From Fistulifera solaris (Eukaryota), in NCBI GenBank assembly GCA_030295235.1, contig AP026134.1, positions 1,178,001-1,242,000 of the forward strand: DNA of 64,000 nucleotides, given 5' to 3'. The first letter of the stretch is position 1, and the number at the start of each line of letters is the position of its first letter. A program made the position numbers and the translations under genes. The notes below the pieces were generated by a model that saw only the letters and a program-made list of their open reading frames with translations, ran no database searches and was not told where the DNA came from. Positions 1 through 64,000 of the stretch are shown here, in pieces.

Positions 1-1153
1 CGCAGAAGCCACTCGATACTCCCAGCGCTTCTAAAAACACCCACAATCAAGAAGAATTTCCTTTTTTTTGTGAGAGGGTGTTCCTGGTAACAACCGCAAT
101 GATAAAATCAGTGTTCTTTCAAGATAACGATCGACGTGTTGCGTGTTTATCGAGCTGATTAGTCATCGTCGCGAGATGACGTAATCAAACGTGCGCGAAA
201 GAATATGGTGCGGTGCATGAACCGTGAACGAATTTCCAGTCTTGCGATTTCTCGTTTCTTGTGACCAAAAGCAAAGAAAGATAGCAGGTAAACGATAAAC
301 ACCAACGAAAAGCTTCATTACAACATTCCTCAACATAATCTTTCTAGAGAGACCACAAGCAAGAATCAGCATTAATTGGAACACCACACATGAAAAAGAC
401 AACAAACGGAATGGCAATTGTCTACGTCTGTGTCGCGCCCGCATGGAAATTTACCGATAGAGGAAAACCCGGATATTGTCTAGGTCGGCATAATTTCTTT
501 CGTCATGTTTGACTGCCATGCCATAAAATCCTAAATAAACATCAATTATGCGCACTACTAAACGATGCTCACCATCGATTCGAATCAAAACGTAGAAACG
601 AGCGAAGATACAACGCTACGAAAGTCAACGTGAAATTCATGTAGCCAGGATTTTATCGAAGTAGGTACAGGTAGCTTCAAGAACTTTTAAAATTCAACTT
701 CATTCATTCTCGGCTACGAAAGCGACAACATTAATTGTAACATCCCTCATCATGTCTGCATAGAGACCATGAGCAACAACAGACATTAATTAAAACACCA
801 AACATGAAAAAGACAACAGTCCATGTTGCGAATGTCCACATGCATCCAATCTGAAACGTCGTTAAAATTATGCGTTGTCGTGGAAACTACTGTACGTTGA
901 ATCTTGTACAAGTAGTGGAGGCAAAATTGTAGCATCCTTTCTCTATCCCTATCATGAAATTAATGAATCATCATCATAGCGTAGACTACATTTTGTATAT
1001 GGTTTGATAGAAAATGAAATGCTAGAATCAGTGAGGTTGCCATCCATGTGTTGCACGTCGGTGAATGCTTTGCTGTCGCATGGTTCGCTTTCATGGCAAT
1101 ACCGCGTTGCTTGCTGAAGAACGTTTTTAAAGGTAAAGGTTTATTTAAACGTC

Positions 1154-2416
1154 TCAGGTTTCTCGATTAAGTTCCGATACTTCGTGAATCCATGCCGGGG
1201 CAACAGTCTGCTGCACAACTTCATCGTTCGCCCATTTTCTCGTTACTGTCAAGGGGCTCAAAATCTCTTCCGGTGTACTTGCATGTGGTGGCGCAGTCAG
1301 CCATTGCAAGATTCCTGGCATATGACCCGCTCCGACAATAGCAACGACTGTCGATTCGCGTCTTGTGAATTGCAAAGCTCGGACTGTTTGTACTAGCTTT
1401 GCAGCCAACCACGCATCTCGTTCTTCGATGATAGTGGTGTAAAGTGTGGGAAAGTGCCGCCTCAACTCAAGAAAGGACTCTGTCAAAACGTCCGTTTCAT
1501 CCCGCAAAATGCTCCTGAGCCACTCGCGCAGCTCCTCAGGGTCTGGTTTTCGAAACGACGACCAAAGCAAGCCCAACATCACTTTAACTTTACCAAACCA
1601 GGACAGTGATTCCCAAGCACGGACCAGTGTCAGCGAAAGAGGTCGGTCACCCAGAATCAAATGACAGTTCGGCTTTTCAAGCCAATACTGGTGCGCACGC
1701 CGGAATTCTCCTCCCAACTCTACACCCAAATCATTGGCATAGTCTTCCTGTACACTCGTCAGTAAGACGGTGCACATGGACTGCAATCGAGTCGAGTTGC
1801 TCGACTGTTGATTCATTTTGATCTTTTCCCAAAACGACGCATTGGTCTCATTTTGCAGCGATTCTGAGCTTCCTTCTAACAAAGGTACTCGCGCATCACA
1901 TAACTCTACCAAAATACAGTCTGGATTCACCGCATCGAGAAGAATAGCAGTCTCGGCGCTACTATCATTGGAGACGTGAGCCGTCCCTAGCAAGTAAATG
2001 ATCGAATTCCCCAACCGCAAACGTTGCAAAGTCTTGGGTCCCTTGTCGCAAAGTGGTTTTGGTAAAGTCTTTTTCCAAGCAGGAATAGAAGACTGTGAGT
2101 TTGTTGTTGTTGTTTTTGTTATTGTTGTGTTTGTCGAAATATCTTCCATCGAGGTCACTCGTTCGACCAATGCACCGCCACGTACGACCCGGAAGGCGGA
2201 TGCGATCGAGCGGCTTCTCGTGCAGAAAGTTCTATTTGTAGCAGAATCTAGTATTCGTGCATCTTGGGATTTGCCCCACAAACCAGGGATCGGAACGTTG
2301 ACTTTATGCCATCCTTTCGTGAGAGGACGGCGGAACACGCCACTTGTTGAACACACCGACAACAAAAGAAGAAAAATGACTACTCGTTTGGGCTCTCTTC
2401 GCTCCGTTCTCAACAT
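1154..2416 (-). CDS. TraB/PrgY-domain protein (TRABD-like)
   Basis: Intact 420-aa ORF with the TraB motifs YLLGTAHVS, ILVELCDAR, GGEFRRA, ILGDRP, EERDAWLA and VAIVGAGHMPGI. The hydrophobic N-terminus may be a targeting signal. Confidence 0.9.
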   Translation of the reverse strand: MLRTERREPKRVVIFLLLLSVCSTSGVFRRPLTKGWHKVNVPIPGLWGKSQDARILDSATNRTFCTRSRSIASAFRVVRGGALVERVTSMEDISTNTTITKTTTTNSQSSIPAWKKTLPKPLCDKGPKTLQRLRLGNSIIYLLGTAHVSNDSSAETAILLDAVNPDCILVELCDARVPLLEGSSESLQNETNASFWEKIKMNQQSSNSTRLQSMCTVLLTSVQEDYANDLGVELGGEFRRAHQYWLEKPNCHLILGDRPLSLTLVRAWESLSWFGKVKVMLGLLWSSFRKPDPEELREWLRSILRDETDVLTESFLELRRHFPTLYTTIIEERDAWLAAKLVQTVRALQFTRRESTVVAIVGAGHMPGILQWLTAPPHASTPEEILSPLTVTRKWANDEVVQQTVAPAWIHEVSELNRET

Positions 2417-3061
2417 TCTGACTTAACAAACTATACTGGTAGGAAATGGGTGTATGTGTATGACAGTATTCAAATGAATTTTAGTTAAAAGGAAGGAAGT
2501 TACCGGTATGGATGTGATGGCAATGGTACAAGCAAAAGTTCTTTTTTATGGCCTGGGTCATCGTCCTTATGTCGTCCGACACGTATGATACCATTGTACT
2601 TCTCTTTCCATACTACGTAAAGTGGTACCCAGTTGGAATAGGCTGATTGCTGATTTTGTGGCAAGTCGAAATAATTACTACTACGTACTATCATTTATCA
2701 TTCTACGATCCGTGTATACCTGGAACCAGGTAGGGCCGTTATTTGTTGTTCTTCTAAGATTGAACTGCTTGTGACAAATGCGAACCCGAAAAACACAAGT
2801 GGTGCAAAAAAATGTCCGCCGATCTATGCGATCCACGCAGAACACCGACAACGAAAACAAAAAAAAGGGACCACTTCTTGATCTATTCCTTTCCGCAGAG
2901 CAACGTCAAAAATAGACGAACCAGAAACATTCTGTCTCAGCAGCAGCTGGCTGACAACCTGTCGAAGGCCCAGTTTTCCTGTTGTCCTCGCATTTCACGT
3001 CGTCCAGCATCGTATTCGATTTCTAGATTGATTCATTCTCAAATTGAAAAACAGAATAAGA

Positions 3062-3718
3062 ATGAATTCCGACAATGGAGATAGTTCTAGTGACTACTAT
3101 TCCTCCAATCTACCACTTTCAGACGCAATCGAAGGCAGTAACGGGCTTGAACAGCTATCGCAGTTTGTTTCTTTGAATGGGACATCTTTTACACAGACTA
3201 TGATCAATCTAAGTCATCTGCAACACTTGGCCATGCAACAGCAGCGACAACAACAACAACAACAACAACAATTACAACAAAACCAGGCGAATTTACTTCA
3301 CAATGCCCTAGCGGCACCCCTTGCACAAAACCACACGTCCACACAGGCTTTTCAGTACTTTCAACAATCACAATTGCAGCAACGAGATCATCTTTCTATA
3401 CGGCAAACTTCAAAGAATGACAAAGCGTTGAGCGATCGATCGATGTTTGTGGTGTTTGTGAAAGTGTTACTGCGCTACATGGACAAACTCAGCGATGAGA
3501 GATTGACGCAGCGGACGAAGCATGCGATAGCAGAATGTACGCGGCTGCATCGTAGCGGCGCACTCGGATTTACGTCTTTGTCCGATGCGTTGGAAATTCG
3601 TTTGCGATCTCTGATTGGAGACGAACACTGGAATCGGGCCCAAAATTACTGTACCTATCTGATAGAACGAAAGGAGCGAGGCAATGGAGAGAAAATGGTT
3701 TCCGCTGCTCAAATTTAG
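3062..3718 (+). CDS. Glutamine-rich protein with a helical C-terminal domain of unknown function
   Basis: ATG at 3062, a CAA-encoded poly-Q tract, and a C-terminal helical segment FVVFVKVLLRYM...AIAECTRLHR...LRSLIGDEHWNRA of a type I recall from diatom hypothetical proteins. Confidence 0.7.
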   Translation: MNSDNGDSSSDYYSSNLPLSDAIEGSNGLEQLSQFVSLNGTSFTQTMINLSHLQHLAMQQQRQQQQQQQQLQQNQANLLHNALAAPLAQNHTSTQAFQYFQQSQLQQRDHLSIRQTSKNDKALSDRSMFVVFVKVLLRYMDKLSDERLTQRTKHAIAECTRLHRSGALGFTSLSDALEIRLRSLIGDEHWNRAQNYCTYLIERKERGNGEKMVSAAQI

Positions 3719-4949
3719 TTTCGTATAAGTGTCTTTGGCTCTCTTTCTGCTCACCACACAGGTGAAGATTTTTAAAATCCGACTATATATATCCTCGTCC
3801 GTGGCACTTTCTTCCAATATTAATGGCATGCAAACTTGACATCATACACAAGCGGTAATAGGACGAGAAATCGACGTTTGGCTCGTGGCAATAGTTATAT
3901 TGACGTTGAATGTGGCTGACGCCCAAGCGCCTACGGAGGCGGAATGTGCGATTATTGCGTTATAGGGATAACTTTGATGATATCATTTTTATCGCTACAA
4001 GGATATGAACAATGCAAACGAACCCACTACTGACTGCTTTAAAAGTTAAATTTTGTTGTAGAATAACGGCTTAATCCGAGCTACAGACTCCCTTTTTAAA
4101 AGAAAATCGTCGCGACCGTTTCGCGTAGAGTATGTGGACGAAACGTCTTCCATATCGTCAATTGAGTGCTCCAAAGTGGTCAAACGTGTCCTGCTTCCTT
4201 CCAGTTGCTTGAGCGACCAAAGGAACGTGATTCTTTGTAGAATCTTGGCTTCTGATTTGCCATCAATAGCTCGTCAGAGGAAAAACATCTTTGACTCGCT
4301 ATCCCTATCAGAGATCTTGCAGAAGTAATTGTGCTCCTCGAGAAAAAAGCTGCCCCCTAGCAGAACAACAGCGATCCGATTTCGAACCAAGCCATCGCGT
4401 TTTGATTGTTCTCCCAAACGGGAAATTCCAGATATATGTCGGTTCCCGGAAATAAATTTTGCAGAAGCAGCTTGCCTCTATTGATAGCGCGAGGAGCGCC
4501 ATTTAGACGCGGCGCCATCTTAACCTTGGGAATGAGAAGAGGCCTGTTCATCGTCGATCTCTGATCCCTTGTGTTGAAGCGACGTACACGGCAAATTGTT
4601 ACTCCGTATCTGCTTATTTGAATTATAAATCTACGCGGCGTTCCATTCGCAGACAGCGATAATCGCGCAAGAATTCCAAATGGCACTTCCTCTTCTACGG
4701 TACTAGGTACAATAATAGGACATTCATCCTTGCGATTACTCGAGGAGGGACACACACAGATACAGCGCATCGTCTACAACACGTTCGACGAATGGTGATG
4801 GCTTTTGTCGTCATATCGTAGCTTCTTTTCCCAAGCCAATCATTTGATCGTTTCCATTCTGCATTATCATCAGTCGAGAAGCTTTGTTATTTCGTATTCA
4901 GTACAATTTAAATATAATCTCATATTGTTGTTGTTATTGTTTATTTGGT

Positions 4950-5639
4950 CTTTTCATGCAATGATCTTCATTCGCTTTTATTGCTTTTCGTTAGATCATC
5001 TTGTATTCGCCATCAAGAAACAGACACAGACACGTAGACAACACACACATCGAAAATATTGCGACTGAAATAACAAGACTGAAAGCACTTGTCAAACAAA
5101 AAAAACAAAAACATCCATCGTCGAACTCCACCAATCATCACGTAGACAAAGTGCCTCCAATGGACTCGACATCCACTCTTTCCCCCCTTATTTCAATTGA
5201 ATTTCATACGCGTAATTCGCTTATGAGATACGAGCAGGCCGGACTCGCAGTTGCGCTCATGAAAAATATCCAGATGCGTATGTCGTGACATTCATTCGTG
5301 GGTCGTGGGATCCCAACACATGGAGAAAACCGTTGCTCGACACAGAAATACTTAGAGAGCTCCCTCTAAATAATTTTAAATGAAGTTTGTGAACACAAAC
5401 TATATTTTGATTTTACGATAGGAGAAGCGCATCGCTCAATTTTGTTTCTCTCTTTTTTTCGCTGCGCTCTTCTTCTTCTTCTCACATCTCCTCTCGAAGG
5501 CGACTGAGAGAGGTTTGATGTCCTCCCGATATTCAGTTGTTGCCAAAGCTGTGGCCTCGCGATCACAGCTTGGGACCGTATGGTTGAATACTCAGTGGGA
5601 GCGCATGAAGGGTTGTGGTGCGTATGTCCCGAGGGAAGG
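4950..5639 (+). repeat. Unclassified ~3.1 kb repeat, copy A, left part (interrupted by the Copia insertion)
   Basis: Reverse complement of ~49482-50175. The 5150-5520 stretch matches essentially base for base. The left boundary is fuzzy (~4940-4955). Confidence 0.9.
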
Positions 5640-6052
5640 TAACAATAGCTAGAAACGGTTTGCACCTTTCCTGCTATTGGTACCGCTCTCTGAACGAGAC
5701 ACAGTTGACAATCGAACGAACGATAAAGTAGGAGCGACCCTACGCTTTCGCAGCACCGGTGACCTCCAGAAGGGAGCAGTGCTTCAATCGGTCTACCTTG
5801 AGTTTCTCCACAGCACGAAGGGAGAGAAACACAAGAGATGGTTATCGACGGGAGACGAGTAACAACAACAACAAGACAGATCAAAATTATGATTAGAAAC
5901 GTTTGTTATTCTACTGCGTAAAACTGCGATTGCTCCCGAATCAAATCTGCAAAACGTGATAGATATGTAAATTGTGTCACAGCGTTGTCTTGAGGAAAAA
6001 CACAATGACCACGACCAAAAAATCCAGTCGTGAGTGATCCAAACTATTGTTA
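5640..6052 (-). repeat. 3' LTR (413 bp)
   Basis: Direct repeat of 12266-12682, with a 9-bp terminal inverted repeat TAACAATAG...CTATTGTTA. Confidence 0.97.
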
Positions 6053-6066
6053 CTCCCCATTTTTCC
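6053..6066 (-). other. Polypurine tract (PPT)
   Basis: Minus strand reads GGAAAAATGGGGAG immediately 5' of the 3' LTR. Confidence 0.85.
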
Positions 6067-6182
6067 GAAGGGCAACACACACAATTGATTCCAATGTAAA
6101 CATGCAAATGATGTGCTCGCAACACATCATACCAAACCATTGACAACAGTAATTGTCAAGCTTCTTCTTTATCATTCCCTTC

Positions 6183-9100
6183 TTAGTCAATAGGTTTACC
6201 ACCGACAAGGAACAACAAAGGACGAAGGATGAGTTTCCACGTCTTCGCATAAGACCAATGCTTGCTAAGCAGATCAGCAGCATTCAGCTCTCCTGGAATA
6301 TAGTGAAACTCAATGATACCAGAAGCTATAGCTTCACGTACGCGATGATACGATAGCATCGTGTGGCTTTAATGAAGCTTAGAGCCAGGAAGCACCGAGC
6401 TGTCGACAACAGACTTGTTGTCACCGAATAGATAGCTCGTCTTCCGAACAGGGATACCCAAGTAGCGTAACGTTAAACGCAAATCTGTGATCTGTTCAAC
6501 CGCATGATGCGTGCGCACTAAATTCACTTCCATAAGTAGCGGTTTCCACTGTAGCTTGCTTCTTTGAGTACCATTCATATGGGGTATTGTTGATCATGTG
6601 CAGAATTCCTGTAACCGACTTGCCCGTTAGCATATCATGATATAGGTTGGCATCGACATACGTAGTCGTCAATACAGGTTTTCCCAATGGCTCTGGAACA
6701 TCGTGTGGGATCATCTCTTCGGCTCCAGCGTAAACAGAATAATCCCAATCATGTACGACAGTTGGTAACGTGCTGTAATCAGGTTCCGAGACGTCAACGC
6801 GAATAGCGGAGTGACGGAACTTATACAGGTAACCGTAGATGCGTTTGACACGGTCCATATGACCGAACCGAGGCTCAGAACGGAAAGAAGACATCGACAT
6901 GACGGCAGTAAAAATATCAATCCGTCCAATTGTGACAAGCCACTGCAAAGCACCAATAAGCGATTGATAAGTCTTCGTTTTCTCATCATCAAGGAACTCT
7001 GAAGTATCTAGCTCAGGATGATCGTTTTGGTTCCAAAGGCGACTGGTAATTCCGAGGTTTCTGACCAAAGACCTGTTCGTAGTTGACGAACATTCGCTCA
7101 AGATACTTTGTCGGGAGAATAGCTAAGAGTGTTTGTCGAATCTCTGACAAAATTCATACCAAGATGAAACGATATCGGACCTGTTCCCTTCAGCTTGAAA
7201 CCGTACGTATGTTTCAATGCCTCAACAATCAACATTGGCTGTTTAGAGACGATAAGCAGGTCATCCACATACACAGCAATGTATTCGTACAGGTCGTCGC
7301 AGCAGCGCATCCAAACATCGGGTTCCGACTTGACGGAAAGAATCCCAACTCACGTAGTACATCGGCAAGTCGTTCAGCCCATCGATAGTTACTCGAACGC
7401 CAAACCATATAATGCCTTGACGATAACAAGGATATGATCCTTCAACGCTCCAAACTCAGGACCGGCGACGATGTAAACTTTCTCACGTGTTTTGGCCTCG
7501 AGATATGCGTTCCCAACATCAGTTGCATAAAGTTCCTGTTCGTTCAGTTCGGCGACAAAAGCAACAATCCGAACTCCTTTGATAGTAACCACACCAGCAT
7601 AAACATTATCTAACGGAATATCTGTCAAATGTCCATCGGCAACAAGTCTTGCTTTGTGGCGACCGTCATGCTTCACATCGTAAACGAAATGAACACGAAT
7701 CTTCTTGTAACCTTCGGGAGGGCGGACTTTATCTTTATGTCCACAGTCACGGAATGTGGAGTATTCATGGAGCGAATCCGATTCTAGAGCAGTTGCGTCC
7801 ATCCACTTCGTGTTTCCGTTCCGTTCGTCTAACAAAATAGCATGGAGAAAGTTTCGCGGAATCTCATAACCGCACTTGTAGCGTGGGGCCGTATTATAAG
7901 AACGAAGCTTGGCCTGTTTTACAAGACGCTCAAAAACTTTCTCTTTCTTCTTGGCCATTGCACGGAATCGGCGCCATCCATTGGCATGCAGTAGGTCATT
8001 GGCTTTGGCGTAAATCGCACACTCTACCGGTGCCTCTTTGGCAAACTGATCTAATGGTATCCACGTCACCTCCCCATTCTCCCAAGCTACTTTGACATTA
8101 TACGGAGACCCAGCATATTCCTTGTCCTTTACCGTGAGTGGACCCTGGTGATCAACGATCTTGCGGAACTTCCAGACCGTGGGGTTGGCAATATCCCGGT
8201 TGATATAATCCATTACCTCCCCATAAGTGAGCAGTTCCTCAAACTGTCCCTCATTGATCGAACACCGATATTGAATGCGGTTACGATTCTGCTCAAACGC
8301 AGCAACCGCCTCGGCAATATCACCCGCAATTCCGACGATTTTGGCCCGATGCTTGAGCCCTTCCGGATTTTCTGGATCGTGTAAAGGAATGTACGGCCAA
8401 TGAGCTCGTCAGGATGGAATATCGGAACATCGGCACGACTTGAACCATGCTCCCCATCCAATTCGCTGACGAGAGACCAACTCAAGTTGACGAGAAGGAG
8501 GGTTCCATCTCCCCATCAATCGTGACGATGGGCTGAGGAGGAGGTAGAGGATCAACGCGTCGATTAGGATCCATGGTCGTGTCAGCCGAACGCACAGCAG
8601 AGCGATGAATAATACGACGCGTGCCAAGAGTCAAGATCTTAAACGTCATGGCGTTACCGACGTTTTTCGATACTCCCACAAAATAACCGACATCTTCGCG
8701 TGATTGAGACGGAAAAGAATGTGCATCGACGCGATAATAAACTTTCTCGTAAAATCGGAAAACGAATGAACGGGCTTATATCGGGTGTGTCGCCATTCAA
8801 AACACGCAATGGGACGTCTTTGAGTGCACGATTATGCGTATGGTTAAGGATATCGGCGACATGCGACAAACACTCAAACCACAAATCATCTGGTGCTCCC
8901 GACCTGTCCATAACAATATCACAAATTCGTTTGACATCCTGAATCTTCCGTTCAGCATAGTTCTGATGCTGATAACCGCCTTCGCTTTGCCAGCTACCAA
9001 TGAAAAGCGTATCCAAAATGTCCTGGACGCGCTTATTGACTTCCGCTTTGGCTTGGTCGCTGAGAATACGTGTCGGTGCACCACGATCTCGGATGACTTC

Positions 9101-12100
9101 AGTCAAAACCGTGGCAAACTGAGTCTGACTGTGTAGCGGATAGATATCAATCACACCGGAATCAACGCCAACGAAAAGCTGCGCATGTTTCACGCCCGAT
9201 ACCGAGAGCTTTTGTATTGGAAAATATGGTGTCCGTAGCGATCGCCTCTTTCGCGACGAGCAACGTTCATAGCTGGGTGTGGCGACTTAAACAACTTCTG
9301 AAGGACAGGAGAGTTATACTCACGCGCATACTGAGTAGTACGAGCAAAGGTCTCCTTAATGACGTCCGAAACCAAGGTAAGCAAGCATTGGACGGACCTT
9401 TTCGACGTCAACAGGCTTCAAACGGATGTCGAAGATCGGTGTAACGACATGAGCTGGTGGATCCGTGAGAAATCAATGGTTCTCCTTCAGATGGTGCGTT
9501 CAGTGGTGGCAGTTGTTCTGTTGCGGATGTAGTTGGGCTCGTTAGTTGTAAGGAATCGGTCACATTGTTGGTAGCAACAGCGAGAGCTGCAAAAACATCA
9601 ACAATATCTTGGAGATGGTCGAAGCGATCGGAATCCTCGAACGGATCAAAAGAAGGAACAGAGTGCATCACGTTGGTAACAACCCGGGGCGATAGCAGTG
9701 GCAATGACAGTATTATGGAGATGACTGTCAATGTAACTACGGTATTCTCCAAATTCGTCCGAAAAGATTAGCGTCAGAAGTGTCTTCGAGAAACGGTGGA
9801 GGCGGTCCCTTCCATTCGTCATCGTCCATCTTGTGATCAAGCACTGTTGGATCCCAATCCTTGTCGTCGGTGAGGATGATGTGTGGTAATTCATCCCATT
9901 CTTTGTCGGTGTATGGGCGGGATGTCCAACCGACAGAGACCGCGTGTGACGATGAGTGGAAGAACGTATCCATCTTTGGTCAAAATGCGTTGTGTCCCTC
10001 CGACCTTGACGGAGCGGTCATCAACGGATTGTCCGTTTTTCTCCAGTTGACCGGATGAGTGAATCGTGACACCACGTCCTGTGTAAGCGTACTGATGGAA
10101 CACAGCAATTCGCTCCCGACTTGAGTCTTGACAACACCTGCAACGGTACCAATCTGAACCCGAGGCATTTGATGATTATCTATGCCCTGAATATCAACGA
10201 AACGATCTGGAACGGTTAAGTACAAAGTACATCTTTGCCACCAACGCCTCCATTAAGCTCCACGATCGATGAGTGATAACTTGGAATCGGATACCAATCG
10301 ATTGCTGACGATGTAGGTAGACGCCATGTTGATGCTCACCTGCTCGAAATTGACATTCTTCTTGTTGCCGCTGTTTGCTTTCGTGCCTTGTCCAAGTTTC
10401 TTTTCGAGTATTGTGCAGTGATGCGGGATGTGTTGGATGCTTTTCGTTGTGAGTGACGTTGGTCTTTGCTTGGTTCGCCGACATCATACGTCTCTTCGTT
10501 GTTGTAATCGTCGCAATACGAGTCGTTGCGTCGTGGGCAAGCGCTGAAAGCATCTGGCTGAGCGTGATGTCTCCGAGTGAGGCCTCATTCATGTTCGCTT
10601 GACGGATGGTCCCTGGATACTTTTCGCTCACGCTTTGCCGGCGGTTGCTTTGTTGCAGAATTGACGCGATGCATAATGATAGACTTGCCGGCATCAGACA
10701 GTTTATCCCATACGGTGCGGTCCTCAGGAGACAATTTTGACCATTGCTCTCGAGTGAGCTTCGGAAAATAGCCCGTTTGGCCACTTGCAAGATATGCTTC
10801 ATACGTAGCCTCATCATCGGACAATTCACCGTAACCGAATTCCTTGATTGGGTCACCAAAGATGTCATGCGAGTACACGTTGAGTTTACCACCTTTGCTG
10901 GAACCACGGAATTGGTCATCGTGTTCGATAGCGGCCGTCATAAGAGCTTCAATGTATTTCTCGAAGCTTAAATCAGAACCTGTGCCGATTTTCATGATGC
11001 CGGCACTACTACGGACGTTCATCAAACACGGAATACCCTTGATAAGATTCTGAGTGAGCGAATTCTTCATGGCGTTAGACAAACGCTCATTCATCGGAAC
11101 CAAGGAGTCGTGAACGTCGAAGTTCGTCTTGATAACGGAGCAGATAGAATTCATACGACATCCCCTTCCCATCGGTAAGCATCCGAGCACGCATAAGTTT
11201 TGAAAGCAAATCCTGGGCTGTGAGAGAGGAGTTTGTGGAGTCGGTATAGTAAGTCAAGACTTCACGAAAAACTGCTTGTGCATCCTTGTCCTCAATATGT
11301 GCATTGAGAATTTGTCGACTCTTGGCCGTTTTGAGCGTAGTGTCGAAGACAGCGAGCATGTATTTCTTCTGCAATTTAAATAACTCCTCATCCTCTTCAG
11401 TCATAGGTACGTAATCCGGATCCAAAACTTGGGAGCAGTCTTGATTGTCGGCATGTCGTGTCGAATCATACCAGTCGAGCCACTGATTTTGATGTTTCAG
11501 GACCATGAAAGCCGCTTCATTCCGTTTTGCTTTCATGAAGAGCTGCACTTTGGAAGGGGAGTAATGACCGTGTGGAAACTGAATAGATTTACTTGGGGAA
11601 CCTGGTGGTGATTGGGGAGCAAAACCAGGATGAGATGTAACAATCGGAACATCGACAGGAGGCTGCTGACTGTAGTGTTCTTCCCACATATCGAATGTAA
11701 CCGAATAGAAACTTTCTTCACTACGGTAGCTTCGAGTATTCAACGATCGTATGAACTTGTAGAACTTGATAAGTGAGATGATAGCTCCATTCAGTGGTTG
11801 AATACGAATGCTGTTCTGATCGACGAACGAAAGATTGTCGATATATTGTGGTTCGTTGTCGTGATTTGAAATGCATGCATGTATCCATCCCATTAGCAAC
11901 TAGTGCCTTGTAGATAGTGGATTCTCTGGTTACTTTCCCATACACGTTGAACATGAGGTGCTCGAAAGGTGTGAATTCGAGCTTAGTGATTTCCTCTTCG
12001 ACGACGTGGTCCTTTTTCATCTGATACTCGGTGCTCTTTTCATCATCATCTCTATTCTTATCGCTGACATCAGATTCGTTGTGTTCTACGTCGTTATCCA

Positions 12101-12161
12101 CGTTCTTATCAGGATCGGGATCGGGAGGAGGTCGCTTCTTCTCAACCTTGGATTTAGCCAT
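6183..12161 (-). pseudogene. gag-pol polyprotein of the Copia element, broken by many frameshifts/stops in this assembly
   Basis: gag starts MAKSKVEKK at 12161. Protease LIDRGA-NGG lies at ~10255-10275. The integrase core reads (A)TDTIFS...ILSDQAKAE...QNYAERKIQDVK (~9240-8900). RT shows KARLVADGH, TDVGNAYL, KALYGL and YVDDLL. RNase H shows TYVDANLYHD, ETATYGSEF, FGDNKSVV and NAADLLSKHW. Stop at 6183-6185. Confidence 0.92.
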
Positions 12162-12251
12162 GACGCGGTAATCAAAGGAGGTACCGAGTTCAAGGAGAGA
12201 AGACAACAGAGAGCGATCTGATAGACAGAAAAGCTCTTACAAGAGAATAGT

Positions 12252-12265
12252 TGCGACTGTTAATC
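12252..12265 (-). other. Primer-binding site complementary to the tRNA-Asn(GUU) anticodon arm
   Basis: Directly abuts the 5' LTR. The + strand reads TGCGA-CTGTTAA-TC, i.e. the 5' anticodon stem, the CU-GUU-AA loop and two bases of the 3' stem of tRNA-Asn. There is no TGG (CCA-complement) start. Confidence 0.75.
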
Positions 12266-12682
12266 TAACAATAGCTAGAAACGGTTTGCACCTTTCCTGC
12301 TATTGGTACCGCTCTCTGAACGAGACGAGACACAGTTGACAATCGAACGAACGATAAAGTAGGAGCGACCCTACGCTTTCGCAGCACCGGTGACCTCCAG
12401 AAGGGAGCAGTGCTTCAATCGGTCTACCTTGAGTTTCTCCACAGCACGAAGGGAGAGAAACACAAGAGATGGTTATCGACGGGAGACGAGTAACAACAAC
12501 AACAAGACAGATCAAAATTATGATTAGAAACGTTTGTTATTCTACTGCGTAAAACTGCGATTGCTCCCGAATCAAATCTGCAAAACGTGATAGATATGTA
12601 AATTGTGTCACAGCGTTGTCTTGAGGAAAAACACAATGACCACGACCAAAAATCCAGTCGTGAGTGATCCAAACTATTGTTA
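12266..12682 (-). repeat. 5' LTR (417 bp)
   Basis: By eye it differs from the 3' LTR only by a 5-bp GAGAC duplication (~12322-12331) and one A in an A-run. Confidence 0.97.
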
Positions 12683-15074
12683 GAAGGAGGAGTCGTCTCG
12701 CAAAATGGCAACCTCGTGTCGTCTCGACGATTCGCTTGCCTGCTTGCGAGGCTTCCTGCCTTACCGGAAAACTCGCAGTTGGAGCATTGTGCTGGGAAAA
12801 GTTCTTCACCTGAGTTGTGGGATCCATGAGGCGTGCCGAAGAACTGTGTGCGCCAGTGATTGGTGAAGCAATGGTAACGGTTGAGCGGGGTTTGGGGTTC
12901 ACCCGCTGAGCAGCTTATGAAAGCCACATTCGCCTTTCCGCTCCCAACCGGATACATGGGCGTTTGTGATCGCTTGTTGACATCTGCTTAACGTCTTCGG
13001 AGCTCTTGCGGTGCTTATGAGTTATCCTAGAAATAGGTTAGCGGTTACGGGCACTAGCAAGGGTCCCCCATGTGTCCCAGCACAATGAAAAATGTATACC
13101 ACGACACTCTTCATGCTAACACTTGTTCATTTCAAAACCGAATTAACTAAAATTAATAAAATAATACAACAGATGGGTGTACACGGTGGGTAATGGTGAC
13201 GGAAGAGGCTCCTCCATCTGACACTGTCCAATTCTGTGCGCGCAAGCGTTTTCGTGGTCGTGCGGATTGTCATTTGCCCCAGTTTCTCTGCCTTTTGTTG
13301 TGTTGCGCTCTGTGCTCTCTCTAGTATTCACTTAAGTCTCTCTCATAGTATCCTTCACCTTGAAGATTCTGTGTCCTTTGCGGGCATATCATCTGTCGAC
13401 AATGTAGAATGACCGTCCTCTTCCCGGTAGTCACGAGTTTTGTTGCCGTATCGCAACCGCTGGCTAGTGATGCGGTGTCACTAAACCCCGATGCCACTGA
13501 TAACTAAATCAGACATTTGGTTCTTCGCCGTCAATTTTTTCCAACGTCTTTGCTGCCATAAACCCAGAAATAGCCAATGCCGCACTCGAAATTTCAATAT
13601 CTCCTTCGTCGCTTCCATCCTTGCACACTTCACAAACATTCGACGACTCAAAAGTTTTTTCTTTTTCCTTATCGATTCACATGATTGCGACTCGTAAATG
13701 GTGCCTTGACAGGACTAGCGTCGATGGCAGCAATAACCGAATCGCTTTGGCGAAGGAGCCTTGTTTCGTCGATGTCGACGACGCGGAGATGGCAGCTGCT
13801 TCATGTGGAAACCAATTTTCCAAGTTCATAAACCTCCCTTCTGTCCGCTTCTCCGTCAATGCCTTGGTCTTCATCAGTACTGGCAGCTGCATCGGGCAAC
13901 TCGGTGAAAAGATCCTCAAACTCTCGAACGTCGTATTTTAAACTGTCCACTTGCAAGAGCCGAGGAAAAGAGCATAACATTGAAACCAAATGTTAAGCCA
14001 AGGCACGCATTTTGGTAATGTTTTCCATAAGGGTCCCATTCTGGACAAAAGCAGGAGCTCAATTTTGCTCAATTTGGTTCTACTGTTTGAATGCAAGCTG
14101 TCTATTCTGTTTCTTCTCTTGTGTCGTCTTCATGTCACCCTTTTCGACAGTCCAATTGGAATAGAACCCAATTGGAATAGAACCTAAGGGTGGACATGTT
14201 AGAGAAGAATAGGGGCTCCCCGAGCGGTGTCATGACTCATTCAGCAAGTAAAGGACGTATGGATAGGAGGCCATGTTCTTCTTCGCACGGAAACAAAGCT
14301 TGTTACGTCTTTGTTGCCGAATTAGTTCTGAACTCCCATAAAAGCCAATCAATCGTTGAATGAAGGATCTTTGTCAGGTGAACTTGACAGGACCAACATG
14401 CGCGATTTCTTCCGAAAAAGTCACCCAGTACGTCACCGTAACCTCTGCTCGACATCGCCAGCTAGTTCAATCATTGGTAACATTTGCAGTTGGTCCACCA
14501 CTGAGCAAGACTTAGCGTCAAGGAAACGACATGCGTCAGGATGGTCCCCGCCGTTCATATAGATGTTGTGACTGGCGGATACTGCACTGGCTGCAGTTGA
14601 TAGTAGATTCTCATTGCGCCGACAGCCCGCTCAAAGTGAAAGCCGTATCGCTGCTTCTTTACCACTCTATTGAGCTAATCGCAAGGAATAACTTTCCCTC
14701 TGATCAAGTGATTTGATAGCCCCCTGGGCATTTGCCGGCTTCGGAAAGATGCTTCGAACGATAGTCATGCCGCTTATAGGGACAGCATAGAGATGCAAAC
14801 GGCTGATCTGCGTTTTGCGTTGCTGTAGAAACCGTAGAAACGGACCAGAAGTTATTCATCACGTCCCAATTTCGTTGTTCTTATAAAAAAAATCGAATGG
14901 TTCCATTCAAGATGCGAGAAAAATTTCCCCACAATCTCATCTCGCTGTCCACACTGAAATTCCGAAAGTACTTGTATCACCGTTTCGGCTGAATTAGATC
15001 ATCGGTTTCAGTTTAATGTGAAAAGTGTTTGCGGCTGTCCCAGTATCGAGATAGCGGAGCCTGACGTGAATTAC
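12683..15074 (+). repeat. Unclassified ~3.1 kb repeat, copy A, right part
   Basis: Reverse complement of 47087-49486. Paired ORF-track translations match (e.g. MYPVGSGKANVAF, MPLITKSDIWFF, MNEGSLSGE). Homology ends at ...GCCTGACGTGAATTAC (~15074). Confidence 0.92.
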
Positions 15075-15895
15075 CAGGTATAAGGCCACGACGAGTGTCC
15101 GCACTCGTTTGATATTCGAAAACACTTAATTGACCACCGGCTACCGGCTCTTCTTACCTTACACCAACAAAAGCATCTCAGTTTTTATTTCACATAGCTG
15201 ACGCGTTATCAGCAAAGACCATCGTTGGTTTGATGTGAATTTGCTTGCGACCGCAGTGTACTTGGTATTGAGAGAACAAAGTTTAAATTCGTTTTGTAAC
15301 GCCTATGAAACAGTCTGAAGCAGAAAAATAAGGACAGGACATGCTAGTGACAGTATTTGCACTTCGTTTCGAATATGCATCATTTATTCAATTGCACTTC
15401 GCATCATTGCATGAAGTGCGTTCCGATTTGCTGCCTTGTCAAAAGATACGAATACAACGACAGCGTGACAACGCTTGTCATATCCCACGCACCTAGGAAA
15501 GCAAAGATTGAACCAAAGGATCAAGAAATGGCATACCAGTGACAGTTTCTGCACTTCGCTTTGCCTATTCGCAAAAAAACAAGTTGAGTTTGGTGTCAAA
15601 AATGTCTGCGGCCGACGTTTTCTCAGTAAAGGAATAAATTCTGAAGCAAAGGATCAGGTCTCAACGCGCCAATTACAAAGTATTGTACCTGAGCTTCGGT
15701 TTGTCTACGGCATCAGGATTCGACTACCAGCGCTTCATATTTTCAAATAGCAACTCGGCAGTCCGTCATGTGCTGCATCAATTTCCGATAACGATCTCTT
15801 CAAGCGTCGTCATAAAGTCCGCAAAACTTGACGCGCTTACTCTAAATCAGAAGATACTGCCTGTCGCCTAATCGATCTTGATGGCAATGGTTTCG

Positions 15896-17528
15896 TTACT
15901 CTGGATTCAACATTAATAGCTGGACCTCATCGCTTGTCATTTCGTTTTGTGTTTGCTCAACTTCGTCATCGGATATCTCAGATCGCTGTCGCGCCACTTG
16001 AGCAAAATGGACCCAATCACTTTTTACACATCGTGAGTCACTGTGAATTACTGGGAACGAAGCAAACCGGTCCTCGCGAACCATCTTCACCTACCTTGTA
16101 AAACACATGTAGCCATATAGCAATGTCAATATGGCGTACCCCAGTGTCATTCCTGCGTACAATCCCACTAAATCCGTTCTCCAGTATTTGAGACAGAAGA
16201 ATACTCCGGGCACTTGACCGCCCCAACTAGCAATGAAGCCGTACCAGAATACTTCGCGAGTTCGTCCCATACTGTAGGGGATTCGCTCAATTGCAATCGA
16301 TAAATTCATTAATACCAGTGTCGTCATAAACGGCCACTTGGCTCCTTCCAGTTCCGCCAAGAATTGTTCATCTGCCGTAAAGAGGCGGCCTAGTAGTCGA
16401 ATATTCCCCACAATGAATCCACCCACGAGCGTCAAGATGACTGCACAAATAAAAATTCCTACTTCCCCCGCTTGTTTCGCACCTAGCGCATCTTGTTTCC
16501 CCAACCGTATCGTCGTCTGAATTCCCGCGGCGCTACTGAGTGCACTAATTAGTGTCAACACAATCCACATGACACGGTAACTTGTGTTGAATACAGCGAC
16601 GGCTGTTTCCCCTAGATACTTGGCTACGAACGTCCCAATAATCGCCACTCTTCAAAAAATCCGAAGCCGAGCCGAGCGCAGCGGGTACATATAGATCCAA
16701 AAACGTTCGAATGCGAGTAGAAGTGACCTCGGACCATTTCCATCCATCCCAACAGGGCCGATGCAGTTGTTGCTTGTGAATGTAAATGATCCACAGAAAG
16801 GCCAATTGAAAATAAACAACACACGTCGTAACCCATGGACAAGCTTGAAACCCGTAGCCCTCCCATTCAGGAATACCGACTCCAAGTACAAAGACGAGTC
16901 CAGCCATCAGATTCAATAGCATGGCAACGGTCGCTGCATTGACTTCCGGATGCATGATGCGTTGTGCTAGAAAGTATTGTGAAAGCTGCGAAAAACCCAA
17001 TTGTGCTGGTAAGCTCAACGACAACACTCGTGCATAATATCCCGCCATGGAGGCAGCCGTCGGGTCTGTTCCCATTTGCATCCAAAACCACGCGGTCGTT
17101 TGCCAACTGAGCATGATCAGCAGTACTACAACCATGAGCACCCACAAACTGACTTGCAAATAAATTCCCGCTAATTTCGGATTCCCCGCACCCACAGCAT
17201 TCCCACAAAGTATACTCAAGACACGCGCTTGTATAAATACACCCGTGCACATGGTAAAGAGATCCGACAAGGACGAAGCCACGAGAGCTTGGGCACTGAT
17301 GTGTCCCAACAAGGCCGAGTCGGTCGTTTTCATGCCGACCCACGAAAGCATACTCCCGAAAATGGGAATTCCGAGTATTATGGTATCGTACGCATCTTTC
17401 CAAGCTGATGGTCGTATAGTATCATTCGTTATTGTGGTAGTTGTGTCGTCTCTGTTGTCGTCGTCATGTGTAGGGAGGGCGTCAAATGCAATCGAATGCA
17501 TGAGCGAACCTTTCTCTTCGTCGGCCAT
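15896..17528 (-). CDS. MATE-family multidrug/toxin efflux transporter
   Basis: Multi-TM protein with MKTTDSALLGH, GNAVGAGN, IRLGKQDA and DLVGLYAGMTLGY. GT-AG intron at 16094-16020. A frame break at ~16650 in a T-run is either a sequencing error or an inactivating lesion. Confidence 0.85.
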
Positions 17529-18189
17529 TTTCTTTACAATAAGAACAAGTGTCTGTGACGGATTCTTCTATTTAGAAAGAAGGGAAAGAAAGGTGGAAGT
17601 GACAAGACTATTGTTGCTGTGTGATAATCATCCTCGTTTAATTATTTGTGCATGTGTTGTCTTGACGGTTTCAAGATCACAGAAAATCTGCGCTAAATTG
17701 TGATGTTCAATCCACAGAAAATCTGTTCATGTGGTACGTAGTATCTCGACTTTCACAAAAATCTGGCCGGCGTGTTTTCAATTTACAGAATATCTGTATG
17801 TAGGGTGGCACTAATGATTTCCTCGCAGCTCGCTGACATCTCGCTACCAGGTACCTGTACGTACATATACATATACATGTACCAGTACAAGTACAAGTAC
17901 ATTATAATTTATGATACTGATACCGGGACTGCTTTTGAGTTGAGTCGGAGAAAAAGGCTGCTTACATTTGACGCGATAGTAAGTGTCGTCTTCTACTCGC
18001 GCACATTCTATGCTACAGTACAATCGTATTGGGCACGCACCGCGAAACAAATAAACCACGTCTCTTTTGCGTTTTCTTTTCTTTCGCAGAATTCTTATTC
18101 GACGCAACAAATCTTTCTCATTGTGCGTTCTTCGACTTGCTTATACCGCGAAAAGCGATCCTAGCTCTTTCCCTTTCACCATTTGCATC

Positions 18190-19449
18190 ATGAAGAAGCT
18201 CAACGCAGTCGTACTTGCACTTTCCATGTCGTCCGCCGTGGCCTGGTTGTCTCCTTCCTCCGCGAATTCTGTATCATTTAACGTCCACGCGCGTTCCTTC
18301 ACTCCACTTCATGACAACACCTGGTTACTTCACGCCAAGAATAATCAAAAAGACGAAGAGGAATCCAAGAAACTGCCACAGTCGTGCGAAAAAGTAAGAA
18401 CAGCCGCAGACAATCCTTGGCGAGAGGCATGGAATTGAAACAAGTTCGGGACGAGTTACGAAATCTGCGAGAATCTCTCATGTGGGCCGAAGCGATGCAC
18501 GACGAAGAAAGGATGCAGAATCTCATCAAATTGATTGATTGTCACGAACAACGGGATCCGGAACTAGTTTATGCGCAAACGCTCACAGCCATCGCGCAAG
18601 CACAAGCCAAGTTTGATTGCGATCCCGTAGACAAAGGACGAGAGATTCAACGACTTAAACAAAAAGCGCAAAGCTTGCGCTCGCAATTGCCGCGTTTTCA
18701 AATGGAAGGACTGTGGGTCGGAGCGTACGTATGACATTCGTTTGTTGCTGTGTTCTCGGCGTTCCTGTGACATTCCCTGCTAACATCGCATTGTTTCTCT
18801 TCAACATAGATACGGCGAAAATGACCTGCAGCTGGTCAATATTACCTACCGCGGTGACACCTTGGTAGCGACCAAGACAACCGGAGACACCAATGTTCCC
18901 CGCGGACAAGTCAGTTTCACGGCCGATCTCAGTCCCTCACGTCATAACAACGAGACGACTGTGACGCGCTATCAAGGACAAGGACAAGTGGCGCAACATG
19001 GCTTTGTGCAACACAAATTCGTCAATGGGCATTTATTATTGCAAGAGGATAGTATCTACACCAGTGATACAGATTCTTACCAATGCTTTTCGTTTGTGTG
19101 GTACGCGGAACGACAACACAAAGTCGTGTTTCAGCGACCCACACCGCAACAAACTTTGAATCTTTTGAGAGATACTCTAAGTCGAGAAGATGAATTAGAG
19201 AATATGCGAACGCATTTGACACGGTGTTTGGATTTGGATGCTACAGACGCGCTGGCACGACAGCATGCCGGAAAACTCGATGACGAACCGTTTCGACGAA
19301 TTCGGCGTCTCGACGAGCTCGAACAAGACAATCCCGTCCCAAAGAAAGAATGGGGTGTCTGGAGACGCTACCTGAGTGAAGGGATTTGGAAGAATATATT
19401 ATCTCGAAAGAAAGAAAACGGATGGGATGACTTGGAAATGGGATTCTAA
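18190..19449 (+). CDS. Plastid-targeted protein with a DUF3506/cyclin-D1-binding (EXECUTER C-terminal-like) domain
   Basis: Signal peptide ending AVA-W, then coiled coil, then EGLWVGAYG...VATKTTGDTNVPRGQVSF...YQGQGQVA..GF...FSFVW. Intron at 18725-18809; 1-bp frameshift at ~18372 in an A-run. Confidence 0.75.
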
Positions 19450-19514
19450 TGAGTCGTGACTTCTGTTAATCATACGAGTGATTCTAGTCCAAGTAACATC
19501 TAAAGATTGACTTG

Positions 19515-20255
19515 TTACGATAATTTGGGCGGTGTTTCGTAAACAATGGGGGCCATGGGAGCTGCACGTTCAAAGAAAGGAGAATTAATGTAGATTTCCC
19601 AACCGATCAAAAGGAAGATTCCCAACCATGCCCCCGCTTCGAGTACTTTATTGAATTGAATTTCCCCCTTGGCATTTGTCATTTCGAAAGGTAATCGCAG
19701 TGGCTCTGCTTCGACCGGCTTGGCCGCATCGCGGGCTACTGCCGCTTGACGACGTTGTTCCTTTCGCGATACTGTAGGACCGGCGCGGGCCAAATCAACC
19801 AAATCGGGGATACTCTCATCGACGGGTTCATCGAATTCGAACTTTCGTTCCAACGAACGATCTCTCAATAACTCATCAATGGAGCGAGCGGATTGTTGAT
19901 TGGAAGAGCCCATCATGTTGGCGGTGATCTCGTCTGGATTGGTTGGTGTTTTTCGTTTAGGTTTCTTCGACGGAGTGGTAGTTGCTTTGTCACTGTCTTG
20001 CTCGTCTTCTCCTAAATCAAAGTCCGGAAGATCATTCAAGTCATCTCCTTCACTAGTAAAAGAAGAAGAAGAAGAAGAAGAAGAAGATTCAGTTGAAGGT
20101 TCGTCAGTTCGCTTTCGACGTCTCTTTTTCGTGACATGCAACGTCGACGAGGACGACCTTTGAAGAGATGAGATGGAGTTTGTCGGAAACACAACGAAAG
20201 CGTGCGTCGACAGCAAAACGCTGCAGCCCACCAGTAACTGTAGAAATATCATCAT
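19515..20255 (-). CDS. Plastid-targeted protein of unknown function with a C-terminal TM helix
   Basis: Bipartite presequence MMIFLQLLVGCSVLLSTHA-FVV, an acidic middle, and the C-terminal segment GAWLGIFLLIGWEIYINSPFFERAAP. Confidence 0.8.
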   Translation of the reverse strand: MMIFLQLLVGCSVLLSTHAFVVFPTNSISSLQRSSSSTLHVTKKRRRKRTDEPSTESSSSSSSSSFTSEGDDLNDLPDFDLGEDEQDSDKATTTPSKKPKRKTPTNPDEITANMMGSSNQQSARSIDELLRDRSLERKFEFDEPVDESIPDLVDLARAGPTVSRKEQRRQAAVARDAAKPVEAEPLRLPFEMTNAKGEIQFNKVLEAGAWLGIFLLIGWEIYINSPFFERAAPMAPIVYETPPKLS

Positions 20256-20692
20256 TTTCAGTGGGCTTATCTTTTCAATAGTTCTTGTACCTGGTATGCT
20301 GATAATAATAAAAATCAAACAAGTTGACAAGTAGAGGCCTCCGGGTTGCGATTACCTGGTCTTATTGAGATTGATGTTGTTGACAAAAAATCCTCTGTCG
20401 GACGGTCGGACGTCAGTGAGCTCGATCGATCGACCCCTTCCGGGACTGGGAGTCGGGGAGTCGTCGGGAATAAAGGTCGCATACACTTTGTAACATAGTC
20501 ATACCACATTCTAGCAATTACATTAAGGCTCAAGTTTATTCAGCACAAATCCTTAACCTTATACATTGCATCCCGCCGCTATGAACTTGGCACGCAAAAA
20601 ATACGGTAGCACACAAAGATGAGACCGCAACGCGCTTCATACACACGAAACCATTTTATATCTTTTCGTTTTCTCTTCTTTGCATTATTACA

Positions 20693-21575
20693 ATGACAGA
20701 AGGAAATAACGCTTCATCCTGCGAAACTCGTCGCGAGAATACAATCGTCTGTCTTCCGGTCGCCACCGGTAGTATAGCGTTCTATTTGGGCAACAAAAGT
20801 GACACACAAACGCACGAGTGGACTTTGTATGTGCGAGGACCTTCCGGAGAAGACTTGAGTGTTGTTTTAGAGAAAGTCATTTTCCAATTACATCCTAGTT
20901 TTGCACAACCGACGAGAGAATTAACAGAACCTCCCTATGAAGTGACAGAACGAGGATGGGGCGAATTTGAAGCGCAAATTCGATTGATATGGAAAGATCC
21001 CACCGAACAATCTGTGTTGGTATGTAAAAGAAAGGCGCCCTGCACACCAACAGTCCCTCTTTTTTATATTTTACTTACTCACCTACAAACGTATACAGCT
21101 GTCTCAACCCATCAAACTGTATCCACCGGGAGCGCCCCTCACTGCACAACAGCAACAGCAACAATCCACCGAGACACCAGTCGTCTCCGAGACGTACGAT
21201 GAAATCGTTTTCACTAATCCTACGGAATCCTTCTATCAACAATTACAAAGCATAGGAACAGCTCCTTCCTGTCAAGAATTGTATTCTCAGCACGCACATT
21301 TTCCTACCTATTCGGATAATGAAGTCTGTCAAGCCATTTTGCAAGCACAAAAATTAATCAACGAACACTTGGCACAGACTAAACAAAACTTGATTCAACT
21401 CGATCATGACTTAGCAAATGTGGAAGAATCATTACGGGTACAGCAAGATGAAGTGAGAAAAAAGGCGGCACGGAAAGCAGCACAGCAGCCGACCAAGACA
21501 CCGGCGACGACAACGAGCACAACCACGGCGGTAACGACAACCAGGACTAGTAATAAGAAGCAAAAGACAACTTAA
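20693..21575 (+). CDS. YAF9: YEATS-domain protein (Yaf9/GAS41-like)
   Basis: THEWTLYVRG, KVIFQLHPSF, PPYEVTERGWGEFE, VVSETYDEIVF and a C-terminal coiled coil. Intron 21020-21098 joins the frames exactly. Confidence 0.92.
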
Positions 21576-21650
21576 CTAGCAGACCTTTTATCAATCACTG
21601 AATGTATAGTCAATATTAACCCCTATTTATTTATCATTGCGTTTCGATGG

Positions 21651-22829
21651 CTACCATTCACCCGGCCGCAGATCAATCATCCGCGTGCAATGATCGCACT
21701 CGGGATCGAGGATGGATTGCCGCAGTTCATTCAGCAAACGACTCCAGTTACTGGCTGTTGTCAAAACAAAGGCATTGGCTTCCAGGGCTACCAACAAGGA
21801 CGCCAACGCCATGAAACCAGGTTTCCCATCGTGTTTCAAGGAGAGACTAGGATTTTGATTGTATTGATTCCTGTTCGAAGATAATTGTTGTTTGTAGTAC
21901 TCTTGAAAGTAAGCGTCGATGTAAATCTTCCATTCCTTGGGACTTTGCGACACAAACTCGTACACAGCGCTAGGATCCGTCGTCGACAAATAAACGTGCA
22001 CTTGTTGCAAATCTTTCGCGAGGTCTACGACGGCACGAATATAATCACTCATCGGCACCAATTTCATTTCATCCTCTTTATCACCCCACCGTATATGCAC
22101 TGTGATCAGATCTGTAGGAATAACTCCATTGGGAAACACGAGATGCATTTGTCGATTCGCTTCGATTTGTAATTGCAAAGAGAGTGTCGAAAACAAATAC
22201 TCCATTGCTGCAGCTCTCCAGGCACTCACAGTCACATTGCGTTCTTCTCGGATATCCCGACAGGCATTGTTTATCAAAACTCCTCGACCTTTGGTCAAAT
22301 TTAGGGTTGTTAAGTGCGGTGATGGATTCATCGAATCGCGCCAGGAACAATCGGGTTCAGCAAGAGGAAAGTAACACGCCATGGGCGACGAGAACGAATC
22401 ATCTTTGTTGCTGCTATCACTCGTTCGTGTCGCACAATCTACGCGACTCTGCCAGATCCATGGTCCGATGCTACGAATACGGACTTGATGTTGCATGGCA
22501 TTACAGACCGCTTGACTCCATACATGCAAGTCACTCCCCAAGCCAAAGCGATTGCGAAACCAGAAATTCGCCGAAGGAAGTGTGCAATTGTGTTGATGAG
22601 AGTACAGTTGCTGCGCTAGTGGAGAAAGGGAGTGATAGGGACGAAGAGTCGTCCAGTCTCGTCGTAAACGATTCAAGCGACGATGGTCGACGGTCGCAAA
22701 ATAAGGATCATTGCTGCTGGTATGTTGTGTTAATGACAACGAAATATGTACTAAGCAAAGCCAAATCTGCAGCACCGTCAGTAACCATACAGTCAGGGCG
22801 ATTCGAATATATCGTCTGTTTATCGACAT
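21651..22829 (-). CDS. Type II membrane glycosyltransferase, alpha-1,6-fucosyltransferase (GT23)-like
   Basis: N-terminal TM helix, FGLGSDLH, ITVHIRWGDK (GDP-fucose-binding HxRxxD motif), VYLSTTDP and VLTTASNWSRLLNELR. Confidence 0.8.
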   Translation of the reverse strand: MSINRRYIRIALTVWLLTVLQIWLCLVHISLSLTQHTSSNDPYFATVDHRRLNRLRRDWTTLRPYHSLSPLAQQLYSHQHNCTLPSANFWFRNRFGLGSDLHVWSQAVCNAMQHQVRIRSIGPWIWQSRVDCATRTSDSSNKDDSFSSPMACYFPLAEPDCSWRDSMNPSPHLTTLNLTKGRGVLINNACRDIREERNVTVSAWRAAAMEYLFSTLSLQLQIEANRQMHLVFPNGVIPTDLITVHIRWGDKEDEMKLVPMSDYIRAVVDLAKDLQQVHVYLSTTDPSAVYEFVSQSPKEWKIYIDAYFQEYYKQQLSSNRNQYNQNPSLSLKHDGKPGFMALASLLVALEANAFVLTTASNWSRLLNELRQSILDPECDHCTRMIDLRPGEW

Positions 22830-23322
22830 GGCCCAATTCGATCACGTTTGCATCAAATTGCTTTCACACCATAGCACAGCATTTTCTTTTTATGAAAATT
22901 AATTTTTGATGAAAACGCAAAATCGTTCGTACGCTCATGACTGAACTATTCATTCGTGGCGGCGACACAATCCGGTCGAATGCGCAGCGTAAGCGAGTGA
23001 GAATTGCATTTTCAAAGGAACCAACATCGTTACATAGTCACACCCGTTTTCACAATCATTAAACTGTTGCTGGTAACAGATAACGCTAGCAATTGGAAAT
23101 TCACCCGAAAGCTGCCCGGATTCGTGACTGAAGTCCAGTCGTGGCGAATCCATGTCGAAATGATAGTTTTGATCAAAGAATGCTTTCATGAGTTAGAAAC
23201 AACTGAATTGAGGATCAGAAACTAGCATTTAAGCAACGATTTTTATCATTAAGCTATCGCAAAGCTAGTAGAGAAATTCGGCGTATATTTAGCGAACTCA
23301 CGGTGTTCCGACGAGCTATCAT

Positions 23323-23937
23323 TCAATACTCTCGCACTAGACCACTCGCAACAATTCTGACTGGAGATTTCGGTGCATTCTTGGGTGGTTGGACGGGGAC
23401 TTTTTCAATTTCTTTCACGACATTGAATGTCGCATCTGTTACTTTCCCAAAGGCTGCATATCGACCATCGGCCCATCCTGCGTCGTCGGTGCATTGCACA
23501 AAGAACCGTGAATCCGCCGAGTTGGGAAGCCCCGTCGAGACTAATCCTCGTTGCGTGTGTTTTATACTGTAATTGTCAACTATAGTGGTTGGGGAATTCT
23601 CGATGGCGCCTCCTTGAATAGAAAAATCAGACAGCACTCGGTAGAAAGAGGACCCGGCGTAGGCGTTATTTCGACAGAGCTCGACAAAATTACTGACTAC
23701 GTTGGGCATTTCCTTACCAAACAAATCAATTTCCAGTCGTTGAAGTGGCTTTTCCGATATTTGAATGTCCATATAGACCGTGTGCGTCACGGCAGGAGTG
23801 ATCGCTTCTTCTGCCGACGCGACAAATGAAGTGCCGAGAACCCATGCACTGCTCCCTATCAGTGCTTGCCGCCTGTTGCACGAGCTCCAAGCATAAATGG
23901 GAGATAATAAAAGTGAAAATAGAAGAATAGATCGCAT
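23323..23937 (-). CDS. Cyclophilin-type PPIase, probably thylakoid lumen
   Basis: Signal peptide, then twin-Arg RRQAL and an ASA cleavage site, followed by VTHTVYMDIQI, NFVELC, YAGSSFYRV, FSIQGG and DGRYAAFGKV. Confidence 0.88.
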   Translation of the reverse strand: MRSILLFSLLLSPIYAWSSCNRRQALIGSSAWVLGTSFVASAEEAITPAVTHTVYMDIQISEKPLQRLEIDLFGKEMPNVVSNFVELCRNNAYAGSSFYRVLSDFSIQGGAIENSPTTIVDNYSIKHTQRGLVSTGLPNSADSRFFVQCTDDAGWADGRYAAFGKVTDATFNVVKEIEKVPVQPPKNAPKSPVRIVASGLVREY

Positions 23938-24236
23938 CCTCTCTCGATTGTGACTCGTTGCCGATGTCTTGAAAAATAAAAACGGCGGCCGGTGACTTCA
24001 ATGTAAATCCGTGTTGGCGTCGCACTGTGTGACAAACATTTTGATTTTTGGAAATGCGAAAAATATACTCCGAGTACCAGTACTTCATTTGGCAAAAGAT
24101 AGCAGTCTACAAGATACGATCACATGGCGAAAAGTAGATGCCGCGAGCTTATTATCAGAAGTTTAAAGTATATTATCACTCGAGTAAAAACGGACGTTTA
24201 CGCGATCGCGTCTACTGTGGAATGATCGAATGCCTC

Positions 24237-25352
24237 TTATAGAAATGGACTTGGGTTCACTAGATTGGTTCGTCTTTCGGCACGTTTGTGCATGTGAGCG
24301 AGATCATGACTCTTCGCCCTTTGAATACCTCGTTGATTCTTCTCGATAAAACCGCTGCGCGAACAAGTCATTGGCGTTGTTGTCGGTGAGCGACCTTTCG
24401 GCTCGCACTCCTTATGCTTTCTCGGCAGACTCGATGGTCGATGAACACTTCGTTGTCTCTCTTTACTACAAGGCTCCGTATGGGAAGCGACTTCTTTGGG
24501 TCGGACAACGCGATACTCATGGTGGTCATCCCTATGTTTTCGGTGCTTTGTGTCATCGTTGTGGCTCTTCGTCCTTCTCGCACCTCTTTCCGTCGGAGCT
24601 CTTCGACGACCAGCTTTAGGCGAAGGATCGTTGGTGGCGACACCATGATCAGCACGGTTGCCGATTTTCCGATGATCAGCTTCTCCTCGTAGGTCGTAAT
24701 TATCTGATTTCAATCGCGTAGGTCGTTTTGACCTTCCCGTATGGCAGCCACTGCCAGCTGCCTTGGCTTTGTAGGTGGGTCGTTTATGCTCTGGTGAATG
24801 TTGATGACATGACACAACAATCTCTTTGTCTGGTATATCTTCTTTTGATATGTCGTCGATCGGATCGTGTACGCTTCCCAAAGAGGAGGTTGACGAATCA
24901 TCATAGCAATGATCATGTGGGTAGTTGCTACTTATTTCTTTGCCGATCAAATCTCCCATGTTGGAGTCGTCAGACGGCTGTTCTGTATGAGCTCTATGTG
25001 TCACCGTCTTGATCAAGGTTGTCTTTTTCAACAAAGTTGTCGTGATATTGGCTGCCGTTTTGGAAAGAGCTGATATAAGTGATTTTCCATCGTCTACTTC
25101 GTCATCGGAGTTAGCACTGCTATCCAAATCAGGAGTACGGTCTTTTTGACGAAGAGGAAATCGTAGCTTTGACGCTGCATTTGAAAGCGCTGCGCGAAAA
25201 TGGCCTGTGACTGATTCGTTCTCCGACTCTTCTGCATCGCTGTCGTCGATATCGTCGTGAGCGCCCCATTTCTCAACAACATAACGTCTCAAAGAAGTAC
25301 GTTGTGCTTGTTGACGTGCCGAGGTCAAAGGTTCCGTTTGGTTACCTGTCAT
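24237..25352 (-). CDS. Hypothetical low-complexity charged protein
   Basis: ~370-aa open frame from the ATG at 25352 with an acidic then basic disordered composition and no recognisable domain. Confidence 0.6.
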   Translation of the reverse strand: MTGNQTEPLTSARQQAQRTSLRRYVVEKWGAHDDIDDSDAEESENESVTGHFRAALSNAASKLRFPLRQKDRTPDLDSSANSDDEVDDGKSLISALSKTAANITTTLLKKTTLIKTVTHRAHTEQPSDDSNMGDLIGKEISSNYPHDHCYDDSSTSSLGSVHDPIDDISKEDIPDKEIVVSCHQHSPEHKRPTYKAKAAGSGCHTGRSKRPTRLKSDNYDLRGEADHRKIGNRADHGVATNDPSPKAGRRRAPTERGARRTKSHNDDTKHRKHRDDHHEYRVVRPKEVASHTEPCSKERQRSVHRPSSLPRKHKECEPKGRSPTTTPMTCSRSGFIEKNQRGIQRAKSHDLAHMHKRAERRTNLVNPSPFL

Positions 25353-26254
25353 TGTTGTAATTCGGTCCCTGCCCAAATGAAATATTCGATTATTGCTGGA
25401 AAAATAGAAGCAATGAAAAGATTCGACGGAACGCTTTGTGCGAAAAATGGGGGCAACACATGCAACTTACAGCGCGAAAGGCGGCGCAATTCGAAAGAAG
25501 GTATCGAACGTGTCCTTCTCTGGCTTTTTGTTTGATACAAATTAGTAGTATTTATTTGAGCAAATAGCAAATACAAGAAGGAACAAGAACCAAGAACAGA
25601 AGAAAGAAGAACCTCATATATATTTTATTCCTAATTTTTTAATCGTCAGAATCTAAACACAAGTAAAGAATTTAGAAAGTGTGTCCGCGGGGTCTGGGGT
25701 CCTGAATCCTTATGTGTAGAGTAATTTGTAGCCCACTTTGGCATCGACCAGCGACCAGTCATTGGTCATGGGTCACTGGTCACTGGCGTATCCGTAAATC
25801 GTAAATAGTAGTAAATCTTATCTGGCGTCTAGTAGAGGTCTCGAGCGGCACGATTTACGATTACGGTTACGATTTCAGCCTTTTAGCCACACTACCTGGT
25901 ACTTAGCTCCTAAAAACCATTCCGTAACAACCAAAAGTCCACACGAAACAAAGATTCTACTCATCATTTCCCATTCACCGAACGTATTGTTTCAGATCCC
26001 CTATCACGTCAAGCTCCAGGTCCCCGTGTTTTAGGTTCTCTCGTAAAGGCTAAAGGATTTTCTCGTTGTCAGTTAGAGACAAGGCCTTGAGATCCTGAAA
26101 ATTATTTGGTTTGTACCTTCCTTCTTCGTACTCTTCGTCAAAGGAACATTCTTTTTTATTAAAAAATTGTTGGTAAAACCCTCAAAATCATGCTTTCATG
26201 ACTGAAACTCCTATCCGATCTTTCGGAATCAATCCAATGCTCAATCGATCGAGT

Positions 26255-27280
26255 CTACGACTCGTCTTGACTATCAGCTTCGTTGTAGTTAGGGCTGTTT
26301 TCGGCTCCATTATCTTCCGTAACTGAATCGTCCGTCTCTCTCGTCTCCTCCAATGCGTATTCTTGACGCTGAACAACAAAGGGCGCCTTCCAAACCCCAA
26401 GTCGTTGTATTGATCCATCGACACTCGTATACAAAGGTGCAGAAAGGTCTTTTGTTGTTTCGCTATCGAACCACGTCGCATTGAGACGATTGGTCATTAA
26501 ATATTGAATACCCGATTCCTGAATATGATACAAAAGCGCGTTTCGAGTCGGAGTAGAAGAGAATGACAAATCTCCAATCCAGACGAGGTCTGCTGGAGGT
26601 GGAATAGTACAAGTCAAATCGAAACGATGGAAATGTATGTTTTCTTTCCCGAAGCATGTCTGCAACTTCGCCATCTCATCGGATGCTCCAAGGGAAAAGT
26701 ATTGCACCCAGAATGGAAACATCTTCCAATCATCAGAGATAGCATCATCATTGTCTGTATATCGAATAACACTTTTAATGTTCAAGTCGTTTAAAACCTT
26801 TGGTAGAATTTCTCGTAGTGCAGCATTCAAAGATGGATTCGCCTGGTCCGCACTGGTACAGTTTGAATCAGAACCCAACGGAAGATCCACATTGGTGGTG
26901 TTTATGGATTGACATGTGTATTTGGGAGATCGCCGTATACAGGATAAAAACATATCAGGACTTTTCGATAGGTCCGAACACCGGATCGCAGATTCGTCGT
27001 TGGAATTAGAAAATTCTGTAGAATTGTCATCATCATTATTTGACGGCGTTTCGGAGTCATGCGATTGTTGAAGTTCGTTCTCCTGTCCGGTTTGAGCCTG
27101 ATGTTCCTCAACGATATTACTTGAAATGATTAAATCGTTCATATCTTTTAAAAAGAAGTATTCTGTCCCTATGGTCCGTAGCACAACTACACCGATGACC
27201 ACATAAACGACACATTGTCGCCTTCTTCGCGCTGAAGCGGCAGCAGCTGGTGATTGAGGAACTCGTCGTAGGCGAGGCAT
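26255..27280 (-). CDS. Type II membrane protein with a degenerate class I methyltransferase-like domain
   Basis: Basic N-terminus and TM helix. The pattern LREILPKVLNDLNIKSV...FDLTCTIPPPADLVW...ESGIQYLMT resembles a SAM-methyltransferase family, but the Gly-rich motif is absent. Confidence 0.6.
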   Translation of the reverse strand: MPRLRRVPQSPAAAASARRRRQCVVYVVIGVVVLRTIGTEYFFLKDMNDLIISSNIVEEHQAQTGQENELQQSHDSETPSNNDDDNSTEFSNSNDESAIRCSDLSKSPDMFLSCIRRSPKYTCQSINTTNVDLPLGSDSNCTSADQANPSLNAALREILPKVLNDLNIKSVIRYTDNDDAISDDWKMFPFWVQYFSLGASDEMAKLQTCFGKENIHFHRFDLTCTIPPPADLVWIGDLSFSSTPTRNALLYHIQESGIQYLMTNRLNATWFDSETTKDLSAPLYTSVDGSIQRLGVWKAPFVVQRQEYALEETRETDDSVTEDNGAENSPNYNEADSQDES

Positions 27281-27625
27281 GGTCGAAAGTATTTAGATTA
27301 GATTAATATTGCAGAAATTATTGGTAGAACTCGTCTCAGGCTTCATGCTTTATGGTTGTGTGTTGACTTCAAACTCGAAAGAAAGTCATCTTACACAAAA
27401 ATCTGAAAAGTCATTGCGTCGCATGTCGCATCACGTTTGAGTTTTGAAGCGCTGAAGTTCACGACTGAAATTGGGACGTGGTATAAGACAAAGGATTGAA
27501 CGCAAGGGTACGGTAAACGAAAGAATTTGAAATAATGATCTAGCTACTAGTTGATAAGCCGTAAACTTTTCAGACCAAAACGTGGTTTTTAGCTACTTCA
27601 ATGACATATCGTCTCATTGACAAGC

Positions 27626-28669
27626 TTACACTTCTACATTGATGCATTCGGCCGTCTTGCTAAATCGTTTCAAGATTCCGGCAGTAACTTTTCCCGGTCC
27701 CAATTCGTAAGCCTTTTCGAATCCCTTACTCAACATCAAATCCATAGTGTTTTCCCACAAGACAGGTGAGGTGACTTGAGTCGCCAACAACTTCTTGATG
27801 GTATCGGGGTCCGAATGGGGCTTGGCATCGACGTTGGAGATGACCGGAATGCGTGGCTTATTGATAGTGACTTCTCCAAGGATATCCTCGAGTGATTTGA
27901 CGGCAGGCTGCATGAAGGATGTGTGGAAAGCACCGGCCACGGCCAGCTTGACGGTCATGCGAGCACCAAAGTCTGGCTTGGCAATTTCGGCGACTGTGTC
28001 GCATGCTTTGGAAGTCCCCGAAACAGCGTAGTTTCCATTGCACAAGTAGTTGGCAATCTGAATCGATTCGCCGCCACTTTTCTCGACGGCCGCAGCACAA
28101 AGTTCCTTGACCTTGTCGGACGCCAATCCGATCACCGAAACCATGCCCGTGTCCACGGCATCCGAAGCGGCCTGCATAGCTTCACCACGGGCCTTGGTAA
28201 TTTTGACTCCATCTTCAAAGGAAATGGCTCCAGCGAAGCACAGGGCACTGTACTCTCCTAGACTGAGACCCATGGCGCAAGTAGCCGACGCGGCGGCTTC
28301 CGGATCTTCCTGCTTGAGTTTTTCGACCGCCGCCATGGAAGCGACAAAGATAGCGGGCTGACTGACGACAGTCGAATCTAGCTTTTCCTTGGGTCCTGCC
28401 GTGCAGACTTCAAGTAAATCGTAACCCAAGATTTTACTGGCTGTTTCGAATAATTTGGCGGCGGCGGGGACTTCTTTGACGGTCTCGGCGCACATGCCGA
28501 CGAATTGTGCTCCTTGACCAGGAAACATAAAGGCGGTCTTGCTTGTGAAATCATCAAAGTCATTATCGGAGGCAGCCAGACTGCTCATGGAACGAGCGGA
28601 ATAACGCAAAGCGGACGGCACAAAGGCGCGGGCAGTGGTCGCTAGACACAATAGCATGGAGATTCTCAT
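27626..28669 (-). CDS. fabD: Plastid malonyl-CoA:ACP transacylase
   Basis: ARA-FVP presequence, AFMFPGQGAQ, SQPAIF, catalytic GLSLGEY, VAGAFHT and ELGPGKV. Confidence 0.96.
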   Translation of the reverse strand: MRISMLLCLATTARAFVPSALRYSARSMSSLAASDNDFDDFTSKTAFMFPGQGAQFVGMCAETVKEVPAAAKLFETASKILGYDLLEVCTAGPKEKLDSTVVSQPAIFVASMAAVEKLKQEDPEAAASATCAMGLSLGEYSALCFAGAISFEDGVKITKARGEAMQAASDAVDTGMVSVIGLASDKVKELCAAAVEKSGGESIQIANYLCNGNYAVSGTSKACDTVAEIAKPDFGARMTVKLAVAGAFHTSFMQPAVKSLEDILGEVTINKPRIPVISNVDAKPHSDPDTIKKLLATQVTSPVLWENTMDLMLSKGFEKAYELGPGKVTAGILKRFSKTAECINVEV

Positions 28670-29095
28670 TGTGTACATGTGATGAAGAGTTCTATGCAAC
28701 AACGTAAGGACTTGAAGGTGAGGGAATGTTTGTGTAATGCGATCAATGCTAAAGAAGAACTTTGTGTGATAAGGCAATAGTCATTCTTACCTACAATCAA
28801 TCAAAATCAAATGAACGACGACAACAAAACGACGACGTCTCGGATTTTCGAATCAAGAAAATGATCCGTTCACAAAGAATCACAATCAACAAAGCGACTG
28901 ACCGTCGCACACGTCGTCATACGTCACTCATTTCAGTTCATCGATGTCACCCGCGTGATTGAAGTTTTCCGTTCACGTATGTGCTTCTTCGTGTTTTGTT
29001 TTGCGTGTCACGTGTGACGCTACCCTCAAACTCTAGACGAGCGCTAACATCCGATTTCCCATCCATTCATAATTATTTGATGAAATTATTTAATT

Positions 29096-30794
29096 CTAAT
29101 CTTTCTTCTCTTTTTGAGCGTCCAAGAGCACTCCAACCGCTTGTTGAATGCGCTGAAACATAGCTTTCAATTGTTGAAACTTGGTGGCTCCGACAATCAA
29201 AAGAAAGCATGTGACCACGGTCCATGTATGATGCAAGGCTTGGGAGGTCGCACGACAAACGGTGTGGCTACAGGTAGCGTCGGTGAACCAGCGGAGTACG
29301 TAGGCGAATGCTGCGACAAGACCAGGAATGACATATCTGTTGCCAACAAGCAATAAATGTAAGTTGAGGATATGCGCGCAATACACATTCCATTCAAACA
29401 CACACGTCACCTACACTTCAAGACCCAACAACGGATTCCTTCCGTTGTTTAACGATTCGTACACAGTAAATTGTTCCGACAATTCTTCTTCCAAACGATT
29501 CTTCGCCTCCAAAATCTTTTTGTTTATTACCAAAGTTTGCTTTCTCTTGAAACGCCTTGATGGACTGCTTTCGAAGCAGCTCGTGCTGCTCTTGCAATTC
29601 CTGTGGAGGTACGTAGTTCGTGCAATGGGGACCGGCGGTGCGGTCCATTCCCTGTGTGTACAACTGCATCGCGGTTAACTTGGCATTGGTGGTGTTGGTC
29701 GTTGCCGTGGCATCGAGAAGTGTCGCCGCTTGTGGGAATTTCGCTCCTTGAGCAAAGAGTCCGGCGTACGCTTCGCAGTAGTTTCCAAACTCTGCGACGG
29801 TGATAGTCTGTCCATGAATTTGCTTGCACGGCACGGCATCAAACACGCGCGTACAGTAGCGATCCAGCAATCGCAGAAACATCGGTTCCATATCGGATGC
29901 TTGACCGGAGAACTTCTTCTTGGTCACGGCAAAACCAGGATGACACAATCCGTAACACTGAATATTTTGAAATGTGTTGAGAATCTGCTCTCGTGTTTCT
30001 TGCAAATCTTTCACATCGCGTTCTCGAATGACTTGATCCAAATATTCTTTCATGCTTTCTTCCATTCGATCCACATTATCTTCGTCTTCCTCATCGAAAT
30101 GTTGCCAATCACGGACCAAGAATTCGAGCATTTGAAAGGGTGCCGTTTCACTTTGATCCTCCATAGCCGTGACGGCATATTCCGAAAAGAGCGCGAGTTG
30201 CTGCAAGTTATCTTCTTGAATGCGTTTGTCAACATTGTAGACTTGATAACTGGAAAGCAAGGTCGAGAATCCGAAAATACAGGCCGTCAAATTCATACTG
30301 GTTTCGTGATCGAACATGCCTTGCGTGTCGACGAGAAAGAGAACCGACTCGCCCTTTTCATCTACTACCGGAGTATTCCACATCCAAATACCCGTCGTAT
30401 CACGCTCTTTCCCAGCTTGCCAATGAAAAACGCCCTTTTGTAACTCGTCGACTTGTTCGTACCATTTCTTGGTTTCATTTTCGGTAGATAAAGTGCGGTT
30501 GATGTAACGAAGAAACCAAGACAGCAAGAAACTCTTGCCCGTTCGAAAGGCGCCGACTACTGACACGACTTTGACTTTGTAATGCGAAGGCACTTTTGAC
30601 AGAATGGCTTGCAATCGGTCTGGATGAAATTGAAACGCATAACCAGTTGTCTCCGTTCCGATGGAAACAATATTCACGGCGTGAGGCGCATCTTCGTCGG
30701 GAGTGAGCGATTCCTTTTCGAGAGTCGTAGCCGTGTTGTCTTCGTGTTCGACGAGAACGACGCTCTCTTCCGACGATGATGGTGATAATGTCAT
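29096..30794 (-). CDS. Atlastin-like (GBP family) ER-fusion GTPase
   Basis: GAFRTGKS, ERDTTGIWMW, DTQGMFD and FLVRDW. The C-terminal TM hairpin follows intron 29414-29337. 1-bp frameshift at ~29520 in an A-run. Confidence 0.9.
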
Positions 30795-31208
30795 ACTGTG
30801 TTGCGCTACGATTGTTTCAATTGTATTATTAGTGATAATGATGAAGGTATTCTTTTGCGAAAGCAATAGAATGGCGATACCCAACAACACGCTCTGTTTG
30901 TGACCGGTGATGATGTTTATTGTCATTGTCGCTGCGTTGTTTTCTTCGTGTTTGAACCGTCCGCAAGCTGATTATTCGAGTCTACGGTACCTGGTATCGG
31001 AGCGTTACTAAAGCATTAGCTAAAAATATACAAGGAGTACCGAACGGATCCTCATGGTTGTTCTTGCGAAAACTGCTTTTCTCTCCTTTCCACACTCCAC
31101 TCTCCACTTTTCGCAACAAACAACAACACTATGCCGGCATGACGAATGCATGCAATGAGCTCGACTAACCATTCATATATATAGTCTCCCCCTTCATTAA
31201 TCAACAGA

Positions 31209-32165
31209 ATGAACAGCTATCCGTTTCGAAACGTGATACAACCCCTTCAACGCCGCCTTGATTTTCAGAATTGGCAAGATTATCCGCAATTTGCATCGAA
31301 TCAGGTCGGTCAAGTCCTCTCATTGGTTAGTCTGACACTCTTTTATCATGTATCCTGACACCCACTCGATTTTGTCACTATGTAGTCCCTCGGTCGAGTG
31401 GCGCTAATTGCTACTATCCTTGGCTTACTGTGGGGTGTCCATGCCGTCCTGAGTGTGCAATGCATTTGGGGTTATGTGATGTACGGCTCCAATTCTCTCA
31501 TGCTATGGCAATGGTCATCGTATATGCTATGTTTAACAACGTTTCATTTACTCGAATTCTTTGTCACGGCAATTTACAATCATCCCTCCGCTCTCTCAGC
31601 CGATTCCTTTCTCGTCAATCACTCGGCGGCCTATACCGCCGCCGCATTGACTTCTTGGACCGAATTCGCTCTACATCCTATCTTACCTTGGTCGAATCAC
31701 TTCTCGGTGAGCTGTGTTGGGTTAATTCTTCTGGGCATTGGGCAAATACTACGTTCCCTGGCGATGAAAACCGCGGCCAGTTCCTTTCATCACATGATTC
31801 AAATTCAACCACATCATACACTGGTAACAACGGGCATTTACAAATACTTTCGACACGGATCGTATGCCGGATTCTACTACTGGTGCTGTGGGACACAACT
31901 TCTACTGGGGAATTATTTGCATACGATAGCGTTTGCGATCGTTTGTTGGTCATTCTTTTCGAAGCGAATACCTTACGAAGAAGAATTACTTTGTCGCGAA
32001 TATCCACATGAGTACCCTAACTATTGCGCAAAAACATGGATTGGGATTCCTTTCATTCGTAGCTTTGGTTTAGAAAAGTATCACAGGAAAGAGCGTGAGT
32101 CGTCCCTGGGGAAAGGCAATCCGGCAGCCTCCTCCAAAGCAAATGTCACTCCCAAGAGTAATTAG
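31209..32165 (+). CDS. ICMT: Protein-S-isoprenylcysteine O-methyltransferase (Ste14/ICMT)
   Basis: FHLLEFFVTA, SFLVNHS, LVTTGIYKYFRHGSYAGFYYW, RIPYEEELL and TWIGIPFI. Intron 31305-31385 is in frame with the ATG at 31209. Confidence 0.93.
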
Positions 32166-32593
32166 TTAACCACTTTAATTTTCTTGCGCTCTAGTCACAG
32201 CTAGAGGGTGACAAGAAGCTGATAAACTAATACGGAGTAAGTAAGAGAATTTCATTGTCGCCAAAATCGGATGTTGCAGTAACCAATGAAGAACCGTTTG
32301 TCGGTCCCGCTTGGTGAGACCCGAAACAATGTCAAAGCACTTATTGTTGATATCCTTGACGTCAGCCAACGACACTTTATGGTGGGGGAATTGAGAATTC
32401 GCCACAAAACTCGCGCGTCTACAGAACACGCATCTTTGCCGACTTCTATTTCAAGACGAGACAAAAAACATCATAGAAGAAAAGTAAATTCAATCAGTTC
32501 ATGGTACTCAACTCAGATTCAATCTAATTAGCAGGCCTTTTGCGGAAGAAGGTAGACGACGAAGAAGAAAAAGAAGAGCGACGGCATCGTGCC

Positions 32594-34908
32594 ATGATGG
32601 GAAGCGCGTGCTCGAGTCATTCCGAAACGAACCACCATCATTCTATGAATCGAAGTGCGCGGGGTCGCGCTGCGGTACGTCGTATAGCATCTTTTTCTTT
32701 CGCTTCGTATCCTATCGCAGAAGTGATCTCACAATGTTGTTTCATCAGCAACTGGCAAATGGAGCTGATGACGATGAAACGATGCAGTGGCACAGCTCAA
32801 AACGACATGCTGTAGTTCATGAGGTAAGATGTAAGATGCTGAAACGACGTGTTTTGACACTAAAGTGCTTCTCATACAAACATCTTTGCTTCAAAGGTTC
32901 CAAACCACTGGATTGCGACTCTCTTCCCCGTCACAAACAACTTTATCGATCACGGAGACGGTACGTCTTCACCAAAATCACTTGCTACATTAGCTGCGGA
33001 AGCCGTGTGTCGTAATCTAGCCACGAGTACTGTTCCTCTTCCAGGCCCGCTTCCGCCAGATGTGGTGGAGGAACTCACGACCACACTACGAATGACACTG
33101 GCGTACAATCCGACTACATTAGAAGCGTTTCAAGACAATGAATGGATGCACCTAGATCTTTCGCAGGTGCGGAACTCGGTGACAGATGAATGGATTCATC
33201 GTTTCTTAGGAGGGCGGATCAAGCGCTCCATTCAAGATACATCACCTACTACTGCTTATTTGAAACATTTGGATTTGAGCGGCTCACAGATCACGGACGA
33301 AGGTCTTTCGGCGATGGGTAGGATGGTGTTTTTAGAGACTGTCGTGCTAGATCAGTGCCATTACCTTATGGGGAGTGAGGACTGCAGAGCCTTTCATGTG
33401 TTTGCCAGTCCGCGTCTACAGTCTGTGTCGCTACAAGATTGTCGTCGTCTGGAGGATGCTGCAGTGCTAGCTTTGTCATTGTATGGTCGCGACAGCTTGC
33501 GCGCTTTGAATCTCTCTGGATGCCGTTGCCTAACCGATCAATCCTTAGTTGCCTGTGGCACTATGTGGCAGCTGGAATCACTGCAACTGGAAGCATGTGA
33601 CATGATTACAGACGCCGGATTGGAGCGTTTACATCATTTGGAACTGGCCGAACTGAATTTGGGGTGGTGTACAAAGATATCGGATCGAGGCATGGAACTT
33701 TTGCTCCAACAGCACATGCCGCTACAGCGTTTGCGAGTAGCCCGCTGTCGTATGCTGAAGCAGCCCGAATGGCTTTACTTGATTTGTAGCACTCTAAGTG
33801 ACTTGGATCTCACAGGGTGTTTACAACTGTCGAGCTCATCATTGGGAAAGACATTGCAAGGGTTGCCTCATTTGCTTCACCTGGATGTCTCTCATATTCC
33901 GGGAATCATGTAAGCCTTAATTGCTAGTGAATTGCGAGGTTCTTTGGTTCTTTTTCTCATATCTCATCGTGTTGCAGCCGTTCTGGCTGGCAAGGAAGGG
34001 TTCCAAAGCTACAAACGTTGGTGTTAAGCTATTCGGCTGTTCGTGACTCTCATTTAACCAAATGGTCAGACTTCCGGGAGCTAGTCGAATTGAATCTGGA
34101 TTCCTGCTCCAACGTAAGCGATAGTTCCTTACGACATTTGGTATCAGCCGCTCCAAACTTGCAACGTCTTGTTGTGGCAGATTGCGCTATTAGCGACGGT
34201 GGAATGGTCCATATTGCTAAATTCAAACAACTGACGCATCTAGATCTGTTCTACTGTCAGATTTCGAATCGCGGCTTAAGATGTTTGTCGGAATTGACTA
34301 ATTTGCAAGTGCTGAGCATCGATAGTAGGGATGTAACAGATTCCGGACTGATATATCTTCAAAACATCAAACAATTGGTCCAGTTGGACTTGTTCTCCGG
34401 TCACGTCACAGATCGAGGTTGCCAATATTTGTCTCATCTTACAAGCCTAGAGTCACTCGCACTCTGTGGCGGAGGCATAGGCGACATAGGCTGCGAATAT
34501 CTTTCCAGACTCATTCGCTTACAACACTTAAATCTATCGGAAAATGAGGATATAACCGATCAAGGCATTGCTCACTTCAAAAGCTTGTCGCAACTGAGGT
34601 CTTTGAATATAAGTCAGACTTCTGTCACCTCGGTCATGCCGCTGGCTTCTTTGAAGCAATTGCAGTCTTTGAGTGTATATGGCTGTCGTGGTATGGCAGA
34701 TCTTCACTCTCTCGAAACGAAGCTCCCCAAATTACGTTGCCTGCGATATTCAAACACCACCCCGGAAGAGGGTATGATGTTAGTCGATCCGGATGATTGT
34801 AAGGAAGATTATTCGGACGACGATGGCGATATACTGCTCGATGATGGGGACGATGATGAATATTCCAATCATGATGCCCCGGTGGGGTTACAAAGAAGAG
34901 ATCTTTGA
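32594..34908 (+). CDS. Leucine-rich repeat protein (cysteine-containing/FBXL14-like LRRs)
   Basis: Many LxxLxLxxCxxITDxGL repeats. Introns 32824-32896 and 33910-33977 join the frames. The start MMGSACS needs one frameshift in exon 1, so the start is uncertain. Confidence 0.85.
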
Positions 34909-35003
34909 TGATATCATCATAAGTTCTGGTAATACTGTTTATATGAAAGGTACATGCTGATTACGGTAAATAAGAGAGCTTTGCAATAATCGCCGTCCTT
35001 GCG

Positions 35004-35763
35004 TTACACTTGAAAATGCGAACTCCCCGTGTTTGTCAAGCCACCTCGCGATCGTTTCTGACGACGCAAATAAGCTGCTCCATGACTTGCTAATCCGCTT
35101 GCCGCAACTTCGAGCAAAGTATCCGTACTCGTCATTGAAGACGAAAGTTCGTAATGTTTCCAGTACTGCTTATCTTGCTCTTTGACGTCTTCAAAATAGT
35201 TCGCTTGTTGCGCCAGCGCTTCTTGCGCCTTGGCAGTCATTGCTCTCCAATACCGCACTTGTCCAAGCAATGAATTCACATCCGGAACATCTCTACTCAA
35301 TCGACAATCAGTCCAGTACAACGCTTGAGTCTTCTGACAGAGTTGACCGCCAATGGCTCCCGCATACATCAATGAGATCAAAATAGGCTCTACATCTTCC
35401 ATCTCCAGGGCCTCTCGCACAATTGAATAAGGTAATGAGACCTTGTTGTGCGGTAGTAGCGACAACACCGTCAATTGTTTCCAGTTTATAGGCTTGCGAA
35501 TCGTTTAATGACAGCAATTGTGTTTGATTTTGAACGTAGTCTTTCCATACCCCAAATGAAAACAACCGCAATGTATTTCGGATATCATCCGACGGATTCT
35601 CAATGACTTGTAACAGTTCATTGTAGCCAGCGAATAAATCGGAGTGACTCAGGACCTTTGACACAATCGCACGCACCGACGCTTCGGGAGCGCCCTTGGC
35701 TGCCTCCATGAAGGGCTGTATCAAAGTCGACAAGTTTGTTTTGCGCTCGATCGGTGATACCAT
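35004..35763 (-). CDS. CSN7: COP9 signalosome subunit 7 (PCI domain)
   Basis: LRLFSFGVWKDY, YKL(KQ)LTVLSL, LPYSIVREAL, MYAGAIGGQLCQK and SRDV. 1-bp frameshift at ~35481. Confidence 0.85.
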
Positions 35764-36500
35764 CTTAGTTCTATTTCAATATCTTGATATGACGAGGAGG
35801 TTAAAGAGTTATGAAAGCAAAGGAATGCAATGATACCGCAAATAAACAAACGGCGAACGGTAAACATTAATCGTTACATAGTCACACCGTTACCACACAT
35901 TACCAAAATCATACTCCGGAGTCCGGAGTAAATCGTCGCGTCTCGTGCACGTGTTTGTGTTTCATCAGTCATCAGTCATCAGGTCTTCACCATACCACCG
36001 GGTCCCCCTCCGTCAATAATTTCCCTACGGCGCTAACGTGAAACTTTCGCAGGGCTTTGAAGCATCGCATTTTGCCTCATTTTTGTATGTTGAGCGCCAT
36101 AGCATCTCGACATTTGGCTATTTGCTATGCAAAGCATAGGTGGATGACCATGAAATTATGACCATGATGCAAATGAAGCGTAAAAGGTGTCGTTGTTAAG
36201 CTATGCCACATCCGGGTACCCCCATATCGATAAATTTCTTACGGCGGCAACGTGGTAATTGCGTAGATTATCGAAGCATCGCAACATTTTGCACTTGTTT
36301 GCGCTTCGAGCGAAAAAGGACATCGCACATCGCTCATGGCTTTTTGGGATGGGATTTAGCAAGTGGTAAAAGCACAACAGGATTGACGCTTTAGACTACC
36401 AGGTAGTCTCGTCTAAGAGAGGTCAATTTTCTTTTTTTCTTCATCTTTCCCAACCTGAATTTTCTGTCGCAAAGCCTGAAGCTAATTGCGGATTCAGAAA

Positions 36501-36683
36501 CTCTTGTGTTTAGGGAAAGGCTTTCCGTTCGTGAAGTTTCTGGCGAACTTTCAATTTCTCGGCTACTCTTTTCCAAATAGTTATTTTCGACTCTCTTGTG
36601 TTTAGGGAAAGGCTTTCCGTTGTGAAGTTTCTGGCGAACTTTCAATTTCTCGGCTACTCTTTTCCAAATAGTTATTTTCGACT
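36501..36683. repeat. Tandem duplication of a 92-bp unit
   Basis: 36501-36592 and 36593-36683 are identical except for one missing C. Confidence 0.95.
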
Positions 36684-36791
36684 TGGAGGACGAAAGGAGT
36701 ACCCCGCATCTTTGCCTTCCGCCGCACCGCAACCACCCCCTGTCTTTTCTCGTTCCTTTCATTCCTAGAGAAATATGGCAGCCATTTCAAG

Positions 36792-38846
36792 ATGATTCGC
36801 GCTGGAACGATCCAGGAACCCTTCGAAAGCTCACGTGAGCTTTCAAGACGGTATCGCGTTAGGAGATGCGGTTACGGGCCTCAGCGAGCGAGGTGGGGAC
36901 ATGGTCATAATCAACACTTCATCTTCTCGAATGCTTACATCAGCGAGGATGCTTCTTTCCATTCGGGTCTCCCTGCTATTTCAAAGAAGGTTCCCTTTTC
37001 GTCGCAATGGAAATACAGAAAGCTGAGCGGTGATGATACGGTCTCTTTAATCAATTCTTCGATAGAAAGTGACGACATGGTGTGGTCGGGCATGTTAACA
37101 AATCATCATCGTTTCTTGCCGGCACTTGATCTCTATGACAATGCGAACAAGCAAGGCAAGATGGCTAAGATGTGGAGCCTCGCTTGTCTATTGAATTGTC
37201 CTCGACAGAAACGAGTTCCCGCGACTTCGTTTCCGCCTGAAATGTACCATCAGGATCGTAGCTTATCTATGTGTAATGTTTCAGCATCTCGCTCCTTTGA
37301 TGATGAACCGTCCCGGATAGAATCGTCTTCGCACTTCGATTTTGAAGCTTTGGAGTTACAACCGCAGATTGCTACGTTCAATAGTACTATCTCGCTCTTT
37401 GAGAGCTATGTGTTTGAAACAAGCATGTACTCGGATGATCTGTTCCCAGAATCGGATGAACATTTTCCGAACAGCGGCAACAGTTCCCAATGTTCAGTCA
37501 GCGAGGTCGTAAAAGAACAGCACGAATTCGCACAAATGCTAGAATTTTGGCGAAAACAAGCGCAAGAGACTGTCGAGAAACACGGTAGGAATGAGAAGAT
37601 GGCTGATGAAGTGATGGAGGACAAGGAACATCCATGGGACCGAATTGCCGGCGGCGAGATTTCCATCGGACGTACGCATCACCAGCGTGTCGTGGTGAAA
37701 GAATTTACAAGTAGTACGCTTCCAGCAGATATTACCACGTGCTGCGAACAGGTCAGACGGCCTTTGTCTCTAGACCACACGCAACCATCTAGCTCAATGA
37801 ATGGTGATCACAAGAATATGGCTGCCTGTGAACAGGCGGCTGAAACACAGAACACTAATGATGCCACTTTCGGTAGAATTGCCGTTTTGTCAGCATGCGA
37901 CAACGTTACGCTCGAGAACTCTGTGGGGGAAATGAAAACCGTTAACGCGATTGCTTGCGTGCAACCCTTGCTGACATCTAATGCGATGTCAGTGGCTAAA
38001 ACGGGACACGTGGCTGAAAGTACTGTTGCCTGCAATAATCCTGGAGATGACAACGGACAAAACAAAGAAAATAGTACAGAGCTGGATAGAGATCTTATCT
38101 GTAAGCGCTCAAGGAGTCACATCGAAAATCTGATCATGTTCTGGAACAAGTCAGAGCCAAAACGTTTGGGAAAGGCGCGAGGCTCCGTTTCAAACGAGGA
38201 AGCGAAAGATGAAAAAAGACCATTTCCGTGTACAAGTAATTTTCAAACGGAATTGCTGTCAAGATTGACAGCAGGTCGCATTCAATCAGGCCATCGCCAT
38301 GGCCATACAAGTCCCTCAACACTTCACGAGGAAGATTGGATTTCAAGACTGACAGTTTCTCGGACGCGACAGAGTGAGCATTCTCCAAAATCCGCTTGCT
38401 CGGAAACCACGTCCACCGCACGCCAGGTACCTGCTTTGACCCAATCTCTTGAAAGCGATTCGCAGCAGAAGGAACAACTTCAAAAAGCACCTCTTGAAGA
38501 AGAAGCCATGATGTTCTGGAGTCCTCGTCTTTTTGACCATTCGAACGCATCTGAGAGTTCTAGTGTATCTACTATTCACCGGGAAGCTTACTCGTTGTCA
38601 TCAGGGAAGAGTGACTCAACAGTTTCTTGGTTCGGCATGGTCGGCATGGACGCTGTATCCGATGACAGTTCGCTTCGTAGACGACTAAAAAACTACAAAG
38701 CCGAAAACGATCCAGAAGATGCGGATTTCGACGAAAGTCGACAGCGCATTTCGCCACCATTGATGTTGGAGGATATTGATAATCTCGTAACCCAACTTTC
38801 GAAGGACTATGTCGATGCACTTTCTGGTCTTGAGGTCACACGGTAA
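36792..38846 (+). CDS. Hypothetical Ser/Glu-rich protein (684 aa)
   Basis: Long uninterrupted ORF with disordered composition and no recognisable domain. Confidence 0.65.
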   Translation: MIRAGTIQEPFESSRELSRRYRVRRCGYGPQRARWGHGHNQHFIFSNAYISEDASFHSGLPAISKKVPFSSQWKYRKLSGDDTVSLINSSIESDDMVWSGMLTNHHRFLPALDLYDNANKQGKMAKMWSLACLLNCPRQKRVPATSFPPEMYHQDRSLSMCNVSASRSFDDEPSRIESSSHFDFEALELQPQIATFNSTISLFESYVFETSMYSDDLFPESDEHFPNSGNSSQCSVSEVVKEQHEFAQMLEFWRKQAQETVEKHGRNEKMADEVMEDKEHPWDRIAGGEISIGRTHHQRVVVKEFTSSTLPADITTCCEQVRRPLSLDHTQPSSSMNGDHKNMAACEQAAETQNTNDATFGRIAVLSACDNVTLENSVGEMKTVNAIACVQPLLTSNAMSVAKTGHVAESTVACNNPGDDNGQNKENSTELDRDLICKRSRSHIENLIMFWNKSEPKRLGKARGSVSNEEAKDEKRPFPCTSNFQTELLSRLTAGRIQSGHRHGHTSPSTLHEEDWISRLTVSRTRQSEHSPKSACSETTSTARQVPALTQSLESDSQQKEQLQKAPLEEEAMMFWSPRLFDHSNASESSSVSTIHREAYSLSSGKSDSTVSWFGMVGMDAVSDDSSLRRRLKNYKAENDPEDADFDESRQRISPPLMLEDIDNLVTQLSKDYVDALSGLEVTR

Positions 38847-39686
38847 ACATTACTTGATACAATAGGCATTTTAGTTGTACAATTGTATTTCGTAACTCTA
38901 AGACTAAGCTGAAAGCGTTGCAAGCCTGAGCACTTGCTTTGCGAATTCGAGTGAGTAGAATAACCCGACGCAAACGTTCGGTGTTCACAGTTATGCGATT
39001 CTGTTTGCTTTGCTAACTGATGAGTGATGAAGTGATGAACATTTCGTGATGCATCTAGTGCGTGATAAACATGGAACATGAATCACGATCGACCATGGTT
39101 GCTTGTCCAACAAAGCAGCGCTGAGGCTGACTAACCCTAACGCTTTTGGATGTCGATATCCGATAACTATTAAGTATCAAGGGGGTCCAAGTAATCTGTG
39201 ATCTGTAAAGAATATAGTAGTACTTGTACCCTAGTACTACTGACTCCCAACTCCCGACTGACTTTGTCACCAAGGAACGAAGAACAATTTGATCACAGAA
39301 ACCTATTTTATTTTACAGTAGCCTAGTCTTCTGAATAATTTGGAATAGGGACGTCAGAGTAGCTAGAGTAACTACCTGGTACCAGTAGGAAATTCTTTTC
39401 GTACAGCCCCAAGGGCCCAAGAAGGTCGCATGACTTGACGTCATAACTCCTTACAACAATGTCGATAGTTGGATACAAGAGGTCACGAAAATACGAAAGA
39501 CCTGACATAAAAAGTCAAGCACGTATGGCACGCAGAGGACGAACGACAAAAACGTTTTAATTTTCAAATGAGAGAATTGAAACTTGTAGTTCTCGACAAG
39601 CAGGATCTTGTCTTTCTCAAATAATTACTTTGCGCAAAGCCGTTTGTCAACCGCCGTTTGTCATCAATAACAAGGCGAAGCGTCAC

Positions 39687-42600
39687 ATGCCGACACCACC
39701 GTTATCGACTGCTCTTAGTCAAACCGAGAACACTCAGATGCCTAAGCTTGCTACGTCCGATCAGACAGCGAGCACGATGTATGTGAGCGACGGCTCCGAA
39801 TCGAACGGTGACGATGACGTCTCGACGTCAAGCGACGAGGACTCTGAGAATTATTTACTCGAGCATCAGCGAGATGATGCGAGAATGCGAGCATCCCCGA
39901 CAGCTTACAACGTCGGTCTGCAGGCAGAAAGAAATGGTGTCAATGTTGCGCGACCGGACAACAAGATGCTTCGCTCGTCGGCTACTTCCTACGCCACAAG
40001 CTCATCAGAAGGCGACTCCAGTGATTTCTGTGACGATTCGGAATACGACGAGTTGCTAGATACTCTTCCGATTTCACTGGCTCGACGTAATACCAATCAA
40101 CTCCACCGTGGCACACTTTTCGGAATGAACCTTTTGTCGGGAAATACGAACGTCGGGGCGGAAAACACAAAGAAAGACGCTGATCACCCGCAAACTATAT
40201 CAAATGATAAATTTACAACCAACTTGTCGGATCACTTGGAAAAGACACAAGAGCTAAAAGTCTTTGACGCCGAAATTGGGTCTTCGATCATGATCTCTCA
40301 AGAGGACTTGGACGAAAGCGTTTCATCATCGTATAGTGATGCGAGCGATAGCGAGGAGGACAGTGAAGGCAGCATGTCGGAATACGACGCATTGATGGAA
40401 ACTATGCCTACTCATACAGCAGCAACTACTATGTCCTCGCTGCAGCTGCAGCGAAATACGCAAGCACCGGAGCAGTCGGTCACTCCTATGCCTGTTTCGG
40501 AAGGATTGGATTTGACAATGCTGATGAATCTTCGCTCAGAACTCGAAAAGGTCGGCCACATGATTGTTGAGAAAAAGGAAGGAGAAAAGTTTTTGAGACG
40601 TGCGCATATATTGGCATCGATCAATATGCTTGCTGCATACATTCCAGCTTGTGTCGTGGATCATCTCAGTCAAGAGATCCGTGAAGCCATTGCAAAGGAA
40701 ACTGATCGAGTCGAGAGCTGCAACATGTCCATGGGATCCAATACGGACTCATCGCTTTTACCATCCGAGCAAATAGAGACATCCCGTCGTTTTCGCACGA
40801 TTAGAGATATCGGCCCACTACGACAAGACAGCGAGGACGAAGACGATGATGACGATGATAATACCGACGGTCGTAGCAGCAGTGGACTGAAACTGAATCT
40901 TCCTTCCAACCTCGTGAACAAGTCTGGAAGTTCTGGTGGTTCGAGCTCTAAATCTTTGGATAGGTTCTTGGAGAAGGAAGGCGAGAGAAGAATGTCAATT
41001 TCTTACAACGAAAGTCGACCTGTCGCTGTTGCTGATGAGAAATTAGATGCCTTGCCTGCTGCAGCGCAATTTGAGGGTGCCGTCATGTTTGTTGATGTCT
41101 CGGGCTTCACAAAGCTAGCAACCGTGCTTGATCCGGAAAGCTTGTCAAAAGTAATCAATTCATACTTTCAAATGATTGTGAACAAAGTCCATGAATATGA
41201 CGGGGATGTTCAGAAGTTTGCCGGCGATGCACTATTCGCAGAATGGAGAGTAACCGAGAAACGAGGATTGCACCAGTGTGTTGGGGAATCAGCGGCTTGC
41301 GCTGCTAGTATGGTTAAAAGTTGTGCAAACTTTCCGGTCCTTGGACTCATAAGTGCGGTTGAGGCTGTTAATGCAGCAGTCACCAGCCTCAATATTCACG
41401 TCGGCTTAGGTGTTGGACGAATGACAGGAGTACACGTTGGTAATAATAGCTATCGCCGCGAATACTTGTACATTGGTCAATCAATTTTTCAAGCGACAGA
41501 CGCATGCAATAGAGCGAGCTTGGGTCAAGCTATGGCTTCACAACCGTTTATCGATATTCTTCAATGCATTTCACCACAAGCCATCGACATAGACGAACGT
41601 AATTGTCTAGTTGCGACTCCAGAGGGATCATTGTACGATCTTTCAGAATATAGTAAAAGGGTTCTTGTTCGAAATGCGAGGTCGAGAGGTGTTACCGATA
41701 AAGTAGAAGGCCTTCAGGAGGAGGCTTTGATGGAGTACCGAAGATTAATGTCGCTTTACGTGCATCCTGTGGTTGTAGCCAACGACATCGCTGTTTCGGA
41801 TGGGAGCATTGCTGCGAAAGCCACTGTCGATACAAAGGAGAGACACATGGAAGAGGCTGAAATGCGAAGTGTCTACGTTATGTTCATCAACTTGATACTT
41901 CCATCGCACCTGGCCTCCCTCTCCGGTGATTTGAACAAAGACGCTGAACTAATTCATTTGCTAAACGATACGATGAATTTAGTTTCCAGCAAGCTAGAGC
42001 AATACAGCGGCCACTTGCGACAATTCATTGTGGATGACAAAGGATTTGTTATGATCGCTTCCTTTGGTCTCCGCGGATCAACGTTTCCGAATATGGTGTC
42101 GGAAAGAGCCCTACCTGCAACATTTCTTGTTTACCAGTCTCTAAAGATGGAACTTGGTCTTGAAGTGCGAATCGGCGCGACGTTTGGAGATGTGTATTGT
42201 GGTGCCATTGGAGGAGATAAACGTCATGAATACGCAATGCTTGGGCCTTCGGTTAATTTAGCGGCTCGATTGACACATTCCACCGACAATGCAGGCATAC
42301 TAGTCGATAACTCCGTGCGTCAGCTTGCTTCTCAGGCATTTGGCTTCAACGCGCTGCCCTTCATCAACGCCAAAGGATATTCTGAACCAGTGCCCATATT
42401 TGAACCATATAGACGAACCGAGAGGAGATGGGGCGCACCTGAACCGCACTTTGTTGGTCACAGGGCTTCCATCGAGAATTTGTGCCATACGTGCAATGAC
42501 ATGGCTGATTCTCGTCCAATTGCGTCCAAGCTCGGGTTGGTTACGGGTGAAAGTGGTATGGGGAAATCGACATTTCTTGTTCATTGCATTGATCAAATCA

Positions 42601-45049
42601 AAAATAATATGGAGTCATATGGTTTCGACGTAATCATTGCCCAACACGTCGCCCTTGACAGCGAGATCTTGATTCCTTTGTCAGGGTTTTGTCCCATCTT
42701 TCTCCGTATCCTGGCGACGTACACTGACCGAAGAGACGACCACCTTTTCGGTTCGACCGCAGCAATTACATCGTCTCGTGTCAAGAGCGCCATCAATAAA
42801 ATCGGACTGGAATTGGGAGCGCCTTCACATGTAATTACTGCCTCTACAAGACTTTTACTCAACCCTGCTGGTGGCTTGGAGTACAACGGTCCGAGTAAGA
42901 AAGCCCTTGCTTCATTCATGACTCATGCTTTTTGCGTTGCACAGAGAACTGCAAGCTAGTTGTAATAGCGGTTGATGACATCCATTTTGTTGACGAATTG
43001 TCGTGGAACATTTTGAAACGGATATTTGAGTATAGTCGCAATACCTTTTTACTCGGAAGCTCGCCTCAGGATAAAAGTGCCTTGAAAATTTCACCTGCTT
43101 TCAGAGATGCAATCGACAATGTTTACACCGGCGAGGGAAGGTTCATCGAGATTTCGTTATCACCACTTGATGAAAATGATATCGGGATAATGATAAGGAG
43201 AAAGCTTGAGCTACAAGAGAGTGAACTCACCCCGGAGCTGCTTACGGAAGTTGTTTCGCAGTCGGGTGGTATCCCGTACTTTGCGAATAAGATCATCAAT
43301 AGCATCAAGGAGCGCAAAGCGAGTGGTCACAACTGTCTTCAAGAAGAAAAGTCCCTCTCCGAGATAATCATTCATCGAATTGATACATTTGACTTGAATG
43401 TTCGCAATATTCTAAACATTGGCGCTGTCCTTGGAGAGTCGTTTACACTTGGTGAAGTGGTAGCCGTGCAAATGGAAGCCAAGGACGCAAAAGAAGAAGA
43501 TGTCCGTAAACAAGCTACCGAGTCATTGAAAACGGCAGTCAGGGAAGGCATTCTCTCTTATGGAAAAGGCGGAACAAGAACCGCAGCCTACATTCCTGAA
43601 ATCGATCCGCGGGACGACAGCGCTACCTTTTCGTTCTTCCAAAGCGTTTGGCGCACAGTTCTTTTGGGATTAATGCTGACATCCAGAAAGAAGGACGTTC
43701 ATCGAAAAACCGCAAGTGCTCTAGAAGGTCGCGTTCACGAAGGAAGCTTCACGAAAGATTGGCTGAAACTGTTTGAACACTGGAAAGCGTCCGGATCTAC
43801 AGCAATGTCAACCAAAACAGCGCTTTCTATTGGAAAGATGCTAGTTGATACTCCAATGCTGGAAGATAGCGTGCGCATCTATAAAGATACGCTCGAGATG
43901 TTCGGATGGGAACATGACGGACGTTCGGGACTTTCATCAGAAATTCTCGAGCTTTTGCCAGAACCAGATATTAGCCAGATTGTCCGACTATCGGTAGCCC
44001 TTGGCGAGGCTCTCGACCAATCTTCGAAGCACAGGGAGAGCACATCCACGTTCGAGAAAGCAGTCCAAATAATGCAAGATGCGAAGTCGGCATCAAAGAT
44101 AAAAGACCGCTCCATCATATTCCCTGCCTACGTGAGACTCACGGATGCTATCAACAAGGGCCATATCCAGCAAGACGTTTATTGTCGATACGAACAATCG
44201 CTCCTGACTGGTTTCATCAACGAAACCAGAGTTCACGGACGGTTGATTCATCATATTCAGGCCCTATACTTACAGATGATCCTGTATAGTCGGCAGGGTC
44301 GAAATGACAAAGCCATTGCCGTACAAAGTGTGATCAAAAACATATACAAGCCTGTGATTCACACCAAAGGTCTCCGTACTTGCTATGGGATGGATTCTGG
44401 CGCTGTGAGTTTCTCTCTTTGTTCGTATCTTCAGATGGAGCAAGGAAATAGGCGAGAAGCCCTTCGTGTATGTCGTCATGTTTTGAAGACTTTGATTCCA
44501 AAGATTGAAAGTGATCGTGAACAATCGTTCGCATTAGTGTACCCTCTTCTCTTTGTTTTGAAAGACTCCGGCTTCGGATCACAGGCGAAACAAGTGTTTG
44601 AAAAAGTGATACTCTTTCCCTTTCATGGATGGGAGACTTCTGGTTTATTTGGTATTATTGAGCCGATTTTTGAGCCTCTTCTAATGCTGCTGACCTTGTC
44701 GACAAAAGAGGACATCCGCCAAGACACGATTCAAGAAATAATGGACTTTGTTGGCAAGCGCTCCAACATCTTAAACAGCGAACAAATGAACTTGCACCTT
44801 GGAAGATTGGGTCGTTGTGGAGACTCCATTTGTGCAGAATTGTGTCTCCAGCTAGCTTTACGTTTGCCCATGGACAGCGAGGCAAGAAAGAACGTGCTTA
44901 CATATGCCAGGCTGGTCGTGTCTACAGCTATCACTTTTAACCGGAAACACCGCCTCAAGTTCGCCCTGGCTAATGTTCAGGTCATCCGAGAGCAGATTAA
45001 AGCTGTATCCGGGGGAAGTGATCAAGAACACGCAAGACTGGCCTTCTAG
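39687..45049 (+). CDS. Soluble adenylate cyclase (ADCY10/sAC-type): two class III cyclase domains, P-loop NTPase and helical repeats
   Basis: C1 MFVDVSGFTKL and VQKFAGDALF; C2 RQFIVDDKG and EYAMLGPSVNLAARL; Walker A GESGMGKST; Walker B VIAVDDIHF; SGGIPYFA. 1-bp frameshift at ~42932 in a T-run. Confidence 0.92.
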
Positions 45050-45719
45050 GCTTGTCGCGTCGTGAGTTTACACTCGTTAATTCGTGTGCTATTATTAGCC
45101 GTCGCAACGCTGCCGCCGCCCTTGCTGACAAAAGTAGACAATTCTGGGGGTTTCAGCGTAGAAGGCTTTCACTCGCTTTGTCATAAATATACTTTTATAA
45201 TACGAAGTTCGCTTCTGTTACTTCCCTGTGCATCACTGATTGATTTATCATTACACGAAAAGTGTTGCCGTATTTATTTCTTTACTCTGTCATTGAAATG
45301 ACAGAATTTCCGTCTGACTCAAAATGCTGCTTGGGTAAGCTGTTACGGAGTGATTTTTTGTATCTATCTAATATAGTGTAGACGTGATCCGACTGAACTG
45401 AAATCCAGTCCCATATATCCGTTTGATTTTGAAGCAATCTGAATTCTGCGATGGTACCCAAACATGTCCGCCATAGCAGGGTAAATGTACTTTGAATGAC
45501 ATTACAATTGATGATTCCAGCATTCATCGCTGACAGCCTCTCTCTAGCCCAAGGCGGAAATTACTGCTGGACGAGCCAACATTTTAACACGAAACGCACA
45601 TGTTAACGACAAGGACGACCACAACGCGAGCAGCACAGACAACAAACCATTCTTTTTATTTTAGTGACTACCGCACTGATTCTTTTGCGATTCCACGTAT
45701 TTCAATAAGTTTCGAGTAT

Positions 45720-46912
45720 GAATTAACCGAACCGCTTGATAAATTGGAAGCAATCGTCTTGCGAAGTAAATGACAGGGATAGTATCGTCTCGCTTAGCTT
45801 TCCATACTATACTTGATCGGGTGTCCACTCTGGATTCGCTTCCAGATAGAGAGCTGCGGCCCCTGCAACGTCCCGGGCAGCCATACTATCACCATCATCA
45901 ATGATAAATTGGTCATCAGCGAACCCAGAGGCTGAGATGATGTTGACTCTGGGGGGAGAATACATCCAGACAGGGACCAATTTTGGATAGTAGGGCGACC
46001 CGATCACGTTGATCACAGGAACATACAGTTAGGACACGAGGCACGTATGCAGGTGCAAAGAGCAAGCAGCTCCGCCTTTGTTGCCTGCAGCTACTATGAC
46101 AGCAACACTCGCCGCGACGGCTTCGTTGATCAATGATTCAGACGCAGGTTCCCTATACCAAGAGAAATGTTGATGACCATGGGTGTCTCAGGGTCAGCTT
46201 TTTTCTGCTCAATAACATATTCGATCCCCTCGGAAATTCCAGACAAGCGGCCTTCAGCATCTTCATTCAATACTTTCACGATAACGAGGGCAACGTTCTT
46301 GGTGACGACTCCCATTGTTATACCTCCCACCATTCCAGCGACATGTGTGCCGTGGCCGTTGTGGTCTTTACAATCTCCCCATACCGCATTCCGCCCACAA
46401 ATGACGTGACCACCGATTTCCTTCTGCGTCGAACGAGTATCCGAGTCAAGAACGAACACATTGACCCCGGTTCCGTCAAAATTGTATGTTTAGGATTTAA
46501 CCAGTGGACGTCTTACGTGGTCGATTCGATCGTTCCCCTAACCAATAGGAGGGTCCAGCTGTGTGGTTGCTACGGCTTTTACAATGATATCTTGCGAAGT
46601 AATGAATAAAGGTGCGTCGTGCTTGAGAAAACCAGATAATTTACCGTCAACAACAAGAAAGCCAGATGACCGAACGAATGGCATACTTACTTGAATGATA
46701 TTCTCCACAGCCTTACCCTCTTTAACCTGCTGATATTGCTCTTCACTGATTCCTGTTACCACGATCGCATTCTTGTATTCGTGAAGGACACGGAACGACT
46801 CGGAAGATGCCACGGTGGAGGTGTAAGGGTAAAAGAGTCGCTCGTTGGCTTGATTTGGATCGTTGTCTTTCTTGAAATGGGCAATGAATTGACCCTGAAT
46901 CTTCTGAAGGAG
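45720..46912 (-). pseudogene. Subtilisin-like (S8, proteinase K-type) protease pseudogene
   Basis: I9 prodomain remnant, VFVLDSD (Asp motif), NGHGTHVAG (His), VINISLG and GDSMAARDVAGAAALYL (Ser). It has several in-frame stops, frameshifts and motif substitutions. Confidence 0.85.
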
Positions 46913-47086
46913 CATCTTAGCGAGTTGATGTGTCAAAGAGAGAGAGAGAGTAGAACAAAAGAACACCTATTCATATGTTCGAGAATCGGTTGCTATTGTG
47001 TTGAAAAGGTGGAGCATTCATGTTATACCACCAGAAGATGGAGTGTAAGTCTTCGCATTCATGTTGTTGTTGAATTCTTCGAGCTC

Positions 47087-50000
47087 GTAATTTACTTCAG
47101 GCTCTGTTACCTCGATATTGAGGCAGCCGCAAACATGTTTCACGTTAAACTTAAACCGATGATCTAATTCAGCCGGAATGGTGATACAAGTACTTTCGGA
47201 GTTTCAGTATGGACAGCGAGATGAGATTGTGGGGAAATTTTTCTCGCATCTTGAATGGAACCATTCGATTCTTATAAAAACAACGAAATTGGGACGTAAT
47301 GAATGACTACTGGTCTGTTTCTACTCGGTTTCTACAGCAACGCAAAACGCAGATCAACCGTTTCCATCTCTATGCTGTCTATATAAGCGGCATGACTATC
47401 GTTCGAAGCATCTTGCCGAAGCCGGACAATACCGAGGGAGCTATCAAATCTCGTGATCAGAGGCAAAGTTATTCCTTGCGATTAGCTCAATAGAGTGAGT
47501 GGTAAAGAAGCGGCGATACGGCTTTCACTTTGAGCGGGCTGTCGGCGCGACGATAATGTACTATCAACTGCAGCCAGTGCAGTATCCGCCAGTCACAACA
47601 TCTATATGAACGGCGGGGACCATCCTGACGCATGTCGTTTCCTTGACGATAAGTCTTGCTCAGTGGTGGACCAACTGCAAATGTTACCAATGATTGAACT
47701 AGCTGGCGATGTCGAGCAGAGGTTACGGTGACGTCCTCGGTGACTTTTCGGAAGAAATCGCGCATGTTGGTCCTGTCAATTTCACCTGACAAAGATCCTT
47801 CATTCAACGATTGATTGGCTTTTATGGGAGTTCAGAACTAATTCGGCAACAAAGACGTAACAAGCTTTGTTTCCATGCAAAGAAGCACATGGCCTCCTAT
47901 CCATACGTCCTTGACTTGCTGAATGAGTCATGACACCTATCGGGGAGCCCCTATTCTTCCCTAACATGTCCACCCTTAGGTTCTATTCCAATTGGATTTT
48001 CGAAAGGGTCACATGAAGACGATTTGAGAGAAGAAACAGAATAGACAGCTTGCATTCGAACAGTAGAACCAAAAAGAGCCGAATAGAGCTCCTGCTTTTG
48101 TCCAGAATGGGACCCTGATGGAAAACATTACCAAAATGCGTGCCTTGGCTTAACATTTGGTTTCAATGTTGTGCTCTGTTCCTCGGCTCTTGCAAGTGGA
48201 CAGTTTAAAATTCGATGTTCGAGAGTTTGAGGATCTTTTCACCGAGTCGCCCGATGCAGCTGCCCGTTGGTACTGATGAAGACCAAGGCATTGACGGAGA
48301 AGCGGACAAAAGGGAGGTTTGTAAACTTGGAACTTTGGTCGCCACATGAAGCAGCTGCCATCTCCGCGTTGTCGACATCGACGAAACAAGGCTCCTTTCC
48401 AGCAGGACACCAAAGCGATTCGGTTATTGCTGCCGTCGGCGCTAGTCCTGTCAACGCACCATTTGTAGATTGTTGCGACTCGTTACCCGCAATCATGTGA
48501 ATTGATAAGGAAAAGAAAAACTTTTGAGTCGTCGAATGTTTGTGAAGTGTGCAAGGATGGAAGCGACGAAGGAGATATTGAAATTTCGAGTGCGGCATTG
48601 GCTATTTCTGGGTTTATGGCAGCAAAGACGTTGGAAAAAATTGACGGCGAAGAACCAAATGTCTGATTTAGTTATCAGTGGCATCGGGGTTTAGTGACAC
48701 CGCATCACTAGCCAGCATACGGCAATAAAACTCGTGACTACCGGGAAGAGGACGGTTATTCTACTTTGTCGACAGATGATATGCCCGCAAAGGACACAGA
48801 ATCTTCAAGGTGAAGGATACTATGAGAGAGACTTCAGTGAATACTAGAGAGCACAGAGCGCAACACAACAAAAGGCAGAGAAACTGGGGCAAATGACAAT
48901 CCGCACGACCACGAAAACGCTTGCGCGCACAGAATTGGACAGTGTCAGATGGGGGAGCTTCTCCCGTCGTCACCATTACCCACCGTGCACACCCATCTGT
49001 TGTATTATTTTATTAATTTTAGTTAATTTGGTTTTGAAATGAACAAGTGTTAGCATGAAGAGTGTCGTGGTATACTTTTTTCATTGTGCTGAGACATATG
49101 GGGGACCCTTGCTAGTGCCCGTAACCGCTAACCTATTTCTAGGATAACTCATAAGCACCGCAAGAGCTCCGAAGACGTTAAGCAGATGTCAACAAGCGAT
49201 CACAAACGCCCATGTATCCGGTTGGGAGCGGAAAGGCGAATGTGGCTTTCATAAGCTGCTCAGCGGGTGAACCCCAAACCCCGCTCAACCGTTACCATTG
49301 CTTCACCAATCACTGGCGCACACAGTTCTTCGGCACGCCTCATGGATCCCACAACTCAGGTGAAGAACTTTTCCCAGCACAATGCTCCAACTGCGAGTTT
49401 TCCGGTAAGGCAGGAAGCCTCGCAAGCAGGCAAGCGAATCGTCGAGACGACACGAGGTTGCCATTTTGCGAGACGACTCCTCCTTCCTCGGGACATACGC
49501 ACCACAACCCTTCATGCGCTCCCACTGAGTATTCAACCATACGGTCCCAAGCTATGATCGCAGGCCACAGCTTTGGCAACAACTGAATACGGGGAGGACA
49601 TCAAACCTCTCTCAGTCGCCTTCGAGAGGAGATGTGAGAAGAAGAAGAAGAGCGCAGCGAAAAAAAGAGAGAAACAAAATTGAGCGATGCGCTTCTCCTA
49701 TCGTAAAATCAAAATATAGTTTGTGTTCACAAACTTCATTTAAAATTATTTAGAGGGAGCTCTCTAAGTATTTCTGTGTCGAGCAACGGTTTTCTCCATG
49801 TGTTGGGATCCCACGACCCACGAATGAATGTCACGACATACGCATCTGGATATTTTTCATGAGCGCAACTGCGAGTCCGGCCTGCTCGTATCTCATAAGC
49901 GAATTACGCGTATGAAATTCAATTGAAATAAGGGGGGAAAGAGTGGATGTCGAGTCCATTGGAGGCACTTTGTGTGCCTCGACGATGATGATTGTTGAAG

Positions 50001-50175
50001 TGCGACGATGGATGTTTTTTTGTTTTTTGTTTGACAAGTGCTTTCAGTCTTGTTATTTCAGTCGCAATCTTTTCGATGTGTATGTTGTCTACGTGTCTGT
50101 GTCTGCTTATTGTTGGCGGATACAAGATGATCTAACGAAAAGCAATAAAAGCCAATGAAGATCATTGCATGAAGA
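47087..50175 (-). repeat. Unclassified ~3.1 kb repeat, copy B (inverted, uninterrupted)
   Basis: Reverse complement of 4950-5639 joined to 12688-15074. Contains the single-copy target CCTTC (GAAGG on the minus strand) at 49482-49486. Confidence 0.93.
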
Positions 50176-50826
50176 GACAAGAGACAATAAATAATCACAA
50201 TTATCCTGGCGGACTTTCGGCAATTGGCAATACTGGTATCGACACACATAAAGTACATACGAAACGCGAAGTCAACCTTTCTTGTTTATGACATCTCGGC
50301 ATCGGTACACTTGGCGCGACTGTTTGTGCCCGTTGCTTGCTACAACAACAAGAACAAAAAGATCATTATTTCTTTACATAGATGATTTCGTTTATTCATA
50401 ATGAAAATGTGGTGTGACCTGTCCCTTCCCTTCTTACCAGGTAGATAAGAAAATCACCTGTATAAATTTTACCCAGTAAACTCAAACTGGAGGACTCCAA
50501 TAAGGTTCACGCTTTTGCAGCTTTCGTCTGTTCTCGCCTCTACTGCGTTTTCACCGAGGCGAGACGCCATACGCCATCATGCATGGTGAATGGTGACATG
50601 TCGGAAACGGCGTTGAAATTCTGCCTCGTCGTGGACGCTACGTAGAATCAGGTATTTGCAGTGCACGCAACGATGCTACCTGATAACGTAGACGCTATAG
50701 GTCGAAAGACTTAGCGGATCGTCGATTTCCGTATTTACTATAGGCCTAAAGTGTATGCCGTATTTCGCCACGACTGCAATTCAGTCACGAAGCAAAATTT
50801 AACTGATGCGAGCCAAAGTGCTATTA

Positions 50827-50847
50827 TACTTGTACCTGGTACAAGTA
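50827..50847. promoter_or_regulatory. 21-bp palindrome centred on the recurrent TACCWGGTA motif, upstream of PPIL4
   Basis: TACTTGTACC-T-GGTACAAGTA, ~110 bp before the ATG. The core recurs in many intergenic regions of the window. Confidence 0.5.
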
Positions 50848-50956
50848 CTTCATACTTTTATTACCGACGCTTCGTTCAATCGCCTATAAAACTAAAATAT
50901 ATTTTCATTTGATAGATAATAATACCTTCCGAAGCATTTACAACAAGCAGCGCACG

Positions 50957-52858
50957 ATGGCTCTGTTACTAGAGACAGCGCTAGGGGATATTGTGATCGA
51001 CTTGGACTACAAAGGCTCTCCGGCGTTGACTCGCAATGTTTTGCAATTGGCCAAAGCAAACGCGTATAAACGCAATCTAATTTACAAAGTTTTACCACAG
51101 CGATTTTGTATGACGGGATGCCCCGTTGGAGATGGTAGCGGCGGAACAAGCATTCAAGGTTTGTTGAATGGCACAAAGACTGCGCTATCCACGGGTACGA
51201 GTCGACTCTTGTCCCCTCTGGAAATGCAAGAAAAAGGTCGTGTGGCAGTACAAGGTCAGAGCATGGGCTCTCAATTTCTCATCACCATCGATCAAGGAAA
51301 AGATCATGCATTAGACGGTATAGAGGGAGACTTCTATTCGGTAGGAATCGTAGCCGAGGACGACAATCACGTCCTTGACAAGATTAACGCAGCTTATCTG
51401 GATCCGAACAATCGTCCTTTTGCCGATATTCGCATATTAAGCGCGCTGGTTGTCTACGATCCGTTTGAAAACGAATATTCCGCAGAACTAGTTGAATATA
51501 TGAAGCAATGTTCATCTGCCTCTCCCGAACGTCCTCCACAAGAAACGGTAGAAAAACGGATATCCGTTGCGGAGATTGATATGGAGGACGATGAAGACGA
51601 TAACAGTAGTGTGGATGAATGTAAACAGAGAAAGCTACAGGAAGAGGAGCTACAACGCGAAGCGCAAAGTCGTGCTATCGTTTTGGAAATGTTGGGCGAT
51701 TTGCCATCTGCTGACATGAAAGCGCCCGAAAACGTGTTGTTCATTTGTAAGCTGAATCCGGTGACAACGGATGAAGATTTGGAATTGATCTTCAGTCGTT
51801 TTGATCAAGCAGTTAAAGTTGAGATTATTCGTGACCATGATACCGGGGATTCGCTGCAATATGCCTTTGCTGAATTTACAACGCCAGAGCAAGCCCAGGA
51901 AGCGTACTTCAAAATGAATCATGCGTTGGTAGATGACCGGCGGATTCTAGTCGATTTTAGTCAATCTGTCGCAAAACTGTGGGATAAGTACCACCAAAAG
52001 ATGAAATTTAGTCGCAGAGCAGATACTTTTCAATCGCAAAAGCGGCGATCGAGGGGACAGGACGAACGGCAACAATCAAGCAGCCAAAGGCGAGGAGAGG
52101 ATCGACACGGTCGAGGCCGAGGTTATCCACATGAGCGCGAGAAGAATGTACGTGATTCACAACGGCGAAGGAATGGTCACAGCCATTCGTATGATCAGCG
52201 ACATGATCGTCACTTCAGCAGAGGTACAAGTGAAGATCGCGGCAGAGATCGCGACAAAACGGACGAGGACAGTTTCGGAAGACCTAGACATTTTCATGAG
52301 CAAGATAGGATACAAAAGTGCCGAGACGATCGATTTGAGAACAACAAAGACTCGAGTCACAAACGATATGGAGGTGATGATTCAAGAAGCTATGACAAAG
52401 AGCTTTCAATAAGTGAAGACGATAGTGGACATCGACGCCGCGATCACGGCCGCCGCCACAAACACGATCGAAAAGAGAGTGAAAGGAGAAGTCGCAAAAG
52501 ACGTCGGAAAGATGAAGAACGGCGGCATCGAAGTGACAGCGAAAAACGAAGGCTTAAACACGGTCGACATGATGAGGAACGAAGACGTTCAGAAGGAGCA
52601 GACGAGAGAGCAAAAGGTTACAAAATAGATAGGGATGACAGGGATAAGCGTAGAAAAGACCGAGAAGATAAGGATACAAGGCCCGATAGAGATCCAAGAC
52701 GAAACTCTCATGGAGAGGAAAGACATCGTTCTCGTGATCGTGATGAGAGATATTACGAAAAAAACCCAATCGGGACGAGTGGAGTAATAGAGACAAAAAG
52801 TATTGAGAGGAGAGACTCACAGCTGAGATTGGGGAAAAAACGATCAAGGAAAATGTGA
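50957..52858 (+). CDS. PPIL4: Cyclophilin-RRM protein with an RD/RS-rich tail (PPIL4/CYP59-like)
   Basis: MALLLETALGDIVIDL, GDGSGGTSI, RPFADIRI, PENVLFICKLNPVTTDEDLELIFSRF and LVDDRRILVDFSQSV. The last ~30 aa may be frameshifted at the A-run ~52758-52764. Confidence 0.92.
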   Translation: MALLLETALGDIVIDLDYKGSPALTRNVLQLAKANAYKRNLIYKVLPQRFCMTGCPVGDGSGGTSIQGLLNGTKTALSTGTSRLLSPLEMQEKGRVAVQGQSMGSQFLITIDQGKDHALDGIEGDFYSVGIVAEDDNHVLDKINAAYLDPNNRPFADIRILSALVVYDPFENEYSAELVEYMKQCSSASPERPPQETVEKRISVAEIDMEDDEDDNSSVDECKQRKLQEEELQREAQSRAIVLEMLGDLPSADMKAPENVLFICKLNPVTTDEDLELIFSRFDQAVKVEIIRDHDTGDSLQYAFAEFTTPEQAQEAYFKMNHALVDDRRILVDFSQSVAKLWDKYHQKMKFSRRADTFQSQKRRSRGQDERQQSSSQRRGEDRHGRGRGYPHEREKNVRDSQRRRNGHSHSYDQRHDRHFSRGTSEDRGRDRDKTDEDSFGRPRHFHEQDRIQKCRDDRFENNKDSSHKRYGGDDSRSYDKELSISEDDSGHRRRDHGRRHKHDRKESERRSRKRRRKDEERRHRSDSEKRRLKHGRHDEERRRSEGADERAKGYKIDRDDRDKRRKDREDKDTRPDRDPRRNSHGEERHRSRDRDERYYEKNPIGTSGVIETKSIERRDSQLRLGKKRSRKM

Positions 52859-53868
52859 TCTTAAAGCGCAACACAAAGTCAACGAGCCAATATTTGCCAG
52901 AAAGGTCGACCCGTCGACGTTAAGTTAGCCTCTCTAGTTAAAAAAGCGAGGTGGATAGCACCCTTCTCTTCGCCGTCCGTCAGAGTGCCCTAAATCAATT
53001 TGTGGACTTTGCTGTCAAGTAACGGCTTTGAATGGCTCAACAGAATAGCCAGGGTGCGATTGGTAAATTACATGGTGGTCGACAAGTTCAAGCACTAAAG
53101 TACGAGAATCCCAGAACTGCTGGGTGTGTGGAGATTCTTTGTTATCGATAAATCGATGATATCTCTGGAACAACCGACGACTAGAATGGAACATTAAGGA
53201 GCATGCTTATTTCGTTTGGAGAAACCTTGTAACCGTCATGGAATTTGAATCATAACTAATATAGGATCGTCTTCTGGTTTAATCGGTACCCTGTAGAGTT
53301 TATATTACTCGTAACAAAGATGACGTCCGATTCTGGCGGCTTTTCAACATTTGCAATGGATCAATGTCATTCCGAAGAAACAGGCTGTCACTTCAACCCT
53401 TCCTTGCGTTCCTAACGACACCTTCTACATCGTTAGTGTATTTGTTCGTTAACCTGGGCACTTAGAACTCTCTTGCCTTTGTTGCACTTACATTTCGGAA
53501 AGTGAGCCAATTGAAGTTACGTTCATGGTAAGTTGGCAGTTAGGATGTAGCGCCAAGCCACTGCGACTCCGAAGTAGATAGGTTGTAGTGTCCTTGAAGA
53601 TATTATTATCTTGTACCCGCTTCTTATACACTGCGTACTCACGTTCCCAGAAAATCTGTGTGTGCGGTATTTGGATGTGCCCAGAAAATCTGGACGCAAC
53701 GAAGGCTGCAAAAGCGCCGCGCCGCCCACCCTTTACCTGGTACCTGGTACGTAAAAAAAACAGCAAATCTTCGATTTGGGTTGCCTTTTCTAACAAATAC
53801 TTTGCCATCATAATAAGTTAAAAGCAAGAATCATACCTGCAGGACAATAGCCAGGGTTTACAATTATA

Positions 53869-56566
53869 ATGACGAGCGCAAGTACCTCTCCGGCTCTTCC
53901 CACGGATCAAGCTGTGCTGGAGTATCTGCAACGCAAGGGGCTCGGGACAGCCGCTTTAGAATTATCAAATCTGTTGAAGAAGGAAAAGCCTAAGGATACA
54001 CGCGCGGAACTAGAGGAAGAAGACTATGTATTTCGAAATCAGCGAACACTGTTGGCAAAAGTGAGTGTTACCGCAAAAGCTCGGTCTTATCTTGAGATTC
54101 TTTTGCAATACAACGAGTTCATTGGCTAATGTTTTTGTAACAATATAGTCCACAGGAGGAAGTTACGGAAGCGATCGTGATTCCGCGTGGCCGCTTGTAC
54201 AGTGGGGAGTTCCAGAAAAGGATGTTGACGGCGGCATAGGCGCAGAAGAAGCTCGGACGTATCTGCGAAGTTTTACCGAACTGCAATTGTGGGTTTTGAG
54301 CTTGCCAGATCATGATGCAGCTGGGGTTGTCACTCAAGCGAATCCACTGGAACGAGCACGCGCATTGCTGCAAGGAGGTGATAAAGAGCAGTCACCATCA
54401 TCGGTAGCTTCTCTCATGGAAGAATTGGTCAAAAACAAAGAACCCAAAGGTGGAGTTGCCGATTCGTCTTCTCATACGACGACTTACAATTTACCCCCAT
54501 CAGCAAAAGCAGAGCTACTTTCTGTTACTTTTGCTCTGTTGGTACACACGTATTGCGAATTACTGGAAGTGGGCATGGAGCAAACAGCTCATGGTTTGCG
54601 CGATGCCTTTCAGCCCATCTATCTGCCCCAATATGAGACAGAGTTGCGTGATCTAAACAATTGTACTTCGACAGAAGACGCAATGCGACTCAATGCGCAC
54701 AATAGCCAACATATGGAAGCTGTTAACACTTTGAAAGCGATATCGGTGCAGGTATCTTCGTATCAGTTGCAACGAGAACAAGCGCAGATGGCGCTGCAAC
54801 AGCAGGCATCGAATGATCCGAATACTGCAGCTAAGTTACAGCTTCTGATCCAAGAAATCGACAAGAAAATTTCTATTCTACGTATCAAGTACCAGGAGCT
54901 GAGTCAACGCGCGACGATGGCATTCGCGAAAATGCACGATTTGCCTTTTCTGCGTCGAGCACGAGCTGTCCGCTGGAGATTAGCGCTTAGTGCACAGACA
55001 TATGGACTTTTGGTTTCCTTTTTAAAACCCTTGCTGCCAATGAGCACTTTGCTGCAGACGAAATGTGAAATTCATGTGGAACGACGAGATCCATTGCCGT
55101 TCACCCCTGGTATAGTTTTTGCAGGCTTCGAAAAGGAGAGCGATGATACCGATAGACCATCGTTCCTGCATACCCTGGATATTGCTTGGGCCGTCCCATC
55201 TCGCGCGACGGACGCTTCAAACGAAAAGCTACCTTTTCCGAAGTACGACTTGGACAAGCAATATCCAAACGAGGAAGAAGCCTCTCGCCAAAAGCAGCTA
55301 GTCGAATACAATCGTTCCTTACTCATTCACGGATTTCGTAGATTAGAAGCTTTAGAACGCAAGCGCAATTACGAGAAGATGGAGGGGGATGCTGTCGACG
55401 CTGTGTCGCACATACACAAACCTATCTGTGATCCGCTCAAACCCTCTGTATTAATGACAACGCTTTCCAGTTCCGTTGGCGCGAAAGTTGTAAGTTTCTC
55501 TGCTCCGACCGCCACACGTGATATTGCGTCGATTTGGGACGAGCCGGGAATTGGGGTGTGTTGCATGAAGCAAGGGAACAACTGGCTTGCTGCTGGTTGT
55601 GATGATTCGGCCGTACGTATATTTGATCTCTCCAAAAGAAATCTGACGACGGAACCGGTTTCCGTACTGCTGGGACACAAGAACGGATTCCCTGTCTTTG
55701 ATATTGATTGGAATGGGAACGCTTTGCTAAGTGCGGGTGGTGATGGTTCCATTCGCTTATGGGATCCCTCCTTGACTGGTCCTTATGGAGCTACAGACAC
55801 TTCAACTTCTTCTAATGCAGCAAAGTTGGTCCCTGGTGTACGGACTGAAACTGCGTCATTCCCTAATGGCGCCGCTTTGGCAGTTTATCGCGGCCATCTT
55901 TCCCCTGTGTGGAGTGTGGCTTGGAGTCCTGCCGGATACTACTTCGCTTCAGCTGGTGCTGACGCTACGGCTCGAATCTGGGTGACCGATCGGCCGACTC
56001 CTGTGCGCTTGCTGGTGGGGCACACCTCGTCAAACGTCAACTGCATAACATGGCATCCAAATGGAAATTACATTCTTACCGCGGGAGATGACGGCACATG
56101 TAGATTATGGGATGTACATTCAGGTCGGACGGTCCGATTGTTGACGGGCGCGAAGACGAGTGTCAAGCAGTGCTTGATTAGTCCTAATGGGAGATACGCT
56201 TTTGCAGCCGATTATTCCGGAACTTTGACGCAATGGGACCTCGCGCAAGGACAAGTGATTCGTTCATGGAATCAATGTAGCACTAGCACTAGTACCAACA
56301 GTAGCACTAGTAGAGCCGTCCAAGCTATGGCGATTGATCCAGCCTGCCAGTCCTTGGCCGTAGCAGGTGATGACTTCACGGTGCGATTGTGGGATTTGTC
56401 GAATGCAAGATCGTCGGAGCCAGCTCTGTCGATGCCGTGCCAGCGATCGATGATAATGGACCTTCAATACACGAGCAGAAATTTGTTACTTGCCGCAGGC
56501 AAAGTTGTAACGCCAGTTCCTGTATCAAGCAGCTTCTACAAAAAGAAAAAGGGAATGCTCCAGTGA
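53869..56566 (+). CDS. TAF5: TFIID subunit 5 (LisH, NTD2, WD40)
   Basis: LisH-like DQAVLEYLQRKGL, NTD2-like KAELLSVTFALLVHTYCELL, and WD40 repeats YRGHLSPVWSVAWSPAGYYFASAGADATARIW and WHPNGNYILT. Intron 54061-54148 is in frame. Confidence 0.9.
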
Positions 56567-56671
56567 CGCGGCTTTTGACGTAACGTAATACTTCTATTTA
56601 ATTCCCAATTACCTGTCGATTGTACCGGGTTTGAATTTTATGATCAATAGCGTCTCTTTCAAAAGCATAGT

Positions 56672-57799
56672 CTAAGGAAATTCTACGGACGTTTCAGTTC
56701 CAACGTGCTCCTGAATTGCCGTTTGTAAAAGCTTTTGGACCGTCTCTCTACCGGGTGGGACTGCAATCTTGGCGATTGTTTTGGCGCTTTGGCAGAATGT
56801 AGCAACGCCGACAACTTGGTGACCGCGTCTCACAATGAACTGAACAGGGGTATCCGCGGCTGCCTTTTCGACAGAATATAAAGCTTCAAGGGCTTGAGTT
56901 TGTTCTCGAATATATGGTTCCATTTGTTTCTCATTCAATATGACTGCCACAGTTGTTTCTGCAACGTCGGGGATCAAGTAAGACCAACCGTCTTTTAGTG
57001 TTCCTCCACTCAATAAATTGGAGTCTGGAATATGTGGCACAACATTTTGCTGCAGCACCAAAAACCTCCCGTACCCAAAGTATTCTAAATGTGTCATGGC
57101 CGTATTAGAATGAACAAAAGAGCTGCGGTGCGTTGTACCAGTTCTTTCTGTGGTGTGCCCGTAACTGGCTACAATTCGCTTCAAAACCAGGCTCATAAAG
57201 TCCCCATGGCCGACGCAAGCAATAAGCGCATTCTCCGTCTTTTCCTTGTCATGATTCATAAAAGCTAATTGCTCGTCTAAATAATTGCAAAACCACATGT
57301 AAAACCGAGTTGCGCGTTCTTCCGAGCTTTCTCTTGTTTCTGGACCCTTCTCATCGCAATACCATCCTCGATTCATATCTGGAAATCCTGTGAATTCAAC
57401 ATGATCATGCTGCAAGTAGTCCTTTATCTCCGACGGTTTCATTCCTTCCATGGGTTGATCTTTAAGATGGCATCCTTCCGATTCAAAATAGAAACCGTGT
57501 ACTAAGACAGGACACGTCGGATGATGCTTCAAAATGGGTTGGATTGTCGACAAAGTTCGCTTCATCGGACTTGTCAGTATTTGCGTCGGCTGCAAATACT
57601 CTCCTAAGAGCTCTGCTTGTCGATAACCTAAGTCACTGAGTCCGGGATCAGCGAGTCGATTACAATCAACGTACGCTTGACGATTCGCCGATACCGGCAA
57701 TTGACGTGCTTCGCGATAAACTTGATTGTTGTACGATTCCGCGTGTCGAACCAATCGAATGCTCAGACTCGGGCGATGAAACTCGTTTGTTAATGTCAT
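56672..57799 (-). CDS. Histidine phosphatase / phosphoglycerate mutase superfamily protein
   Basis: LVRHAESYNN (RHG-type motif), SPMKRT, ACVGHGDF and HSNTAMT. Confidence 0.88.
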   Translation of the reverse strand: MTLTNEFHRPSLSIRLVRHAESYNNQVYREARQLPVSANRQAYVDCNRLADPGLSDLGYRQAELLGEYLQPTQILTSPMKRTLSTIQPILKHHPTCPVLVHGFYFESEGCHLKDQPMEGMKPSEIKDYLQHDHVEFTGFPDMNRGWYCDEKGPETRESSEERATRFYMWFCNYLDEQLAFMNHDKEKTENALIACVGHGDFMSLVLKRIVASYGHTTERTGTTHRSSFVHSNTAMTHLEYFGYGRFLVLQQNVVPHIPDSNLLSGGTLKDGWSYLIPDVAETTVAVILNEKQMEPYIREQTQALEALYSVEKAAADTPVQFIVRRGHQVVGVATFCQSAKTIAKIAVPPGRETVQKLLQTAIQEHVGTETSVEFP

Positions 57800-58430
57800 T
57801 ATCAAGTCGGTTTCCTTCTATCTATCTTTTGCTGTGATTTATCGAATAGTTCGCGTTATTCTCTTTTCAATGTCTCTTTGTTTGTTTCCTTCTTTGGTGT
57901 GGTAATAAAACGAAATGCATGGACGATGCGATACGCTCGCGTCTCGCGTCATGCGCTCAAATGTGACGTGTTTCTTTGTGGGGTCAAGAAACTGCAGTAC
58001 GGTACTCACAAAGTGCCCCTATGGTACTGAAGTGCTCACATACAAATTGTTACTCTGATCCGATTTGTTTAGGAGAGGGCGGGTCCACGACTGACTTCAG
58101 TCATTAGTCATTAGGCGTCACCCTAGAGTTTATTCCCTCTTTCGTTTTTCGGATAAAGTCTTTACAGTTTACAGATTTGAGCCGAGAACATGTTGTCGGC
58201 AACGTTTGAAAATCATTTGATTGCGACTGGACCCAACAATTTTGACTTATTAGCTTCGTTGTTGGTTCTTGGCATCCGCGATTGGCTTCATTCTTACAAG
58301 GTGTAGTCTTTTTTTTTGAAAAAAGATGCCAGGTAAACGACCATAAAAATGAAAGAGACTAAAACGATTCGGCACGACATAATAAGTTTGTAAAAATCAA
58401 TTGCTAACAAACAACCTAAATCACTCGAGG

Positions 58431-59920
58431 TTAGCCCAAGTCCTTTCGCCACAAAATAATTTCTTGTTGTTTGAAATAGCGTCGATCATCTTCATCCACC
58501 AACACCAAATTTAAAAAGTAGCGCACCGAAAAACGATTGTTGACCGCTGTGTAGGTTGGAGTAAGATCGGCTGGGATACCTTTCAGACACAATTTGACCG
58601 GGATTACTTCTCCCTTGACTGGTGCACCATCCATAATTTCATACTTGACGACAGTCTGCGTTTCCGTGTATATATTAGCACCCGCATCCGTATTGTTGGT
58701 CTCTTGCGCCGCCATGGCTACTCCTTCTCCACTCGTCTCTCGTCGCAACACTGCTAATTCCATGTGTTTGATTTTGATCCGTACCAACAGGAAATGAATC
58801 TTCCCGGTAATGGTATCGGCCGTGTGATAATGTCTCCGGTCGTATTCGAATTCAATGTGCAAACACTCTTCTATGCCCACTTCCATTTTAATGGGTTCAT
58901 CCTGTGGCGGCGCTTGACCCAGCAATTGCACCCATACATCGTGCTCGGCCGTCAGAGGCGGCAAAAATTTGCGTTCAATAGCCACTCGAACAATGTACCG
59001 GACCGCCACATTCCGGCCGCGGTAGCTTTCGAGCTCCTTCTCCATGTTGCGAAAGGCAAAGGGCACTACTGCTTCGGGTTGATACAAGGCACCCGGCGGG
59101 GCTAGTTCTTTGGAGAGACTCGTGAAATCGTAATGGGGACGTCCTTCATGAATCCCCATCGTCATGTCAATACGACCAATGAACTGCACTTTGATCCCCA
59201 AATGCTCGAACTTCTTTTGTGACGAAGGCAGCCGTAACACAATTTGACCGGTGATATCGTCGGTCGCATTGTATGCATAGGTAATGTCTTTTGTTGTACG
59301 GGGGCAAGGAAGAGACGGCATTGCCCCCGTACGTCGTTTGACCTTGCATAGAACTGCTGGCTCCATAGGGTGCACTCATAGTTTGCGAGGACGACATGGT
59401 TCCATACGGTTGCGAAAGGGAAGGATTCGTTCCTCCATACGGCGATGTTGTTGGTGGATAGGCTGGATTCGCGTACGGTGTTGACTGCTGCGGATTCACT
59501 AAAGGCTGTTCTGGTTGCTGTTGAGGCATCATCGGGGGAACGTTGGCGTAGTTTCCACCATTGTTGCTTATTGTACTATTGTTGATCATATTTTCCGAAG
59601 GAGCAAGATTGTTATTCAATTGCAACTGATCTCCTACCGGATGTTTCACTCTCCAAAACGGATTTCGATGCAAGCGCCAGGAAGGAGTATGATCTAACAA
59701 AACTTGTTTCGGATCTAATCGGATCTCTATTTTGACCGCTCCACTGCCCGTTAAGGCTCCCAGTAACGAGCCCTATTTTATATCAGTTAAAAGTATTACG
59801 GGGATAGAGTCGAAAGACACACAATCGCATAACGAGGGGGGAGATGAGACAGTGCTGTTAGCGACTAAATTATGCATACGCTACCCAACGCGCAGGTCAT
59901 TATATACATACCACATCCAT
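58431..59920 (-). CDS. VPS26: Retromer subunit VPS26
   Basis: FEHLGIKVQFIGRI, IKMEVGIEECLHIEFEY, KYEIMDGAPVKGEVIP and LVLVDEDDRRYFKQQEIILWR. 9-nt first exon (MDV) with intron 59911-59773. 1-bp frameshift at ~59325 in a C-run. Confidence 0.93.
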
Positions 59921-60387
59921 TTTCTACCTATATATATGGCTTGAAAAGAATTAAAGGACGAGTAAAAAAAGCAAGCAATAGAGAGACAATTGCAAACACA
60001 ATAATGGCAACAGCGAAAGATTCGAGTCACTTTTGTCTTTATTACTCCGTCTTATTTGCCGTCTTTTACGCATCGCTGTGGTACTGAACTGCTAAGAAAA
60101 CAAATGTTTAATTGACGCATCACTCAAGACACATTCCAGATTCCAGTCAGGAGTAGAGATATTCGAGCTACGGAGTACTTCACTCGAGAATTCGCCCGTT
60201 TGAAAACAATTCGGAGTTCAGCAACGTAAGTCTTTTTGCTTGTAGTTTCCAGCTCTACGTTCATGACTCCTCGGCTCTGTATAACAATCATTCTGATTAT
60301 CAAAAGACAAGGCTATTTTTTTATTCCATATCGCTATTCATTAGAGTATTTTTCATCACTAAGCCAAATCAGAGCACTGTTATTCGC

Positions 60388-61413
60388 TTATTTCCCATCC
60401 GAAGAATTCGGCTTCTCCAAGGGATCCCCTTGCAAAAGTCGTTTCAAGTTACAGTTCGCATTGGGGACCGTATTCATAGCCGCTGTGGCTGGCTTGCGCA
60501 CGGCACGATCGACTCCAGGCAATTCCCAGTCCACCACCCGGTCCGAAGGCATGGAGGGCTGCACGGAAGCAAAGAGCTGTGGTGTGGCATCCGATCGCGG
60601 TCGTTTGCGATTCGACCGTGCCGCGTGCAATTCTGCCGCCGCCTTGGCTAAGTGCTCCATCATGGCACTATCTAATTCAATGTTCTGTGGTAACATGGAA
60701 GCCAGTTGCCGTGCGGCTGCTGTTTTTGGTGTCGCATTCATCATCTCTTGCTGTTTTTTCGGGTAAGTATCGTTCGAAGTGGAGGGAGAGAACATGAAGG
60801 AGTTGGGAGCGGAATCAAGCATTTGACTCACATCCGAAGTCGTGTCTTGATGCTCTGGCTCCTGTGTTACGGTTATGAGTTTTGCTGGTGCATCGGCTTT
60901 AGGTTTTGACGAATCTTTATGCAGTGCGGACTTCTTCGGTACAGACTCCTGAATAGGACCAAAATCGAGTTGCTTCGGTAACGTCGTCGTTTGTTCCTTC
61001 ACGGGATTGGCAGACACAGAAGCCTTACGAGCAACCGTGGTATCCTTTGTTGTCAACGACGAATTATTCTGATATGCTTTATCAAAACGCTTTCCCAGAC
61101 CCACTAATCGAGCGTGCAGAAGTAACAAATACGTCGAAGCCATTTGCAAACGCCCCAGTTGTTGTGCTTCCGCAGCTGCTTGACACAAATTATCCGCTTC
61201 ATCTAAGATGCTATTGAAAGCATTTTGTTGAGTAACAGCTTCGGTCGTTTGTGTTATAGTAGATTTGTCATTGTAGTTCTTGGGGCGTTTTACGCGAATG
61301 CAAGGACGTTTCGTGGGAGAGGCCGTGGATGGCGACGACGTAGCGGTCGTTGTGGTTGATTTCGGTGTTGTAATCTTGGCGGGTTGGAAAAATGGATTGT
61401 TGGCGGACGGCAT
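60388..61413 (-). CDS. Hypothetical protein with helical segments
   Basis: ATG at 61413. Helical blocks ILDEADNLCQAAAEAQQLGRLQMASTYLLLLHARLVGLGKRFD and MMEHLAKAAAELHAAR lie within T/P/K-rich linkers. Confidence 0.7.
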   Translation of the reverse strand: MPSANNPFFQPAKITTPKSTTTTATSSPSTASPTKRPCIRVKRPKNYNDKSTITQTTEAVTQQNAFNSILDEADNLCQAAAEAQQLGRLQMASTYLLLLHARLVGLGKRFDKAYQNNSSLTTKDTTVARKASVSANPVKEQTTTLPKQLDFGPIQESVPKKSALHKDSSKPKADAPAKLITVTQEPEHQDTTSDVSQMLDSAPNSFMFSPSTSNDTYPKKQQEMMNATPKTAAARQLASMLPQNIELDSAMMEHLAKAAAELHAARSNRKRPRSDATPQLFASVQPSMPSDRVVDWELPGVDRAVRKPATAAMNTVPNANCNLKRLLQGDPLEKPNSSDGK

Positions 61414-62100
61414 TTTTAATGAGCAAGCACAAAGAGTTGTGAAAATAAGATGAAATGAGGAGCACTTTTTTCGCAACATCGCGACAACGCGAGCAGCGTA
61501 CCAGTATTCATCCAAAGTCTTGTCCCCGTATACTAAGGTTAGCGTTGCATAAGGGTCTATAAGCCAAAGTGTAAGCAACCTCAATTCTTGACTGAATTTC
61601 AGTCATGAATCAACATGAAGAACGTTCTTGTCCATAGCCAGACTATAACTAGGTCTCTCTGCCTGTTCGCTCGCGTTGGACCGCTCTGCCATGGTGGTAA
61701 GCAACTACACCCTTACAAAACATTCACGTTTAGACCACCAACTTTTCCGTTGGCGAAAAAGCCTTACCGATGCTTCTTCTTTTTTCTCATGACTATAGCA
61801 GCCATGAATACATAATTTTGCTAGGAATATGCTTCGTTTTTGCCCCCTCCAGCATCCTTTAATACTTACGACGACAAAAGTCCTCAAAGAACGATCTATT
61901 CGGTATAACCATCCGGAACAAAAACGTACAAGCCGATAGAGAAGGGCGTTCAAGTTACAAGAAATGGGGAATCGGTAACAACAGAAAAAACTTTTCAACT
62001 AACTTCTAATGGAACGGAATGAAAAGCGGTTTTATTAATACATAGCTGTAGCTAGACTAACAGAATAACATGTCGATATCCATGACGCATCACGCCTTTG

Positions 62101-62969
62101 TCAAATGACGTACGCGCAAGCATAACAGGACACACCTGCGGAACCATCCGCGCTGGTTGGAGTTCCGACACCAGCTTTGGATGATACACCTGGTGATGTA
62201 TTGGATGGACAAAGAGGCGCGACTGTAGATTGGGATTGAGTATTATCAAAGTAAACCTCGCAATAACCCCATGTTGTGCTTGCCCAGCCCACCGCTTTGC
62301 TTGTTGTGGCAGCTGCTTCACACTCGATTGCCAAAAGATTGCCGAAGCAGTAATCATATTTGGCTCCGTTTGCGCTAAGGCAATATCCAGTTTCCTCGAT
62401 TTTGGTATTGCATTTCTTTGGTATCTTCTGACAAGTGTAACAGAAGACACCGACATTTCCATCACCTTCTCTAGGGAATCCAACTCCAGTATTCAGTCCA
62501 TCGTTCGGAGCAAGTTTAGAAGGGCATAAGGAAGCTGGTTGGTTTTTAGAATCTTTCTCGTCAAAGTATATTTCACAATATCCCTCCGCATTTCTAGACC
62601 AACCGACTGCGGCTTTACTTGCTTCCGCTAGTTCTCGACATAGGCGTTCCGTTGCAGTACCGTAGCAATAATCAAACTCTTTGCCAGCTCCGTCTCGGCA
62701 GTATCCTTGCACATTGGACAGCCTTTTACTACAATCTTTCGTTTCAACATCTTTATTATCGGGTGATTCTCCATTGGATCGGGAAGGAACTGAACATGTT
62801 ACTTGCAGCTGACGCTCAAACAATCCAGTGGATACTACCGCTGTCGTCCACAAGACTGTCGAATAAAAACAAATTGAGAGACGAGTTTGAGTTAACAGTA
62901 CGTCTGCAATTAAATCACAGCGATCAACTCACAGAAGCTTGTCAAGCAGCGAATGCCATTCGTTTTCAT
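62101..62969 (-). CDS. Secreted cysteine-rich protein with two ~95-aa repeats
   Basis: Signal peptide assembled across intron 62932-62856 (MKTNGIRCLTSFFLWTTAVVSTG). Two repeats of GYC..G..(F/Y)DYC..C..AVGW..GYCE.YFD..CP..GVG.P..DG..GV.CY.C. Confidence 0.8.
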
Positions 62970-64000
62970 GACACGATATTGTTTACTCGGTATTTTCTGC
63001 AAGTTGCCGCAGCTGGGCGAGAAAATGGATGGTAGTGCCTGTCACTGGTTGACAATATTGCAAGTTGCAAGGCTAAGCCGCAATTCAGACGAATGATTAA
63101 TGATTGTCCGCTTGAAACTTGCAAAGGTGTCACGTGTCACGTGTCAGGTCCTTTCTTGTCCATCTCCTAGAGAGAGCAGAGAGTGAAAGTTGAGACGGTG
63201 AAATGTTGATAGAGTGGAAAAGCCATCGGCGAAGTAATGACATAAGGATCTGTGTTGAATCTTGCAGGTACTGTACCTGGTGTACAGGCCCAATAAAGGT
63301 TTCACGATTAACGATAGGATTGAAGTGGAAGTGTGGAGTGTGGGCTTCGATAATTGTCAGTTGTGACGTTTAACGGTTTCGGTTTATAGGAAATAGGGAG
63401 AGAGCCTCTAGCCTCTAGCCAGAGCCTCTAGAGTCTCTCTATCGCTGGTCGCTGGGGCAGCTAATCTTACCAAGCACGTAGTATTAAGGACTTATACGTC
63501 CTTACGTAGTATGTGACCACAAGCAGGCTGTTTAGACAGAAAAAACGGATGACTTGGGAGGCACCCAAACTAGACTTAAGAGTGAGATTAAAAAGACGAT
63601 ACATCGAATGGATCTGTCTGCTGTCTCGTAAAGCCTTGCGCCTAGTCAAGAACAAGGGGAGTGACGACTGAACTAAAACTCCGTAAAAAACCTTAGATCA
63701 TAGTTAGATACACTGCCCACGATTCGCGATGTTAGCGGTAGCAAACTACCGCGTTGCACATAATTGTTAGCTATTCAAAAGAATATGCCGGCTGTCAAGC
63801 AGAAATTGATTTATTAGCTCGCAAACACACCGAATATTTTCTTTTCTTTCATTTAAACCCAATTGCGGGGGGTCTTGCATGCATCTAGAAAGTCGGCTTC
63901 CCGTGATCCTGGTCGTGGATGATGATCATACTCCCATCGAGCAGTCTCCGGAAGGCTCATTAAAATACTTTCCGTGCGACCACCTGTCTTTAGTCCAAAG

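Follow-up and report, generated by a model that had tools for sequence, protein, structure and literature searches.

A stretch of 14 nucleotides adjoining the 5' LTR of a Ty1/copia element in the diatom Fistulifera solaris is, on comparison of sequences, very probably the minus-strand primer-binding site (PBS) of this element, and the predicted primer is a 5' fragment of cytoplasmic tRNA-Asn(GUU). The element lies in a stretch of 64,000 nucleotides (contig AP026134.1, positions 1,178,001 to 1,242,000), the whole of which was analysed and is referred to here as the window; positions are counted from its first letter. A half-tRNA mechanism using tRNA-Asn had been proposed in a sequence-only reading of this DNA. 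The proposal is now well supported in silico by the match of the 14 nucleotides to the anticodon arm and by their conservation across relatives of the element.

The element is located on the minus strand, measures 7,043 bp (5640-12682) and contains the sole LTR pair of the window. Its 3' LTR (413 nt, 5640-6052, TAACA...TGTTA) and its 5' LTR (417 nt, 12266-12682) align end to end and differ by one 1-nt indel in a homopolymer and one 5-nt indel. The same 5-mer, GAAGG, stands directly outside both LTRs, at 5635-5639 on the 3'-LTR side and at 12683-12687 on the 5'-LTR side. The LTR boundary is therefore set by the LTR alignment and this 5-bp duplication, independently of the PBS. Since the LTRs are near-identical, the element appears to be young and its insertion recent. 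The LTR termini are TA...TA in place of the usual TG...CA. The 3' LTR is adjoined by a polypurine tract (6053-6066, minus strand), read directly from the sequence as GGAAAAATGGGGAG in element orientation. A 339-codon open stretch on the minus strand (7389-8408) encodes the N-terminal part of the reverse transcriptase (RT; RVT_2, Pfam E 1.4e-12). Thus the features of a Copia element are present: direct LTRs with a target duplication, RVT_2, a PBS at the 5' LTR and a polypurine tract at the 3' LTR.

The remaining coding region is less easily recognized. An integrase-like stretch lies 5' of the RT on the element strand (8654-9286, minus strand) and aligns to residues 885-1031 of the relative P0122. 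Its Pfam rve match is weak and below threshold (E 0.014, 16 bits against a curated cut-off of 32.6), and the order of integrase 5' of RT, which depends on this weak match, is consistent with Copia. The gag region (11087-12161, minus strand) was located by tblastn with P0121. Its ATG is at 12161, 90 nt past the PBS, and residue 1 of P0121 falls on element position 522. P0121 represents a second copy of the family; it is a Fistulifera solaris hypothetical protein from a 4.8-kb contig and its RT is 99% identical. No gag, protease or integrase was found in the window element by Pfam at 0.001, and the same models were missing from P0122 (1,881 residues) and P0121 (1,507 residues), where RVT_2 was the only hit at E<=0.001. 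The Pfam gag, protease and integrase models were built from Copia elements to which this lineage is very distantly related. A word-indexed search with the gag piece (270 aa) gave no match among proteins of 148-473 residues. Despite the near-identical LTRs, the coding region (6053-12265, minus strand) contains at least nine frame switches relative to P0121 and P0122, which also break the gag frame. One of these is a single extra base relative to P0121. The frame switches may reflect a dead copy or indel errors of the assembly.

Several observations concern the surroundings of the element. When the element and one GAAGG copy are removed, joining 5366-5639 to 12688-12987, a minus-strand ORF of 166 codons spans the insertion point, and the element may have interrupted a host ORF. 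A 92-nt direct repeat is present at 334-425 and 748-839 (72% identical, 414 nt apart). A further open frame, on the plus strand at 39561-45049, is very long (1132 + 716 codons); it encodes an adenylate/guanylate cyclase domain and has a weak match to AAA_16. Neighbouring genes encode LRR proteins, a GBP-type GTPase, a MatE transporter and Vps26; the surroundings of this long frame are an ordinary compact diatom gene neighbourhood. The Vps26 protein is 99% identical to a protein of Fistulifera solaris, which agrees with a host that is this diatom or a very close relative of it.

The plus strand reads TGCGACTGTTAATC at 12252-12265 and continues with TAACA, the first LTR bases on that strand. On the element strand, the 5' LTR is thus followed by GATTAACAGTCGCA (12265 down to 12252) with zero gap and without a TGG, and the coordinates and letters given for it in the sequence-only reading hold. 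Because the site does not contain TGG, no tRNA 3' end is able to pair there. Read in tRNA sense, the site starts with a 5-nt stem strand. This is followed by a 7-nt loop with T in second place, GTT in the centre and AA at the end. The site closes with two bases that pair with the final two of this stem strand. The anticodon complement in the PBS is AAC, which corresponds to the anticodon GTT of tRNA-Asn and not to initiator tRNA-Met. The layout as nucleotides 27-40 of a tRNA-Asn(GUU) anticodon arm was likewise borne out, as it matches real tRNA-Asn genes.

These genes were found in viral contigs. The 17-mer obtained by completing the stem occurs at 97 viral-contig loci, and the first 60 of them, which represent phage and giant-virus tRNA sets and not diatom genes, were scanned with ARAGORN. 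A tRNA-Asn(gtt) gene was called over the match in 58 of the 60, and no tRNA was called at the other two. Judged by these gene calls, the arm is widespread among the natural tRNA-Asn genes of phages and giant viruses. The 64-kb window itself contains no tRNA gene.

For the host tRNA, contigs of four sequencing runs were aligned at 80% likeness to a giant-virus tRNA-Asn (L018:274-347). Two contigs aligned to this reference, both from one run, in which 0.80 of the sampled words of window positions 4001-14000 occur; none came from the other three runs. None of the listed runs that contain this stretch is recorded as RNA. A contig of 414 nt with a depth of 26 aligned to reference positions 294-336 with 4 differences in 43 nt and no gaps. 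The aligned span comprises the 3' strand of the D-stem, the whole anticodon arm (301-317), the variable loop and most of the T arm. As no gap occurs, the host tRNA is without an intron. The continuations of the contig form an acceptor stem of 7 bp and add a discriminator base and a T-run, as is typical of nuclear tRNA genes transcribed by pol III. In the contig, the 3' strand of the T-stem finishes with the three bases past position 336. If the T-stem is to pair, reference bases 323-325 must all differ, and at least three of the four differences then lie in the 5' strand of the T-stem. The other 40 aligned positions, which include the 14 of the PBS target, can in that case contain at most one difference. 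The evidence is thus strong but incomplete that the nuclear, intron-less host tRNA carries an arm identical to the PBS complement or one position off, given one contig of nuclear type and the assumption that its T-stem pairs. The host tRNA thus supports the proposal in part, through a nuclear tRNA that aligns over the arm with a limit of one mismatch. A second tRNA-Asn-like contig had a depth of 220 (about 8 times higher), AT-rich flanks and 5 differences in 43 nt over positions 280-322; it is probably a plastid or mitochondrial tRNA-Asn. A stretch of 19 letters from the loose 5' end of the host tRNA proved not to be specific to Asn and unsuitable as a proxy for the host gene: its nine viral loci were phage-type tRNA-Met (seven) and tRNA-Lys (two), and none was tRNA-Asn.

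Conservation of the site was analyzed in relatives of the element. HMMER with the RT piece gave 7,425 relatives at E<=1e-3, 15 of which were aligned for the retrieval of metagenome-contig DNA. The best 80 of 494 confirmed stretches were used, which correspond to 78 metagenomic loci with an RT 50-59% identical to the query. No relative of the RT piece was found in viral contigs. With up to two mismatches, the 14-mer gave 36 matches in 34 of the 78 loci on the RT strand compared with a single match on the opposite strand. An 11-nt core, GATTAACAGTC, was found on the RT strand in 39 of the 78 loci with up to one mismatch and was exact in 38 of these 39. The base directly in front of the motif (-1) is A in all 39, and the preceding LTR-like end is CA in 24 and TA in 15. 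The motif is placed 3.5-5.3 kb upstream of the RT, or 1.6-2.6 kb downstream in LTR-collapsed contigs, whose ends overlap by 91-147 nt at 98-100% or which are tandem. Conservation is gone after PBS position 14. The 300-nt flanks of the motif form 29 and 30 clusters at 80% identity, so the loci represent many families (about 29) and not copies of one. Among the 42 loci of at least 5.5 kb, 17 contain a direct repeat more than 3 kb apart, and the motif is present in 16 of these; in the 17th, L179, the repeat does not flank its RT. The matches in relatives were picked by the core motif and the apparent invariance is thereby inflated; this selection would not produce the sharp borders of the motif, its fixed place or its preference for one strand. 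The PBS is conserved far beyond the element's own family.

The other 39 loci are without the motif, and most of them appear to be contigs too short for the junction. In 13 of the motif-less loci the junction was projected by tblastx to lie inside the contig. Eleven of the 13 have no recognisable PBS (L110, L118, L120, L132, L141, L148, L160, L176, L179, L181 and L182), and their true junction may lie outside the contig. In two near-identical relatives (L145:288-301 and L146:64-77), a typical LTR end is followed by GATTAACCGTTCGC, a degenerate form of the Asn-type PBS that contains one additional base and a single substitution opposite U33. ARAGORN detected no tRNA gene in the 78 metagenomic loci. 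Contigs of the clade with terminal overlaps (L117, L119, L122, L127, L128, L133, L154, L168 and L173) and head-to-tail arrays of about 7.7 kb (L111 and L140) were also observed. Most likely the assembler merged two LTRs in these cases; one-LTR circles or true tandems are possible.

Among the 39 motif loci, variation is confined to the three positions that pair with nucleotides 27-29. The variants are GCA (13 loci), ACA (12), TTG (4), TCG (2), GCG (2), TCA (2) and others (4). We placed them on an RT tree of 42 rows, made up of metagenomic relatives and the window only (the 39 motif loci, L145, L146 and the window copy). The variants require 15 changes compared with a minimum of 10 and are clustered, yet switched repeatedly. 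The window row is on a long branch and its placement is unsure. Arms with two of these variants were sought in tRNA genes and also occur there: ARAGORN called a tRNA-Asn(gtt) gene in 32 of 120 viral-contig loci for the ACA variant and in 20 of 117 for the TTG variant, and no other tRNA type was called over either set of matches. Thus PBS variants correspond to natural upper stems of tRNA-Asn.

The best reading of the element's anatomy, taken together with copia and Ty5, is the following mechanism. The PBS would pair with nucleotides 27-40 of tRNA-Asn, a segment that covers the anticodon stem's 5' strand and the entire loop and ends two bases into the 3' strand. Because priming requires a free 3'-OH where this duplex ends, the primer would have to be what remains 5' of a cut in the stem's 3' strand, made after about nucleotide 40 of tRNA-Asn. 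This 5' fragment would anneal to the PBS and be extended into U5. We infer that the fragment exists, is packaged and primes. Half-tRNA priming has been shown experimentally for copia and Ty5 (references 37 and 38 of PMC10886601). The conservation border at nucleotide 27 may mark the point where the reverse transcriptase, copying the primer during plus-strand strong-stop synthesis, is halted by a modified G26. Position 26 is commonly m2,2G in eukaryotes and is G in the reference tRNA. It would then play the part of the base that delimits the 18-nt PBS in retroviruses.

The sequence-only reading had also described a hairpin of the LTR end and the PBS that could gate primer access. A hairpin does exist in the window element. 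At the length first described (13 nt), the hairpin, TGTTA-GAT-TAACA, has a folding energy of -0.1 kcal/mol. An extended form (12252-12275, minus strand) pairs the last 10 nt of U5 with the PBS in 7+2 bp around the loop GAU and reaches -6.5 kcal/mol (z -3.2), and only 3 of 200 shuffles fold as well. In 7 of the 39 relatives at least six consecutive pairs are kept in the same register. Against a gate, 24 of the 39 form one pair in this register, five form two and three form three, and no compensatory changes were seen in relatives with other LTR ends. Moreover, the minimum-energy fold of the 76-nt context does not contain the hairpin (z -1.66). Any LTR whose last bases happen to be TGTTA, a mirror of the anticodon-loop complement, gives rise to the hairpin. 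Its loss in most relatives and the 76-nt fold rule out gating as a general feature. The hairpin is thus lineage-specific, and we regard a gate on primer access as improbable.

The motif might instead bind the anticodon loop of an intact tRNA-Asn, or another factor, in packaging, dimerisation or translation control, with priming achieved otherwise. Conservation by itself demonstrates constraint and not priming, and the constraint is strongest on the part complementary to the loop. However, the conserved block extends beyond the loop and also covers the partners of nucleotides 39-40 and the stem strand. In the window element the motif follows the end of U5 without any gap, exactly where a PBS must be, and the LTR-like end with its A at -1 is common to all 39 relatives. 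No alternative PBS was found either, given that the site is without TGG and that the element shows no self-complement of 8 nt or more. A non-priming role therefore has a slender chance.

Self-priming of the Tf1 type, in which the 5' end of the transcript folds onto the PBS and is cleaved into a primer, would fit an element that has no canonical PBS for a tRNA 3' end. It is reported for some plant Copia lineages (PMC6317226). Here, the 30-nt PBS region has no complement of 8 nt or more in the 5' LTR and leader, and the longest is a single 7-mer, which rules the mechanism out for this element. Self-priming would also need covariation, but the motif is invariant while the LTRs of the relatives are unrelated. 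We consider it very improbable. The site has, then, no better match to a tRNA 3' end or to the element's own 5' end than to the anticodon arm of tRNA-Asn. That the likeness is due to chance is practically negligible: within the window the 14-mer is not over-represented (one match at up to two mismatches, 0.44 expected), but the strand asymmetry across 78 diverged loci and the LTR-like junction at the 39 core loci speak against it. By these sequence counts, the significance of the 14-mer comes from outside the window. Priming by a tRNA-Asn 5' fragment is the reading we carry forward.

Half-tRNA priming had been taken to use initiator tRNA-Met, and this part of the earlier interpretation is not sustained, as Ile, Lys, Arg, Tyr, Asp and Asn primers have been published. 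In plants, the survey of Neumann 2019 (PMC6317226) assigns 1/2 tRNA-Met to Osser, Bryco and Gymco-II and 1/2 tRNA-Ile to Bianca; tRNA-Asn appears there only among the 3'-end primers. In fungi, FunCo1 has an internal tRNA-Lys site (Donnart 2017, PMC5445492), and Candida albicans families have internal tRNA-Arg(UCU) and iMet sites (PMC4139406). For fungal Helenus and Copia elements, Kojima 2024 (PMC10886601) reports that the anticodon loops of Tyr, Ile, Asp and iMet tRNAs serve in priming and, in a single case, that of Asn-GTT. The use of Tyr and Asp also rules out the idea that all half-tRNA primers decode ANN codons and share t6A37 (PMC10886601). As far as these sources go, half-tRNA priming and non-initiator primers, including Asn in fungi, are already published, and the present finding describes no new mechanism. 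What is new, judged by the sequences compared, is that the predicted Asn half-tRNA has become fixed in a broad clade and that this clade belongs to a new group of hosts.

The window element resembles Drosophila copia and yeast Ty5 in that its PBS adjoins the 5' LTR, has no TGG and pairs with an anticodon stem-loop. This likeness points to a primer released from the 5' part of a tRNA by cleavage in the anticodon stem, as predicted here from the sequence. Unlike copia and Ty5, which use iMet, the window element would use Asn(GUU), and the likeness drawn here is one of priming layout. Helenus and its Copia partners share the same primer type. However, Helenus is described as fungal and mostly non-autonomous with tRNA-like LTRs, and its use of Asn as a single switch (PMC10886601), whereas the present element is an autonomous-type diatom Copia and Asn is shared by the clade (39 loci, about 29 families). 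As in Bianca and in Osser, Bryco and Gymco-II, the half-tRNA PBS is a lineage-level trait of a Ty1/copia clade; the tRNA and the host kingdom differ from those given in the plant survey (PMC6317226). With FunCo1, the element shares a PBS that starts with the complement of nucleotides 39-40 and of the loop (ATTAAGAGTCT in FunCo1 as printed there) and a primer other than iMet (PMC5445492). It differs from FunCo1 and the Candida families in its tRNA, and the hosts named for those are fungal (PMC5445492, PMC4139406). The fungal GalEa elements are described as having, in the place of the PBS, a 'conserved hairpin site', a palindrome or hairpin that spans the LTR end and has no tRNA complementarity (PMC5445492). 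In contrast, the hairpin register of the present clade (at least six pairs) is kept in only 7 of 39 relatives and the complementarity to the tRNA is conserved.

The CoDi lineages, too, are Ty1/copia elements of diatoms and are plentiful in ocean metagenomes (Maumus 2009, PMC2806351). A term search of this main diatom retrotransposon paper met no mention of primer binding, tRNA or polypurine (PMC2806351). Our literature searches returned no PBS described for diatom elements, and a search on diatom tRNA halves gave nothing diatom-specific among the matches listed.

With this site, diatom Copia elements gain a defined, predicted primer. The half-tRNA-Asn PBS is a stable trait of a clade seen in many metagenomes and not a one-off, and the invariant 11-mer beside the LTR end provides a simple annotation marker for this clade. 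Because they vary, the upper-stem positions could be used to test for a link between an element and the tRNA of its host. A more far-reaching joint reading, which we hold to be rather unlikely as a whole, is that of a widespread Copia clade obligatorily primed by a 5' fragment of tRNA-Asn(GUU), with four corollaries. The clade would span diatoms and probably related protists and would be environmentally widespread. The 11 nt that pair with nucleotides 30-40 would be frozen, and the complement of nucleotides 27-29 would be rewritten from the host tRNA-Asn in each replication cycle. If so, the upper stem would record the tRNA-Asn isodecoder of the host and could be used to assign orphan metagenomic elements to their hosts. 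The length of 14 nt would be set by a block of reverse transcription at modified G26. Finally, retrotransposition would be coupled to a nuclease that cuts the anticodon stem of tRNA-Asn, for example under stress.
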